From NCBI GenBank assembly GCA_963711035.1, contig CAVQCN010000003.1:398290-462289 (forward strand): DNA of 64,000 nucleotides, given 5' to 3'. Below are positions 1 to 64,000 of this stretch, piece by piece (within the stretch, counting starts at the first letter, position 1; the number at the start of each line of letters is the position of its first letter). The translations under genes and the position numbers were made by a program. The DNA comes from an uncultured Chloroflexia bacterium. GTDB lineage: Bacteria; Chloroflexota; Dehalococcoidia; DSTF01; WHTK01. A model generated the notes under the pieces. The model did not search any database, was not told the origin of the DNA, and saw only the letters and a list, made by a program, of their open reading frames with translations.

Positions 1-1261
1 CTGCGACGTCTGCCTCGTTGGCTACTGCTGGCTCTCGAATTGCCAGGAACAGCCCCGCACCCAACGCGACCATGATCCCCGCCAGGATCACGAACCCCAT
101 GTCGATCGAAACGGCGGCGATAAGCGTGGCGCTGAACGGCCCTACGATGAAGGCGACGGCCTGGGCGCTGGAGGCGATGCCGAAGGCGGTGCCGCGTCGC
201 GACCGCGTCACGTTCATGGCGATCAGCGTGTTCGTTGCCGGGATCATGGCTGAGATCATGATCGTGATCAGGATGAAACCCGCGATGTAGACGGCCGCGT
301 TGAGCGAGAGCGATAGCGCCATGAGCAGCATGCCGCCGCCCGCGATGAGGCAGCTCACGGAGATCGCCTGGCGCAGCCTCCCGGGCACGAATACGCGCAT
401 GGCAATGACGAGGACACCGAAGGCGCTGAAGGCGCCCGCCATCGTGAAGGCGACGCTGGAGATTGCCTTCACGTCGTCGGCGTGCTCGATGGCGCGCAGG
501 GCGATGGGCGTGATCAGGCGCGCCAGCTGGTTCGTGGCGAACAGCATCATGAACAGGAAGATGGCGATGGCGAACTGCATGGTGGGACGGAAGGGCTCGA
601 GTCCGGCGGGTTTGCCGGATGCCTCCACGCGCGCGGTCTCGATGCGGTCGCGCGGCACGAAGGCGTGGATGATGGCGCCGGCGACGAGGGGCAGCATGGC
701 GCCGATCAGGATCGTGCCGCGAAAGCCGAGTATCACGGCCAGTACGCCGCCGACGGCCGGCCCCACCGTCGAGCCGAGGTATTGGGCGCCGGTGACGATG
801 CTGATGCTCTTGTTCAGCTTCACGTCCGGCACGCTGACGCTGACCAACGCTACGGCGGGCGCGATGAAGCCCGAGAAGATGCCTTGCAGCGCCAGCGCAA
901 AGGTGAGCTGCCACGGGTGCGCGATCAGGGCCGCCGCGGTGCCGGTGAGGGCGGCCAGGTACAGCGTGCGCAGGAACATGATCTTGCGCCCCAGCTTGTC
1001 GGCCAGCACGCCCCAGATCGGGCTGGTCGCGAGGCGGCAGATGCCCTGCGCCGACGTGGCAGTGGCGACCCAGAACAGGGCGTTGGCATCGCTGGTGGCG
1101 CCCAGGTCCAGCATGTACAGCGGCATGAAGGGCCACCAGAAGTTGAAGGACGAGCTGCCCAGGAAGACGGCGAGCGCGGTCAGGTAAGTGGTGCGCGTCC
1201 CGGCGCTGTCGGCGAGGCGATCGTCCGAGTCGGCCGGGGGCTCGGCTGGCGCCGCGTTCAT
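1..1261 (-). CDS. MFS transporter (partial, C-terminus beyond window start)
   Basis: Reverse-complement translation from ATG at 1259-1261 gives a highly hydrophobic multi-TM protein with MFS-like motifs (GxLaDrxGrr-like loop). Not in the ORF track because it runs off the window edge. Confidence 0.65.
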   Translation of the reverse strand, partial: MNAAPAEPPADSDDRLADSAGTRTTYLTALAVFLGSSSFNFWWPFMPLYMLDLGATSDANALFWVATATSAQGICRLATSPIWGVLADKLGRKIMFLRTLYLAALTGTAAALIAHPWQLTFALALQGIFSGFIAPAVALVSVSVPDVKLNKSISIVTGAQYLGSTVGPAVGGVLAVILGFRGTILIGAMLPLVAGAIIHAFVPRDRIETARVEASGKPAGLEPFRPTMQFAIAIFLFMMLFATNQLARLITPIALRAIEHADDVKAISSVAFTMAGAFSAFGVLVIAMRVFVPGRLRQAISVSCLIAGGGMLLMALSLSLNAAVYIAGFILITIMISAMIPATNTLIAMNVTRSRRGTAFGIASSAQAVAFIVGPFSATLIAAVSIDMGFVILAGIMVALGAGLFLAIREPAVANEADVA

Positions 1262-1675
1262 GAAGCAGGTGCCTTTCGCATGTCGAGTCCCCGTCTGAGC
1301 AGGGTAGGATGATGCGGCTCATAGTACGGCTCAATTTCCGATAAGGACAGTACGGAATACGACCTATAGACAGGTTTGCGACCTGCTATTCGACGCTCGC
1401 GAGCGCGTTACTCACAAGCGATTACGGCTTTCATAAGCCTCGAGGCTTGTCATAAGGGGTACAATAATAGTGAAGGAAAAAAGAGAAAACCGAAGAGAAA
1501 GAGAGGTCAGGTGATTCCGCCGACTGAAGTCAATCGACATCACCCCGGTTCCAGGCTCCTGACCCGCGTTTCCTGAGCAAAGTGGGGCATCGGTCCCGAG
1601 GGACGGCCCGGACAGCGGTTAGTAACGCTGAGGCGACGGGGATGTGAGCTGCGGCGGAACCGGACAAGACAGTGC

Positions 1676-1717
1676 GAGGAGAGGTCCCACGGATGGGACC
1701 TCTCCTCTTTTTCTTTG
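1676..1717 (+). terminator. Intrinsic terminator: perfect 14-bp stem (GAGGAGAGGTCCCA / TGGGACCTCTCCTC), CGGA loop, followed by TTTTTCTTT
   Basis: Seen directly in the sequence. The U-run is present only in the + orientation. No + strand CDS lies upstream. Confidence 0.7.
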
Positions 1718-1793
1718 CCTCTCCCCTTCGCGGATCGTCGACGGTGGGCGGCCGTCGGACGGTTTCCGTACGCGGTTCGCCGCCACGCAGTGG

Positions 1794-2201
1794 CTAGGCT
1801 TCGAGGCGGTTGGCGAAGTACTTCTGCGGTTCGATGACGATGATCACACGCTCGCCGCCGGAGCGGGTTTGCGCCGGCCGGCTGCCGCCTCCGCCGCCTT
1901 GCCGCCCCGAGGCGAGGCGATCCTGATACGCCTCGGCGGCGCTGCCGCGGACGATGCGCGCCGTGCCGTAGACGGTGACCGCCTTCGGTCCGTCCGTCAC
2001 CAGCAGCGAGACCTGGCCGCGCTTGACCACGTTCTTCGCCTTGGCCGAGTCGTCCGAGGTGCTGATGGCGATGTCGTTGCCGTCGTAGTTGTAGGCGATG
2101 AGCGCCTGCTGCGGCGAGCCGTCTTTGCGCCCCGTCGCCAGCACGCCGAGACGGTGGCTCTTGAGGAACTCGCTTTGAATGTCGCTGGGTTGCGTCGTCA
2201 T
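1794..2201 (-). CDS. PPOX-class / pyridoxamine 5'-phosphate oxidase-family protein, probably F420-dependent (135 aa)
   Basis: C-terminal 135 aa of the 315-aa track ORF. ATG at 2199-2201. Family-typical block ...LATGRKDGSPQQALIAYNYDGNDIAISTS...VTVYGTARIV. The longer N-extension is rejected because it overlaps the paralog. Confidence 0.7.
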   Translation of the reverse strand: MTTQPSDIQSEFLKSHRLGVLATGRKDGSPQQALIAYNYDGNDIAISTSDDSAKAKNVVKRGQVSLLVTDGPKAVTVYGTARIVRGSAAEAYQDRLASGRQGGGGGSRPAQTRSGGERVIIVIEPQKYFANRLEA

Positions 2202-2218
2202 GTCGGCCTCGGTTCCGG

Positions 2219-2626
2219 TCAGAGAGTGGCGGGGTAGAAGCGCTCCGGCGTCAGCACGATCATGACGCGGTCCTCGCGCTTGAGGCGGTCGGCCAGCTCT
2301 GCCTCGGACTCGGGCGGTTGGCGCAGGGCACGCAGGCGCGCCGCATGCAGGCGAAACACCTCGTCCGGGTCGCGCACGACGCGCGCCGTCCCGTAGACGA
2401 CGAGCTGGTCGCCGCCGTCGATCACGGCCATCGAGACGGCGGGACGCGCGCTGATGTTCTTCGTCTTCAGCCGCTGCGCCCGCGTGCTGAAGACGATGTC
2501 GTTGCCGTCGAAGTGGTAGGTGATCAGCGTCTGCTGCGGCGTGCCGCTCCGGTTCGTCGTCGCGACGACGCCGTTGCGATGCGCCTGCAGGTAGCTGGCG
2601 ATGCTGCTGGGAACCTGGTTTGTCAT
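2219..2626 (-). CDS. PPOX-class / pyridoxamine 5'-phosphate oxidase-family protein (tandem paralog)
   Basis: 135 aa, ~45% identical to the downstream paralog (VATTNRSGTPQQTLITYHFDGNDIVFSTR...VVYGTARVV). Confidence 0.7.
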   Translation of the reverse strand: MTNQVPSSIASYLQAHRNGVVATTNRSGTPQQTLITYHFDGNDIVFSTRAQRLKTKNISARPAVSMAVIDGGDQLVVYGTARVVRDPDEVFRLHAARLRALRQPPESEAELADRLKREDRVMIVLTPERFYPATL

Positions 2627-2816
2627 CGTTGTGCTCCTCTAGTCCCCCCGAGTCAGAGACTCGACACAGTGGTTGCTCTAGCTGCTGCGCATCCCTCTCG
2701 GTCTGCTCCACTCCCGGTGGGAAGGAAGGAAAGGGGGACACCCATTCCCCCGCGTATGGCTTCCCCCCGCTACCCGCGGTTTGCCGCGGAACCCCGAACG
2801 TGTCTGACTCGTCATG

Positions 2817-3776
2817 CTAAACGTCGATCAGGACCTTGATCACGTTGTCTTCGCGGCTGGCGAACTGCCGGAAGGCTGCGTCCACGTCGTCGAACTTGTA
2901 GCGGTGCGTGACCATGTACGACAGGTCGATGCCGCCGCGCGCCGCCAGGTCGACGGCCGCCTGCACGGAGGGCACCACGTCGTTGGAGCGGCGGCTGTTG
3001 GTGACGACGATGGTCGGCAGCTTGTTGTACATCGTGAACCAGTCGAAGACGATCGGACCATCGCCGTGCGGCATGCCGAAAACGATGGCAGTGCCCTGCA
3101 GGCGCAGGATGTGAAACAGATCGTTCATGGTCTCGGCGTGGCCGCAGGCGTCGATCGCGACGTCGACCATCTCGCCCTTGGTGAGCTCGGAGACGGCTTC
3201 GACGAGGTCCTGCTTCTGGGGGTTGATGCCCGCCGTCGCTCCCAGGCTCTTCGCCACATCGAGGCGGTGGTCAACCACATCAGTGACGATGACCTCGCTG
3301 GCGCCACTGCGTACGAGCAGGTCGGTGAAGATGAGACCGATTGGGCCCTGGCCCAGCACGGCGACGCGCTTGCCAAGCACGCTGCCGGCGCGCTGCAGGG
3401 CGTAGATCACGGTGCCGACCGGCTGGCACATGACGCCGAGGTCGGGGCCGATGCTGTCCGGAATCGGTATCAGCAGCTCGGGCGGTACGGAGGAGTACTC
3501 GACCAGGCCGCCGGCGTAGGCGAGGGAGATGACGCGCTGGCCCTTCTGGAAGACGCCGTTGTAGCTTTCCTCGACGATGCCGGCGCACTCGTGGCACGGA
3601 TAGCCGGTGCGGCCGGGGTAGTCCTCTTCGGGCAGGACGCGCTCATAGGTCAGCAGGTCGCTGCCGCAGATCGAGAGGTGCTCCATGCGGATCAGCACCT
3701 CGCCCGGCTGGGCCTTGGGCATGTCGATGTCGAGAACTTCTAGCCGCTGGGGGCCTACGATGCGCGCTGCCTTCAT
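2817..3776 (-). CDS. Zn-dependent alcohol dehydrogenase, MDR family (threonine/sorbitol dehydrogenase-like)
   Basis: 319 aa. Has the CHECAG catalytic-zinc region (here CGSD...CHECAGIVEE) and a GxGxxG Rossmann motif (VLGQGPIGL). Confidence 0.8.
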   Translation of the reverse strand: MKAARIVGPQRLEVLDIDMPKAQPGEVLIRMEHLSICGSDLLTYERVLPEEDYPGRTGYPCHECAGIVEESYNGVFQKGQRVISLAYAGGLVEYSSVPPELLIPIPDSIGPDLGVMCQPVGTVIYALQRAGSVLGKRVAVLGQGPIGLIFTDLLVRSGASEVIVTDVVDHRLDVAKSLGATAGINPQKQDLVEAVSELTKGEMVDVAIDACGHAETMNDLFHILRLQGTAIVFGMPHGDGPIVFDWFTMYNKLPTIVVTNSRRSNDVVPSVQAAVDLAARGGIDLSYMVTHRYKFDDVDAAFRQFASREDNVIKVLIDV

Positions 3777-3866
3777 GAGCGTCTTCCTCTCCTCGTGCTG
3801 CTGTCTGCGTACGATGTCGCCCGCATTATAAGAGGCGGGACGGCGCCGTCGATCAGGAGGAGAGGG

Positions 3867-3997
3867 TTTAGCAGGGCGCTGAGAAACAGAGATAACGTCC
3901 TTCGCGAACCTCAGAATGAGCGTGATTCAAATTCCGCTCGTGGTGAGGCTCTCGAACCACAACTTTGATCGAGAACTGGTTTCTCAGCGCCCTGCTA
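3867..3997. repeat. Perfect 19-bp inverted repeat (TAGCAGGGCGCTGAGAAAC ... GTTTCTCAGCGCCCTGCTA) flanking a 91-bp spacer; MITE-like or long stem-loop
   Basis: Seen directly. The second arm abuts the stop codon of the selenoprotein gene. Confidence 0.6.
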
Positions 3998-4000
3998 GCG

Positions 4001-5233
4001 TTACTCGGGCCGCTTGGTGAAGGCGTTGGGGATGATCGCGGGCGGGCGAGCCTGCGGGTCCGTCTGAGCCGCGGCCAAGCGGTCGCGGACGTCGTAGAGC
4101 ACGGCGCCGAGACGCGTCTCGTGGAAGAGCCAGCGGTTCAACGTCGCCGAGTCGGGTGCGTGCTTGCCGGGCTGCATCGAGACGGCCTCGAGGTAGTAGG
4201 TCTTGAGGTCATCCGCGGCGGCGCGCAGGGCGGCCGGCACCGGCAGGCCCATAGCGGCGGGCGGCTCCACGTCGGCGCCCTTCGCGTAACTCGCGACGAA
4301 GCCTGCGAGCTGGTCGATGGCGCCGATCTCCACCTTGCTCAAGCCGAAGAGGGTGCGGTCGTGGACGTGGATGAACTCGTCATACCACGGCTTCAGCTGG
4401 CCGATCTCCGCCATGAGGCCGTCGATGGTGCGCTGGACCTCATCTTCGCTCTCGTCCACGGGCGGCAGCGGCAGCATGCAGGCCCAGTCCTCGTCGGAGT
4501 CGGCGGCGACCGGCGCGTCCTTGGGGAAGTCGTGCAGTACCGGTCCCGACGTCTCTTTCAGGGTGTCGAGCAGGGCGTGCAGCACCTCCATCTGGAACTC
4601 GGGCTCGTTCGGCGGCCCCAGAGGACGGCCCAGCTCGAACGGCACCCAGAGGGCGCGAGGCGGCTTCATCTTCTCCGTCTGCTCGCGGATCAGGCTGATA
4701 CCGGCGGTCGAGACTCCCTGCGCCTCGATGTGGTGGCTGAGCGTACCCACGGTACGCGTGCAGAGCGGTCAGACGGGTGTGAGGAGCACGACGTCGACGC
4801 CGTCCTCCTTCAACAACCTCCCTACTTCGGGGCCGGCTTCCACCAGGCGCGTGTAGTCCGTCGCGCCCATGAATGAGTAGTGCCACCGGGCCAGCGAGCC
4901 GATCTCGCCGCGCTCCAGCAGCGTGCGCAGGTGCGGCAGCGGGAAGACGACGTTGACGTCCTGCTGGAAGCCGGTGCGATCGAAGTTGATGCTGAGGTGG
5001 CTCATGATGAGCTCATCCGGGTCGATGTCGCCGGGGATGATGCGGTAGTCGGAGGCGCCGGGATTGAACCGCGCGTCCGAGCGGCGATGCAGGCCAGCCG
5101 TCGTGACGAGGGCGACGCGCGCCGTCTTGAGATCCGGGGGCGCCGGCGTCCACGGCGCCGAGTCGAACTCGGGCAGTGGCAGGCGGAGATAGCCTTCGGC
5201 GACTTCGGGGGGAAGGGACGAGAGCCTGACCAC
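4001..5233 (-). CDS. GrdB/PrdB-family selenoprotein B-like protein with in-frame UGA (Sec) at 4769-4771; GTG start with AGGAGG SD
   Basis: Track ORFs 4769..5233 and 4001..4750 lie in the same frame, separated only by a TGA and 6 codons. The joined protein reads ...KEDGVDVVLLTPV-U-PLCTRTVGT..., matching the Sec region I recall in GrdB (...AAILTST-U-GTCTRCGATM..., recalled from memory, not checked). Flanking similarity to the GrdB C-terminal half is extensive. Confidence 0.7.
4737..4763 (-). promoter_or_regulatory. Candidate bacterial SECIS hairpin downstream of the UGA
   Basis: mRNA UGA CCG CUC UGC AC-GCGUACC-GUG-GGUACGC: a 7-bp stem begins 11 nt after the UGA with a G/U-containing apical loop, plus a possible 3-bp lower stem. 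Confidence 0.5.
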
Positions 5234-5313
5234 GAGACCTCCTCAGGTGTCTTACTCAGCGACTCTACCACATGAGGCGCTGGGAAAAATACACCGCCAA
5301 CTTCGTTCCTTCC

Positions 5314-6258
5314 TCAAAACCGATCCGGATAGAGGCACTTCGCGAGCGCCTGCAGTGCCTGGACGATGTGCGGGCCGGGCTGGCTCACGAGGTCGGGATC
5401 GATAGTGCAGATGCGGTCGTTTTGCACGGCGTCGATCACGTCCCAGCCGGCGCGCGCCTTCACCGACGCTGCATCCACGCCGGCGTCCTCGTCCGCCAAC
5501 ACGATTACCTGCGGGTTGCGTTGCAGGATGACCTCGGCGGACAGCTGCGGGTACTCCTGGTCCGCGCCGGCGGCGATGTTCTGCGCCTTGAGCAGATGGT
5601 AGAGGTCGCCGATGAAGCTCTGCGGCGCTGCCGTGTAGTAGGTATTGTCGAGCTCGTGGTAGACACGCGGCCCCTGCCCGACGTCCGTGATCTTGCTGGC
5701 AAGGTCCTGGATGCCCTGCAGCATCGACATTTGGAGCTGGCCCGCCTCGTCACTGTGGCCTGTGATCCGGCCGAACAGGCCAATCTGGTCAACGACGCCA
5801 GCGACAGTCGTTGGGAGCGGCAGATACAGGACGGGGATGTCGAGCCGCTTCAACGCGTCGACCAGGCCGGACGGGTCGTACGCCGTGAAGACGAGGTCGG
5901 GCTTGTAACCGGCGATGGCCTCGACGTTGGGCTGGAACGAATCGAGCTCCGGCTTGGCGCTCGAGCCTTCCGGACAGTTGGCGTACGTGTCGACGGCGAT
6001 CAGCTGATCGCCGGCGCCGATCGCGCAGAAGATCTCGGTCGCGGCCGGCGAGAGCGAGACGATGCGCTGCGGCGTGGCGTCGAGCGTGAGCTGCCCGCCG
6101 CCCGGCAGATCGAAGACGGTTGGGGTCGCCGTGGCGGCCGGCGCCGTGGTCGTGGCGACGATGGTGGCGGTTGACGAAGTCGCCGCATGAGAGCCGCTGC
6201 TGCATCCGCCGAGCAGCAGGGCGAACAGAACGGCAAACCCGAAGATGGTGCGTTTCAT
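5314..6258 (-). CDS. ABC transporter substrate-binding lipoprotein, cobalamin/siderophore (BtuF/FecB-like, Peripla_BP_2) family
   Basis: Lipobox LLGGCSS. Sequence family typical of BtuF-like binding proteins. A cobalamin riboswitch sits upstream. Confidence 0.75.
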   Translation of the reverse strand: MKRTIFGFAVLFALLLGGCSSGSHAATSSTATIVATTTAPAATATPTVFDLPGGGQLTLDATPQRIVSLSPAATEIFCAIGAGDQLIAVDTYANCPEGSSAKPELDSFQPNVEAIAGYKPDLVFTAYDPSGLVDALKRLDIPVLYLPLPTTVAGVVDQIGLFGRITGHSDEAGQLQMSMLQGIQDLASKITDVGQGPRVYHELDNTYYTAAPQSFIGDLYHLLKAQNIAAGADQEYPQLSAEVILQRNPQVIVLADEDAGVDAASVKARAGWDVIDAVQNDRICTIDPDLVSQPGPHIVQALQALAKCLYPDRF

Positions 6259-6319
6259 GGGAGCTCCTTTCCTTGCTGGATCAGGAGCCTCATTGGCTCG
6301 ACCGCTGTGAGCCGGGCAA

Positions 6320-6545
6320 TGAAAAACCCCGGCTCGAAGCTGGTGCCGGGGCGACAGTCACCCTCGTAGGGCGAGTCTCGGTCCGGGCCTTGTACCTCGA
6401 AGGCTCCTGACTTGTTGCTAAGGGCTGGCGACCTGGCTCTCCTCCACCCGAGCGGAGGACTACAGTTGCGGGACAGCGCCGGACTTCGACCGGCTTCGCA
6501 TTTACCCTCCCCGACCTTAATCGGGACCAAGGCACCCTTGAGCGT
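6320..6545 (-). ncRNA. Cobalamin (B12) riboswitch with expression-platform intrinsic terminator
   Basis: Minus-strand RNA contains GGUGCC..., AAGCCGGUCGAAGUCCGGCGCUGUCCCGCAACUGUA (core consensus) and a B12-box-like AGCCAGGUCGCCAGCC. A terminator hairpin CCCCGGCaccagcuucgaGCCGGGG+UUUUU lies at 6322-6351, then the SD AGGAG and ATG of the binding-protein gene. Confidence 0.8.
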
Positions 6546-6649
6546 TTCTCTTCAGTTGTGAAGGTTGCTGGCCGGATGATAGGCGGCAGGCCGATCTTCG
6601 TCAATGGCCGGTCGATGCGCTACTCTCGGGGGAGCGAAACGGAGGAAGC

Positions 6650-7726
6650 ATGCAAGCCGAGCTGCCCGAAAAGCTGAACGTCCTGGTCATCATGCCCGGC
6701 GGCGAAACCACCATGGAGCGCATCCGCGCCGTGGCGCCGGACCGCCTCAACGTCGTCTCACTCTGGAACGAGCTCATCCCGGAGATCGAGCCCGACTGGC
6801 CGGAGCGCATGATGCGCCGCAACGTGGGCCAGGCGCGCCCGCCGAAGTTCACGGCCGAAGAGACCGAAGCGCTGCTCCGCGATGCGCACATCGCCCTGAT
6901 GGGCGTGCCGTTTCCCTATCACCTGGTGCACCGCGCGCCCAGCCTGATCTGGGCCCACTTCACCTTCGCGGGCATCAGCAACGTCAAGCCCAGCGACTGG
7001 TGGGGCTCGTCCGTGGTGACGACCAGCTCACGGGGCCATACGGGCGCTCGGCCCATCGCCGAGACGGCCGTCGCCGGCGCCATGATGCTGGCCAAGCGCC
7101 TCGACCTGGCGGCGCGCAATAGCACGCCGGACTTCGACCCGAATCTCGTGCCGGACATGCTGATCATCGAGGGCAAGACGATGGGCATCGTCGGCCTGGG
7201 AGGCATCGGCGGGCAGGTCGCGAAGATGTCGAAGGGCCTCGGCATGCGCGTGCTGGCGACGCGCCATTCGGCCACGACGCGCCAGAAGGACGTTGACGGC
7301 GTCGACGAGCTATTCCCCGTCTCCGAGACGAAGGAGATGCTCGCCGAGTGCGATTTCCTGGCCGTCTGCGCCATCTGGACGCCCGAGACGGAGAACATGT
7401 TCAACCGCGAGACCTTCGCGGCGATGAAGCCGGGTGCTTTCCTCCTCAACGTTGCGCGCGGCGAGCTCGTGGACGACGAGGCGCTGGTCGAGTCGCTGCG
7501 CTCAGGCCATCTCGGCGGCGCCTACCTCGACGTCTGGCCCGATGACTTCTCGCGGCCGCCGCACCCCGAGCTGCTGGCGATGGACAACGTCGTCTTCACG
7601 CCCCACATCTCGGGCCGCGGCGAGGTCTCGCACAACTTCGGCTTCGAGCTTTTCCTCGACAACCTCGGCAAGCTGCTGCACGGCGAGCCGTTGATCAACG
7701 TCGTGGACTGGGACCGCAACTACTAG
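6650..7726 (+). CDS. D-isomer-specific 2-hydroxyacid dehydrogenase family protein (NAD-binding)
   Basis: 358 aa. GxGxIGxxVA motif (GIVGLGGIGGQVA), catalytic RGE...H region, family-typical C-terminus. Confidence 0.8.
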   Translation: MQAELPEKLNVLVIMPGGETTMERIRAVAPDRLNVVSLWNELIPEIEPDWPERMMRRNVGQARPPKFTAEETEALLRDAHIALMGVPFPYHLVHRAPSLIWAHFTFAGISNVKPSDWWGSSVVTTSSRGHTGARPIAETAVAGAMMLAKRLDLAARNSTPDFDPNLVPDMLIIEGKTMGIVGLGGIGGQVAKMSKGLGMRVLATRHSATTRQKDVDGVDELFPVSETKEMLAECDFLAVCAIWTPETENMFNRETFAAMKPGAFLLNVARGELVDDEALVESLRSGHLGGAYLDVWPDDFSRPPHPELLAMDNVVFTPHISGRGEVSHNFGFELFLDNLGKLLHGEPLINVVDWDRNY

Positions 7727-7770
7727 GCTCGTTTCGGGCAATCGGGCAAGGCATGCCGTCGCCCCAATGC

Positions 7771-7806
7771 CGTCATTCTGAGCGGAGCGAAGAATCTCCC
7801 CGGACA
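7771..7806 (+). repeat. Copy A of ~38-nt interspersed hairpin repeat (CGTCATTCTGAGCGGAGCGAAGAATCTCCCCGGAC)
   Basis: Near-identical copies at 14000-14037 (-), 17288-17326 (+) and 17373-17410 (+), and a degenerate copy at 41063-41100 (-). Confidence 0.8.
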
Positions 7807-7941
7807 GCACAACGTGTGTGGGACTACGGTCCGACCGGGATTGGTTCGTCGCTCCGCTCCTCGCAATGACGATGCCGCCGCCCTTTTGCCCCGGTGCCCC
7901 GTCGCGTATGCTCCAGAAAACGACAGAAGGACCCACCCCGA

Positions 7942-8204
7942 TGGCTGCCTACCTCGCCCGCGTCTACGTCTCCCTCAAGCCGACGGTCAACGATCCCCAG
8001 GGCCTGACCATCGCCGACGGCTTGCGCTCGCTGGGCTTTCGTGAGGTGGAGGGCGTGCGCGCTGGCAAGTACATCGAGATTCGGCTCAACGCCGCAAGCT
8101 TCGAAGCCGCGCGCCTCCAGGTCGACGCGATGTGCGACCGGATGCTGGCAAACCCAATCATCGAGTCCTACCGCTTCGAGATCGAGGAGATGGTCTCGGC
8201 CTGA
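7942..8204 (+). CDS. purS: Phosphoribosylformylglycinamidine synthase subunit PurS
   Basis: 87 aa from the internal ATG (MAAYLARVYVSLKPTVNDPQG...); classic PurS length and sequence. The track ORF is extended upstream. Confidence 0.8.
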
Positions 8205-8286
8205 GGGGATTGCATCTCACGCACTCCCGCGCGGTAGGCATGTGCCAGAAGAGAACCTCCGCGGGAAACCGTCCGACAGAGGTCCG

Positions 8287-9147
8287 TCAGGTAGTGGCGA
8301 CGAGAAATTCTTCCGCGTTGTTCGGCGGACGCAGGCCATCGGCTCGGCCGGCAAAGTAGCGTTCGGTGAGAGAGGCCGCCGAAACGTGCTCGGCGTGTCG
8401 AAAACCGGCCTCTCGGGCCAGCGTCAGTATTTCGTCCGGTGTGAAGAAGCTGATGAACGGCGTCCCGCTGGCCCGCGCGCCCTGCGCCGCACCCTGGATC
8501 CCCGGACGCGCTGCCGACTCCGCCAGCTCGAACGGCAGCAGGAACGACATGGCGAACGTCGACCCCGGCGCCAGAGTCGCAAGCTGGCGCAGCGTTGCCG
8601 CGTTCGCCTCCTTGGTCAGGTACATGCTCACGCCCGTCGACGCCACGACCGCCGGCTGCCCAGCGTCGAAGCCGGCAGCGAGCAGTCGTTCCCACCAGCC
8701 TTCGCCCGCCTCGAAGTCGACCGGCACGAAGCGCAGCCACTCCGGGACGCCGAAGCCGAGTTCGATGAGGCGCTGGCGCTTCCAGGCCTGAGGACCAGGC
8801 TCGTCCACCTCGAACAGGTGCAGGCGGGAGGCGATCTCCGGCCGTCGCTGCGCGAACGTGTCCAGACCCGCTCCGAGGATCACGTACTGGCCGACGCCAC
8901 GACCCGCCTGCTCCTCGACCAGGTCTTCAATGAAACGGGCGCGGGCCACGATGGAGGCGCGAAACTGGCTCGTCCCCTGGGGATGCATGTCGCCGCGTTG
9001 ACGCCAGCCCTCCTCCGGCGCCACCAGGGTCAGCCCGATCTCGTCCTCGATGACGTGCGGCGGCGCATCGACCTCGACGTGCAGGGCTCGCCACAGGGCG
9101 ACTCTCACGGCCGTGCTTTCGGGGGCCACCTCTTCCTTGTCAGGCAT
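8287..9147 (-). CDS. Class I SAM-dependent methyltransferase, leucine carboxyl methyltransferase / TcmP-like family
   Basis: 286 aa. VILGAGLDT SAM-binding motif. Family typical of the Mycobacterium-like 'putative S-adenosyl-L-methionine-dependent methyltransferase' (LCM family). Confidence 0.7.
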   Translation of the reverse strand: MPDKEEVAPESTAVRVALWRALHVEVDAPPHVIEDEIGLTLVAPEEGWRQRGDMHPQGTSQFRASIVARARFIEDLVEEQAGRGVGQYVILGAGLDTFAQRRPEIASRLHLFEVDEPGPQAWKRQRLIELGFGVPEWLRFVPVDFEAGEGWWERLLAAGFDAGQPAVVASTGVSMYLTKEANAATLRQLATLAPGSTFAMSFLLPFELAESAARPGIQGAAQGARASGTPFISFFTPDEILTLAREAGFRHAEHVSAASLTERYFAGRADGLRPPNNAEEFLVATT

Positions 9148-9511
9148 GATGCTGGCCTCCGGAACCGTCCGTCTTACCCGGCGCCTGCAGGTTCCAGAGG
9201 TGCCCGTCGGGGTCGCGGACGATCATTTCTCTGGTTCCGTAATGGGTGTCCTCGAACGGCGTCACCACCTCGATGGCGGAGTCGGGACGAAACGCGGCAG
9301 CATCCGGCACCTTCAGGACGATCTGCATCCGCGTCTCCTGGTTTTCGGGCACTTCGGCGATGAAGACGTACGGGCCGTCGCCGTTCTTGAGCTGACCGGA
9401 GTCATGGTCGGTCTCGAACTCCAACTCGAAGCCCAGCGCCTGAAAGAACTTTGCTGCCTTGCCCCAGTTGTGAGTCTCCAGGAACACGGCCTCAATGCCC
9501 TCGGTCGTCAT
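9140..9511 (-). CDS. VOC (glyoxalase/bleomycin-resistance) family protein
   Basis: 123 aa with a VOC-fold sequence pattern. Overlaps its neighbours by 8 nt and 4 nt, so it is operonic. Confidence 0.65.
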
Positions 9512-9693
9512 GTCCTCTCTCCTTCTTCAGACGATTCCTGCTGCTTCCTGTGGGTGTCGTCGAGGTAGGCGCGCAGCGCATCGGCAACCAATGCCGAGAG
9601 GGACAGACCCGACTCGATGGAGTAGTGCTTGACCTGCTTGATCAGACTGATCGGCAGGTACACGTTGAACTGCTTGACCTCTTCGTCACTCAC
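9508..9693 (-). CDS. Ribbon-helix-helix (CopG-like) small DNA-binding protein
   Basis: 61 aa; [37 protein letters not shown] is RHH-like. Confidence 0.5.
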
Positions 9694-9784
9694 GGCGCTA
9701 GTATGCTAGCAAACTAGCTTGACGGCAAGCAACGCCCTTGGAGGCCGATTCTCCATTCAATCCGAACGGTAGAACGCCGGTTCC

Positions 9785-10384
9785 CTACCCGAGCGCTTCT
9801 TTCGTGCTCGGCGTCTGGCCGGCGCGGCGCGGGTCGATGCGCGTGGCGTTGCAGAGGGCGCGCCCCAGCGCTTTCGCCATCGCCTCGGCTTTGTGGTGGT
9901 CGTTGACGCCGGCGAGGATGCGCGCGTGCAGGTTGAAGCGGCCCTCGTCTGCCAGCGACTGCAGGAAGTGCTCGACGAGGTCGCAGGGCAGCTCGCCGAC
10001 GCTGACGCCGGACCACGAGACGCCGATCACGGCGTAGCCGCGGCCTGAGAGGTCGACGGCCACCTGCGCCAGAGCTTCGTCCAGCGGCACGAGCGCGTCG
10101 GCCATGCGCACGATGCCGCGGCCGTCGCCGACCGCCGCGGCCAGCGACCGCCCCAGGGCAATGCCAACGTCTTCGGTCGTGTGGTGCGGGTCGATGTGCA
10201 GGTCGCCGGTGGCCTTGACGCTGATGTCAAAGATGCCGTGGCGCGCGATCTGCGAGACGATATGGTCGAGCATGCCGATGCCCGTCGAGATGTCGGCCTG
10301 GCCGCTGCCGTCCAGGTCCCAGGTGACCTCGACGCTGGTCTCGCGCGTCTCGCGTTTGTAGGTGCCGGTGCGTTCTGATGCCAT
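9785..10384 (-). CDS. hisB: Imidazoleglycerol-phosphate dehydratase
   Basis: 199 aa; conserved HisB motifs (TRETSVEV, DPHHTTED, GINDHH). Confidence 0.9.
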   Translation of the reverse strand: MASERTGTYKRETRETSVEVTWDLDGSGQADISTGIGMLDHIVSQIARHGIFDISVKATGDLHIDPHHTTEDVGIALGRSLAAAVGDGRGIVRMADALVPLDEALAQVAVDLSGRGYAVIGVSWSGVSVGELPCDLVEHFLQSLADEGRFNLHARILAGVNDHHKAEAMAKALGRALCNATRIDPRRAGQTPSTKEALG

Positions 10385-10435
10385 AGTCGTACTAGAGTCG
10401 CCGTACGGGCGCGAAAACGCAATCGGTCATTTCGC

Positions 10436-11545
10436 CTAATACCCTGCCCTGACGCTGGCGACAGCCTCGCGCAGGGCGGCAAGCACACGGTCCGTCTGCT
10501 CGGGCCGGCCAACGCTGAAGCGCAGGTGGTTCTGCAGTAGCGGCGTATCGAAGTAGCGCACCATGATGCCTCGATCCATCAGCGCCGTCTGCAGCCGCTT
10601 CGCCTCGACGCCGTCGATGCGGCAGAGGATGAAGTTAGCGCGTGACGGATACACCGTGAACCCGGTCAGCAGCGCCAGCCCCTCCGCCAGGCGCTCGCGC
10701 TCGGTCTGCACCGCCGCGACGCGCTCCTGCAGCAGCGCCAGGTCTTCGAAGCTGGCCAGGGTCGCCACTTCGGCCGCGACGTTGATGCTGTAGGGCTGCT
10801 TGATGCGCATCGCGATCTCGGCGACGGCCGGATCGCAGATCATGTAGCCGATGCGCAGACCGGCGAGGCCTGCCCACTTGCTCAGCGTACGGATGATGAT
10901 CAGGTTTGAGCGCTCTCGTACCAGGTTGACGTAGCTCTCACCGGCGTACTCGGCGTAAGCCTCGTCGACCACGACAGGCAGGCCGGTGGCGAGCAGCGCC
11001 TCCAGCTCCTGACGAGTCAGCAGGTTGCCGGTCGGGTTGTTGGGTGAGACGGCGAAGATCAGGCGTGTGCCCTGCGCCGCATCGAGCGACGCCTCGATGT
11101 CCAGCGCGAAGTCCTCGCGGCGCGTGACGTGAACCGCCTCCTGGCCCAGCGTGCCGGCGAGGAAGGAGTACATGCCGAACGTGGGCGGGAAGTCGAGCAG
11201 CGCCTGTCCGGGGCCGACGAAGAGGCGGCAGCAGAGCTCGATGAGCTCATCGCTGCCCGCGCCGGGCACGATCCACTCGGGGCCGTAGCCAACATAACGG
11301 CCCACAACCTCCCGCAGCCGCATCTGCTCCGGATCGGGGTAGATGTGGTAGCTGCGGTAGGCCGCCAGCGCTTCGAGCGCCTTCGGGGCCGGACCGTAGG
11401 GGTTCTCGTTGGCGTCCAGCTTGTCGATGCGCTCTACCGACACACCCAGGCGCGAGGCGAGCGCCTCCGGCGGCTGAACGGGTACGTAGGGCGGCGCCGA
11501 CAGTAGATGCGGCTGTACGAGATCGAGGAGACGGTCCGAGCTCAT
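10436..11545 (-). CDS. hisC: Histidinol-phosphate aminotransferase
   Basis: 369 aa; class II aminotransferase (LDANENPYGP, KW pyridoxal-lysine region). Confidence 0.9.
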   Translation of the reverse strand: MSSDRLLDLVQPHLLSAPPYVPVQPPEALASRLGVSVERIDKLDANENPYGPAPKALEALAAYRSYHIYPDPEQMRLREVVGRYVGYGPEWIVPGAGSDELIELCCRLFVGPGQALLDFPPTFGMYSFLAGTLGQEAVHVTRREDFALDIEASLDAAQGTRLIFAVSPNNPTGNLLTRQELEALLATGLPVVVDEAYAEYAGESYVNLVRERSNLIIIRTLSKWAGLAGLRIGYMICDPAVAEIAMRIKQPYSINVAAEVATLASFEDLALLQERVAAVQTERERLAEGLALLTGFTVYPSRANFILCRIDGVEAKRLQTALMDRGIMVRYFDTPLLQNHLRFSVGRPEQTDRVLAALREAVASVRAGY

Positions 11546-12871
11546 TGCGGCAGGCGCTCTTCGATGGCGCGCGCGTGGCCGACGAAGCCCTCGGCGCGGG
11601 CGATGACGGCGCCGGCCGGGCCGAGGTCGAAGACGCCATCGGAGCTGAGGTCGATGACGGTGCTGAACTTGAGGAAGTCCTGCACGCTGAGCGGCGACGC
11701 GAAGCGCGCGGCGCCGCCCGTCGGCATGACGTGGCTGGGTCCCGCCGTGTAGTCGCCGATCGCTTCCGGCGACCCGTCGCCGATGAAGACGCCGCCGGCG
11801 TTGCGCACCAGGCCTGCCAAGCGGTGCGCGTCTTGCGCCAGGATGCAGAGGTGCTCGGGCGCGTACTCGCTGGCCAGCTCGACCGCCTCTTCGATGGTCG
11901 CGGCCACGACGGCTCCGCCACGATTGGCGAAGGCGGCACTGGCCACATTGCGTCGCGGCAGCACGGCAATGCGCTGCTCCAGCTCGGCGGCGACGTTGTC
12001 AGCCAGCTCCCGCGAGTTCGTTATGAAGATGGGCGAGGCGAGCTCGTCGTGCTCTGCCTGCGCCAGCAAGTCGGCGGCGCACAGCGCCGGGTCGGCCGTC
12101 TCGTCCGCCACGACCACCGTCTCCGTGGGGCCGTAGAGCGAATCGATGCCCACATCGCCGAAGACGGCGCGCTTGGCCAGCGTCACAAAGATGTTGCCGG
12201 GTCCGCAGAATCTTGTCGACGCGCGGGAAGCTCTCCGTGCCGTAGGCGAGCGCCGCGACGGCCTGGGCGCCGCTGGCCGCGAAGACGCGGTCGGCGCCGG
12301 CCATGGCGGCTGCTGCCAGCTTGACCGGCGGCACGACGCCGTCCGGCCCCGCCGGGCTGACCAGGACGAGGTTCTCGACGCCGGCGACCTTGGCCGGGAT
12401 CAGCGTGTGCAAGACGGAGGACGGGTACACCGTCAAAGTGCCGGGGGCGTAGACGCCGACGTTGCGGATGGCGCGCACCTGCACGCCCAGGCCCTCGTCG
12501 ACGTAGGAGGCGAGCACGCGGCGCATCTGCCCCTCGTGGTAGCGGCGCACGCGGCCGGCCGCGAACTCCAGCGCGTCGCGCAGCTGCGGCTCGATGGCGT
12601 CGACGGCGGCCTCGACCTCGGCGCGCGGGATCTCGAAGCGCGGGTACGGGAAGCCATCGAAGACCTCGCAGTAGCGGCGCACGGCCGCGTCACCCTCGCG
12701 ACGCACATCGGCGATGATGCGCTGCACGCTCTGGCCAGCGGTAAGCTCCTCGCCAAAGACGGCCGCGGTCATCGAGCGGCCCGCTTCGCCCAGCTCAAGC
12801 TCGGATGCTGCGCCGCGGCGCAGGATGGTGCGTCGTGCTTCGTCGGCGCCGACGAAGATACGCAGCGTCAT
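11542..12871 (-). CDS. hisD: Histidinol dehydrogenase, interrupted by an apparent 1-nt insertion frameshift near 12196-12210
   Basis: Track ORFs 11999..12871 (N-part, ...AQAVAALAYGTESFPRVDKI) and 11542..12186 (C-part, TLAKRAVFGDVGID...) are adjacent frames. The expected ...DKI(L)GPGNIFVTLAKR... is recovered by removing one base from attctgCggaccc. Confidence 0.8.
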
Positions 12872-12941
12872 AGCGCGCCGCCATCTCGAACGGCGCAGGC
12901 GCTGGTCGGAGCCGGGCCTGGTCGTAGCGCTGTGATAGGGC

Positions 12942-13886
12942 TTACTCGATGATCTTGTTCAACGGGTACTCGACGATACCGTGGGCGCCCGCCTTCTTCA
13001 GCCGGGGCACGATCACGTGAACGAGGTCCTCGAGGACGATCGTCGTGACGTCCACCCACGCCGGGTCGGAGAGCGAGGCGACGGTGGGCTTGTCGAGGGC
13101 GGGCAGGATGGCGAGGACGCTGTCCAGATCGTCTCGCGCGACGTTCATCGAGAGCCAGACCTTGCCTTCGGCCGCGAGCGCGCCGCTGAGCATCAAGGCA
13201 ACGTCCTCGATCTTCTGACGTTTCCAGTCGTCCTGCATGGCCTGCGGGCTGGCAATGAGACGAGGCCTGCTCTCGATGACGGTGTCGATGATGCGGAGAC
13301 CGTTGGCCCGCAGAGAGTTCCCGGTGACCGTCGCCTCCATGATCGCGTCGGCGAGGAGCGGAACTTTGACCTCCGTGGCGCCGTACGAGTACTCGACGAG
13401 GGCGTTGACGCCACGCGCTTCGAGAAACTCTCTTGTCAGCGACACCAGCTCCGTGGCAATCCTCTTGCCTTCGAGGTCGCGCACCTCGTGGACGGGGGAG
13501 TCATTCGGCACACAGAGCACCCAGCGCGTGAAGAAGCCGCTGGTCTTCGAGTTGACCTCGAGGATCTCGACTACGTTTGCTTTGGCCTCGCGAATGAGGT
13601 CCAGGCCCGTGAAGCCCGCGTCGATGAGGCCGTCCTGGATGTAGCGGGGCTGCTCTTGCGGCCTCACCAGCATGCACTCCATTTCGGGGTCGTCGACGCT
13701 GGGATGATAGGAACGGCTGGATACATTCATGTTGTAGCCGGCTTTGCGGAACAAGTCCACAGCCGCCTGCTGCAGGTTGCCGTTGGGAATGGCCAACCGG
13801 ATCCGCCGGGACTCCACGATGCGTTCCTCGTAGAAAAAAGAGCGCCTGCCGAGTGGCAGGCTGCCAGGGTACTGCCTTTCGCACAT
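12942..13886 (-). CDS. hisG: ATP phosphoribosyltransferase, long form
   Basis: ~300 aa with catalytic and C-terminal regulatory domains. The true start is probably a few codons inside the track ORF (RIRLAIPNGNL...). Confidence 0.85.
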   Translation of the reverse strand: MCERQYPGSLPLGRRSFFYEERIVESRRIRLAIPNGNLQQAAVDLFRKAGYNMNVSSRSYHPSVDDPEMECMLVRPQEQPRYIQDGLIDAGFTGLDLIREAKANVVEILEVNSKTSGFFTRWVLCVPNDSPVHEVRDLEGKRIATELVSLTREFLEARGVNALVEYSYGATEVKVPLLADAIMEATVTGNSLRANGLRIIDTVIESRPRLIASPQAMQDDWKRQKIEDVALMLSGALAAEGKVWLSMNVARDDLDSVLAILPALDKPTVASLSDPAWVDVTTIVLEDLVHVIVPRLKKAGAHGIVEYPLNKIIE

Positions 13887-13999
13887 AGTACCGCAGCCCC
13901 TCAGGAGCGTCCAACTGAGGTGACGGTCCGTCGTTGCGGGGAGCGGCAGCGACGAAGCAATCCCGGGCTCGGCGGCGTTATCTCTCAGACGGAGCGTTG

Positions 14000-14037
14000 T
14001 CCGAGGGGAGATTCTTCGCTCCGCTCAGAATGACAGC
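14000..14037 (-). repeat. Copy B of the ~38-nt interspersed repeat (upstream of hisG, downstream of purC)
   Basis: The reverse complement reads TGTCATTCTGAGCGGAGCGAAGAATCTCCCCTCGGAC. Confidence 0.8.
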
Positions 14038-14087
14038 GCTGGTGGCGGCGGCCGGCCTTGCCCGACTGCACGATTGCGGCCGCCGCG

Positions 14088-14987
14088 CTAGAACCGCAGC
14101 AGCTCGCGGCCGGTGAGGCGCCGGTAGGCCTCGTGGTAGCGCTCGCTGGTCTTGAGGACGATGTCGTCGGGAAGGGTGGGCGGCGGCGGCTCGCGGTTCC
14201 AGCCTGAGTCGAGCAGCCAGTTGCGTACGAACTGCTTGTCGAAGCTGGGCTGTGATCGGCCCGTCTCGTACTGGTCGGCGGGCCAGAAGCGGGACGAGTC
14301 CGGCGTCAGCATCTCGTCGATGATGATCGGCTCGCCGTCGACGATGCCGAACTCGAGTTTCGTGTCGGCGATGATGATGCCGCGCTCGCGGGCGTACTGC
14401 AGGGCGTACTTGTAGATCGCCAGCGTGCGGATACGGATGGCGTTGGCGACCTCGGCGCCGACGAGGTCGATCAGCTCATCCGAGCTCATGTTCGTGTCGT
14501 GGCCAACTTCTGCTTTCGTCGTCGGTGTGAACAGCGGCTCCGGGAACGCCTCCGATTCGACCATGCCGGCCGGCATGCGCAGGCCGCAGACGCGCCCCGT
14601 CTCCTGATACTCGGCCCATGCTGAGCCCGTGAGGTAGCCCCGCGCGATGCACTCCACGTCGAGGCGCTGTGCCTTGCGCACGATCGTGCTGCGGCCGAGC
14701 AGCTCCGGCGGCAGCGCGAAGGGGAGCTCGTCTGCCTCGGAGCCGTCGGCGAGGCGCAGGAAGTGATTCGGCACCACGTCCTCGGTGAGCTGGAACCAGA
14801 AGGCAGACATCTGGCTGAGCACGGCGCCCTTGTCCGGGATGCCGTTGGGCAGGATGGAATCGAAAGCGGAGATGCGGTCCGTGGCGACGATCAGCAGGCG
14901 GCCATCGCCGAGGTCGTACGTGTCGCGCACCTTGCCGCGGTATGTGCGGTCGGGCAGCTCGGTGTCAAGCAGGACTTGCGGGCTCAT
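14088..14987 (-). CDS. purC: Phosphoribosylaminoimidazole-succinocarboxamide synthase (SAICAR synthetase)
   Basis: 299 aa; typical PurC N-terminal (YRGKVRDTYDLGDGRLLIVATDRISAFD) and ATP-grasp-like motifs. Confidence 0.9.
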   Translation of the reverse strand: MSPQVLLDTELPDRTYRGKVRDTYDLGDGRLLIVATDRISAFDSILPNGIPDKGAVLSQMSAFWFQLTEDVVPNHFLRLADGSEADELPFALPPELLGRSTIVRKAQRLDVECIARGYLTGSAWAEYQETGRVCGLRMPAGMVESEAFPEPLFTPTTKAEVGHDTNMSSDELIDLVGAEVANAIRIRTLAIYKYALQYARERGIIIADTKLEFGIVDGEPIIIDEMLTPDSSRFWPADQYETGRSQPSFDKQFVRNWLLDSGWNREPPPPTLPDDIVLKTSERYHEAYRRLTGRELLRF

Positions 14988-15777
14988 TGTCGGACACTGC
15001 TTTCTTTGCTTTGAGATCGTAGAACATCAGCGTCGCCGAGACGGCGAGGAACGAAAACGTCGCCAGGTTGGGCAGTGACGAGAACAGGATACCACCGATA
15101 CCCGGTATCGCTGCCTGCAGGATGCCCGCCAGCAGGCTGGTCGGGATGCCGATGACGAGGCCTACCACCGCCGATCGGCCGAAGGTGCGCCACCAGTTGT
15201 CCTTGACCAGCGCTGCGCTGTAGGCGAGCGCATCGCGGCCCTTCTGACCGTCGATCATGATCGCCTGGATCAGGAACAGCCAGCAGATGCCGCGGTGGAT
15301 GGCGAAGACGATGCCCGCACCGATGATGATGGAGGCGAAAACGACGCCAACCCAGCCCAGCGTGACCACGAGAGCCAGCCCCGCGCCGAGACAGCCCAGC
15401 ACGACGAACATGATGATGGCGAGCGCCTTGAACTCCGCCAGCATGAGGTCCGCGAAGTGGTCCTGGGCGGCGTCGAGCGCGTCGCCGACCGAGGTCTCCT
15501 TGCGCTGGTCGAGCTGCAGCAGGCGAAAGCAGACACCGGCCGTCACCAGCTGCTCCGCCGCAAAGAGAAAGGGCAGGCCGCCGAGGAAGATGGCCTCAAT
15601 CAGGACGGTGTTTTCCTGTCTCGGAAGCTGAGCAAGCAGCTGCGTCGCCAGGCTGACGAGCAGTGCCGGCGCCACGATCATGAAGAGCGAGGGCATGTCG
15701 CCGAAGAACATGGCGAACGAGTCCTGGATCAGCTCGCCGAGCGGTCGCTGCCGGTTGAGCAGTGGGCGTGGATTCAT
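14965..15777 (-). CDS. Hypothetical polytopic membrane protein
   Basis: 270 aa with multiple TM segments and no recognisable family. Overlaps the purC start by 23 nt. Confidence 0.5.
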   Translation of the reverse strand: MNPRPLLNRQRPLGELIQDSFAMFFGDMPSLFMIVAPALLVSLATQLLAQLPRQENTVLIEAIFLGGLPFLFAAEQLVTAGVCFRLLQLDQRKETSVGDALDAAQDHFADLMLAEFKALAIIMFVVLGCLGAGLALVVTLGWVGVVFASIIIGAGIVFAIHRGICWLFLIQAIMIDGQKGRDALAYSAALVKDNWWRTFGRSAVVGLVIGIPTSLLAGILQAAIPGIGGILFSSLPNLATFSFLAVSATLMFYDLKAKKAVSDNEPASPA

Positions 15778-15838
15778 GTGCGAGTCTCCCTGCGGATTCT
15801 CGCAGATGCCGGCGGCCGGGGTCGAGGCGGGTTCGGGG

Positions 15839-17194
15839 TCAGGCTTCGAGGAGGCCGACGCGGGCGAAGCTCTTGTCGACCTCGCGGGTGAAGTAGCCGT
15901 AGTCGAAGAGGGCGTCGAGCTCGGCCGGCGTCAGCAGCTTCTGCACGGCGGACTGCTCGCCGATCGTCTCGCGGAAGGGGCGCCGCTCGGCCAGCGCCTG
16001 GTGGGCGGCGTACTGGACAATGGGGTAGGCGGTCTGGCGCGCCATATCCTTCTCGACCAGCGTGAGCAGCACGCGCTGCGAGAAGACGACGCCGTGGGTC
16101 AGATTCATGTTCTCCAGCATGCGCTGCGGATAGACGACCAGCCCCCGCACGATGCCGGTGAACAGCGTCAGCATGTAATCCAGCGCCAGGCAGGAGTCCG
16201 GGATGATGACGCGCTCGACGGACGACTGGCTGATGTCCCGCTCGTGCCAGAGGGCGACATTCTCAAGGGCGGCGTTGGCGTTGGCGCGGAGGATACGGGC
16301 CAGGCCGCAGATGCGCTCGCACTTCTCAGGGTTGCGCTTGTGCGGCATCGAGCTGGAGCCCTGCTGGTGCAGGCCGGAGGTCGAGCCGCCCTCGATGGGG
16401 CGCAGGTGCAGGTCCATGCCGCCGGTGCTGAACGGCTCCTCGGCTTCGCCGACCTCGGTGCGCTGCAGGTGACGGATCTCGGTGGCGAAGCGCTCCAGCG
16501 AGGCGCCGATCAGGGCCAGCGTCTGCAGGTAATGGGCGTGGCGGTCACGCGAGACGATCTGGGTGCTGACCTTGTCGACGCCGAGGCCGATGCGCTCGCA
16601 GACGCGCTCTTCCAGCTCCGGTGGCACCGTCGCGTGGCTACCCACCGGCCCGCTGAGCTTGCCAACGGCGATGTCTGCGCGCGCAGCTTCCAGGCGCTCC
16701 CGGCCGCGGCGCACCTCGTCGAGCCAATTGATCAGCTTGAGGCCGAAAGTGATGGGCTCGGCGTGCATGCCGTGCGTGCGGCCCATGCAGATCGTGTCCT
16801 TGTACTCGAGGGCACGAGAGGCGATCGCCGCGTCGAGCTGCTGCAGGTCTTCGGCGATAAGCTCGGCGGCCTCGACCATGCGCAGGGCGGTGGCCGGGTC
16901 CTCCGTGTCGTACGAGGTGAGGCCGAGGTGCAGCCAGCGCTGCTCCTCGCCCAGGCTGTCGTTCACGGAGCGCAGGAATGCATTCATGTCGTGGTGCATC
17001 TCGCGCTCGTAGCGGTCAATGTCCTCGACACGGAAGGAGGCGTTGCGGGCGATCTTGTCGGCGTCCTCGCGCGGCACGGCTCCGAGGTCGGCCCAGGCCT
17101 GTACGGCCGCGATCTCCACCTTGAGCCAGGAGGCGAACTTGTTCTCCTCCGACCAGATGCGGGCCATTTCGGGACGGGAATATCGGGATATCAC
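15839..17194 (-). CDS. purB: Adenylosuccinate lyase
   Basis: 451 aa; fumarase/lyase class II signature (GSSSMPHKRNP). Confidence 0.9.
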   Translation of the reverse strand: MISRYSRPEMARIWSEENKFASWLKVEIAAVQAWADLGAVPREDADKIARNASFRVEDIDRYEREMHHDMNAFLRSVNDSLGEEQRWLHLGLTSYDTEDPATALRMVEAAELIAEDLQQLDAAIASRALEYKDTICMGRTHGMHAEPITFGLKLINWLDEVRRGRERLEAARADIAVGKLSGPVGSHATVPPELEERVCERIGLGVDKVSTQIVSRDRHAHYLQTLALIGASLERFATEIRHLQRTEVGEAEEPFSTGGMDLHLRPIEGGSTSGLHQQGSSSMPHKRNPEKCERICGLARILRANANAALENVALWHERDISQSSVERVIIPDSCLALDYMLTLFTGIVRGLVVYPQRMLENMNLTHGVVFSQRVLLTLVEKDMARQTAYPIVQYAAHQALAERRPFRETIGEQSAVQKLLTPAELDALFDYGYFTREVDKSFARVGLLEA

Positions 17195-17287
17195 AGCTTA
17201 GTCTACTCCGGCGCTGAGGAGCCGAACAACGGCGGGACGACATCGGGCAACCGGGCAGTCCGGCAACGACGTCGCATCATCCGCCAG

Positions 17288-17460
17288 CGTTGTCATTCTG
17301 AGCGGAGCGAAGAATCTCCCTCGGTCACGGCTCGACCGACCGAGATGCCGCTTCTCGCATGACGAAGGGCGGCGTTGTCATTCTGAGCGGAGCGAAGAAT
17401 CTCCCCGGACGACGCGCCGCCCGTGAGACGGCGGCCCCGACCGAGATTGCTTCGTCGCTA
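17288..17460 (+). repeat. Two tandem ~85-bp units, each the ~38-nt repeat core (C1 17288-17326, C2 17373-17410) followed by a variable hairpin
   Basis: Cores CGTTGTCATTCTGAGCGGAGCGAAGAATCTCCC(TCGGTC / CGGAC). Each is followed by CGACCGAGAT(T)GC... containing short hairpins (CTTCTCG...CGAAG, CTTCGTC...GACGAAG). Confidence 0.75.
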
Positions 17461-17491
17461 TCGCTCCTCGCAAGGACGAAGGACGACGCTC

Positions 17492-18570
17492 CTACTCCTG
17501 CGCGATCGTCACACGTCGCCCCGTCTTCGCCGACTCACGCACGGCATCGAGGATCTGCTGGTTGCGCCAGCCGTCGTAGAAGTTCGGCGCGCGTGACGTG
17601 CCGGTCTCGATCCCCCTGAGGAAATCGCGCACCTGGAGGCGGAAAGGCGGCAGCCGCTCGTCGCGCTCGTCCACGATCGGACCCAGGCGGGCCGGCACCT
17701 CGAGGTCGTGGCGCTCGCTCTCGCCCGCCTTTGCGCCGCTGAGGCTGCCGTGGGCCGGAGGGTTGGGGCCGACCTGGGGTGCGAAGATCGTGCCCGCGTC
17801 GCCGTAGATTTCCACCGAGGCGGCGGAGGGGAAGAGGCCGGAGCGGCTGGAAATCATCTGGGCGGAGCCGCCCTTCACGAAGTTCAGCGTGAACGTGAAG
17901 GTGTCATCATCGAAGGCATCGACGGCCTCGTCCCGAGAAAGGTTCTGCGAGTAGTTCGAGAGCTCGCCGCTGACAGACTCGACCTCGCCGAACCAGTCGC
18001 GCAGGCAGTCGATGTAGTGGGAGCCGAGCCCGAAGAGCATGCCGCCGCCGGGCACACCGCCCATCCGGCGAGGCGGCTGGTTCGGGTTGGGCGGCGGAAA
18101 GTTGAGAAGCAGCTTCATCAGGCAGAAGCGCAGGTTGCCGACGTACCCGGCGTCGATCAGCTCCTTGGCGGCGCTGCGGCCGGAGGAGTAGCGGAACTCG
18201 TGGGCGATGACCGCCGTCAGGCCGCTTGCCTCCGCGGCGTCGTACATCTCGCGTGCCTCGGTCTCGTCCACGGCGAAGGGCTTCTCGCAGATGATGTGCT
18301 TCTTCGCGGCGATCGCCTTCATCACCATCTCGTGATGGAGGTTGGCGGGCGTGACGATGCTGACGGCGTCGAGTCCGTCCAGCTTCAGCATCGCGTCGTA
18401 GTCGGTGAAGGTGTGCGGGATGTTGAACTTCTTCGCTGCTTCCTCGGCGCGCTCCGGCCGGCGCGTGCAAACGGCGACGACTTCGAGGCCCTCCGACTGA
18501 AATGCGGGGATGTGGACGGTCGCGCCGAAGCCGACGCCGGCGACGCCGATCTTGAGGCTGTCGCGTGTCA
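17492..18570 (-). CDS. Gfo/Idh/MocA family NAD(P)-dependent oxidoreductase
   Basis: Starts at MTRDSLKIGVAGVGFGA... (Rossmann fold), with the EKP motif. The 150-aa N-extension in the track is rejected as low-complexity with no RBS. The start coordinate is approximate (within 1 nt). Confidence 0.75.
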
Positions 18571-18599
18571 TGTTGCGGTCCCTTCTTGCTAGGAGTTGT

Positions 18600-19352
18600 C
18601 TACTGGCTGACTGCTGCTTCGCGTTCCGGCGCCGGCAGGATGTCCACCTGCTGGCCGGCGTGGAAGATGGTGCGGCTGCCGTCCTGATCGAAGACGACGG
18701 CGCGTTTGTGGCCCATGACGTGCCAGCCGCCGTCGTCCCACACGAGGGCGGTGTCTTCGTCGACGCCGACGACCTTCTGGCCGGGCTGTACGAGACGGAG
18801 AGCGCGCTGCAGAAACTCGGGACGGCGCGCCTCCATGCGGTCGAAGTGGGGCAGGGCGCGCAGCGGCGCCGCCAAACCGAGACCGGTAGGCGGTTGCGTG
18901 CCCTCAATCTCCGGGTCGTGGGTGTGGACGTTGAGCACGCCGAGGCCGCCGCTGGAGCCGGCGACGATGGTGCCGGCGCGGTTCGCCGCTTCGAGGGCTC
19001 GCCAGGCCAGCGTGTCATGGAACGCCTCGGCCAAGTAGGTGGCGCGGCCGCCGGAGAACCAGACGAGGCCCGCCTCGGCGATGCGTTCGGAGTGCTCCGG
19101 CTGGTTGGCGTCGTGCTGATCGCGGATTCGTACGGGGGTTGCCTCGACGCCGTGGCGCTGGAAGTGAGCGGCGCCCATACGCTCCCAGCGGTCCATGACG
19201 TCTTCTCCCTCAGGCGCGCAGGCCGTGGCGATGAGCAGCACGCTGCGGCCGCCGAGCCGCTGGATCAGATGGCGGTCCACGATGTCCATGGTCGGCGTGT
19301 ACTCGCCGGAGCCGGCCAGGACCAGGGTCCCCAGGGTTTGCATTGCAGTCAT
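18600..19352 (-). CDS. Peptidase S51 / cyanophycinase-like (class I glutamine amidotransferase-like fold) protein
   Basis: Sequence ...LVLAGSGEY...VWFSGG...; the likely start is the internal Met (MTAMQTLG). Confidence 0.55.
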   Translation of the reverse strand: MTAMQTLGTLVLAGSGEYTPTMDIVDRHLIQRLGGRSVLLIATACAPEGEDVMDRWERMGAAHFQRHGVEATPVRIRDQHDANQPEHSERIAEAGLVWFSGGRATYLAEAFHDTLAWRALEAANRAGTIVAGSSGGLGVLNVHTHDPEIEGTQPPTGLGLAAPLRALPHFDRMEARRPEFLQRALRLVQPGQKVVGVDEDTALVWDDGGWHVMGHKRAVVFDQDGSRTIFHAGQQVDILPAPEREAAVSQ

Positions 19353-19522
19353 GGGTTCAGCGCCTCCCCGCGCCTGGCTAAGAATGTAGCGCTCGGCTGG
19401 CAGCGGCGGCAACGTTGTCTTGATCACGAGCGAAAAACGCGATGCGTTTCACTGTCTATGCAGCGCCGGCTCCTTTACTATCGTTTCATGCAGGCCGGGT
19501 TTCCCAACCGGGGGCAGCGCTC

Positions 19523-21490
19523 ATGAGAGACCTACCCGCTGACGGCGCCATTCCGCCGCGGGTTGTCATCGAGCACGTCCAGCCAGAGGTCGATGGCGGT
19601 CGATTCGCCGTGAAGCGCGTCGAGGGCGATCTCGTGCGCGTCGAGGCCGACATCTTCGCCGACGGCCACGACGAGCTGGACGCGCGTCTCTTCTATCGCA
19701 AGGCCGGCGAGCCGCATTGGCACGAAACGGCGATGACGCTGATTAACAACGACCACTGGTTCGGCGAGTTCACCGTCGAAGAGCTCGGCGAGTACGTCTA
19801 CCGCCTCACCGGCTGGGTGGACCACTTCGCCACCTGGCGCCGCGACTTCCGCAAGTGGTTGGAGGTGCGCCAGGACATCGAGTCGGAGCTGCTCGTGGCG
19901 GCGGGCCTCGTGCGGAATGCGGCGGCCAACGCCTCCGGGCAGGACGCGAGGCTGCTGGCGGAGCGCGCGGCCGCCCTGGCCGCCGCCACGGACGTCGATA
20001 CTCGCGCCGAGCTGGCGCTGGACGACTCGTTGGCCGATCTGATGGTGACCTACGGCGATCACGGCACGATTACCGAGTACGACCGCGGCCAGCGCATCTT
20101 CGTGGACCGCGAGCGGGCGCGCTTCGGCACCTGGTACGAGATGTTCCCGCGCTCGACGTCGCCGGATGAGAGCCGGCAGGGCACCTTCCGCGACTGTATC
20201 GCGCGCTTGCCGTACGTCAGCGACATGGGCTTCGACGTCGTCTACTTCCCGCCTATCCACCCTATCGGTGAGACGAACCGCAAAGGGCGCAACAACTCGC
20301 CGATCTCGCAGCCGGGCGAGCCGGGCAGCCCCTGGGGCATCGGCTCGGCGGCGGGCGGCCACAAGGCCATTGACCCGAAGCTCGGCACACTCGAGGACTT
20401 CCGGGCGCTCGTGGCGGCAGCGCAGGATCGCGGTATGGAGGTGGCGCTCGACATAGCCTTCCAGTGCTCGCCGGACCACCCGTACGTCAAAGAGCAGCCG
20501 CAGTGGTTCCGGCACCGGCCGGACGGCTCGTTGCGCTACGCCGAGAACCCCCCGAAGAAGTACGAGGACATCTACCCGATTAACTTCGAGACGGAGGACT
20601 GGCAGGCGCTCTGGCAAGAGTTGACCAGCGTGATCCTGTTCTGGGCGGAGCAGGGCGTGCAGATCTTCCGCGTCGATAACCCACACACGAAGTCGTTTGC
20701 CTTCTGGGAGTACGCGATCGCAGCCGTGAAAGCGCAGCACCCGGGCGCCATCTTCCTGGCCGAGGCGTTCACGCGACCGCGCATCATGTATCAGCTGGCC
20801 AAGCTGGGCTTTACGCAGTCGTACACGTACTTCACCTGGCGCAACGACCCCAGGGAGATGAACGAATATCTCACCGAGCTCACGACCACCGAGGTGAAGG
20901 AGTACTTCCGCCCCAACTTCTGGCCCAATACGCCAGACATCCTGCATGAGGTCCTGCAGACGGGCGGGCGCCCCACCTTCCTCATGCGCTACGTCCTCGC
21001 CGCGACTCTGACGGCGAACATCGGCATTTACGGGCCGGCGTACGAGCTCATTGTCAACGAGCCGCGGGAGCCGGGCAGCGAGGAGTATCTGCACTCGGAG
21101 AAGTACGAGGTCAAGCACTGGGACCTGGATGCACCAGATAGCCTGGCGACGTTCATCGGCCTCGTGAATCGCATCCGGCGCGACAATCCGGCGCTGCAGT
21201 GGAACGAAACGTTGCGCTTTCTCGACAACAGCAACGGCATGATCCTCGCTTACACCAAGACGAGCCGTGACGGCTCGAATGTCGTGCTCGCCGTCGTGAA
21301 CATGGACCTCTTCAACCGCCAGGAGGTCAGCTTCCGCCTGCCACTAGCGGAGCTTGGCCTGCCGACCGACAATCCGTACGAGGTCGAAGATCTGCTGCAC
21401 CAAACGCGGTTCACATGGTCCGGCGAGTGGCAGACCGTTTCTCTCGACCCGGCAGAGCTTCCGGCCCTGATCTTCAAGCTGAATCCGTAG
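19523..21490 (+). CDS. glgE: Alpha-1,4-glucan:maltose-1-phosphate maltosyltransferase
   Basis: ~655 aa GH13_3 protein with GlgE-specific N-terminus (...RVVIEHVQPEVDGGRFAVKRVEGD...). An alternative start is 19442. Confidence 0.85.
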   Translation: MRDLPADGAIPPRVVIEHVQPEVDGGRFAVKRVEGDLVRVEADIFADGHDELDARLFYRKAGEPHWHETAMTLINNDHWFGEFTVEELGEYVYRLTGWVDHFATWRRDFRKWLEVRQDIESELLVAAGLVRNAAANASGQDARLLAERAAALAAATDVDTRAELALDDSLADLMVTYGDHGTITEYDRGQRIFVDRERARFGTWYEMFPRSTSPDESRQGTFRDCIARLPYVSDMGFDVVYFPPIHPIGETNRKGRNNSPISQPGEPGSPWGIGSAAGGHKAIDPKLGTLEDFRALVAAAQDRGMEVALDIAFQCSPDHPYVKEQPQWFRHRPDGSLRYAENPPKKYEDIYPINFETEDWQALWQELTSVILFWAEQGVQIFRVDNPHTKSFAFWEYAIAAVKAQHPGAIFLAEAFTRPRIMYQLAKLGFTQSYTYFTWRNDPREMNEYLTELTTTEVKEYFRPNFWPNTPDILHEVLQTGGRPTFLMRYVLAATLTANIGIYGPAYELIVNEPREPGSEEYLHSEKYEVKHWDLDAPDSLATFIGLVNRIRRDNPALQWNETLRFLDNSNGMILAYTKTSRDGSNVVLAVVNMDLFNRQEVSFRLPLAELGLPTDNPYEVEDLLHQTRFTWSGEWQTVSLDPAELPALIFKLNP

Positions 21491-21496
21491 GAATCG

Positions 21497-24846
<3,350 letters not shown>

Positions 24847-24847
<1 letters not shown>

Positions 24848-25056
24848 TGTTCGAATACCCGGACTGGCAACAGTCGGCGCGGCTCAGCCTGGAAGAGATC
24901 AGGGCGGATGCGAAGGTAGCTGAGGTCGTCGAGGTGCTGCGGCGGACGCGCGGCCGCGAGCGCAGAGAGAAGACGCAGCGGCGGACGGCCCGCCCGTCAG
25001 GTCAGCAGATTCCTCACAACCCGTTTATCGAGAAGAGGTCGCCGGGCGGTCACTGA
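24847..25056 (+). CDS. Hypothetical small protein (69 aa), start overlaps the treS-mak stop (ATGA)
   Basis: Arrangement suggests translational coupling; no recognisable family. Confidence 0.25.
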
Positions 25057-25110
25057 CCAGGGGCGCCGTTATCTGAGCTTCTGCGGGGTTATGCCTGGGC
25101 TGCCAATCCC

Positions 25111-25952
25111 TCAGGTACCGGCCTCGAACACCCGGCCCAGCGTCACGATCAGCACACCCAATAAGGCGATGGCCAGGAACTCCATCACGACCGGCGCACG
25201 CAGATCGTCGTTGAGGTGGTGCTGCACCAGGCCGCTGACCATGTAGAAGACGAGCAGCAGGAAGACGCCTGCCAGGTAGCTCTCCACCGGCAGGAAGTAC
25301 AGCACCCAGCGCGCCTCGGCCACGATCAGGCCGACGATGCCCGCGAACACCAGGGCGCGGAACGGGTCGGCTTCCGCCTCGCGCAGGATCTCGACGGACA
25401 GCAGCATGCTGACGAGTCCCACGGTGAGCGCCGCAGGCACGAGCGAGATGTCGAAGGCGTAGACGACGGCGTAAAAGCCGAAGGCAGTGAGGTAGGTTCC
25501 GATGTTCAGCACGAACCGCGCCGTGGGGTAGAAGGGCGTCAGCGGGTCGATCGACGCCTGCTCCGAGAACAGCACCGCCGACATGAGAGCTGAGACCACC
25601 ACGACGCCTGGGATGACGACGTAACCGCTGAGCGCGTCTTCCAGGAAGAGTCCGGCAGAGAGGGTCAGCAGCGTCGGCAAGAAGAGGAGGGGCGCCGTCC
25701 AGGCGACGTCCTCTTCGCGGCCGCCGGCCTGCTCGCGCAGGACGCCATCGGAGCCGACGGCCATGATCGCGGTGACGACGAGCAGTATCCAGGGCTGCGT
25801 CGGCTCGATCGCCAGGAACAGCGTCTGACCAACGGCGAAGGCAGCGACCAGGAGCAGTACGCGGGAGGAGCGGAAGGGCGCCGGAAGGTCTTCCTCCGGC
25901 TGATAGCGTCAGCGGTTGACTCGAGCTCGTCCGCCTCCAGCGTTTCTTCCAT
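25111..25952 (-). CDS. Hypothetical membrane protein with apparent frameshift near 25860-25880
   Basis: Frame A gives MEETLEADELESTADAISRRKTFRR... (cytoplasmic, basic). An adjacent frame continues ...RVLLLVAAFAVGQTLFLAIEPTQPWILLVVTAIMAVGSDG... into the 217-aa TM-rich ORF. Confidence 0.5.
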
Positions 25953-26094
25953 ATCGTCTTCGGTTGGTTGCAATGTGGATTGATGCCCGGTGGTGTCGGG
26001 TTCTCGCGGCGCCTGAGAGTTCAGACCGGGGCGATTGTACGGCCGGACATGGCTTGGAGCAAGGTGAACCGTATACGGGCCCAATACGGAAGCA

Positions 26095-27045
26095 CTATTC
26101 CTCGGCCCAGACCGGCTCCTCCAACTCGAAAAGCTGGGCCGCGTTGCGGTACCAGATCAGGTCCTTCTCTTCCTCCGAGAGGCCGAGCTTGTCGAAGATG
26201 GCGGTGAAGCGCTCGACGTGCTCGTGGATCTCGTCTGCCGGGCAGTCGGAGCCGAAGATCAGCTTCTCGATCGCGATCTCGCCGCCGATCAGGCCTCGCT
26301 CTACCGCGTGGCGCTCGATGGTGCGGCCGCCGGACATGTCGAAGTACACCCAGCGGCGCCAGCGTGCCACCGAAGCCGCCTCGTCGTAGTTGCCGGTGCC
26401 TCCCAAATGCGCGCCGATGATCTTCAGCTTCGGGAAGTAGTTCGACAGCGTCTCGAGCTGGAAGGGGCGCATGTTCATGGCGGACGTCTCGCGTGGCCCG
26501 CGACGTGGCGGCTGAGCTCCCGGCTGACCCTCAGCAGCGGCGGTTTCCTGGGCGTCCTGTTCGCGCAGGCGCTTGGCGGTCGAGGCGTCGCGGCGCGGGT
26601 GGCGGTTGAGCCAGTCGACGCCGCCGCCGATCACGCCGCAGTGGAAGACGATCGGCATCGAGAGCTCCTCAGCAGCGCGGTAGACAGGCGAGTAATCCTT
26701 GGTGTCATACGGCCGGCGCACGCCGATCATCTTGAGACCGCGGTAGCCCATGTCGTGCAGCGCGTGGATGCGCTGGTAGGTCGTCACCTCCGGGTCGACG
26801 ACAGCGTGTGGCACGAAGAGGTCGGGGTGCTTCTGGGCCATCTCAATGCAGCTCTCGTGGGTCAGAGGCATCTGCTGATTGGCCATGGGGCCGGTCGTCG
26901 TGGGGCAGAGGAGGCTGGCCTTGACGGCGCCGCTCTCGCGCAGGCGTTCGGCCAGGTGATCGAGCAGTTGCTGCGGGTCCTGCGGCTCCTTTTCGGGGTC
27001 GCGAGGCCGGGGAAAGTGCACGTGAATGTCCCAGATTCTCGGCAT
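26095..27045 (-). CDS. Amidohydrolase-2 family (TIM-barrel metal-dependent hydrolase) protein
   Basis: Starts at MPRIWDIHVHFP... (HxH metal site); ...IFGSDCP. Contains a low-complexity insertion (QETAAAEGQPGAQPPRRGPRE). The track N-extension is rejected. Confidence 0.7.
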   Translation of the reverse strand: MPRIWDIHVHFPRPRDPEKEPQDPQQLLDHLAERLRESGAVKASLLCPTTTGPMANQQMPLTHESCIEMAQKHPDLFVPHAVVDPEVTTYQRIHALHDMGYRGLKMIGVRRPYDTKDYSPVYRAAEELSMPIVFHCGVIGGGVDWLNRHPRRDASTAKRLREQDAQETAAAEGQPGAQPPRRGPRETSAMNMRPFQLETLSNYFPKLKIIGAHLGGTGNYDEAASVARWRRWVYFDMSGGRTIERHAVERGLIGGEIAIEKLIFGSDCPADEIHEHVERFTAIFDKLGLSEEEKDLIWYRNAAQLFELEEPVWAEE

Positions 27046-27176
27046 CGAAGAGCCTTTCTGTCTGCGAATCTCGCCGAACGTCTGCAGAAAGCTTAAAGGA
27101 AGTCGAGATTTTACAGGGGAGTTCGGGCCGTAAAGAGCTAGACTTCGGCCGCTCCTGGATCGAATATCTAGTTGCC

Positions 27177-27665
27177 TTGGAAGATAACGAAGCACCCGTT
27201 GACCTGACATTTGCCGGCGCGATCCGCATGAAGATCGAGCGCTGGCTGCAGCAAGAGGGCTGGACGGTGGAGCCGCGCGCCGGCCAGGGCTCCGTCTGGA
27301 CTCTGCTCGCCGTCGACCGCCTCAAACGGCGCCTGCTCATCGCCCAGCACAAGGGCCACGAGGATCGTGTGTTGCTGGAGGCGCGCGTCGTGCCCAGCGC
27401 CGACCAGGCTGCGCGCCTGACCGAGGCCTCGCCCGACCTCGCCGCCGAGCTCATGTGGGACATCCGCATGGAGCTGAACCGCATGGGCATCGACTTCCAG
27501 GGCGTCAGCCTGCCCTTCCAGCGCGCCGTCCTCACCGAGGCGATCTACTTCGAGGGCGCCTTCGACTCAGGTCTCGCCAAGGACACCTTCTTCCAGCGCA
27601 TCGAGCACGTGCGCCGCGGCATCGCCATGGTGCAGTTCCTGCTGCAGCGTCGCCTCATCGGCTAG
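27177..27665 (+). CDS. Hypothetical cytosolic protein (DUF2299/YbjN-like?)
   Basis: 162 aa; the start may be the internal MKIERW. Not a firm family match. Confidence 0.4.
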   Translation: MEDNEAPVDLTFAGAIRMKIERWLQQEGWTVEPRAGQGSVWTLLAVDRLKRRLLIAQHKGHEDRVLLEARVVPSADQAARLTEASPDLAAELMWDIRMELNRMGIDFQGVSLPFQRAVLTEAIYFEGAFDSGLAKDTFFQRIEHVRRGIAMVQFLLQRRLIG

Positions 27666-27721
27666 CGATCAGCTTCTCTGAAGTGAGCCTGCGGGATGAA
27701 TTCCACGGCATCGATCTGTCG

Positions 27722-28039
27722 TTACGGCTCTGGTGTCACCGTGAGCAACGGCGTCCCTGTCGGGATGGCCGCAACGCCTTGTCCTGGTGATGGGGTGGAT
27801 GCGGGCGGCAAAAGCTCATTGTTCACAACAGTTGGGTTGGAGAGCTCGGGCGTCCCCGTCGGGACGGGCGTGATGCCGGCGGTCTGTTGCGCCTCGACCG
27901 TCGCCGTCTGGTCTTCGGGGGCGACATAGCCGATCTGGCGGGTGGCGAAGTAGAGGACGCAGGTAATGACGACGATAATGGCGATGCCGGCGAAGATCGC
28001 GAGGATCACCGTCCGGCCCTTCGTGCCCTGTTCGTTCAC
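27722..28039 (-). CDS. Small membrane-anchored Pro/Thr-rich protein
   Basis: 105 aa: N-terminal TM helix, then a PT-rich tail. Start overlaps the mfd stop. Confidence 0.4.
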   Translation of the reverse strand: MNEQGTKGRTVILAIFAGIAIIVVITCVLYFATRQIGYVAPEDQTATVEAQQTAGITPVPTGTPELSNPTVVNNELLPPASTPSPGQGVAAIPTGTPLLTVTPEP

Positions 28040-31000
28040 GTGCTGGCCGCCGCTTCCAGGGCGCTGTTGATCGCGTCGACGGCGCGCACGAGGCCTTCGC
28101 GCCAGCCCTCGCCGAGCGCGTCGCGGTCCAGCCGCACCTGGTGTTGCGTAATCTGAGAGCCGGGTGGCACCTTGCCGCTGACGGCGCGGCGGTCGAGGCT
28201 GAGGCCCGGCAGCATGCGGATGACGAGCTGATCGTTCTCGGTCTGGATCGCGCCGATGCCCGCCATGCTTGCCATTAGCCTCAAGCGTACAACCCAGACC
28301 AGGTTACGAGCAGCAGGCGGCAGCTCGCCGAAGCGGTCGCGCAGCTCCTGCTCGATGGCGGCGACCTCGGCGTCGTCGGCCGCTTGTGCCAGCCGTTGGT
28401 AGACGGCGAGACGCAGGTTGAGGTCGGGAATGTAGCCCTCCGGCAAATATGCCGTGATCGGCAGATCGAGGTTCACGGCCGGTTTGGACGATGCCGGCGG
28501 CGGAGGCGTCTCGCCGCGCTTCAGTGCCTTGAGCCGCTCGACGGCCTCGGAGAGTAACTTCACATAAAGATCAAAACCGATCGCCGCCATATGGCCGCTC
28601 TGCTCCGCGCCCAGCAGGTTGCCGGCGCCGCGAATCTCCAGGTCACGCATAGCGATCTGGAAGCCGGCGCCGAGCTCCGTTGCCTCGAAGATGGCCTGCA
28701 GGCGGCGCTGTGCCGTCTCCGACAGGGCGCGGCCGCGGTCGTAGAGCAGGTAAGCGTAGGCGCGCACGGCGCCCCGGCCGACCCGGCCGCGAAGCTGGTA
28801 GAGCTGCGCCAGGCCGAGGCGGTCCGCCTGGTTGATGATGATCGTGTTGGCGTTAGGGATGTCGAGGCCGGACTCGATGATCGTCGTGCAGACCAGCACG
28901 TCGATCTCGCCGTTGGCGAAGTCGAGCATCGTGCGCTCGAGCTGGTCCTCGTGCATCTGACCGTGGCCGATGCCGACGTTCGCCTCAGGCACGAGCTGGC
29001 GGATGTGCGCCGCGATCATCTCGATGTTGTAGACGCGGTTGTGGACGAAGAAGACCTGGCCGCCGCGCTCCAGCTCGCGCACGATGGCCTCGCGGATGAT
29101 GTGGTCGTCCGACTCCAAGACGTAAGTGCGGATCGGGATGCGGTCCTCCGGCGGCGTCACCATGTTCGAGAGGTCGCGGATGCCGGCTAGCGACATGTGC
29201 AGCGTGCGCGGGATCGGCGTGGCCGAGAGCGTGAGCACGTCCACCTCCTGGCGCATCTGCTTGAGGCGCTCCTTGTGCGCGACTCCGAAGCGCTGCTCCT
29301 CGTCGATGATCACGAGGCCGAGCTTGTTGAACTGCACGTCCTTCTGCAGGATGCGATGCGTGCCGATCAGGATGTCGACGCTGCCGTCGGCGACCGCCTC
29401 GATCACCTGGCGCTGCTCGTGGTCGGTGAGGAAGCGCGAAAGCATGGCGACGCGCGCGGGCAGGCTGGCGAGACGGTTCTTGAAGGTGTTGTAGTGCTGT
29501 TGGGCCAGGACTGTCGTCGGCACCAGCATCGCAACCTGGTAGCCGTCCATGACTGCCTTGAAGGCGGCGCGCACCGCCACCTCCGTCTTGCCGTAGCCGA
29601 CGTCGCCGCAGATCAGACGGTCCATCGGCTGCGAGCGCTCCATGTCTTCTTTGACGGAGCGGATCGCGGCCATCTGGTCCGGCGTCTCGACGTAGCCGAA
29701 GGACGCCTCCATCTCCTGCTGCCAGGGCGTGTCCGGGGAGTAGGCGTGGCCCGGCAGCACCTGGCGCGCCGCGTAGAGATCGAGCAGATCGTGGGCCACG
29801 TCGGCAACTGCGCGGCGCACGCGTTCGCGGGTGCGGGCCCAGTCGCCGCTGCCGAGGCGGGTGAGCGACGGGCGCGCGTCGCCGGGGCCGACGTAGCGAG
29901 CCACGCGGTCTGACTGATCGACGGGAACGTAGAGGCGGTCGCCTTCCGCGTAGGAGAGTTCCAGGAACTCGCGCTCGACGCCCTCGACGTTGCGCACGAT
30001 GAGGCCGGTGAATCGGGCGATGCCGTGCTCGAGATGCACGACGTAGTCGCCGGGCGAGAGCTCGGCGACGAGGCCGGTGCGGTCCGGCCCCGGCTGGCGC
30101 AGGGCGCGCCTCTGCTTGACGAAGCCGAAAATCTCGGCGTCCGAGAGCAGCGTGAGGTGCGTGTCGCCGCGCAGCAGCCAGCCGTGCGGTAGCGAGCCAC
30201 GCAGGATCTGCGCCACGCGCGGCTGCGGCTCCTCCGCCGCGTCCTCGACGCGCTTGATGCTCACGCCATCGTCTGCGAGAAGCGTTGCGAGGCGGGATGC
30301 CTGCTGTGAGACGATGACGATGGCCTCGCCGTGACGCGCCGCCTCGTTGAGCTCGCTGCTCAGCACGCGCACGCGGCCGCCGAAGGCCGGCGCCGGACCG
30401 AAGGCGGGACGGATGCCGCCGGACTCCTCGGTGAGGAAACGCAGCAGCTGCACGACTTTCACGGAATCGAGAGCGGGCTGCAGGTCGCTCCAGTTCGCTT
30501 GCGCCGGCGGCAGGCCGGGCGGCAGCAGGCGGCGGCTCTCCCGCTCAATGCGCATCGTCGCGGTTTCGGCGACGTACTCGTCCAGGGCGCGGTTGAGGTC
30601 GACCGGCTCGTCGAGGATGACGGTGGCGTCGGCCGGCAGGTGGTCGAGCAGGCTGTAGGGCGAGAGTAGCGACGGAACGAAGGATGGGCCGTCCGGCTGC
30701 CGGCCCTGCGTCAGCGCTTCCAACTCCTCCTGCAGGCGGGATCCGGCCTCTTCTTCGCAGGCGTCGAAGTCGAGCTCCTGCAGCAGCTCCTGTGCCAGCT
30801 CGCTGTCGGGCGAGAACTCGAGCGCGCCGCCGAGATTCACACTCTCGAGGCGCTCCTGTGAGCGCTGCGTTGCGGGGTCGAAGGAGCGGATGCTCTCGAC
30901 CGTCGAGCCGAAGAATTCGATGCGCACCGGCAGATCCGCTTGCGGCGGGTAGACGTCGATGATGCCGCCGCGCCGCGCTGCCTGCCCCGGCGCCTCGACC

Positions 31001-31497
31001 AGAGGGACGACGTCGTAGCCGCCGTCTTGCAGCCGGCGCAGCAGTTCGTCCGGCGTCAGGCGCGCATCGACCGTGACGGCGGAGACGGCCTCTCGCGCTG
31101 CACGGCGGGACAGTGTGCGCTGCGCTACCGCCTCGACGGACGCAACGACGATGAGCGCTTCGCCGCGATGCAGCGCCGCAGACGTGTCGAGGCGGCTGCG
31201 GACGTCCCAGGGGTCGTCGGCAGCACGTTCGTAGGGCATGACGTCGCGCTCCGGGTAGAGGCGGACGTTGGCGCCGCGCTCAGGGCCGAGCCAGAATGTC
31301 AGCTCCTCGGCCAGATCGTGGGCGCGGCCAAAGCGCGGCACGACGACCAGCGCCGGCGCCGTCGCGTTGCGCACCAGCGCCGCGATCACGGCGGGCTTGG
31401 CGGCATCGCCGACCCCGACGCGCGCGGCAGCGCCCGGGCGCGGCTCGACCGGCCCCAGGGCGGCATCGACGGCTGGCAGTAGCTGCGAAAGGTCCAT
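28036..31497 (-). CDS. mfd: Transcription-repair coupling factor
   Basis: 1153 aa; UvrB-homology domain, DEAD/DEAH helicase motifs (GDVGYGKTEVA, DEEQRFG), TRG motif. Confidence 0.95.
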   Translation of the reverse strand: MDLSQLLPAVDAALGPVEPRPGAAARVGVGDAAKPAVIAALVRNATAPALVVVPRFGRAHDLAEELTFWLGPERGANVRLYPERDVMPYERAADDPWDVRSRLDTSAALHRGEALIVVASVEAVAQRTLSRRAAREAVSAVTVDARLTPDELLRRLQDGGYDVVPLVEAPGQAARRGGIIDVYPPQADLPVRIEFFGSTVESIRSFDPATQRSQERLESVNLGGALEFSPDSELAQELLQELDFDACEEEAGSRLQEELEALTQGRQPDGPSFVPSLLSPYSLLDHLPADATVILDEPVDLNRALDEYVAETATMRIERESRRLLPPGLPPAQANWSDLQPALDSVKVVQLLRFLTEESGGIRPAFGPAPAFGGRVRVLSSELNEAARHGEAIVIVSQQASRLATLLADDGVSIKRVEDAAEEPQPRVAQILRGSLPHGWLLRGDTHLTLLSDAEIFGFVKQRRALRQPGPDRTGLVAELSPGDYVVHLEHGIARFTGLIVRNVEGVEREFLELSYAEGDRLYVPVDQSDRVARYVGPGDARPSLTRLGSGDWARTRERVRRAVADVAHDLLDLYAARQVLPGHAYSPDTPWQQEMEASFGYVETPDQMAAIRSVKEDMERSQPMDRLICGDVGYGKTEVAVRAAFKAVMDGYQVAMLVPTTVLAQQHYNTFKNRLASLPARVAMLSRFLTDHEQRQVIEAVADGSVDILIGTHRILQKDVQFNKLGLVIIDEEQRFGVAHKERLKQMRQEVDVLTLSATPIPRTLHMSLAGIRDLSNMVTPPEDRIPIRTYVLESDDHIIREAIVRELERGGQVFFVHNRVYNIEMIAAHIRQLVPEANVGIGHGQMHEDQLERTMLDFANGEIDVLVCTTIIESGLDIPNANTIIINQADRLGLAQLYQLRGRVGRGAVRAYAYLLYDRGRALSETAQRRLQAIFEATELGAGFQIAMRDLEIRGAGNLLGAEQSGHMAAIGFDLYVKLLSEAVERLKALKRGETPPPPASSKPAVNLDLPITAYLPEGYIPDLNLRLAVYQRLAQAADDAEVAAIEQELRDRFGELPPAARNLVWVVRLRLMASMAGIGAIQTENDQLVIRMLPGLSLDRRAVSGKVPPGSQITQHQVRLDRDALGEGWREGLVRAVDAINSALEAAAST

Positions 31498-31576
31498 CGT
31501 TACACGGCAAAAGGGCCCTCACCCGCTGTGGGGGCCTCTGCATTCAGGGTACCAAGTTAGGCGTGTGGGGATAAGC

Positions 31577-31942
31577 CTAGCGCTTCTTCTCAGCTCTGGA
31601 CTCTGCTCGCGGCCGTTGTTGGAGGCGGTAACCGACGCCGTGTAGTGTCTCAATTGCGGTACGGGAGATACCTATCGCGGCGAATGCGTTACGCAGTCTC
31701 GAGACATAGTCGTGCAGAAGATGGGCGTCTTGGCAGTACTCAGGCCCCCAGATCTGGGCCAGCAGGGCATCGCTGCGAACGAAGACACCTGGACGTTCGG
31801 TCAAAGCGAGGAGCAGACCCCGCTCGAGGCGAGTCAATGTTTTGGTTCCCTTTGGCCCCTTGATGACGTAGCCGTCTTGCCCAAAATGCAGGTCTCCGAC
31901 GGCATGGCCGTCTCCGAGTTCACCATCCCTGCGCCAACGCAT
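31577..31942 (-). CDS. Stand-alone OmpR/PhoB-type winged-helix DNA-binding protein (no receiver domain)
   Basis: 121 aa; the Trans_reg_C pattern ...LTRLERGLLLALTERPGVFVRSDALLAQIWG...VGYRL. Confidence 0.6.
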   Translation of the reverse strand: MRWRRDGELGDGHAVGDLHFGQDGYVIKGPKGTKTLTRLERGLLLALTERPGVFVRSDALLAQIWGPEYCQDAHLLHDYVSRLRNAFAAIGISRTAIETLHGVGYRLQQRPRAESRAEKKR

Positions 31943-32078
31943 TCCTTTATGCCTCCGGGAGCGGATCTAATGTGGATTGGCTCTTCTTCGATTGTAAGGA
32001 AACAGTTGTTACGTCGCGAAGCCCTGAACGGCTCGGTTCAGTCGGGGAATCGGCTTGGCGTCAGGGGCCATTCGGCCT

Positions 32079-32675
32079 TCAGGTTGTCGTCGCGCGGTTG
32101 AAGACGTCCATGGCGCGCTCCCAGCCGACGCGAATGACCGCCTCGATGGCATCGCAAGCCCGTTCCACGGCATCGTGGAGCATCTGCTTCGAGACGGCGG
32201 GCGGGTCGCCGAGCACGTAGTCCATGACGATGTCTGGATCCCAGGTCGGAACGCCCTGGTGGTACGGCCGCCCGATGCCGACACGCACACGGCCGAAGTC
32301 GCTGCTGTTCGTGGCGGCGATGATCGACTTGAGGCCGTTGTGGCCGCCGGAACCGCCGTGCTGGCGGATGCGGATGCGCCCCTCCGGCAGGTCGAGTTCG
32401 TCGTAGATCACGAGCAGGTGATTCGCCTCCACACGCTCGCGTTTCAGCGCCGGACCGATTGCCCTCCCGCTCTGGTTCATCCAGGTGCGAGGCTTGATCA
32501 GCAGCACCTCGGCGCCCTCGATCGTCCCCTTGCCCTCGGCGGCGGTGCGGCTGCTCTTCATGGGGATCGAGTGGCGGCGTGCCAGCTCGTCCACGCACCA
32601 GAAGCCCGCGTTGTGGCGCTGGCCTGCATGCTCGGCGCCGGGATTGCCCAGCCCGGCAATGACGTAGTCGGTCAT
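32079..32675 (-). CDS. pth: Peptidyl-tRNA hydrolase
   Basis: 198 aa; GLGNPG...RHNAGF and HGGSGGHNGLKS signatures. Confidence 0.95.
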   Translation of the reverse strand: MTDYVIAGLGNPGAEHAGQRHNAGFWCVDELARRHSIPMKSSRTAAEGKGTIEGAEVLLIKPRTWMNQSGRAIGPALKRERVEANHLLVIYDELDLPEGRIRIRQHGGSGGHNGLKSIIAATNSSDFGRVRVGIGRPYHQGVPTWDPDIVMDYVLGDPPAVSKQMLHDAVERACDAIEAVIRVGWERAMDVFNRATTT

Positions 32676-33892
32676 CGGGTCTCGTCCGTTCCCTGCAAGC
32701 GAACCGTTCCTTCCCGTCGTAACTGCTCGGTTAGTAGACGCCGCAGTTCGGCAACGGCTTCGTCCAGATTATCGACTGTGACCTCCGGGTATGCCTCGGC
32801 CAACGCGGCCATGACGTCCGGCTCCGGCTGGTCGGCCAGGAGCCCGTCCAGGAAGCGCACCAGCTCATCGTCCAGCACCAGCGTGAGACCGGCAAGATCG
32901 GATGCCTGCACGACTTCGATGAAACGCTGCAGCTTGGCCTCGCTGCCGGCGGCGGGCCGGCCCAGCAGGCGCGAGACGACGCGGCGGGCCAGCCGCGCCT
33001 GCTGACCAACGAGGCCGCGTTCCAACGCCTGGCCGACCTGTCGCGCCTCGGCCAGCGGCGCCTCATCGCCCAGGGCAAAGCCGCATGCCGGGCAAATGGG
33101 CGCTTCGGCCAGATCGACGCGCAGAGTGGCTTCCTCGCGCTGGCAGGGGAAGAGGCGCTGCAGCTCTCGAAAGCGCTGCAGCGGCGTGACCGCCAGCGCG
33201 GGGCCGAGGCGTCTCAATCCATTGAGCCGTTCCAGCGCTGCCGCGACGTTCTGCAGCGCGTCGATCTGATCTGCGACCTGGGCAAGGGCGGCCTGGTGCT
33301 CTGCGTGGGCGGCCAGGTAGGGCCGAATGTAGGCTCGCTTCCAGAGGTCGATGACCCTGAGCATCCATTCGAGGAGTGTGGGCTCTGACCAGAGCCGGGC
33401 AAACGAGGTCGAGTCGAGGGTGGCGACGCGGTCGGTGGCGAGTTCGGTCTGACCTGGCGGCAGGGACGCTGCTCCCAGATACGTGCGTCCCGCCAGCAGC
33501 TGCAGTGTCCGGGCGGCGTCGCGGCCGAGGCAGCGTGCGCAGTAGATCGTTTCGCTGAAGGCCTCTGGCGTGGCGAAGCGCTCCCGGGCCCGCGCGATGG
33601 CGGCTTCAAGGCTGCGCTCGGCCGCGACGTCGGCCAGCGGCGTCAGGACGGGCAGCGCGACCGTCTGCGCGTTCGAGGCCGCAATCGCATCGGCCGTCAC
33701 GCGGTCGAGGAGGAGGAGAGGCGACGCGTCGCGGACGGCGGTCGTGGCGCCTGCCAGCGATTCGTAGAGGGCGTTCTGATAGGCGCGATATTCGGGGTCG
33801 GCCGCCATCGAGCTAATGATAGCGATGCGACCGCCCAATGGGCTTCTAGCGGGAAGTGGGCCTTGGACTCCTGCCCACAAAGCTACAAACAA
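32672..33892 (-). CDS. Hypothetical protein with CPACGF zinc-ribbon-like motif, co-transcribed with pth
   Basis: ~380-406 aa, Ala/Leu/Arg-rich, no recognised family. Overlaps the pth start by 4 nt. The start may be the internal MAADPEY. Confidence 0.45.
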   Translation of the reverse strand: MFVALWAGVQGPLPARSPLGGRIAIISSMAADPEYRAYQNALYESLAGATTAVRDASPLLLLDRVTADAIAASNAQTVALPVLTPLADVAAERSLEAAIARARERFATPEAFSETIYCARCLGRDAARTLQLLAGRTYLGAASLPPGQTELATDRVATLDSTSFARLWSEPTLLEWMLRVIDLWKRAYIRPYLAAHAEHQAALAQVADQIDALQNVAAALERLNGLRRLGPALAVTPLQRFRELQRLFPCQREEATLRVDLAEAPICPACGFALGDEAPLAEARQVGQALERGLVGQQARLARRVVSRLLGRPAAGSEAKLQRFIEVVQASDLAGLTLVLDDELVRFLDGLLADQPEPDVMAALAEAYPEVTVDNLDEAVAELRRLLTEQLRREGTVRLQGTDETR

Positions 33893-33960
33893 GCGCCCCG
33901 TGCTTCAGGCCGGGGCTTCGTGTCGAGTAGCCGCGGCTTTCAAGCCGCAGTGGGCTCGTC

Positions 33961-35133
33961 TTACCGTGCGGCGGCCACGGGCCGCATGCGCGCGACGATG
34001 TCGGGCAGCACGGCCAGCAACTGGTCGAGCTCGGCGTCGGTGTTGGCGTCCGAGAGCGTGAGGCGCAGGCCGCTGACCGCGTCGGGCATGGAGAGGCCCA
34101 TCGCGAGCAGAACGTGGGAGGGCTCCCAGGACGACATGCCGCACGCGGCGCCGGCGCTGGCCGCGACGCCGGCCTTGTCCAGGGCCAGTACGAGGTCGTC
34201 GCCGCGTACGCCGCGAATGCTGATGTTGACGTTGTTGGCCAGCCGCTCGGTCGGGTGGCCGTTGAGGCGCGAGTCGGGCACTGCCGCGAGGATGCGCTCG
34301 ATCAGCTGGTCGCGCAGCCGCAGGCAGGCCTCGACCTTGGTCTCGCGCTCGGCGGTGGCGATGGTCAGCGCCTTTGCCAGGCCGACGATGGCCGCGACGT
34401 TCTCGGTGCCCGCGCGGCGCTGTCGCTCCTGGCCGCCGCCGGTGATCTGCGAGACGAAGGGCACGCCGCGGCGCAGCACGAGCAGGCCGGAGCCCTTGGG
34501 ACCGCCAAACTTGTGGCCCGAGAGGCTGAGCAGGTCGACGCCCAGCGCGGCGACGTCGAGGGGCAGCAGGCCGGGCGCCTGCACCGCGTCGGTGTGGAAG
34601 GGGATGCGCTTGCGTAGCTCGCGGGCCCGTTCCGACACGAGGCGCGCTGCTTCCGCCACGGGCTGCAGTGTGCCGACCTCGTTGTTGGCCAGCATGACCG
34701 AGACGAGGACTGTGCGGTCGGTCACGGCGGCGGCGACGTCCGCGGGGTCGGCGCGGCCGTTATTGTCGACGGGCACGTAGGTGACCTCGAAGCCGAACTG
34801 CTCCAGGTAGTTGCAGGTATGCAGCACCGCGTGGTGCTCGACCTCGGTGGTGACGATGTGATTGCCGGCGCGCGCCTTCATCTGGGCGAAGGCGACGCCG
34901 CGCAGCGCCGTGTTGATCGATTCCGTGCCGCCGCTGGTGAAGACGATGTCGGAGGGGCGGCAGTTGAGGATGCTCGCGACCTCTTTGCGCGCGTCGTCGA
35001 TCGCCTTCTGGGCCTGTCGTGCCAGCGAGTAGGTGGCGGACGGGTTCCCGAAGCTGCCGCTGAGGTAGGGCAGCATCGTCTCCAGCACTTGGGGATGGAG
35101 GGGCGTCGTTGCGGCGTTGTCGAGGTAGATCAA
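33961..35133 (-). CDS. Cysteine desulfurase (NifS/IscS, class V aminotransferase)
   Basis: 390 aa; SGHKFGGPKG pyridoxal-lysine motif and catalytic-Cys loop (GAACGMSS). Confidence 0.9.
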   Translation of the reverse strand: MIYLDNAATTPLHPQVLETMLPYLSGSFGNPSATYSLARQAQKAIDDARKEVASILNCRPSDIVFTSGGTESINTALRGVAFAQMKARAGNHIVTTEVEHHAVLHTCNYLEQFGFEVTYVPVDNNGRADPADVAAAVTDRTVLVSVMLANNEVGTLQPVAEAARLVSERARELRKRIPFHTDAVQAPGLLPLDVAALGVDLLSLSGHKFGGPKGSGLLVLRRGVPFVSQITGGGQERQRRAGTENVAAIVGLAKALTIATAERETKVEACLRLRDQLIERILAAVPDSRLNGHPTERLANNVNISIRGVRGDDLVLALDKAGVAASAGAACGMSSWEPSHVLLAMGLSMPDAVSGLRLTLSDANTDAELDQLLAVLPDIVARMRPVAAAR

Positions 35134-35267
35134 GGTTAGGAGCTACAGGGAGAATCCGTGATCACGTGCGTACGATACGGCGGCGGGGGTGCGCTGTCAA
35201 TTTTACAGTGCCCAACCGTTCGATTGCTGAGAGTCTGCCTTCTCCATGAACATATGCTCCGAAAATC

Positions 35268-35870
35268 TTGAAAGAAATTGCTGCATATCCTATCGACATG
35301 GTCGATTTTCTGATAGAGTGCTTCTACCTGACCGCGCGGTCACGGCGAGGCAGGAGTGGAGGAGCAACGACATTGACCTCGGTGCAACATGTACCTGATA
35401 CCGCCTGGTCCGGCTACGCCGACATGGAAGAAGGCGAGCGCGAACCAATGATGCTCGATCGCATGCGCGCGCTCGCGAGCCTTGACGAGGAGGAGCGGCG
35501 CGATCAGTTGCACGGCGTCGTCGCTGCGGAATACAGCTTGCCAAACGACAAGCTGAAGCCGCTCTCGAAGTCGCGCCTGCGGGCGCTGCTGCAGCTCGAA
35601 CGCGAAGAGGCGCAGCGCTTCGCCGGCTCCTATGACGCGGCCATGCAGGCAATGCCCGCCGCGGCCGCCATGCGTCGCGTCACCATCGTCCAGTCGTTGG
35701 CCAGCGAGTTCTCGACGGAGGAAGAGGCTCAGCTCGTCGAGCTGCTGCCCAACGTCTTCGCGGGCGCCACCAGCCGCGGCGGCATCGAGGCAACGATGGG
35801 TCTCGTGCATGGCCTCGGCTCGCGCGGAGAGACGAAGAGCAAGCCCTTCTGGGCGTTCTGGAAGAAATAG
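35268..35870 (+). CDS. Hypothetical protein
   Basis: 200 aa, acidic and helical, no family recognised. Followed by a strong hairpin. Confidence 0.35.
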   Translation: MKEIAAYPIDMVDFLIECFYLTARSRRGRSGGATTLTSVQHVPDTAWSGYADMEEGEREPMMLDRMRALASLDEEERRDQLHGVVAAEYSLPNDKLKPLSKSRLRALLQLEREEAQRFAGSYDAAMQAMPAAAAMRRVTIVQSLASEFSTEEEAQLVELLPNVFAGATSRGGIEATMGLVHGLGSRGETKSKPFWAFWKK

Positions 35871-35883
35871 GCGCGTCGTTTCA

Positions 35884-35927
35884 GAAGAAGACGGCCCCGG
35901 GGTTGCGGACCCGGGGCCGTCTTCTTC
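35884..35927. terminator. 18-bp perfect hairpin (GAAGAAGACGGCCCCGGG / CCCGGGGCCGTCTTCTTC); probable terminator with a weak U-run
   Basis: Seen directly, 14 nt after the stop of the upstream + gene. Confidence 0.5.
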
Positions 35928-36018
35928 TTATACCACCTGAGTGCTCGCAAGACGGGAGCCTGGCTCATCCTGAGGCTCTCAAAGGATGAGCGACTACGAT
36001 CACAGCCTTCGCTGACAC

Positions 36019-37111
36019 CTAGTCGAACGTGATGACGGTGCGGACGACCTCGCCGGCTTCCATCGCCCGGAAGGCCTCCATCAGGTCATCGAGATGGGCG
36101 CGGCGCGTGACCATCTCGTCCAGACGCAAGTTGCCCTGCATGTAGAACTCGACGTAGCGCGGCATGTCGATGCGGAAGCGGTTGCTGCCCATCTGGCTGC
36201 CCTGAAACTTGCCCCGCATCAGCCAGCGCCCGTCGATCTCGACGTTCTGGCCCACCGGCACCAGGCCGATTACCGTCGCCGTGCCGCCCACCGCGATCGA
36301 CTGGATGCACTGCTCCGCCGTCTTCTTGCCGCCGATCGCCTCGAAGGCGTAGTCGACGCCGCCGCCCGTCATGTCGCGGATCGCCTGCACCGGGTCGTGC
36401 GAGGACGCATCGATGACGTGCGTGGCGCCGAATTCCTTCGCCGTCGCCAGCTTGTTCTCGAATACGTCCACGGCGATGATCTGCCGCGCTCCGGAGATGC
36501 GGGCGCCCTGGATCGCCGAGATGCCGATGCCGCCGGCGCCGAACACCGCGACGGTCGAGCCCGGCTCCACCTTGGCCGTGTTCATGACGGCGCCCATGCC
36601 GGTCGTGACGCCGCAGCCGATGAGCGCGGCCTGCTCGAAGGGCATGTCGTCGCGGATCTTCACCAGGGCGTGCTCGTGCACCAGCATCTTCTCGGCGTGC
36701 GTGGAGAGGCCGCTGTGCTGGAAGAGCGACTGGCCGTTCCAGCTCAGGCGTGGCTTCTGGTCCGGCGCGCGCAGCAGGTCCGGGCGGTTGGTGCAGCGGA
36801 AGGGGTTGCCGCTGAGGCACTGGTCGCAGTTTCCGCAGAAGGACGAGAGGCACATGATCACGTGGTCGCCCGGCTTCACATAAGTGACGTTGGGGCCTAC
36901 CGCTTCGACGATGCCGGCACCCTCGTGCCCCATGACGGCCGGGATGTTCATGATCGGAGTCGCCGTGCAGGTAGTGCAGGTCACTGTGGCAGACACCACT
37001 CGCCATGGTGCGCACCAGCACCTCGTTGGCCATCGGCGAGTCGATCTCGACGTCTTCGATGGCGACTTCGGGGAACGGCGCGCTGGTCTTGCGCAAAACG
37101 GCAGCTTTCAC
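36019..37111 (-). CDS. Zn-dependent alcohol dehydrogenase (MDR family) with apparent frameshift near 36950-36965
   Basis: The N-terminal frame gives MKAAVLRKTSAPFPEV...GVCHSDLHYLHGD then goes off-frame. The adjacent frame gives ...PIMNIPAVMGHEGAGIVEAVG... through the C-terminus. The two track ORFs overlap in different frames. Confidence 0.75.
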
Positions 37112-37329
37112 GATCTCTCTCCCTCTGCTTGCGTGGCGTGGTGGTGGCTGGCCGCAGTCTCGTCAAAGCGGCGTGGCGTGTCAAGGCGAAGCGGCGCCGA
37201 GGGTGACACACGTGGCGCGGAAGCGCGTTAGAACATAAGAGACCAGGACAAGGATCGTCTGGTGTCGCTGTGCCGGGAAGGAGCCGTTCGGCCTTCGCTT
37301 AACCCCTCTTCTCGACAATAACATCCAGA

Positions 37330-37932
37330 TTGACGACGGATTCGTATCTCCACTGGACGGATCTGTCGCCTCGCCCGTCTCGCTCGAAATTCGCTCTGAA
37401 TTGGGGGCCTCTTACCCTGTCCGTCGACCAATCTGCTCAGCCCGAGGGGCGAACCATGGTGACAGACGTCCGGGTCGCGACCTCGGTTGGACACGTGCCT
37501 CAAGACCTGGCACGGCAAGCGGGACGTCGCCGTGAATCGTTGCGTCTGACGCGCGGCTGGTGCGTCCTCTTCATCCTGGCCCTGACGGTTGCCGTCGATC
37601 TGCTGATCATCTCGCGCATGGTGTTCCTGATAGTCGGCGTGTCGAGCGGTGTCGGCTCGACGGTCGTCGACGTGACGAACCCCCTGGTCACGCCGTTCCT
37701 GGGCGACATCTCGCGCCACATCGACCACGACCAGACCTTCGAGCCGGAGCTGCTCATCGCCGTGGCGTTCTACGGCGGCATGGGGCTGCTGGCCGCGTTC
37801 CTGTTGCTCATCGCCGGCCTCCTTGCTCGGCTGTTCGGGTTCGTGCTCGGCGTCTTCCACTCGGAGCCTCGCGCGCCTCTGCCGATCGATGAGGGGCAGG
37901 AGGCTCGGATCCGGGACCGGGTCGGTCGATGA
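37330..37932 (+). CDS. Hypothetical small membrane protein (YggT-like?)
   Basis: TM helices. Probable start at the internal MVTDVRV (~37455). ATGA overlap with the PBP gene. Confidence 0.4.
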   Translation: MTTDSYLHWTDLSPRPSRSKFALNWGPLTLSVDQSAQPEGRTMVTDVRVATSVGHVPQDLARQAGRRRESLRLTRGWCVLFILALTVAVDLLIISRMVFLIVGVSSGVGSTVVDVTNPLVTPFLGDISRHIDHDQTFEPELLIAVAFYGGMGLLAAFLLLIAGLLARLFGFVLGVFHSEPRAPLPIDEGQEARIRDRVGR

Positions 37933-40575
37933 TCCAGCGGCGCCGGCGCAGGTCGATCCTCTTTCACCTCAGCATCCTGGCCATCCTCGCCTTCGTCGGC
38001 GTGTTCATCGCGGGCCTCGTCGCGTCGAGCGCCGCGTATGTCGTCTACCGCAACGAGGTCAGCGACTTCGTTTCGCCCGATGAGCTGGCCGTGAACCAGC
38101 CGGCGGTCGGCGCCAAGATTCTGGACCGCAACGGCAACCTCCTCTACCAGGTCGTCAGCAGCGACTACGGTATCCGCAACCCGGTGACGCTGGACAACGT
38201 GGCGCCTGCGTTCCTGGCGGCAACGATCGCGACCGAGGACAAATCGTTCTACCAGAACGCGGGCATCAACCTGCAGGGCATCCTGCGCGCGTCTACCGAA
38301 AACCTGAACTTCCTGGGCGGGAAGGACCTGTTCCAGGGCAGCGGCGGCAGCTCGATCACGCAGCAGCTGGTCAAGAACCTCTACATCCCCCAGGACGAGC
38401 GCTACGAACGCAGCCTCGACCGCAAGGTCAAAGAGGTCGTCTACGCCCTGGAGATGACGCGCCGCTACAGCAAGGACCAGATCCTGCAGTGGTACGTGAA
38501 CCAGATCAGCTACGGCGGCCTGCTCAACGGCATCGAGGCGGCGTCCGAGGGCTACTTCGGCAAGACGGCGAGCGAGCTGACCCTGGCCGAAGCAGCGCTC
38601 ATCGCCGGCCTGCCCCAGTCACCGGCCGAGTACGACCCGTACGAGCATCCCGACACCGCCATCGCGCGCCGCAACGAAGTGCTCGACCTCATGGCAAAGA
38701 TGAAGCGCGTCCAGATCGGGCCGGACCGGTACTTCGACATATCGCAGCAGGACATCGACGCCGCGAAGGATGCTCCTCTCGAGCTGAAACCGCGCGACAT
38801 CGACATCCGGGCGCCGCACTTCGTCCTCACCTACGTCATGCCGCGCCTGGAGCAGATGTTTGGCACCGAGGCCCTGCAGCGTGACGGCCTCGTCATTCAG
38901 ACGTCGCTCGACCTCGATCTGCAGAACGAGGTGCAGGGCACCCTAGAGAAGTGGGTGGCGCAGTACGAGGACGCTTCCAACAGCCACAACGGCGCCGTCA
39001 CCGTCCTCGACTCGCAGACCAGCCAGATCCTGGTCATGCTCGGCAGCCGCGACTACTACCGCAAGGACATCCAGGGCGAGAACAACAACCTGCTGGCACT
39101 GAACTCGCCCGGCTCGTCATTCAAGCCGTTCGTGTACCTGACGGGCTTCGCCGACCTGGGCTGGACGCCCGCGACCATGCTGGACGACAAGCCGACGCAG
39201 TACGTCGAGTCGGACGGCTCCATCTTCGTGCCGCACGATCCAATCAAGAACCAGTACCTGGGGCGGGTCACGGTGCGCTCGGCGCTCGGCAACTCGCTGA
39301 ACATCCCGGCCTTCAACGCGGCCAAAGCGATCGGCATCCAGTCGATCGTCGACATGGCGCACAAGTTCGGCTTCACGACGTTCAACGGCCAGTACGGTCC
39401 GTCCATCGCCATCGGCGGCACCGATATCCGCGTCCTCGATCTCGCCTACGCCTACAGCACGCTGGCGCGCGCCGGCGAGATGGTCGGCGACCCGACGGTG
39501 CTGCCGGACGATCTCGACAAGCGGCAGATGGAGCCCGTCTCGATCCTCTCGGTGAAGGCGGCGGATGGCACCGTGCTCTACGACTGGAACCAGCGCCTGC
39601 TACGCACGCAGGTCGTCTCACCGGAGCAGGCGTTCCTCGTGACCTCGATCCTGACCGACGGCCACGCCGAGTGCATCACCTTCGGCTGCGGCGGCCTGCA
39701 GTTCAGCGGCATGACCGTCGCCGTGAAGACGGGCACCAGCGAGCCCTTCGCTCCGGACGGCCCGGACGCGGGCAAGATCGGCGAGACGCTGGCCTTTGGC
39801 TACACGCCCGACTACGTCGTCGGTGTCTGGGCCGGCAACGCGGATAACTCACCCGTGCAGAACATCTACAGCACGACGATCGCGTACCAGATCATGCACG
39901 ACGCGATGCTGGAGACGTACAACGGCCGCCAGGCGACGCCGTTCGCGGAGCCGCCTGGCGTCACGCACGTCCGCATCTGCGATCGACGACGGCTGTCGCA
40001 CGGACCTCGCCCTGAAATCGCAGGTCGCTGAGCTGACGCGTGCGGCGCAGAGCAGCCCCACGCCGGCGGTGATCGATCAGCGCACCGGCCAGCCGGCGAA
40101 TGACTCGACGCCGCCGCAGTTTCTCGTGACGGCCACTCCGACGCCGACCACCACGAGCGCCAACGGCCAGCAGAACCAGGCCCAGGCTGCTCCGACGCCA
40201 TCACCGACGTCCACGCCGATCCCGGCTGCCACGACCGCTCCGACGAATAGCGGCGGCAACGCCGTGCCGCCGAGCGGCGGAAATCCCGTGGCGGTGATTA
40301 CGGCACCAAATGGCTCCGTGGCTGCGGGTAGCGTGGTTCAGATCACGGGCACGGCCACGTCTATCGCCTTCGACCACTACACGTTGCAGTACAGCAGCAC
40401 TGCGTTACCCGGGAGCTGGGTCACGATCGGCACGTCGCCGACGCCGGTGACTAGTGGCACGCTGGGCACCTGGGTCCTGAGCGGCGTTCCCAGTGGGCAA
40501 TACGTCATCCGTCTGGTCGTCGCCGACAAGGTCGGCCAGACGGCGAGTTCGATCGCCCAGATCGCGGTGCAGTAG
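37929..40575 (+). CDS. Class A penicillin-binding protein (transglycosylase/transpeptidase, PBP1A-like) with C-terminal PT-linker and beta-rich extension; apparent frameshift near 39978-39995
   Basis: GT51 motifs (GSSITQQLVKNLY), transpeptidase SSFKP, SLN, KTGT. The track ORF ends abruptly at ...VTHVRICDRRRLSHG*, and the adjacent frame continues as ...DDGCRTDLALKSQ...PT-rich...VIRLVVADKVGQ. Confidence 0.8.
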
Positions 40576-40581
40576 GAGCGT

Positions 40582-40992
40582 ATGACGAACAACGGGTTCA
40601 ACGGCGGCGGAGGCTCGCGCGTACGGTTGGCGTTCATCGCCGGCCTGACGTTCGCCGTCCTTGCCCTGGTCTGGGTTGCCGTCTTCTACGTAGCGGCCGG
40701 ACTGGCGCACGACCAGGTCGACTCCCTGAGCGACGCTACGGCGCCTGCGGCTACGCCCTCGATGGACATTCGCTTCGACTGCGAGGAGATCGAACGCACC
40801 GCCTTCCGGTCTGCCGCCGAACGCGACTGGTTCGAGTCGACGTGTCCACAGGCGCAGCGGGAGGTTCAGCCCACGCCTGCGCCGCTGCCGACGGCCGGCC
40901 CTGACCGCACCGACTGCAACGAGATTCGCGGCACGGCCTATCGCAGCCCGCAGGAGCGGCAGTTCTATCTCTCGAACTGCATCGCCAACTAG
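40582..40992 (+). CDS. Small membrane-anchored protein with two Cys-containing repeats
   Basis: 136 aa: N-terminal TM, then two ~28-aa repeats (DCEEIERTAFRSAAERDWFESTC / DCNEIRGTAYRSPQERQFYLSNC). Confidence 0.45.
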   Translation: MTNNGFNGGGGSRVRLAFIAGLTFAVLALVWVAVFYVAAGLAHDQVDSLSDATAPAATPSMDIRFDCEEIERTAFRSAAERDWFESTCPQAQREVQPTPAPLPTAGPDRTDCNEIRGTAYRSPQERQFYLSNCIAN

Positions 40993-41062
40993 GGAACGCT
41001 GCAGCATCGCCGAGGCCGCAGCGCGCTTGGACGTAAAGGACTTCTCGTCTTTTCGGGGTGCC

Positions 41063-41100
41063 TGCCGGGGGAGATGCTTCGCTGCGCTCAGCATGACAAC
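41063..41100 (-). repeat. Degenerate copy D of the ~38-nt repeat (GTTGTCATGCTGAGCGCAGCGAAGCATCTCCCCCGGCAGG)
   Basis: ATTCT/AGAAT in the other copies becomes ATGCT/AGCAT here, a compensatory change that preserves the 5-bp inverted repeat. Confidence 0.65.
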
Positions 41101-41218
41101 CGTGGGCCTCGCGGCCGCCCGAGGCCGACGCTGAGGAGCCGAGTTGCTACACTGCGCTGCGGAATGGGGCACGGCAGTGGCCGTCGCGCTTTGACACTGC
41201 AAGGGAGGAGACTGGGCA

Positions 41219-42037
41219 ATGGTTCGCACGAAAGACGGCGTTTTGCTTCTGGACAAGGAGGAGAACGGCCGTATCTGGGTGATAACCCTCAACCGGCCTG
41301 AGCGGCTCAATGCCTTCAACGGTGAGCTGCGCAAGACTCTGCACGAGACCTACTTCGAATTCGCGGCCGATGACGATGCCTGGGTCGCCATCCTCACAGG
41401 CAACGGCCGTGCATTCGGCTCCGGCCAGGATCTGAAGGAGCGGGCAGACCGCAACGCCGCAGCCCTGGAAGGCCGGCCCGATCCGATGGTGCAGATGCCG
41501 GACTACATGCGCGATATCTTCCCGCTGGCCGAATCGCTGAACTGCTGGAAGCCGATGATCGCGGCCGTCAACGGCATCGCCGTGGCCGGCGGCTTCAACC
41601 ATGCCATCCAGTGCGACATCCGTATCGCCGCCGAGTCGGCGGAGTTCGGCGTCACCGAGGTGCGCTGGAACCAGGGTGGTACGTGGATCTGGCAGCTGGC
41701 GCGCATCATCGGCATGGGCCATGCACTCGAGCTCTGTATGTGGGGCGACCGGCGAATCACGGCCCAGCGTGCCTACGAGATCGGCCTCGTCAATCAGGTC
41801 GTCCCGGACGATCAGCTGATGCCGACCGCGATGGAGTGGGCCACGCGCATGATCGACCTGGCGCCACGCTCGGTGCGCAACTTCAAAGAGCAGGTCTACA
41901 AGGCCTTCTACACAGGCCCCTTCGAGGCGCGGCGGGCCGGTGCACACCTCGAGCAGAACCTGCGCGGCATGCAGGACTCGATCGAGGGGCCGAAGGCCTT
42001 CGCGGAGAAGCGCCGGCCGAAGTTCACGAACAGCTAG
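41219..42037 (+). CDS. Enoyl-CoA hydratase/isomerase (crotonase) family protein
   Basis: 272 aa; ...ILTGNGRAFGSGQDLKE... oxyanion-hole region. Confidence 0.85.
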   Translation: MVRTKDGVLLLDKEENGRIWVITLNRPERLNAFNGELRKTLHETYFEFAADDDAWVAILTGNGRAFGSGQDLKERADRNAAALEGRPDPMVQMPDYMRDIFPLAESLNCWKPMIAAVNGIAVAGGFNHAIQCDIRIAAESAEFGVTEVRWNQGGTWIWQLARIIGMGHALELCMWGDRRITAQRAYEIGLVNQVVPDDQLMPTAMEWATRMIDLAPRSVRNFKEQVYKAFYTGPFEARRAGAHLEQNLRGMQDSIEGPKAFAEKRRPKFTNS

Positions 42038-42104
42038 GCCACTCGTTGGGCTAAAGAGAACCGGGAGCATCGCTTGCTCCCGGTTCTCTTGTCTCGGACG
42101 CTGC

Positions 42105-42512
42105 TCAGTCCCGCTTGGGACCAAAGAAGGGCATTTTGCGCGGATAATCCTTGGCATACGTGTTGCCCGGCGGCATCGCGTCCATCTGGTTGTAGCGGCC
42201 GATGACCTCGACCCAGCGTGAGAGGTAGCTGGATGTGACCTCGTAGCGGAAGAAGCGCGCCTTGCCGCGAATCTCCGGGTTCGGCTCGTTCTCCGAGAAG
42301 TGGTCGATGAGCTTGCCGCGCAGGCCGTAGCGGGCACGGCTACCGGCGTAGCCGACGTAGAGCACGCGCATCGACTCGTCGGCGATCTCGTAGACGCCGT
42401 TGCTGCCCGAGAGCTTGGCGGCGGCGGGCGTCCAGAGGGGCGTGCCCTCGTAGTTGCGCCAATCCTTCCATGGCATGCGAATCTGCCAGCTGGCGCGGTC
42501 GACGTTGGTCAT
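42105..42512 (-). CDS. Hypothetical protein with GIY-YIG-like motif
   Basis: 135 aa from ATG at 42510-42512; GVYEI...VLYVGYAG...LRGKLIDH. The track N-extension is rejected. Confidence 0.4.
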   Translation of the reverse strand: MTNVDRASWQIRMPWKDWRNYEGTPLWTPAAAKLSGSNGVYEIADESMRVLYVGYAGSRARYGLRGKLIDHFSENEPNPEIRGKARFFRYEVTSSYLSRWVEVIGRYNQMDAMPPGNTYAKDYPRKMPFFGPKRD

Positions 42513-43740
42513 GGTGCAGTCCTTTCGACTGGGAGAACGGTGGCGCCGGCCTCGACAAGGGCGTCGATCTCCGCCTCGGTCATGCCGAGGAGGTCGCGCA
42601 GCACCGTTTCGGTGTGTTCGCTTTGTTGCGGGCCGCGTCGTGAGACGATGCGTGAGTGACGCGCCGTCCAGCCGGCGCGGCTGACGCGCAGAGTTTGGCC
42701 GTCGCCCATGTCGATTGCGTTGAAGGCGTTGCGATGCAGGTACTGAGCGTCCTCCGCGATCTCGGCAGTACTCAGTACGGCACCGGCCGGCACGCCGGCC
42801 TGCTGCAGCAGGTGCATCGCCTCGATGTGGTCTTGTGTCGCCGTCCAGGCCGTGATCTCGGCGTCGAGGCGGTCCTCGTTGCGCTTGCGGTCGACGGCTG
42901 TAGCGAAGGTGGGCTCGGTGGCGAGGTCCGGACGGCTCATAACGTTGCACAGCGCCGTCCATTCCGCATCGTTCGTCGCCGTGATCGCGAGCCACTTGTC
43001 GTCGCCGCGGCAGGGGTAGATCGAGTGCGGCGCCAGCATCGGGTCGCGGTTTGCCATGCGCTGGTCGACGCGGCCGTTGAGCGCGTAGTCGAGCACGTAC
43101 TCGCCGACGAGCTGCGTCTCGCCGTCGCGCATCGCCACCTCGATCATCTGCCCCTCGCCCGTCTTGCGTCGGTGGTAGAGGCCGGCCATGACGGCAAGGG
43201 CGGCGTGGACGCCGGCGTTGTAGTCGCAGTAGTAGTTGCCGGGCTTGAGGGGAGGCTTGTCCGGGTAGCCCGTCAGGAACGAGAGGCCGCTCATAGCGTC
43301 GATGCCGGGGCCGTAGGAGGTCATGTTGGCGCGCGGGCCGGTCCGTCCGAAGGCGGGCATGGACACGGAGATGATGCCGGGGTTGATCTTCGCCAGATCT
43401 TCGTACTCCAGGCCCCAGTTACGCATGACGCGCGGGCTGAAGTTCTCGATGACGACGTCGCTGATGGCGACGAGGCGTTTGATTACGTCACGCGCTTCCG
43501 CCGTGCCCATGTCGAGAGCAATACCGAGCTTGCTGCGGTTGCGCTCCTGGAAGCTGGACCAGTGGTTCGTGCTGCCCCAGCCATCGGCCGGCGCCGTGGG
43601 GCGGGCTGCGCGTGTGCTCGACCTTGATCACCTCGGCGCCGAGCTCGCCCAGCAGCGACGTGCCGACCGGGCCTGCGACCACGATCGTGAAGTCGAGGAC
43701 GCGGACGCCAGCCAGTGGCGGTACGGAAGCGTCGACGCGC
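42509..43740 (-). CDS. CoA transferase family III (CaiB/BaiF) protein with apparent frameshift near 43590-43640
   Basis: The N-terminus MRVDASVPPLAGVRVLDFTIVVAGP...GAEVIKVE is in one frame. The rest (...FQERNRSKLGIALDMGTAEARDVIKRLV...) is in the adjacent frame. ATG overlaps the upstream TGA. Confidence 0.7.
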
Positions 43741-43741
43741 A

Positions 43742-44941
43742 TCAGATGATCCCCTGCTCGCGCATCAGCGAGAGCTCCTCGTGCGAGTAGCCCAGCCTGT
43801 CGCCGTAAATCTCGACGTTGTGCTCGCCGAGCAGCGGGGCGCGCTCCACCTTCAGTGGCGTCTTGGTCATCGAGAAGGCAGCGCCAACGTGCGGAAAGCG
43901 GCCGACGATGGGGTGGTCGCGCTCCGTGAAGAAGCCGCGCTCCACGAACTGCTCGTCGTTGAGCAGGTCGGAGGGGTCCATGACCTCCGTCCAGGGGTGG
44001 CGGAACTCCTGGGCGATGGCCACCGCGTCGCGCTTGTTCTTGTCGGCCAGCCAGGCCGTGATTAGCCGGTCGACTTCGTCCGCGTGGCCGCGCGGCGTCT
44101 CCCACAGCTCCGGGTCGCTGAGGCGCGGCGTCTCGGTGAATAGGCCGAGCAGCGTTGGATCGCTGGGAGCCCAATGGCAGTGCATGAAGCCGTCTTTGCA
44201 GGGCAGGATCGTGGACGGATAGAGGGCCGCCGGTGACTGCGAGAGGAGGCGCGCGCCGACGCGCTCGAAGACGATGCCGGCGTTGAGGGCGGGTGGCATG
44301 CCGGCGTGCGTGAAGCAGGTCGCCTCCGTGATCGACACGTCGAGGTGGTCGCCGTCGCCGTGCGAGTCGGCGTAGAGCAGAGCCGCCATCGTCGCGGCAC
44401 CGGCGTGCAGGCCGCCCTGGTACTGCGCCTGGTGGCCTCCCGCCTTCAGCGGCTCGCGGTCCGGCAGTCCCGTGAGGTTGGCGTAGCCGGCGACGGAGTA
44501 GTCGACCAGCTCGTTGCCCTTGTAGTCCGCGTACGGACCTTCTGTGCCGAAGTGCGTGACCGACGTGACGATGAGGTCTGGGCGGTCGTGCTCCAGCCCG
44601 TCATAGGTGAGGCCGGCCGCGGCGAGTTGCTTCGCGCCGCCGCTCTCGACCAGCACCTGGCTGCGAGCGATGAGGTCGCGCAGGATTGCCTGGCCGGAGG
44701 GCGTCGTGATGTCGAGCGTGACGCTCTTCTTCGCCATCGAGAGGTGCAGGTGCAGGATCGACGTCTCCACGTTGGGCACGTCGTCCTTGAAGGGCGCCAG
44801 TCCGCGGATCGCGTCGCCCGAGCCCGGCCGCTCGACCTTGATCACCTCGGCGCCGAGCGCGGCGAGCAGCTTGGTGCAGTAGCCCCCGGCAATGCCCTCG
44901 CTGAGGTCGGTGACGACGATGCCGTCCAGGACGCCGGCCAT
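43742..44941 (-). CDS. CoA transferase family III (CaiB/BaiF) protein
   Basis: 399 aa; GIVVTDLSEGIAGGYCTKLLAALGAEVIKVERPGSGD. Confidence 0.85.
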   Translation of the reverse strand: MAGVLDGIVVTDLSEGIAGGYCTKLLAALGAEVIKVERPGSGDAIRGLAPFKDDVPNVETSILHLHLSMAKKSVTLDITTPSGQAILRDLIARSQVLVESGGAKQLAAAGLTYDGLEHDRPDLIVTSVTHFGTEGPYADYKGNELVDYSVAGYANLTGLPDREPLKAGGHQAQYQGGLHAGAATMAALLYADSHGDGDHLDVSITEATCFTHAGMPPALNAGIVFERVGARLLSQSPAALYPSTILPCKDGFMHCHWAPSDPTLLGLFTETPRLSDPELWETPRGHADEVDRLITAWLADKNKRDAVAIAQEFRHPWTEVMDPSDLLNDEQFVERGFFTERDHPIVGRFPHVGAAFSMTKTPLKVERAPLLGEHNVEIYGDRLGYSHEELSLMREQGII

Positions 44942-44947
44942 GCGCGA

Positions 44948-46077
44948 CTAGAAGTCCTGCTCGAACTTGCCGGGCTGCACCGAGCCGTAAGCCAGGTCGC
45001 GAGCCATGATCAGCCGCTGGATCTCGGACGGACCTTCGCCGATGCGGCGGATGCGCAGCTCGCGGTACCAGCGTTCGAAGGGCATGTCCTTGGTCATGCC
45101 GTAGCCGCCGTGGATCTGCATCGAGCGGTCGACGACCCGGCCGGCGGCCTCCGTCGCGTACACCTTGGCCATCGCGGCTTCGAAGCGGAAGGGTTCGTTG
45201 TTGTCGAACTTCTCGGCGGCGGTGAGGATCAGCCAGCGCGAGGTGCGGAGGTCGATCTCGTTGTCGACGAGCATCCACTGGATTGCCTGGCGGCTGGCGA
45301 GCGGCTCGCCGAAGGTGACCCGGTTGCGCGCGTACTCGACCGCCATGCGGTGCGCCGCGACGGCGACGCCGATGCCGGCGGCCGCATAGGTGATGCGGTT
45401 ACTGCTGAGACGGGCGTTGGCGTTGGCGAAACCTTCGCCTTCCTTGCCGATGAGGGCGGAAGCGGGCACGCGCATGTCGGTGAACGACAGTTCGGTCGTG
45501 TAGTGCGAGCGCAGCACGTGAATCAGAGCGGCGCACCTCGAACCCAGGGGTGTCGGTGCGTACCTTGAAGGCGCTGATGCTCTCACGGCCTTGCGTATCG
45601 CCGGTGCGGGCGTAGACGGTGCCCCAGTTCGCGGTGTCGGCGCGTGAGTTGAAGACCTTCGAGCCGTTGATCACGTACTCGTCGCCGTCGCGCACGGCGC
45701 GGGTGCGGATGGCTCGGCCGGGGTCGGAGCCGCCGGTAGGCTCCGTCAGGCCGATGAAGCTCTCGCCCGTATACTCACCGTCGCCGCCTTCCTCCTCCTC
45801 AGCCTCGTCGCCGCCAAGGCGGAAGAGGCCGTAGCAGGGGTGGTAGAGGCCAGCGCGGTGCTGCGCCGCCTCCTCGACCATGAACACCTTCGTCTTGACA
45901 TCGAGGCCCTCGGCGCCCGGCAGGCCGGTCGATTCGGCGATGGCGCGCAGACGCTCCTCTTGCTCCTCCGGCAGCTCATAGGCGTCGGCGTCGAGCTCCG
46001 ACTCCTCCAGCGGGACAATCTCCTCCCGCACGAAGCGCCGGATCGTGGCGCAGATCATCTTCTGCTCTTCGGTCATC
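44948..46077 (-). CDS. Acyl-CoA dehydrogenase with apparent frameshift near 45510-45560
   Basis: The N-half (MTEEQKMICATIRRFVREEI...SFIGLTEPTGGSD...YVINGSKVF) and C-half (...TTELSFTDMRVPASALIGKEGEGF...QIHGGYG...) are in adjacent frames. Confidence 0.75.
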
Positions 46078-46361
46078 CGCAGGTCCACGGCTTCATCCTC
46101 TCCTGGGCTCACGTCGGCGTCCTGGAGTGCCCAGGACGCAGGCAACTGCTCGAATCTGAGCAAAGCCCGCTCGAATCTAAATAGTGCTCTCGTCAATGTC
46201 AATGCGGCCCCGAAACAGTTGTTTGGTCGACGCGCCAAAGGCTGCTACTCTTCAATTGACACCACCGGGGACCGGCCCTAGCATTGGGGCGCTTTTCGCC
46301 GGCCCGGTTCCGACGTCATTCGCCGCCTCGAGGTCGGGGCGTTTGCTCTCGGAGGGGATTC

Positions 46362-47501
46362 ATGCCCAAGACCACCAAGCGCATCGCCTTCGTCGGCTGC
46401 GGCTATACACCGATGACCCGCAATGCCACCAAGCCGGAGACGGAGCTCGCCGTCGAGGCCTGCCTCATGGCAGCGGCCGACGCGGGCATGGACCCGGCCG
46501 ATATCGACGGCATCAACACGCAGGTGCACCACTGGCCGCCGCCCTCGACAGCCGAGATCGTCAGAGGCATCGGCATGCGCGAGGTGAACTGGCAGCGCGA
46601 AGGCGGTCTCGGCATCTTGCCGGCCGGCATCGCGGCGCAGGCGCTGGATGAGGGCAAGTGCAAGGCGATCCTCGTCTGCAAGATCATGAACACGATCGCG
46701 CCGGTGACGACGCCGCAGATCGATCCGGAGACGGGCCGCATCGGCGGCTGGCAGCAGTTCGAGGTGCCTTACGGCCTCGGCTACTCAATGCAGCGCATCG
46801 GCCTGCGCGCCCGCGCTTACATGCACCGCTACGGCGTGACCGAGGAGCAGGTAGGCTGGGTCTGTATCACGGAGCGCCAGCACGCGCTGATGAACCCCTG
46901 GGCGGTGATGAAGAAGCCGCTGACGATGGAGGACTACCTGAGCTCCCGCTGGATCGCGGAGCCGGTGCGCCTACTGGACTGCGACATGCCGGTCAACGGC
47001 GCCTTTGCTTTCCTGATGACCACGGAGGACATCGCGAAGGATCTGAAATGGCCGCCCGTCTATTTGCAGGCCTGGGCGCCGCAGGTCACCGACTACCCGG
47101 ACCACCTGCAGCCCGAGATCCTGCAAGGCATGTCGCCGTTCGCCGAGACGCTGTACCGCGACGCCGGCCTGGGCCCGGCCGACATGGACGTCTGGTTCAT
47201 GTACGACGGCTTCAGCTTCTTCGTGCTGCACTGGATGGAGAACCTGGGTCTCGTGCCGCGCGGCGAAGCCGGCCGCTACGTCGACGGCGGCACACGCATC
47301 CGCTTCGACGGCGAGCACCCGCTCAACCCGCACGGCGGCCAGCTGTCCGAAGGGCGGCTACACGGCCACGGCCACGTCCTGGAGGCGGTGCAGCAGCTGC
47401 GTGGCAACGCCGGACCGCGCCAGGCGAAGAAGGCGAACACCGCGATCATCTCGTCCGTCTTCCCGGACACGGGCGCGGCGGGCATCCTGGTTCGAGACTG
47501 A
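46362..47501 (+). CDS. Thiolase-like SCP-x type (lipid-transfer protein / nonspecific thiolase)
   Basis: ~380 aa; KRIAFVGCGYTP N-terminal Cys region. RBS GGAGGGG. Confidence 0.8.
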   Translation: MPKTTKRIAFVGCGYTPMTRNATKPETELAVEACLMAAADAGMDPADIDGINTQVHHWPPPSTAEIVRGIGMREVNWQREGGLGILPAGIAAQALDEGKCKAILVCKIMNTIAPVTTPQIDPETGRIGGWQQFEVPYGLGYSMQRIGLRARAYMHRYGVTEEQVGWVCITERQHALMNPWAVMKKPLTMEDYLSSRWIAEPVRLLDCDMPVNGAFAFLMTTEDIAKDLKWPPVYLQAWAPQVTDYPDHLQPEILQGMSPFAETLYRDAGLGPADMDVWFMYDGFSFFVLHWMENLGLVPRGEAGRYVDGGTRIRFDGEHPLNPHGGQLSEGRLHGHGHVLEAVQQLRGNAGPRQAKKANTAIISSVFPDTGAAGILVRD

Positions 47502-47512
47502 GGAGTACGGCG

Positions 47513-47983
47513 ATGACGAATCAGCAACCCAACGTCCAGACCAAAGAGGGCCAGCAGCAGCTACGCGAGATGGGCATCCGTGTCGTCCCGCAGCCGGACC
47601 AGCTCACCGCGCCGTACTGGGACGCGGCCCGCCGTCACGAGCTGCGTATCCAGCACTGCCGCTCCTGCGGCACATACCAGCATCCGCCGGAGCCGACCTG
47701 CCGAGGCTGTCAGGGCGGCGAGTTTGAGTGGGTGCAGCTCAGCGGCCGTGGCACCGTCTACGCCTTCATCATCGACCACCGGCTGATGGTGCCGGGGTTC
47801 GATGAGCCGTACGTCGTTGCGCAGATTACGCCGGTTGAGACGGACGACAACATGGTGCGCATCACGGCTAACATCAAGGGCTGCGACATCCACGACGTCA
47901 CCGTCGGCATGCCGGTGGAGGTCTTCTTCGAAGACGTGACCAACGAGGTCTCGCTGCCGCAGTTCAGGCCGGTTACCGGATGA
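47513..47983 (+). CDS. Zn-ribbon OB-fold protein (DUF35), thiolase partner
   Basis: 156 aa; CRSCG...C..C zinc ribbon plus OB fold. RBS GAGGAG. Confidence 0.75.
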   Translation: MTNQQPNVQTKEGQQQLREMGIRVVPQPDQLTAPYWDAARRHELRIQHCRSCGTYQHPPEPTCRGCQGGEFEWVQLSGRGTVYAFIIDHRLMVPGFDEPYVVAQITPVETDDNMVRITANIKGCDIHDVTVGMPVEVFFEDVTNEVSLPQFRPVTG

Positions 47984-48384
47984 CGCTCGACGCCGCGGGC
48001 CGTCCGCCGCACATCCTGCTGGCCGAGGACATCCCGGCCTACCTCGACCGCATTGTCGGCCTCTTCGATCACCTCGATCTCGTGATGAACCGCGCCATCG
48101 ACGGCCAGGAGGCCATCGAATACATCGAGGACCTGCAGCGGCCGCTCGACCTGCTGATCACCGACCTCGACATGCCGCGCCGCAACGGCTGGCACGTCAT
48201 CGAGTCGCTGCGCCGGCATCGTGGCGAAGCGGTACCGGTCATCATCCAGTCAGGCGATGCGAAGTACCCCGAGGTGCAGGCGCAGGCCGCCGCTCTCGGC
48301 ATCCTCCTCATCGACAAGATTCATGTCGACATCCGCCTCGTCGCCGCTGTCGAGCAGGCGCTCACGCTCGACGCCGCGCGTTAG
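47980..48384 (+). CDS. Stand-alone response regulator receiver (CheY-like) domain protein
   Basis: 134 aa; ...ILLAEDIPA...DLLITDLDMPRRNGW...VIIQSGD. Confidence 0.7.
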   Translation: MTLDAAGRPPHILLAEDIPAYLDRIVGLFDHLDLVMNRAIDGQEAIEYIEDLQRPLDLLITDLDMPRRNGWHVIESLRRHRGEAVPVIIQSGDAKYPEVQAQAAALGILLIDKIHVDIRLVAAVEQALTLDAAR

Positions 48385-48510
48385 GCGCAGCGCTTCTCGA
48401 CCGGCCGAACCGTCTGCTTCACGCTCTTGCGAGTCTGCGTCTCAATCAGCGAGGATGCGCAAGGCCCGTGGACCCGATCCTGACCGCGGCGCTATCCAGG
48501 AGAGGTATAG

Positions 48511-49263
48511 ATGGAAGTTCCGAACCACCACGAAGGACATGATCACGCCAGTCACGGCCATGTCGAGTCGCCAGGGCCCGACCGAGACTGGCAAAGCCAG
48601 GAAGTCGTGGCCGAGTGGTTGCAGCGCGAGGCAGCGCGTGCTCCGGTGAGGCACCGCCAATTCGTCGTGATGCGCGCCCTGATCCCCAAGGCGCCGGACC
48701 AGGAGTTTGCTTACGTCAACATTGGAGCCGGCTCAGGCAACCTTGATGAGGTTCTCCTGACACACTTCAAGCAGGCACGCGCGACGCTGGTGGATGGTTC
48801 CCAGGCAATGCTCGATTCCGCGCGTGAGCGACTCAAACCATTCTCCGATCGCGTGGAGTTCGTGGTTTCGGACTTGTCTCGCCCCGATTGGTTGACTGCG
48901 GTCACCGGCCCATTCGAAGTGGTCGTGTCCAGCTTCGCTGCTCACCATGCCGGCGCCGCCGAACGAGTCCGGGAGCTTTACGCCGAGGTACATGGCCTTC
49001 TCGAGTCAGGCGGCGTCTTTGTGAATCTGGAGTACGTTCGCTCGTCCCGGCCGGACCTGGTTGCTCTTTCTGAATGGGCGGCGAACGATCCGGATGCACA
49101 ACTCAGCGCTGCGACGCCACGACACTCCTTACCGGGCACAATGATCGAGCAGATTGGCTGGCTCTCCGAAGCGGGTTTTGCGACTGCAGACGCGATGTGG
49201 AAGAACCTGAGCGTGGTTTGCTTCTGTGCGCTCAAGGATCAACTGCATCTACCCGAAGCGTAG
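48511..49263 (+). CDS. Class I SAM-dependent methyltransferase
   Basis: 250 aa; VNIGAGSGN SAM-binding motif. Confidence 0.7.
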   Translation: MEVPNHHEGHDHASHGHVESPGPDRDWQSQEVVAEWLQREAARAPVRHRQFVVMRALIPKAPDQEFAYVNIGAGSGNLDEVLLTHFKQARATLVDGSQAMLDSARERLKPFSDRVEFVVSDLSRPDWLTAVTGPFEVVVSSFAAHHAGAAERVRELYAEVHGLLESGGVFVNLEYVRSSRPDLVALSEWAANDPDAQLSAATPRHSLPGTMIEQIGWLSEAGFATADAMWKNLSVVCFCALKDQLHLPEA

Positions 49264-49433
49264 AGTTCTCCCAACCTCGAATCGTCGCCGCCGTGGAGAA
49301 GCCGCTAGCGATGGGCGGCGCCGGCCGGAGGAGCAGTGCTTCTCGAAAGACGAACTAAGTCAGCCCCGGGCTGTAGGCGTCTGCGATTCAGGATCCTGGC
49401 TGCTGATACAATGACGGCGCGTTCGTGCCGCGA

Positions 49434-49509
49434 GCGGGGGTAGCTCAGTTGGTAGAGCTCCTGCCTTCCAAGCAGGTTGTCGCGGGTTCGAGTCCCGTCC
49501 CCCGCTCCA
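49434..49509 (+). tRNA. tRNA-Gly (anticodon UCC)
   Basis: 76 nt cloverleaf: acceptor GCGGGGG/CCCCCGC, D arm GCTCagttggtaGAGC, anticodon stem CCTGC/GCAGG with loop cuUCCaa, T arm GCGGGttcgagtCCCGT, discriminator U, encoded CCA. Confidence 0.9.
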
Positions 49510-49574
49510 AACATCAAGCAGGCTATCGTTCTTAGATTCAAAGCGTGTCTTGATTGACATTGTGGTTCGCCCAA

Positions 49575-49600
49575 CAACCCGACAGCCTGCTTTTCAAGCG
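49575..49600. repeat. Inverted degenerate copy of the tRNA-Gly 3'-half fragment (AACCCGACAGCCTGCTTTTCAAGCG)
   Basis: Resembles the reverse complement of the CCTTCCAAGCAGGCTGTCGCGGGTT variant found at 54570-54615. A shorter copy (AACCCGACAGCCT) lies at 54476-54488. Confidence 0.5.
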
Positions 49601-49687
49601 CCAGCCTTCCTTCCCAGAGAAGACCTTCGGCTCGTCTGGACGCTCTCTCGAGTGACAGCCTGACTTTCAGGAAGCAGCCCACAGATT

Positions 49688-49706
49688 AGAACACTAGTGC
49701 TATAAT
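49688..49706 (+). promoter_or_regulatory. Candidate LexA/SOS-box-like operator (GAAC-N4-GTGC) abutting a TATAAT -10 hexamer upstream of imuB
   Basis: Sequence AGAACACTAGTGC-TATAAT, 44 nt upstream of the imuB GTG start. One mismatch to the GAAC-N4-GTTC Cheo-type box. Confidence 0.4.
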
Positions 49707-49749
49707 CACCTCGATGCTCCGACCCCGCCCGGAGTGATGGGGCAGCTTT

Positions 49750-50934
49750 GTGCGGATCGCCTTCGTTTCGATTCCTCGATTCCCTTGCGCCGTAGAGGTG
49801 CAGCGTCAGCCTCGGCTGGCTCATGGCCCGCTGATCGTGGGCGACGCGGAGCAACCGAAGCGTGTCTTTGATTGCTCTGAGAGCGCTCGTGAGCAAGGTG
49901 TGCGCTATGGCATGACGATTCGGCAGGCGTTGAGTCGCTGTCAGGAAGCTGAGATCGTGCCCCCGGACCCCGTGCTGTACCGCACTACTTGGGAGTCAGT
50001 GCTCGCCGCATTGGGTGAGGTCAGCCCGGAGGTGGAGGACGAGGAATTAGGCCGCGCTTACGTTAATGTCGAGGGTCTCGGCAGTCACTACCGCGACGAC
50101 GCAGCCCTTGCATCGCATCTCGTCCAGACCGTCCATGATGCTTCGGATCTCGATGCTCGCGTTGGGTTGGCAGAGGGGAAGCTTCCCGCCTTCGCCGTCG
50201 CTACGACGTGTGGACCGCAGGAGAGCCGCATCGTCCCCGCAGGCAGCGAGCGGGAGTTTCTTGCGCCTCTTACGATCCAGATGCTCCCGCTGGAGGCAGA
50301 GGTGGTTTCCCGGCTGCAGCTGCTCGGCCTCGATTGCATCGGCGATGTGGCCGAGCTGACTGTCCCCGAGCTCATGGGCCAGTTCGGCTTCGAGGGTAAG
50401 CGCATCTGGCAGCTTGCGAACGGCATCGATGACGAACCGCTGAGGCCGCGAAAGCTGCCGGAGACACTGCAAGCGACGGCGATGCTCGAATCCGCTGTCG
50501 CCGGCATCGATGTCATGATCGCGATCACCGGTCAGTTGCTCTCGCGTATGCGGCTCTCGCTGGCTGGCCGTGCCGTACGGGACCTCACGGTGCAAGCCGA
50601 GCTCGAATCGGGCCGGAGCTGGCAGCATCGCCTCGTCTTCCGGGAGGCGGTGAGCGAGGACGAGCGCCTGTCCTTCCTGCTGCGCGCCGCCCTCGCGAAC
50701 AACCCACCACCCCAGGCGGTCCGTAGTCTTTCCCTGCGTTTGAGCGGTCTGACGGGAGAGACGGGCAAGCAACTCACCTTGGGGCAGAAGCAACGTCAGC
50801 AGCGACAGCTAGAGGAGGCGATTCGACAACTCAAGACCCGGTACGGGTACTCGCCCGTGTATCGCTGTGTGGAGGTAGAACCATGGTCAGTCATACCGGA
50901 AGATCGTCAGATCCTCGTCGAGTCCGACGCCTGA
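49750..50934 (+). CDS. imuB: ImuB (catalytically inactive Y-family polymerase-like protein of the mutasome cassette)
   Basis: 394 aa with Y-family fold; the catalytic acidic residues are replaced (AFVSIPRF instead of VDMDCFF). HhH region LGLDCIGDVAEL. Immediately upstream of dnaE2. Confidence 0.8.
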   Translation: MRIAFVSIPRFPCAVEVQRQPRLAHGPLIVGDAEQPKRVFDCSESAREQGVRYGMTIRQALSRCQEAEIVPPDPVLYRTTWESVLAALGEVSPEVEDEELGRAYVNVEGLGSHYRDDAALASHLVQTVHDASDLDARVGLAEGKLPAFAVATTCGPQESRIVPAGSEREFLAPLTIQMLPLEAEVVSRLQLLGLDCIGDVAELTVPELMGQFGFEGKRIWQLANGIDDEPLRPRKLPETLQATAMLESAVAGIDVMIAITGQLLSRMRLSLAGRAVRDLTVQAELESGRSWQHRLVFREAVSEDERLSFLLRAALANNPPPQAVRSLSLRLSGLTGETGKQLTLGQKQRQQRQLEEAIRQLKTRYGYSPVYRCVEVEPWSVIPEDRQILVESDA

Positions 50935-51170
50935 AGTCGACTCGGGCGGTCGAGGTCAAGGACGGAGACGACGGTGTGCCGGTGAGCATGCGAGTACACG
51001 GCGTCTGGCAGAACGTCAGCTTGGTGCGCCGTCCCTGGCGCATCGACCAGCACTGGTGGCGCAGCGAGCCGATCAGCCGTCTCTACTACCGTGTCGCGCC
51101 AGATGACGGGCCGGCACTGACCATCTACTACGACTTCAGAACGAAGACTTGGGCGCGGCAGGAGTATTGA
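50883..51170 (+). CDS. Small ORF (95 aa) overlapping the imuB 3' end by 52 nt and ending TGA overlapping the dnaE2 ATG; probably the ImuB C-terminal (DUF4113-like) domain displaced by a frameshift
   Basis: ...RPWRIDQHWWRSEPISRLYYRVAPDDGPALTIYYDFRTKTWARQEY. ImuB is usually ~470-520 aa, and 394+~80 restores that length. Confidence 0.45.
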   Translation: MVSHTGRSSDPRRVRRLKSTRAVEVKDGDDGVPVSMRVHGVWQNVSLVRRPWRIDQHWWRSEPISRLYYRVAPDDGPALTIYYDFRTKTWARQEY

Positions 51171-54100
51171 TGCGTCCCTATCGCGGCCCTGTCTCTGCAG
51201 GCATCATGCGTGGCTGGCCCACGGGCGAGAAGCGTCACCCTACACCCACCGCCGTCGCACGACGTATGCCAGCCGGTCGCTACGTGGAATTGCACTGCCA
51301 TAGTGCCTTTTCCTTGCACCAAGGTACGTCGCGGCCGGAGAACCTGGCCGAAATGGCAGCCGCGCTAGGATACCGTGCGCTCGCCATCACCGACCACGAT
51401 AGCCTCGCCGGCGCCATGCTGTTCGCCCAGACCGCGAAAGAACTGGGGCTGCAGGCGATCATCGGCGCCGAGATTACCCTTGAAAATGAAACCCACCTCA
51501 CCTTGCTCTGCGAATCGCCGCGCGGTTACGCAAACCTCTCACGATTGCTCAGCCGTGCTCACCTCGAAGCCTTGAATCGGGATGAGCCCAGGGTCCCGTT
51601 CGAGTGGCTGTCCGACTATGCCGAGGGACTCATCGCCCTTTCGGGCTGTCGCAAAGGCGAAGTTGCGTCGCTGGCTGAACACGGAGAGCTCATCGCGGCA
51701 CGAGAAGCAGCGACGCGCTATCGCGACGTCTTTGGCCCAGCCAACTTCTTCATCGAACTCCAAGACAATCTGGTCTACGAGGATCAGACCCGCAACGAAC
51801 ACCTCGTCGCCCTGGCACGAGACCTCGGCCTCGGCATCGTGGCGACCAACAACGTTCATTACGCCGTGCGGGAGCAGCACCGCCTGCACGATGTGCTGAC
51901 CGCCGTTCAGCACCACACAAATCTGGAGGAAGCAAGGCCGCACCTTCATGCTAACTCCGAGTTCTACCTCAAGACACCCGCGGAGATGGAGCGCCTGTTT
52001 GCCGAACTACCGGAGGCAATCGAGAACACAGCCCTTATCGCCGAGCGCTGCTCCCGCTTCGATTTGACGCGCGATCTGAGCTACGAATTCCCAGACTTCG
52101 ACTCCGGAGACGGTCGCAGCGCCGACGAGTTTCTGCGTGACGAGTGCTACCGGCTGGCGAAGGAACGCTATGGGACCGTGCTGGGTTCCCTGCCAGGAAA
52201 CGTACAGGAAAGGCTCGACAAAGAGCTCCGGTTAATCCGGTCCAGCCGCCGCGCCGGATTCTTCTTGCGACTGTGGGACATCCTGCGCTACGCCCACGAC
52301 AATGACCTGCCTGTGCGCGGGCGCGGCTCCTCTGTGGGCTCTCTGGTCTGCTACCTGCTCGGCCTGTCCGGCATCGATCCGATTACCTATGAGCTGGCGG
52401 TCGAGCGCTTCCTCAGCGAGGACCGGCCCCAGAGCGACGTGCCGGACGTCGACCTCGATTTCGGGCGTGACGCGCGCGACCGAATGTTCAAGTACGTCTT
52501 CGAGACCTATACGACCGATCGTGCCGCCATGGTCTGCACGTTCATTGAGTATCGCTGGGCCAGCGCTATCCGTGACGTAGGCAAGGCGCTGGGGCTGCCG
52601 GAGAGCCAGGTCGACCACATCGCCAAGCGCATGCACAGCCGGTTCGCCCAGGGGCTGCGATATGAGATGTCGCAGATGCCTGAGTTTGCCGGGCGTATGC
52701 GCTTCCGCATCTGGGAGGAGTTCATCGATCTGGTGGAGCAGATCATCGGCCTACCGCGCCACCTCAGTCAGCACTCCGGTGGGATCATCGTCGCAGCGAA
52801 TCGCATGGACGAACAGGTGCCGCTGCAGCGGACGGCCATGGAGGGGCGCTACATCTGCCAGTGGGACAAAGACTCGATTGCGGATGCAGGCTTCATCAAG
52901 CTCGACTTCCTCGGCTATCCCAGCCTCGATCAGCTCAATCGAGGTCTGCGTTACGTGCGTGAGCGTTATGGCAGGATGGTCGATCCGATGAAGGACATCG
53001 ATCTCGCAGACCAGGAGGTCTACGCGATGATCCAGCGCGGCGACGTCCTCGGCATCGTCCAGATCCAGAGCCGGGCTCAGATCCAGGTGCTATTGCGCAT
53101 CAAGGTCGCCTGTATTCAGGACATGATCATCCAGGTCGCCCTCATCCGCCCCGGTCCGATCCAGGGCGGCGCCGTGCACCCTTACGTCTCGCGCTGCCTA
53201 GGCGAGGAGGAGGTGACGTATGACCATCCTCTGCTCGAACCGTTCCTGGAGGAGACGAAAGGTGTCTTTGTCTATCAGGAGCAGGTGATCCAGGCAGCAA
53301 TGGCGATAGCGGGCTTTACCAGCCTTCAAGCCGACCAGCTTCGGCGTGCGATGAGCCGCAAGCGCTCTCGAGAGGAGATGGAGAAGCATCGCCTGGACTT
53401 CATGGCCGGCGCCGAGCGCAATGGTGTGAACCTGGAGACGGCGAACACGATCTACACCAAGATTCTCGCCTTCGCATCGTTCGGTTTTCCGAAGTCACAC
53501 GCGGCGGCGATGGCGGTGACAGCGTTCCAGGTCGCATGGCTCAAGCGCTACTACCCGGCGGAGTTCTACTGCGCCTTACTCAACGAGCAGCCGATGGGCT
53601 TCTACACGCCTGAGGTCATTGCAAATGATGCCCGCCGCCACGACATCGAGATCCGGCCCGTCGACGTCAACCGCAGCGAGGTGGAGTGCACGATCGAGGA
53701 TAACGTTGAGCTTCCATCCAGGGGCGCTGTGCGATTGGGCTATCGCTACGTCAAGGGCGTGGGGCAGGCATCTTTGAACCGGCTTGAAGCCGAGCGGACG
53801 AATGGACCGTATCGGTCGCTCTGGGACTTCTGGCGGCGCACTCGGTTGAGCCGGGAGGCCATCGAGAACTTGATCCAGGTTGGCGCCTTCGCCTGGACCG
53901 GCCTGCATGAACGATCGTTGCTCTGGCAGCTCGGCACGTTCTATCGGCCGCTGGGTGCTCAATTGCCCCTGGCACTACTCCCAGCAGAGACCACGCCCTC
54001 TCTCGCCGAGCCGGTGCACAACGAGCGCGTTGTTACGGACTTCATGCTCGTTGGCATCGCGGTTCGCGGTCGCATGATGGACCTGGTGCGCGATGGCCTG

Positions 54101-54433
54101 CACGAAGGCGTCACGCCGAGCAACCGCCTCGAAGAGCTGGAGCAGGGTGCGCGGGTGACGGTCGGCGGCCTCGTTGCTGTGCGCCAGTCGCCGGAGACAG
54201 CGAAGGGCTTCGTCTTCCACACCCTGGAGGACGACTACGGGTTGATGAACGTGATCACATCCCCACAACTCGTGAGAGACAAGCGATGGCGCCCCTTGAT
54301 CGAGAGCGCCCCGGCCCTCGTCGTCCACGGCCACATCGAGCGCCACGAGCGCTCCATCAACGTCATCGCCGAGCGCTTCGAGGAGCTCGGCGCCATTCAC
54401 TACGCCGAGAAGCGCGTGCACAACTTCGGGTAG
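51170..54433 (+). CDS. dnaE2: Error-prone DNA polymerase III alpha subunit homolog DnaE2 (ImuC)
   Basis: ~1088 aa from ATG at 51170. PHP domain (YVELHCHSAFSLHQG...ITDHD), pol III alpha catalytic core, OB fold. Shorter than DnaE1 and adjacent to imuB. Confidence 0.9.
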   Translation: MRPYRGPVSAGIMRGWPTGEKRHPTPTAVARRMPAGRYVELHCHSAFSLHQGTSRPENLAEMAAALGYRALAITDHDSLAGAMLFAQTAKELGLQAIIGAEITLENETHLTLLCESPRGYANLSRLLSRAHLEALNRDEPRVPFEWLSDYAEGLIALSGCRKGEVASLAEHGELIAAREAATRYRDVFGPANFFIELQDNLVYEDQTRNEHLVALARDLGLGIVATNNVHYAVREQHRLHDVLTAVQHHTNLEEARPHLHANSEFYLKTPAEMERLFAELPEAIENTALIAERCSRFDLTRDLSYEFPDFDSGDGRSADEFLRDECYRLAKERYGTVLGSLPGNVQERLDKELRLIRSSRRAGFFLRLWDILRYAHDNDLPVRGRGSSVGSLVCYLLGLSGIDPITYELAVERFLSEDRPQSDVPDVDLDFGRDARDRMFKYVFETYTTDRAAMVCTFIEYRWASAIRDVGKALGLPESQVDHIAKRMHSRFAQGLRYEMSQMPEFAGRMRFRIWEEFIDLVEQIIGLPRHLSQHSGGIIVAANRMDEQVPLQRTAMEGRYICQWDKDSIADAGFIKLDFLGYPSLDQLNRGLRYVRERYGRMVDPMKDIDLADQEVYAMIQRGDVLGIVQIQSRAQIQVLLRIKVACIQDMIIQVALIRPGPIQGGAVHPYVSRCLGEEEVTYDHPLLEPFLEETKGVFVYQEQVIQAAMAIAGFTSLQADQLRRAMSRKRSREEMEKHRLDFMAGAERNGVNLETANTIYTKILAFASFGFPKSHAAAMAVTAFQVAWLKRYYPAEFYCALLNEQPMGFYTPEVIANDARRHDIEIRPVDVNRSEVECTIEDNVELPSRGAVRLGYRYVKGVGQASLNRLEAERTNGPYRSLWDFWRRTRLSREAIENLIQVGAFAWTGLHERSLLWQLGTFYRPLGAQLPLALLPAETTPSLAEPVHNERVVTDFMLVGIAVRGRMMDLVRDGLHEGVTPSNRLEELEQGARVTVGGLVAVRQSPETAKGFVFHTLEDDYGLMNVITSPQLVRDKRWRPLIESAPALVVHGHIERHERSINVIAERFEELGAIHYAEKRVHNFG

Positions 54434-54569
54434 AAGCTGCACGCGAAGATTTAACTTCGCTGGTACGGATGCATAAACCCGACAGCCTAACTCTCGCCCT
54501 TAGGGGCACAGGTCGGAGGCGAGTGCAGATTCAGAGGCGTTAACCTTCCTTCGCAGTTGGGTGCCTATC

Positions 54570-54615
54570 CCTTCCAAGCAGGCTGTCGCGGGTTCGAGTC
54601 CCGTCCCCCGCTCCA
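54570..54615 (+). repeat. 46-nt direct repeat of the tRNA-Gly 3' half (anticodon loop to CCA, 1 mismatch); att-like boundary of the imuB-dnaE2 islet
   Basis: CCTTCCAAGCAGGcTGTCGCGGGTTCGAGTCCCGTCCCCCGCTCCA matches tRNA positions 49464-49509. Confidence 0.85.
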
Positions 54616-54772
54616 AATTGCAAATTTGAAATCTGGCTAGACACCAAACACCAACCGGTCCGGAGCCGGTGACCTGCGCCGTCGCGGTGAATCCTCGCGC
54701 GACAATAGTCGACTAACTGCCCCCTGCCATGCTCAGAAAGACTATCCTTGCTACATCGCGGGGGGTATCTTC

Positions 54773-55849
54773 GTGGCTGCAGCCCTCTCCCAGAGCAGTG
54801 AGGAAATATTGCAAACGACCCAGGCTTTCGGCTCAACACGCAACACAATCGCAGATCCTCGACGCATTCATCAGGAAAGCGCATACACGGAACTCAAAGC
54901 CCTCATCAGAGCCAAGGGCCTCTTGGAACGGGAGCCGTCTTACTACCTGGTCCAGGCAGGGGTGACCGCTGGTCTGGTCTTGCTCACGATTGTTCTGCTA
55001 GTGACCGCTCACAGCCTCTCGGTACGACTCCTCACGGCCGTTCTCATGGCCGTAACGTCGGCTCAACTAGGTTTCCTCGGCCATGACCTCGGACACAGAC
55101 AAGTCTTCAAGAAGCCGCTGTATGACGATCTGGTGATGCTTGTGATCACCCCACTCCTGGGGATCCTTCCGAGTTGGTGGATCGACGCTCATAATCGGCA
55201 CCACAGCACGCCAAATGATCTTGAACGTGACCCACACACGACGATCCCTGTACTGGCGTTTTCTGAAGGACAGGTTCGGAGGAAGACGGGGATTTCCCGG
55301 TTTCTCATAAGACAGCAGGCGTATTACTTCTTACCGCTCCTATGCCTCTCAATAGTCGGGACCAAGCTAAACGGCATCGTCCATGTCGCAAGAGGACAAG
55401 CGAAGTATCCTCTTGCTGAGGTCTTCGGGTTTTCCCTTCACGTCGTCCTGTATTCCGGGTTGCTCATCTGGACTATGCCTCTTGCAGATGCATTGCTCGT
55501 CGCGACAGTGCATCACGCTTTGACCGGCTTGTATTTCGGATTGATGTTTGCGCCCAACCACAAAGGCATGCCGACCTTCTCGTCCGCGCAACGACCGGAC
55601 TTTCTGCGTTCTCAGGTGCTAACTAGCCGTAACATACGGCCCAACCCGGTCACCGATTTCCTATATGGAGGCTTGAACTACCAAATCGAGCATCACCTCT
55701 TTCCGAACATGCCTCGCAATCACCTCAAAGCTGCCCAGCCGATCGTACGGTCTTTCTGTCTGGAGCGAGGAATAAGCTACTACGAGACATCGTTCTTGAG
55801 GTCTTACTCAGAGGTCTTCGGTCACCTCAAGAAGGTAGTGGCTGTCTGA
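54773..55849 (+). CDS. Membrane fatty-acid desaturase family protein
   Basis: 358 aa; three His boxes (HDLGH, HNRHH, HHLFP) and TM segments. Confidence 0.8.
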   Translation: MAAALSQSSEEILQTTQAFGSTRNTIADPRRIHQESAYTELKALIRAKGLLEREPSYYLVQAGVTAGLVLLTIVLLVTAHSLSVRLLTAVLMAVTSAQLGFLGHDLGHRQVFKKPLYDDLVMLVITPLLGILPSWWIDAHNRHHSTPNDLERDPHTTIPVLAFSEGQVRRKTGISRFLIRQQAYYFLPLLCLSIVGTKLNGIVHVARGQAKYPLAEVFGFSLHVVLYSGLLIWTMPLADALLVATVHHALTGLYFGLMFAPNHKGMPTFSSAQRPDFLRSQVLTSRNIRPNPVTDFLYGGLNYQIEHHLFPNMPRNHLKAAQPIVRSFCLERGISYYETSFLRSYSEVFGHLKKVVAV

Positions 55850-55972
55850 CTTCTCCAGCCATCTGGGCACGGACTTCACCGCTCCCGGATTCAAAGGGAG
55901 ATATAGCAACTTTTCTCGCGGAAGCAATCGGGGCAGTCTGAGACGGCGGTCCGGCCACGAGGAGAACGAACC

Positions 55973-56847
55973 CTACGGCAGAATCTCGATCTGCATCCGG
56001 CCGAGGCGCTCGGCATCGGCCACCAGCTCGATCTCGGTCACCTTGCCATCCCGGACCGTGAAGCTGAACGCCACCACCGGCCTGCCGCTAGCGGCCCACA
56101 CCCCGCCTGGCACGCCATCGATGAGGGCGAGCTGGGCGGCCTGCGCCTGACCCTTGAACTGGTTCGCCACGGCTGTTGCCCCGTGGATGTCCGAGGTGAT
56201 CCAGCCGTTCCGCCGACCCATTTGGAGCGCCGTCTCGTCAGGCCGTAATACGACGTCCGGATCGAGTACAGCCAGCAGCGCCTGCAAGTCACCGTCGCGC
56301 GAGGCTCTGAAGAACGCGTCCACGATGTCCCGCTGCCGCGCCACGTCCCCGCGCGGCCGTCCTCGGACGCGCCCTGCACCCGTCGGCGGCCACGGCTGGC
56401 GAGCTGGCGGGCTGCAGCAGGCGAGCGGCCGACGATGCCGGCGATTTCATCGAAGGACACGCCGAAGACGTCGTGCAACACGAATGCCACGCGCTCGGCG
56501 GGCGCCAAGCGCTGGAGCACTGCCAGCATGGCCAGTCCCACCGACTCCGAAAGTATCGCCTCGTGCTCTGGGTCAGCAGCATCCGGAATCGATTCGCCGT
56601 CCGGCACCAGCGGCTGCTCGCGCCGAGACCGGCGCGAGCGCAGCATATCCAGGCACACCCGCGACACGACCGTGGTTAGCCAGCCGCTCAGGTTCTCCAC
56701 CTGACTCGTGTCGGCACGGCTCAGCCGGAGCCAGGCTTCCTGCACCGCGTCGTCGGCCTCGCTGGCCGAGCCGAGCAGGCGATACGCCACCGTTTGCAAC
56801 CGTGTGCGGTCAGCCTCGAAGCGTTTCGCCAGCAATTCGTCGTCCAT
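55973..56847 (-). CDS. ECF sigma-70 factor with C-terminal SnoaL-like domain (SigJ-like), apparent frameshift near 56330-56350
   Basis: Sigma2 region (...VQEAWLRLSRAD...) and sigma4 (...ERVAFVLHDVFGVSFDEIAGIVGRSPAAARQLASR) are in one frame. The SnoaL-like C-terminus (MARQRDIVDAFFRASRDGDLQALLAVLDPDVVL...) is in the adjacent frame. Confidence 0.7.
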
Positions 56848-57036
56848 CGGTCACAGTCTCCCGTCTTGTTACGTCATATCACTGACGGCCGAGACGCGGC
56901 CGATGTGACAAAGGCATGATGGCGGGCATCACCAAGGTAGCGCACACGTCCGGTTAGGCGCGCCGTGTGGTACCAGCGAAACGGAGCCGGTCACATTCGC
57001 ACGACGTCACCCGTCAGATCGGTGAAGGAGGACGAC

Positions 57037-57390
57037 ATGCAATTCGTAATGGTTATCTATCACGGGAGCTTCCCTCTGCCGGGGTCGGCTGCTTGGAAGG
57101 CGCTGCCCGAAGCGGAAGAGCAGGCGATCTATGCGGACTACGCAGAGCTCAACAAGACGCCGGGGATCACGTTGCGACTTCCCACCATCGCGCCGGCCAA
57201 GGCCACGACGGTGCAGGTACGGGACGGCAAGGCGGAGGTCAAGGATGGGCCGCATCTTGGCGAGGGCATAGGTGGAGCGTTCGTCTTCGACGCTGAAGAC
57301 CTCGATGCAGCGATCGCGCTGGCTTCCCGCATTCCGCAGGCACGCCTGGGTGGTGCGGTGGAGATCCGGCCCGTCGAGAAGTACTTCTGA
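57037..57390 (+). CDS. YciI-like / DGPF-domain small protein (often partnered with SigJ-type ECF sigma factors)
   Basis: 117 aa from the internal ATG (MQFVMVIYHG...). Confidence 0.5.
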   Translation: MQFVMVIYHGSFPLPGSAAWKALPEAEEQAIYADYAELNKTPGITLRLPTIAPAKATTVQVRDGKAEVKDGPHLGEGIGGAFVFDAEDLDAAIALASRIPQARLGGAVEIRPVEKYF

Positions 57391-57439
57391 GCATATCCGC
57401 TCCTCGTTGAGCCTCAAGTCACTGGGAAGGAATCAGAGC

Positions 57440-57835
57440 ATGAAGATCAAGCTGACCAGCATCTACGTGGACGACCAGGAAAAGGCCCTGCGCTTCTACA
57501 CGGACGTCCTCGGTTTCACCAAGAAGGGTGACTTCACCCAGGGCCCATATCGCTGGCTGACGGTTGCCTCTCCCGAGGAGCCCGATGGCACCGAGCTGCA
57601 GCTGGCGCCGAACGCCAATCCGGCCGCCGAGGCCTACCAGCAGGCGATCTTCGGGCAAGGCCAGCCGGCTGCCATGTTCTACACCAACGACGTTCAGGCC
57701 GACTATGAGCGCATCAAGGCTGCCGGGGCCGAATTCACGATGCCGCCCACCAGCCAGCCCTGGGGATCCATGGCAATGCTCAAGGACACCTGCGGCAATC
57801 TGATCCAGCTGACGCAACTGTCCTGGCAAGCCTAA
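57440..57835 (+). CDS. VOC (glyoxalase/bleomycin-resistance) family protein
   Basis: 131 aa from MKIKLTSIYVDDQEKALRFYTDVLGF... Confidence 0.7.
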   Translation: MKIKLTSIYVDDQEKALRFYTDVLGFTKKGDFTQGPYRWLTVASPEEPDGTELQLAPNANPAAEAYQQAIFGQGQPAAMFYTNDVQADYERIKAAGAEFTMPPTSQPWGSMAMLKDTCGNLIQLTQLSWQA

Positions 57836-57982
57836 CGTCTACTCACCGGCGTCGCCGCAACCGTTGCCGCGGCGGCGCCGAACGACGCAGTATCATCGAA
57901 GAACTGCGCTGAGCCGTCTGGCGATCGAGGATACGACCTGCGTAGACGGCTCGGCGTCCATGAGGGAGAGAGGCCTTTCGTC

Positions 57983-58447
57983 ATGCCCTACACCGTGGAT
58001 TTCACGACCGTCTCGACCGTCGGTCTGGAGTCGTCGCCGGTTGCGGCCGCGCTCGCTGGTCTCCGGGCCAACGAGGCCCGCTACTTCAAGAACAAGTACA
58101 ACCACACCTTCACGGTGGAGCCTGCCAGCAACGCCAAGACGGCCATCGACTGGGTGCACCGGATCCTCAAGGAGGAACGCGACATCGTCATCTCGTCGCC
58201 CCCTCTCGAGGCTACTGCCTTTCAGGTCGAGAACATCCGAATGGCCTACGTCTTCTACGAGAGCGGTCTGTCGATCAACGTGATGTATACCGTCGACGAT
58301 CCCAACAAACGAGCGGTCGGGTTCAAGCTCTCCGACGGGATGGAAATCCCCGCGGAGCTCGCCTCACGGTTCAAATTCGCGAGGCAGAAGTCGAGGCTGG
58401 CGGGAACCATTCGTGGTTCCTACTTCGCCTTCAAGACCGAGTACTGA
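57983..58447 (+). CDS. Hypothetical protein
   Basis: 154 aa, no family recognised. Confidence 0.35.
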   Translation: MPYTVDFTTVSTVGLESSPVAAALAGLRANEARYFKNKYNHTFTVEPASNAKTAIDWVHRILKEERDIVISSPPLEATAFQVENIRMAYVFYESGLSINVMYTVDDPNKRAVGFKLSDGMEIPAELASRFKFARQKSRLAGTIRGSYFAFKTEY

Positions 58448-58683
58448 TCCCGGATCGGCTCTCGTCAGGTCAGCCACTTCGTGCCGGTCCTGTCCCGCTG
58501 CTCATTGGGTGAGCCGGCCGTCTTACCGACATCCGACGGAAGAGTGAGCTTCCCGCAGCACGAGGTGTCGTGGGGAGCCCTATTGTCCCAACGACGCGGC
58601 GAACCTCGACGGAGGCGCCATGTGGCCGAAGGGAGACGACCTTTCCAACTCGACTCGCGTTCATCTTCTGGTGATTGAGCTGG

Positions 58684-59820
58684 CTATGACAGCCCGTACA
58701 GCGCGGCCGCGTTGTCGTGGGTGAGCGCCCGGCGTGTCTCCGGCGTCAGCTGCGCCATCTGACGCTCCACCGTTGCGCGAGAGTTGGGCCACGTGCTGTC
58801 CGGGTGAGGATAGTCGGAGGCCCAGAGGACGTGGCCTTCGCCGAAGAAGTCGAGCAGGCTCATCGCTACGTAATCTTCCTGGAACGTGACGTAGACCTGC
58901 CGCTTGAACAGCTCGCTCGGCTTGAGCTGCAGGTTGACGCCTCCGTGCTGCTGCCAGTACTCCCTTGCCTCCCAGAGTCGCCAGTGCCGGTAGTCCAGCT
59001 CCTGGACGATCCAGGGCAGCCATCCCAGGCCGCTTTCGGCCATGACCAGGCGGAGCTTTGGGTGGCGCTCCAGGATTCCCCAGGCGAACAGGTCGACGAA
59101 GGGGTCGAGAAACTGCCCCATGAACAGCTTCGCGTTTGAGAAGACGCTGGCGGGCGTGCCGGTGGCCGGATCGCTGGGGTCGTTGAGACCGAAGACGACG
59201 ACGTGGAACGACATGATGAGGCCGGTCTCTTCAAAGGCGTTCCACAGCGGCTCCCAGGCCTTGTCGTGCAGCCGCGGGTTCGCGAGCGCCACCTGGATGT
59301 TCGCCTGCCGTATGCCGCCCATCTTGGCCAGCCGGTAGACCTCCTGGGCGGCCATCTGCGGGTCCTCGGACGGCAGGATGGCGATGCCGAGCAGTCTGTC
59401 CGGTGCGACGGCGCAGAACTCGCCCAGCCAGTCGTTGTATGCCTTGATCGTGAACCCTCGTAGCTCGGGGTCCGGTATCTGCATGGACGCGACGGGGCCG
59501 AAGAGCGAGTGCGCCTGAACGCCGTCCCGGTCCATGTCCGCCAGCCGCATCCCGGGATCGGCCGGACGGCGCCCCACCTCGTCGATGCCGCCGCGGTCGA
59601 AGGCATTGAACGTCGCCTTGGGGCCCGCCGGTCGCGGCTTGCCGCCCGCCCAGGGCGCCCACCGCCGTCCGTCGATGACCCAGGACGGCGCGTCGTCCTG
59701 CTCCTCGACGTGCGCGACCCGTTCTCGAAGGTTCGCCGGGGCTCGCGAGGTCCAGAGGTCGGCGGGCAGGTACTGGATGTCAAGGTGGTCGTCGCACGAG
59801 ATCATCTTGTAGTCGTTCAT
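58684..59820 (-). CDS. Amidohydrolase-2 family protein (ACMSD-like TIM-barrel metal hydrolase)
   Basis: 378 aa; ISCDDHLD...DYPHPDSTWP. Confidence 0.75.
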   Translation of the reverse strand: MNDYKMISCDDHLDIQYLPADLWTSRAPANLRERVAHVEEQDDAPSWVIDGRRWAPWAGGKPRPAGPKATFNAFDRGGIDEVGRRPADPGMRLADMDRDGVQAHSLFGPVASMQIPDPELRGFTIKAYNDWLGEFCAVAPDRLLGIAILPSEDPQMAAQEVYRLAKMGGIRQANIQVALANPRLHDKAWEPLWNAFEETGLIMSFHVVVFGLNDPSDPATGTPASVFSNAKLFMGQFLDPFVDLFAWGILERHPKLRLVMAESGLGWLPWIVQELDYRHWRLWEAREYWQQHGGVNLQLKPSELFKRQVYVTFQEDYVAMSLLDFFGEGHVLWASDYPHPDSTWPNSRATVERQMAQLTPETRRALTHDNAAALYGLS

Positions 59821-59862
59821 GTGTCCATCTCCGGTGGTGCAGGCTTCTCCAGGTTCGCAGCC

Positions 59863-61011
59863 TCAGTCGGCGAGGCCGTACATCTGGTTGAGTTCTCGAT
59901 AGCGCTCCGGATCCAGCTCTCGGCCCGCGAGGCCGGGGAAGTCGGGCGCGTAGCGATGGGCGCGGAACACGGAGTTGCGCGCGCCGACGCGTGAGCTGAA
60001 CGGGCTGATCCATTCCCAGACGATCTGGCCGCGCTGGGTTACCTCGAAGATACGCCCCGTGCCGCCCTCGCAGATGAGCGTGTTGCCGTTGGGCTGTCGC
60101 TCGGCGCCTGAGATGTGACTGCTGAAGAACTGCGCCTCCGGCTCGGCGACGTATCGCCAGACCGTGCTGCTGTCCTTCGGGTTGACCTCGATGACGCTGG
60201 AGCGCGGGCCGCCGCGACGGTGCATGCCGTTGTCGAAGATCTGGATGTTGCCGTTGGGCAGGACCGTGGGGTGGTGCTGGTGCGACAGGTTGGGGAAGGT
60301 GTACTTCCAGATCACCTTCTCGCGCGACGGGTCGATCATGCCGACCAAGCTGTTGTTGCGGCAGGAGAAGACGAGGTCGCCGTCGCGGTCCATGGCGATG
60401 CCGTTGAGGTGCGTCCATTCGTTGCGCGCCTCCAGCGGGCAGATGGCGTCTCGCACCGGGTCGAGCAACTGCCACAGGTGTGTGCGGCCGACCTCCTTGC
60501 CGCGGGCGTCGATCTCGAGGATGTCGTCGGAGATCAGCTTCGGTTGCGGCCGCTCGCGAAAGCCGCCCCGCACGCGCTTTGCCATCTCTTCGTCCAGCTC
60601 GATCCACAGCGGCAGCAGGGTGTTGCCGTTGGGCAGGCGCATGAAGTCATGGTGGGTGGCGACGTTGTCGTAGGACCAGAGGACGTTGCCGTCCCAGTCC
60701 ATCTCCTGGATGCGCGTGTAGCCGCCGCCCAGGGTCCGGATACGTTGCTCGAAGGTGCCTGGCGCGGCGCCGCTAGCCGGGCGCAGCGGGATGTCCGTAT
60801 CGGTGCCGGTGACGAGCAGGGTGCCGTTGGATTGCAGGCGTCCGTACCAGCTTCGCAAGCCGGGGAGGCTCCAGCGATGCACGATGCGTCCCGCCATGTC
60901 CAAGAGGTAGCTCCCGTCGCCGCCGCTCGGCGTGATCAGCGTGTAGCCCTTGAACGAGTGCGGCGCAAAGTGATGCGTGAGGCCCGTAGGCCGAAATGGC
61001 GACCATCCCAT
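59863..61011 (-). CDS. Arylsulfotransferase (ASST)-family beta-propeller protein
   Basis: 382 aa; repeated LPNGN.. blade motifs typical of ASST. Confidence 0.6.
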   Translation of the reverse strand: MGWSPFRPTGLTHHFAPHSFKGYTLITPSGGDGSYLLDMAGRIVHRWSLPGLRSWYGRLQSNGTLLVTGTDTDIPLRPASGAAPGTFEQRIRTLGGGYTRIQEMDWDGNVLWSYDNVATHHDFMRLPNGNTLLPLWIELDEEMAKRVRGGFRERPQPKLISDDILEIDARGKEVGRTHLWQLLDPVRDAICPLEARNEWTHLNGIAMDRDGDLVFSCRNNSLVGMIDPSREKVIWKYTFPNLSHQHHPTVLPNGNIQIFDNGMHRRGGPRSSVIEVNPKDSSTVWRYVAEPEAQFFSSHISGAERQPNGNTLICEGGTGRIFEVTQRGQIVWEWISPFSSRVGARNSVFRAHRYAPDFPGLAGRELDPERYRELNQMYGLAD

Positions 61012-61051
61012 CTGGTACCCCTCTGCTAGCGGCGGCGCGCTCTCCTGTCGT

Positions 61052-61894
61052 TCACCCGGCCGTGAAGACTTGCAGGTCCTCGCCTACGGTTACCGGGCCT
61101 TTGAAGTCTCGTGCCGCCTCGTCCTGCAGCTTCTCAGTCGTGCCGCCGCGCATGACGAGGTGGCTGAGCACGAGGTGCTTGGCGGCGGCGTCCTGCGCGA
61201 TCTTGCCGACCTCGTCCGACGGAGTGTGGTAGGCGTTCACGGCCCGGCGTCGCATGATCAGCCACGGATCGGCGTCGGCGGGCGGTTCGGGGCCCGCCTC
61301 GATCACTTCGTGCACCAGGATGTCGGCGCCCTGCGCGCGCTGGATCAGGTTCTCGCAGCGTCTCGTGTCGCCGGAGATGACGATGGAGGCGTCGGGGCCG
61401 TCCATGCGATAGCCGAAGGCTTCATCGACCTGCACGTGGTCGACGCGGAAGGCGCCGAGTTGCCAGTCGGAGCCGGCACACTTCCAGCCTTCCTCCACCT
61501 CCTCGACCTTTGGGATAAGCCACTCCTTGTGCAGGCCTTCGCCGTCTGGCGTGCGGGTGCGCACGGCGATGTCGTAGGCGAAAGCGTCGAGCAGCGTCTC
61601 GACGAAGCGCTTTGTACCGGGCGGCCCGGCGATTTCGGGCGGCGCGTCCCACCAGCGACCTACCCAACCGGCCCAGAGCAGGTCGGCGAGGCCGGTGATG
61701 TGGTCGGAGTGCAGGTGGGTGATGGCTAATCGCCGGATGGAGCGGCGCGCGTAGCCAGCCTCGACGAGGCGATGGGCGACGCCAGCGCCGCAATCAATCA
61801 GCACCAGATCGCCGCCGGACTCGATGACTTGGCTGGGCCCGCGGCGTTGCGGATTGGCGCCCGGCGTGCCCGTGCCGAGCAGCGTGAGCTTCAT
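61052..61894 (-). CDS. MBL-fold metallo-hydrolase (RNase Z / beta-lactamase superfamily)
   Basis: 280 aa; HLHSDH metal-binding motif. Confidence 0.75.
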   Translation of the reverse strand: MKLTLLGTGTPGANPQRRGPSQVIESGGDLVLIDCGAGVAHRLVEAGYARRSIRRLAITHLHSDHITGLADLLWAGWVGRWWDAPPEIAGPPGTKRFVETLLDAFAYDIAVRTRTPDGEGLHKEWLIPKVEEVEEGWKCAGSDWQLGAFRVDHVQVDEAFGYRMDGPDASIVISGDTRRCENLIQRAQGADILVHEVIEAGPEPPADADPWLIMRRRAVNAYHTPSDEVGKIAQDAAAKHLVLSHLVMRGGTTEKLQDEAARDFKGPVTVGEDLQVFTAG

Positions 61895-61955
61895 ATCTTC
61901 CCTGTGCCCCTCTCTCGCCCCGCAAGCCTACGCTGAAGGCCGCGATTTCGCCAGA

Positions 61956-64000
61956 TCAGGACATAAGCTCTCGCGCGACCTCGGCCAGGTTCAGGCGTCT
62001 CACGAAGCGCACGGTCGGGATGCCGGCCAGCAGAACCGTGATCAGCGCGCCCAGGGCGGCGAGCACGTAGGTGCGCGTGAAGATCACGAGCGGCATGTCG
62101 ATGATGTCGCTTTGGTACAGCGACGCGAAGTAATGGGCAATGACCAGCCCGATCGGGATGCCAAGGACGACTCCCACGGCCCCCACCAGCGCGTTCTCGA
62201 CGAACAACACCTCGACCACGCGTCTGAGCGAGGTGCCGATGATGCGCATCGTCGCCAGCTCTCGCTGCCGTTCAAGCGTTCCGATCGTGATCGAGTTGAA
62301 GATGACGACGAAGCCGAGCACGGCGCCGAAGGCCAGCATGATTGTCACGAAGACGATGAACAGGGTGCTGAACTGGCCGATGTAGTCCTTCACGTCCTGC
62401 TTGAGCTGGACGGTAGCGACGCCGGAGACGTCGTAGAGATCGGCCTGCACCTGGCTGGCGTCCCTACCCTTGATCTGCACCAGCATCGAGGTGCCGGCTG
62501 GACCGTCGCCGAGCAGGCTCGAAGCCGTGTCGAGGTCCGTGACCAACACGCTGCCCAGCGGCTGGGTGACGATTCCGTCGACCGTGAGCTGCGTCGGCCC
62601 TGCGCTGCTCGCGAGGGGCTGCAGGCTCACCGTGTCGCCGGTGTGAAGGCCGAGGCTTTTGGCCTCCGTCTCGGGAAGCAGCAGGCCGTTGCCGGGGCGG
62701 ACCTGGTGGTGGTCGGGCGTGTAGACGCGCAGCAGATCCTTTTCCGGCTGCACGCCTTGCAGCAGCACGTCCGACTGCTTCCCGTTGGCTGATATCTGGA
62801 CTGGCACCTCCGCGATCGTCTCTACGGACTGGATGCCAGCGATCGTCTTGACGTCCTGCTCCGTGGAAAGCGGGAACGGCGCCGAGAAGTCGACGCGCGC
62901 GTCGTAGTTCTGGATCGAGTCGAACTGCAGGTTGACCGCGTTCTGGAACGAATCGAGCAGGCTGGCGGCGACGAGGACCAGCGCCACGCCCGCGCTGATG
63001 CCGAGCGCCGTGAACAGCGAGCGGCGTGGCACGCGGAAGATGTTGCGCAGCGGCAGCTTGACCACAGAGGGGAGCTTGCGAGCGCCGGGCAGCAGGCGCT
63101 CCAACGGCAGGCGCAGGCCGCGCGGCGGCGCCGGCGGGCGCATCGCTTCGGCGGGCGGGATGCGTGCGGCCGACCAGGCGGGCAGCAGGCTCGAGAGGAG
63201 TACGGCGCCGAGGCCCGCCGCGAAACCGATGACGATCAGGGACCAGTTCGCGCTGACGACCACGAACGGCACGTGCAGACTGCTGGCGTAGCCGCGCGTC
63301 GTCAGGTCGGCGAGCAGCCAGCCACCTATGGTGCCCAAGGTGGCGCCCACGAGCCCGACGAGCAGGCCGAAGCCCACGTAGTGGCGCATGATGGCGCCGC
63401 GTCCGTAGCCCATGGCGCGCATCACGCCGATCTGGCCGCGCTGGCTCTGCATCATGCGGTTGAGCAGGGTGTAGACGGCCAGGCCGCCCACCAGCAGGAA
63501 GAGCACCGGGAAGACCAACGCCAGGCTTCGGAAGCTATCGAGGTCCAGGTTCAGCAGACGGTTCGAGAGCTCGTGGGCGCGGTCGGTCATCTTGCTGGGT
63601 CCGTACGGTTGCAGCACCGAGGTCACCTGCCCCGTCGCCGTGTCCAGGCTGGCGCCGGGCGCGAGGCGGACAGCGACATCGTTGATCTGCCCCGACCGCC
63701 CCAGGAAGGACGCGAGCGTGTCGTAGGGCAGGAACAGCACGCCGAATTGCGAGGGCGGCGTGAACATCTCCTGCTCGTTGCGCGCCGCGAACAGGTACTC
63801 CGGTGAGACGACGAGGCCGGCGACGTTGAGGTCCAGCGTCGTGCCGTCCGGAGCCGTGGTTTGGATCTGGTCGCCGACCTTGAGGTGGTTGAAGCTGGCG
63901 AAGCCCTGCTCCAGCAGCACGTCGTTGGGGTTCTGCAGGTAGTGGCCCTTGATCACGGAGACGTCGTTCACGCCGGGGCGCTGGTCGCTGCCGGCCGTGA
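61956..64000 (-). CDS. ABC transporter permease, FtsX/MacB-like (N-terminus probably beyond window end)
   Basis: More than 670 aa with two FtsX-type 4-TM permease modules and large extracytoplasmic loops. Confidence 0.7.
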   Translation of the reverse strand, partial: TAGSDQRPGVNDVSVIKGHYLQNPNDVLLEQGFASFNHLKVGDQIQTTAPDGTTLDLNVAGLVVSPEYLFAARNEQEMFTPPSQFGVLFLPYDTLASFLGRSGQINDVAVRLAPGASLDTATGQVTSVLQPYGPSKMTDRAHELSNRLLNLDLDSFRSLALVFPVLFLLVGGLAVYTLLNRMMQSQRGQIGVMRAMGYGRGAIMRHYVGFGLLVGLVGATLGTIGGWLLADLTTRGYASSLHVPFVVVSANWSLIVIGFAAGLGAVLLSSLLPAWSAARIPPAEAMRPPAPPRGLRLPLERLLPGARKLPSVVKLPLRNIFRVPRRSLFTALGISAGVALVLVAASLLDSFQNAVNLQFDSIQNYDARVDFSAPFPLSTEQDVKTIAGIQSVETIAEVPVQISANGKQSDVLLQGVQPEKDLLRVYTPDHHQVRPGNGLLLPETEAKSLGLHTGDTVSLQPLASSAGPTQLTVDGIVTQPLGSVLVTDLDTASSLLGDGPAGTSMLVQIKGRDASQVQADLYDVSGVATVQLKQDVKDYIGQFSTLFIVFVTIMLAFGAVLGFVVIFNSITIGTLERQRELATMRIIGTSLRRVVEVLFVENALVGAVGVVLGIPIGLVIAHYFASLYQSDIIDMPLVIFTRTYVLAALGALITVLLAGIPTVRFVRRLNLAEVARELMS

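Follow-up and report, generated by a model that had tools for sequence, protein, structure and literature searches.

Integration sites within tRNA genes reportedly fall into sublocation classes (as is said to be laid out in Williams 2002), one of which involves crossover in the anticodon loop. Some integrated elements are later reduced to remnants, and the so-called CIMEs derive by decay from ICEs or IMEs: attL and attR persist, and the genes for integration and transfer are lost (PMC5704250, PMC6323972). On the side of possible cargo, imuABC cassettes are found on mobile carriers such as ICEPni2 of Pseudomonas nitroreducens (PMC7466150) and on symbiotic and other plasmids (PMC4151985). A different arrangement is the DnaE2X-iPolY-ImuB-C-RecA or 'split ImuB' module, which has no imuA and is predicted to work with RecA, and for whose ImuB-C no PDB relative was reported; Chloroflexota are unmentioned in the main text of the same work (PMC12926913).

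The locus described here lies in a 64-kb window, by which we mean the whole stretch of DNA that was analysed, taken from a metagenome assembly with apparent frameshifts. A decayed mobile element and an error-prone polymerase cargo are both of known kinds, and the reading that we hold to be the probable one, if with reserve, joins them: a decayed tRNA-Gly integration remnant that fits the CIMEs, with a split-ImuB mutasome as its probable cargo.

The tRNA-Gly(UCC) gene and its displaced 3′ part

A single tRNA is called by ARAGORN in the window, tRNA-Gly(UCC) on the forward strand, with an Rfam tRNA score of 72.6 bits against a gathering score of 29. The original prediction had described a 46-nt copy of the 3′ part of this gene, with one mismatch, 5.06 kb downstream, and a repeat search of the window confirmed it as a direct repeat of 48 nt, 98% identical, with a start-to-start spacing of 5106 nt. 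The repeat comprises the 3′ 46 nt of the tRNA plus 2 nt beyond the CCA, and its sole mismatch (T49477 versus C54583) falls in the tRNA variable loop. The bracketing features are:

49434..49509, + strand: intact tRNA-Gly(UCC) (ARAGORN; Rfam RF00005)
49464..49511, + strand: putative attL core, left repeat copy, from the anticodon stem/loop junction to 2 nt past the CCA
49512..49681, + strand: left inner arm (P′-arm equivalent), ~170 nt, neither cassette nor tRNA
54436..54569, + strand: right inner arm (P-arm equivalent), 134 nt, homologous to the L031 arm
54570..54617, + strand: putative attR core, displaced tRNA-Gly 3′ part, without a 5′ half upstream

Neither ARAGORN nor Rfam calls a tRNA at the right-hand copy. 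When up to 3 mismatches are allowed, a 31-nt part of the repeat occurs exactly twice in the 64 kb, against 0.00 expected from shuffles, and no further degenerate copies of at least 75% identity were detected on either strand of the window. The repeat is therefore not a dispersed element unrelated to tRNA-Gly, a possibility that the original prediction had itself raised. Its bounds are of the att type, running from the anticodon stem/loop junction (49464) to just beyond the CCA end. The 46-mer is present in 46 metagenome contigs, in 32 of them within an intact tRNA-Gly and in 13 without the tRNA 5′ half; in all 13 of these fragments the tRNA identity ends 0-3 nt left of one common base.

Inner arms and the elements that share the site

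Other elements use the same tRNA-Gly site (L029, L031, L052 and L062). L029 has an intact tRNA-Gly containing the same core, followed after ~170 nt by the start of a tyrosine integrase gene (Pfam Phage_integrase, E = 1.4e-21), and an attP-like fragment of tRNA-Gly was found on a phage contig. L031, which carries the fragment, and L058, which carries the intact tRNA, have 93 of 95 nt in common downstream and nothing in common upstream, and represent the occupied and the empty site of a sister element.

Inside the repeats, the islet keeps two short arms. The left one, which has no detectable homologue in a sequence search, contains AACCCGACAGCCT at 49576-49588 and GACAGCCT at 49654-49661. The right one contains AACCCGACAGCCT at 54476-54488 and a GACAGCCT that starts 89 nt before the core, and it aligns to the L031 arm upstream of the tRNA fragment with a score of 69, ~7 SD above shuffles (25.6 +/- 5.8, maximum 48). 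The motif GACA(G/A)CCT stands at similar distances from the core in the window (-89), L031 (-89) and L052 (-87). In the L031 and L052 contigs, the arms adjoin genes for a DNA methylase and a SMODS nucleotidyltransferase, typical island cargo. The proposal that the two copies are the attL/attR signature of integration at a tRNA gene is thus backed by the boundaries, the 13 fragments, the L031/L058 comparison and the arm homology, and the 48-nt repeats, as judged from their sequence, appear to behave as an attL/attR pair. An origin without integration, in which the tRNA 3′ half was duplicated locally, copied by gene conversion or matched by chance, is extremely improbable: in its favour are only the absence of an integrase and the lack of an empty site for this host, and it is contradicted by a chance expectation of 0.00, by the abrupt end of identity at the anticodon loop, likewise found in 13 independent fragments, and by the homology that links the stretch preceding the fragment to another element's arm.

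The islet was predicted to hold no integrase, imuA or lexA, and this holds beyond its limits. Pfam and NCBIfam detect no recombinase among its three genes, the 50 window ORFs scanned with Pfam contain no members of the integrase, LexA, RecA or ImuA families, and phmmer with two integrase seeds found no integrase among all window ORFs. The non-coding DNA of the islet is confined to ~240 nt before the genes and 134 nt after them, under 400 nt in total, which leaves no room for an integrase remnant. With no integrase in the 64 kb, the segment fits the CIME definition. On the other hand, the comparison with empty sites that was suggested at the outset could be made for the sister element, through L031 and L058, and not for the present host, since the collections searched contained no matching empty tRNA-Gly site. 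Orthologues of the left-flank methyltransferase (72-77% aa identity) and of a thiolase-like gene (67-73% aa) have no tRNA nearby, and the right-flank desaturase gave no close orthologue.

The preserved arms raise the question of whether the islet may still move, as a functional minimal element of attP-equivalent arms plus cargo that is served by an integrase, and perhaps an excisionase, from another part of the genome or from an incoming tRNA-Gly element. The two cores are intact and agree in 47 of 48 nt, and the arms, both preserved, have three copies of the GACAGCCT motif at conserved positions; with the core they would form an attP of ~350 nt. The same tRNA-Gly site serves integrase-bearing elements and a phage, and elements of the kind considered here are known (PMC5704250, PMC6323972). 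However, no integrase was found within 64 kb, the collections searched yielded neither a circular junction, nor an empty site, nor a second copy of the islet, and the keeping of ~150-nt arms may be due to chance, so that we consider present mobility distinctly improbable. If it were real, a complete attP equivalent, with recombinase-binding motifs in both arms and an SOS-inducible mutasome operon as its sole content, would be spreading among Dehalococcoidia on the integrases of common tRNA-Gly(UCC) elements, and a stress-induced mutagenesis module would be acting as a selfish hitchhiker.

The polymerase cassette and its origin

Between the repeats there are only three genes, a Y-family polymerase-like gene, a 95-codon ORF and dnaE2. 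They had been described as imuB, a small coupled ORF and dnaE2; the count stands, and imuB proves to be split, with iPolY and ImuB-C as separate genes:

49688..49706, + strand: AGAAC-N4-GTGC box abutting a TATAAT -10 hexamer, putative LexA operator and promoter
49750..50934, + strand: iPolY, predicted inactive Y-family polymerase (ImuB-like N-terminal part), 394 aa (Pfam IMS)
50883..51170, + strand: orf95, stand-alone ImuB-C-like, 95 aa (homologue profile, structure model)
51170..54433, + strand: dnaE2, error-prone C-family polymerase, 1087 aa (NCBIfam, Pfam)

The first protein matches Pfam IMS (E = 1.8e-24) and scores below every Pol IV cutoff in NCBIfam. Residues D8, D103 and E104 of E. coli Pol IV align to S7, G101 and R102, a disrupted active site from which an inactive Y-family polymerase is predicted. 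Its C-terminus, near-invariant across loci, bears a QLTLGQ motif and a candidate RecA-N-terminus-like motif, LEEAIRQLKTRYGYSPVYR, invariant in four loci; the latter resembles the N-terminus of E. coli RecA, LAAALGQIEKQFGKGSIMR. The second gene, orf95, shares with iPolY a conserved out-of-frame overlap of 52 nt, is preceded at 7 nt by a GGAGG ribosome-binding site of its own, and ends in a stop codon that overlaps the ATG of dnaE2 (TGATG). Its 110 homologues are mostly of 94-96 aa, the 95-aa length being kept in ~100, and a profile of them finds 1775 cluster representatives at E <= 1e-3 and matches residues 403-480 of a 483-aa IMS-domain protein (E = 3e-14). Together with a weak match to Pfam DUF6504 and a predicted all-beta model of 7 strands (pLDDT 84.7) with no PDB match, this points to a stand-alone homologue of the ImuB C-terminal beta-barrel. 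The third protein scores 1010 bits with NCBIfam NF004225 'error-prone DNA polymerase' (cutoff 939) and shows the Pfam domains PHP, DNA_pol3_alpha, finger and HHH_6.

The cassette would accordingly be of the split-ImuB type (inactive PolY, ImuB-C and DnaE2) and not a canonical imuA-imuB-dnaE2. The earlier view of it as an imuA-imuB-dnaE2 cassette lacking imuA and lexA does not hold, because the split architecture has no imuA (PMC12926913); its predicted use of RecA accounts for the lack of an imuA gene, and the missing imuA and lexA do not indicate a truncated cassette. Upstream, the AGAAC-N4-GTGC box and TATAAT are kept in all five cassette loci in the alignment. The box is a one-mismatch half-site relative to GAAC-N4-GTTC, the LexA motif of Dehalococcoides (cited in PMC4951493), so that the operon promoter may be overlapped by a LexA-type operator and placed under SOS regulation.

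Five further Dehalococcoidia contigs carry this operon, and its surroundings differ from one contig to the next. Nucleotide homology between the window and other loci is limited to 49682-54435, from promoter to stop codon; in the case of L001-L004, the cassette homology begins only at 49682-49688. No att sites, tRNA-derived repeats or integrases were detected at the five other cassette loci, and no copy of the cassette turned up in IMG/VR, PLSDB or phage collections; given that these loci lie outside elements and that the collections lack the cassette, there is no independent case of it as mobile cargo.

These data bear on a second possibility, that the mutasome operon was placed between the arms of an already decayed element, or replaced its interior, by a separate event, in which case the att sites and the cassette would have independent histories. 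The exact end of the cassette homology at promoter and stop codon, the five loci without att sites, tRNA-derived repeats or integrases, and the other cargo borne by the L031/L052 arm family all speak for it. Against this, it calls for two events although a single one would be enough, neither repeats nor scars of a second insertion are seen at 49682 or 54435, and the cassette lies entirely within the att pair with the arms intact on both sides. Such a secondary capture seems to us rather unlikely, if worth keeping in mind.

Composition offers a further view of the origin of the islet. The three genes have GC3 values of 0.73, 0.74 and 0.78, against 0.882 +/- 0.036 for 33 genes of the host core (z-scores of -4.3, -4.0 and -2.8), whereas in L001, L004 and L005 the cassette GC3 matches that of its host. 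The low values are compatible with horizontal acquisition. The proposed comparison of islet and flanks is, however, borne out in part: the cassette lies below the core, and atypical composition reaches past both repeats (methyltransferase GC3 0.68, desaturase GC 0.54), so that low GC3 is not specific to the bracketed segment.

The unlike composition of islet and core could also be taken as a trace of misassembly, in which two populations were joined through their common tRNA-Gly sequence and the islet stems from another genome than its flanks. The window does belong to a metagenome contig, and L063, a short-read contig from the right flank, has its first bases within the repeat, an indication that the repeat breaks k-mer graphs. 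Nevertheless, the 794-kb contig, with long-read-style names and indel-type frameshifts, points to reads that would span 5 kb, and the immediate flanks on both sides are compositionally atypical as well. A chimera, which we regard as very improbable, would not change the biology, since the islet would need the same two flanking cores in any genome.

The favoured reading, a decayed tRNA-Gly remnant with the mutasome as probable cargo, would start with a tyrosine recombinase that integrated an element into the anticodon loop of tRNA-Gly(UCC). The cassette would most likely have entered the genome horizontally as cargo of this element, whose integrase and any other genes would have been lost after entry, leaving an islet of a ~170-nt left arm, one complete operon and a 134-nt right arm that would be unable to move by itself. 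By analogy with the modules described in PMC12926913, iPolY, ImuB-C and DnaE2 may join the host's RecA and beta-clamp in a mutagenic translesion polymerase that is predicted to be damage-inducible. LexA and RecA would be supplied in trans by the host, and this is the proposed reason for an islet without imuA or lexA. Of the original proposal of horizontal acquisition within an element that has since lost its integrase, the att pair, the foreign composition and the missing integrase are found; the status of the cassette as its cargo is what we infer from them.

Comparison with described elements and mutasomes

Like the CIMEs, the islet has what appear to be intact attL and attR at a tRNA 3′ end, is small, retains only cargo and carries no integrase, excisionase or transfer genes. 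Described CIMEs are mostly from Firmicutes and were recognised beside related ICEs or IMEs (PMC5704250, PMC6323972), whereas the host of the islet is an uncultured member of the Dehalococcoidia and the fit is one of anatomy. As in tRNA-targeting elements, its identity block spans the tRNA from anticodon loop to 3′ end, and the reconstituted tRNA and the displaced 3′ half mark the two ends of the islet; it differs from them in having no integrase gene beside the tRNA and a body reduced to one operon.

As for the cargo, the islet resembles the split-ImuB module (PMC12926913) in its dead Y-family polymerase, stand-alone ImuB-C and DnaE2 in one operon without imuA, and in the candidate RecA-N-terminus-like motif at the iPolY C-terminus. 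The polymerase of that module belongs to the DnaE2X clade; that of the islet is identified as DnaE2 by family profiles. The 52-nt conserved overlap of the iPolY and ImuB-C genes is a difference. With the canonical ImuA(ImuA′)-ImuB-DnaE2 system of Mycobacterium and Proteobacteria, the islet has in common DnaE2, an inactive Y-family partner, an ImuB-C domain and probable SOS control, and it departs from it in that ImuB is split into two genes and that the ImuA/ImuA′ gene is absent from the islet and the scanned window ORFs. Finally, mobile carriers of imuABC such as ICEPni2 and plasmids are self-transmissible or complete and bear the canonical three genes, whereas the islet is a 5-kb integrase-less remnant of split-ImuB type; what would unite them is a horizontally transferred element whose accessory cargo includes an error-prone polymerase cassette.

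The tRNA-Gly(UCC) repeat and the DNA that it brackets

The direct repeat of the tRNA-Gly(UCC) 3′ part is 48 nt long and lies at 49464-49511 and, with a spacing of 5106 nt, at 54570-54617; its two copies differ at a single position of the variable loop (T49477 versus C54583). Both the coordinates and the description of the original prediction are right in this respect. Identity begins with the final 5′-strand base of the anticodon stem and extends to 2 nt beyond the CCA, and the second copy, which is without the tRNA 5′ half, is not called as a tRNA. Nor is the repeat a dispersed element within the window, where a 31-nt portion of it, with up to three mismatches allowed, occurs exactly twice (0.00 expected) and no weaker copy was found on either strand at an identity of at least 75%. 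A decayed full tRNA at the fragment was considered and rejected: a CAGTTGG heptamer upstream is 2 nt out of register and the neighbouring identity is at random level. The two copies are almost certainly an attL/attR pair, and the DNA between them (the islet, about 5.06 kb) contains a mutasome operon of three genes.

Features of the tRNA-Gly(UCC) islet (window coordinates)
49434-49509, + strand: tRNA-Gly(UCC), sole tRNA gene of the window (Rfam, 72.6 bits)
49750-50934, + strand: iPolY, 394-aa Y-family polymerase homologue (Pfam IMS, E = 1.8e-24)
50883-51170, + strand: orf95, 95-aa protein, GGAGG site 7 nt upstream of the ATG
51170-54433, + strand: dnaE2 (NCBIfam 'error-prone DNA polymerase', 1010 bits against a cutoff of 939)

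Within the repeats, about 240 nt at the left end and 134 nt at the right end are non-coding, which leaves no space for a recombinase remnant in the islet. The best phmmer match for an integrase remnant in the left arm (E = 0.25, 4.5 bits) spans the tRNA and was discarded as noise. Pfam scans of 50 window ORFs detected no integrase, excisionase, LexA, RecA or ImuA families, and phmmer searches with two integrase seeds over all window ORFs of at least 90 aa gave nothing below E = 0.2, so that the reported absence of integrase, excisionase, imuA and lexA from the islet is confirmed and extends to the window ORFs scanned. The neighbourhood is metabolic, with his, pur and pth genes farther upstream. 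As a separate observation, the histidinol dehydrogenase (11542-12871, - strand) and the acyl-CoA dehydrogenase (44948-46238, - strand) are each broken into two overlapping ORFs, one matching the N-terminal and the other the C-terminal part of the Pfam profile. Each case resembles a single frameshift, which may be a long-read indel error or mark a pseudogene.

tRNA-Gly(UCC) as an integration site

A search of the JGI metagenome contigs with a 46-mer of the repeat, either variant base being allowed, retrieved 46 contigs. The 46-mer lies within an intact tRNA-Gly(UCC) in 32 of them and is without the tRNA 5′ half in 13, whereas in one it falls at the contig end and is not classifiable, so that the share of fragments is 13 of 45. 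In all 13 fragments the tRNA identity ends 0-3 nt to the left of the boundary base of the window, in the anticodon loop, and the arms upstream of them can be grouped into several families (L017/L028/L045, L023/L040, L030/L039 and L031/window). Past the core, one of these fragments (L031 2730-2775) and an intact tRNA (L058 1945-1990) are identical at 93 of 95 nt; upstream they have nothing in common, and they are the occupied and the empty site of a sister element. Genes adjoining the fragments encode a DNA methylase (L031, beside the arm), a SMODS nucleotidyltransferase (L052) and a ParB-like protein (L023). In another contig (L029), a tyrosine integrase starts about 170 nt past an intact tRNA-Gly with the same core, and a tRNA-Gly(UCC) 3′ fragment that begins in the anticodon stem and looks like an attP is present on an IMG/VR phage contig (L062 172-199, - strand), which also has a terminase-like ORF. 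A shorter core retrieved this phage contig, together with a jumbo-phage tRNA array that was set aside as irrelevant to the islet. The shared boundary of the fragments, the L031/L058 pair, the integrase and the attP-like phage copy show that integration at tRNA-Gly(UCC) is frequent and that crossover takes place at the anticodon loop; about 3 in 10 of the 3′-half copies in metagenomes are att scars, which makes this tRNA a much used target in this part of the tree.

Other copies of the operon align with the window at the nucleotide level over 49682-54435 only, so that some 170 nt on the left (left arm, 49512-49681) and 134 nt on the right (right arm, 54436-54569) are part of neither the cassette nor the tRNA. 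Homology links the right arm to the sequence that precedes the fragment in L031 (alignment score of 69; shuffles, 25.6 ± 5.8 and at most 48), and no left-arm homologue scored above shuffles among the available loci. A GACA(G/A)CCT motif, which repeats part of the core in inverted orientation, precedes the core by 89 nt in the window, 89 nt in L031 and 87 nt in L052, and two more copies occur in the left arm, at 49581 and 49654. The 9-mer CGACAGCCT is also over-represented in the window (6 copies against 1.0 expected). These are candidate recombinase-binding motifs.

The original prediction had suggested a comparison with related genomes for an empty tRNA-Gly site, which was found neither by a search for the exact attR/empty-site junction in metagenome contigs nor through orthologues of the flank genes. 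Synteny around the thiolase-like gene in GTDB genomes (L006-L009) ends before the tRNA, the methyltransferase orthologues (L010-L014) have no adjoining tRNA, and the desaturase search returned its own copy followed by homologues of at most 64% identity. One extra right-flank contig (L063) begins inside the repeat and is uninformative on the empty site. The host lineage is poorly sampled, the best relatives of the flank genes being 64-77% identical. In one of the methyltransferase contigs (L012 11651-16848), the orthologue is closely followed by a block of small ORFs (ERCC4-like and LAGLIDADG-like) and a tyrosine integrase; no tRNA or clear direct repeat is present there.

A further reading, already put forward in the original prediction, is that the islet is still mobilised in trans. 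If so, it would be a very compact model of how a mutagenesis function hitchhikes. Viral, plasmid and phage collections queried with the 46-mer, the arm plus core, the attL junction and the orf95 profile returned nothing relevant. Present mobilisation appears quite doubtful.

A split-ImuB cassette and its putative promoter

The polymerase homologue iPolY scores far under every Pol IV cutoff in NCBIfam and is catalytically dead, since the catalytic D8, D103 and E104 of E. coli Pol IV are replaced by S7, G101 and R102 in the alignment. Its C-terminal 60 residues, nearly invariant in four loci, contain QL(T/L/A)LGQ and LEEAIRQLKTRYGYSPVYR, the latter a putative RecA N-terminal motif by its resemblance to E. 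coli RecA. The out-of-frame overlap of iPolY and orf95 is exactly 52 nt in four genomes (window 50883-50934; L001, L003, L004 10001-10052), with both frames conserved and the orf95 ribosome-binding site included in the dual-coding stretch. A programmed frameshift fusing both proteins was rejected and their separate translation is preferred, because the overlap has no slippery heptamer and the ATG of orf95 is preceded, at 7 nt, by a strong GGAGG site. The stop of orf95 in turn overlaps the ATG of dnaE2 as TGATG.

There are 110 close homologues of orf95, nearly all of 94-96 aa and the few named ones from Dehalococcoidia, which share an invariant core, RPWRIDQHWWR...Y..V.....T.Y.D....W.RQEY. A profile search against 1.84 billion cluster representatives gave 1775 relatives, almost all stand-alone and of about 95 aa; one is a 483-aa protein with the domain at residues 403-480, behind an IMS polymerase domain. 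The match of orf95 to Pfam DUF6504 is weak. AlphaFold confidently models orf95 (pLDDT 84.7) as an all-beta fold of seven strands, for which no relative was found in the PDB. Sequence and model match the description of ImuB-C, a beta-barrel without PDB relatives that may be stand-alone beside an inactive PolY and DnaE2, in a 'split ImuB' module (PMC12926913). The cassette is like this module in its inactive PolY, stand-alone ImuB-C and DnaE2, and differs from imuABC in this architecture. The absence of imuA, noted in the original prediction, is a trait of the cassette type and no sign of loss, since the split-ImuB module is predicted to operate with RecA and not with ImuA (PMC12926913).

In front of the operon, an AGAAC-N4-GTGC box lies immediately next to a TATAAT hexamer (49688-49706), an arrangement conserved in all five cassette loci examined and followed in the leader by a conserved CTCCG(A/G)..CCCGCC.GGAG stretch (window, L001-L004). 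The LexA box of Dehalococcoides is given as GAAC-N4-GTTC (Fernandez de Henestrosa 2002, as cited in PMC4951493), and SOS control of the operon by a host LexA would be plausible.

Composition and origin of the islet

The mutasome operon is compositionally foreign. Its three genes have GC3 values of 0.73, 0.74 and 0.78, against 0.882 ± 0.036 for 33 core genes of the window (z = -4.3, -4.0 and -2.8), and the 5-kb tetranucleotide distance is maximal over 50-57.5 kb. The atypical zone is not confined to the cassette: it also takes in the methyltransferase to the left of the tRNA (48511-49263, GC3 0.68) and, on the other side, the genes that follow the fragment as far as about 58.5 kb. This right flank (54618-58500) encodes a fatty-acid desaturase (GC 0.54, nearest homologue 64% identical), followed by a sigma-70-like protein whose C terminus bears a long extension and by YCII and glyoxalase proteins. 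The atypical flanks may represent an earlier island at this tRNA, one that has since lost its distal att site to decay. Elsewhere in the window, the call of a DUF35/ChsH2-type OB-fold gene (47590-47983) with clear Pfam matches is uncertain, owing to its odd codon-position GC (GC1 0.87, GC3 0.44) and an overlapping antisense ORF of typical GC3.

The operon is also present in five other Dehalococcoidia contigs, with 75-81% nucleotide identity, a different gene context in each, and no att repeats or integrase at any of the five loci; nor was another copy of this cassette found on a mobile element, plasmid or phage in the collections searched. In three of them (L001, L004 and L005) the GC3 of the cassette equals that of its own host. 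In another (L002), the operon, interrupted internally by frameshift-like breaks, begins about 60 nt after a tRNA-Asp(GUC) (2537-2613) and a terminator-like hairpin; it was rejected as a second att-bracketed cassette or as evidence of mobility, as no tRNA-Asp repeat follows dnaE2.

[quoted passage not shown] In the most economical history, the operon would have arrived as cargo of a tRNA-Gly integrative element, which would subsequently have lost its integrase. A later capture, with the operon placed between the surviving arms after integration of the element, is compatible with cassette homology that stops at the arms and with operon copies elsewhere that have no att repeats, and we regard it as unlikely; that the islet is the product of an assembly join seems very improbable. 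Arrival as cargo is the reading favoured here. At present this is an ordinary, though well-documented, genomic islet.

Error-prone polymerase cassettes increase mutation rates under stress, and their transfer between genomes matters for adaptability. Mutasome cassettes were already known on an ICE (PMC7466150) and on plasmids (PMC4151985). What this case adds is a tRNA-integrated, integrase-less islet with a mutasome as its only cargo, its presence in an uncultured, slow-growing environmental lineage, and its recently described split-ImuB architecture in place of imuABC.
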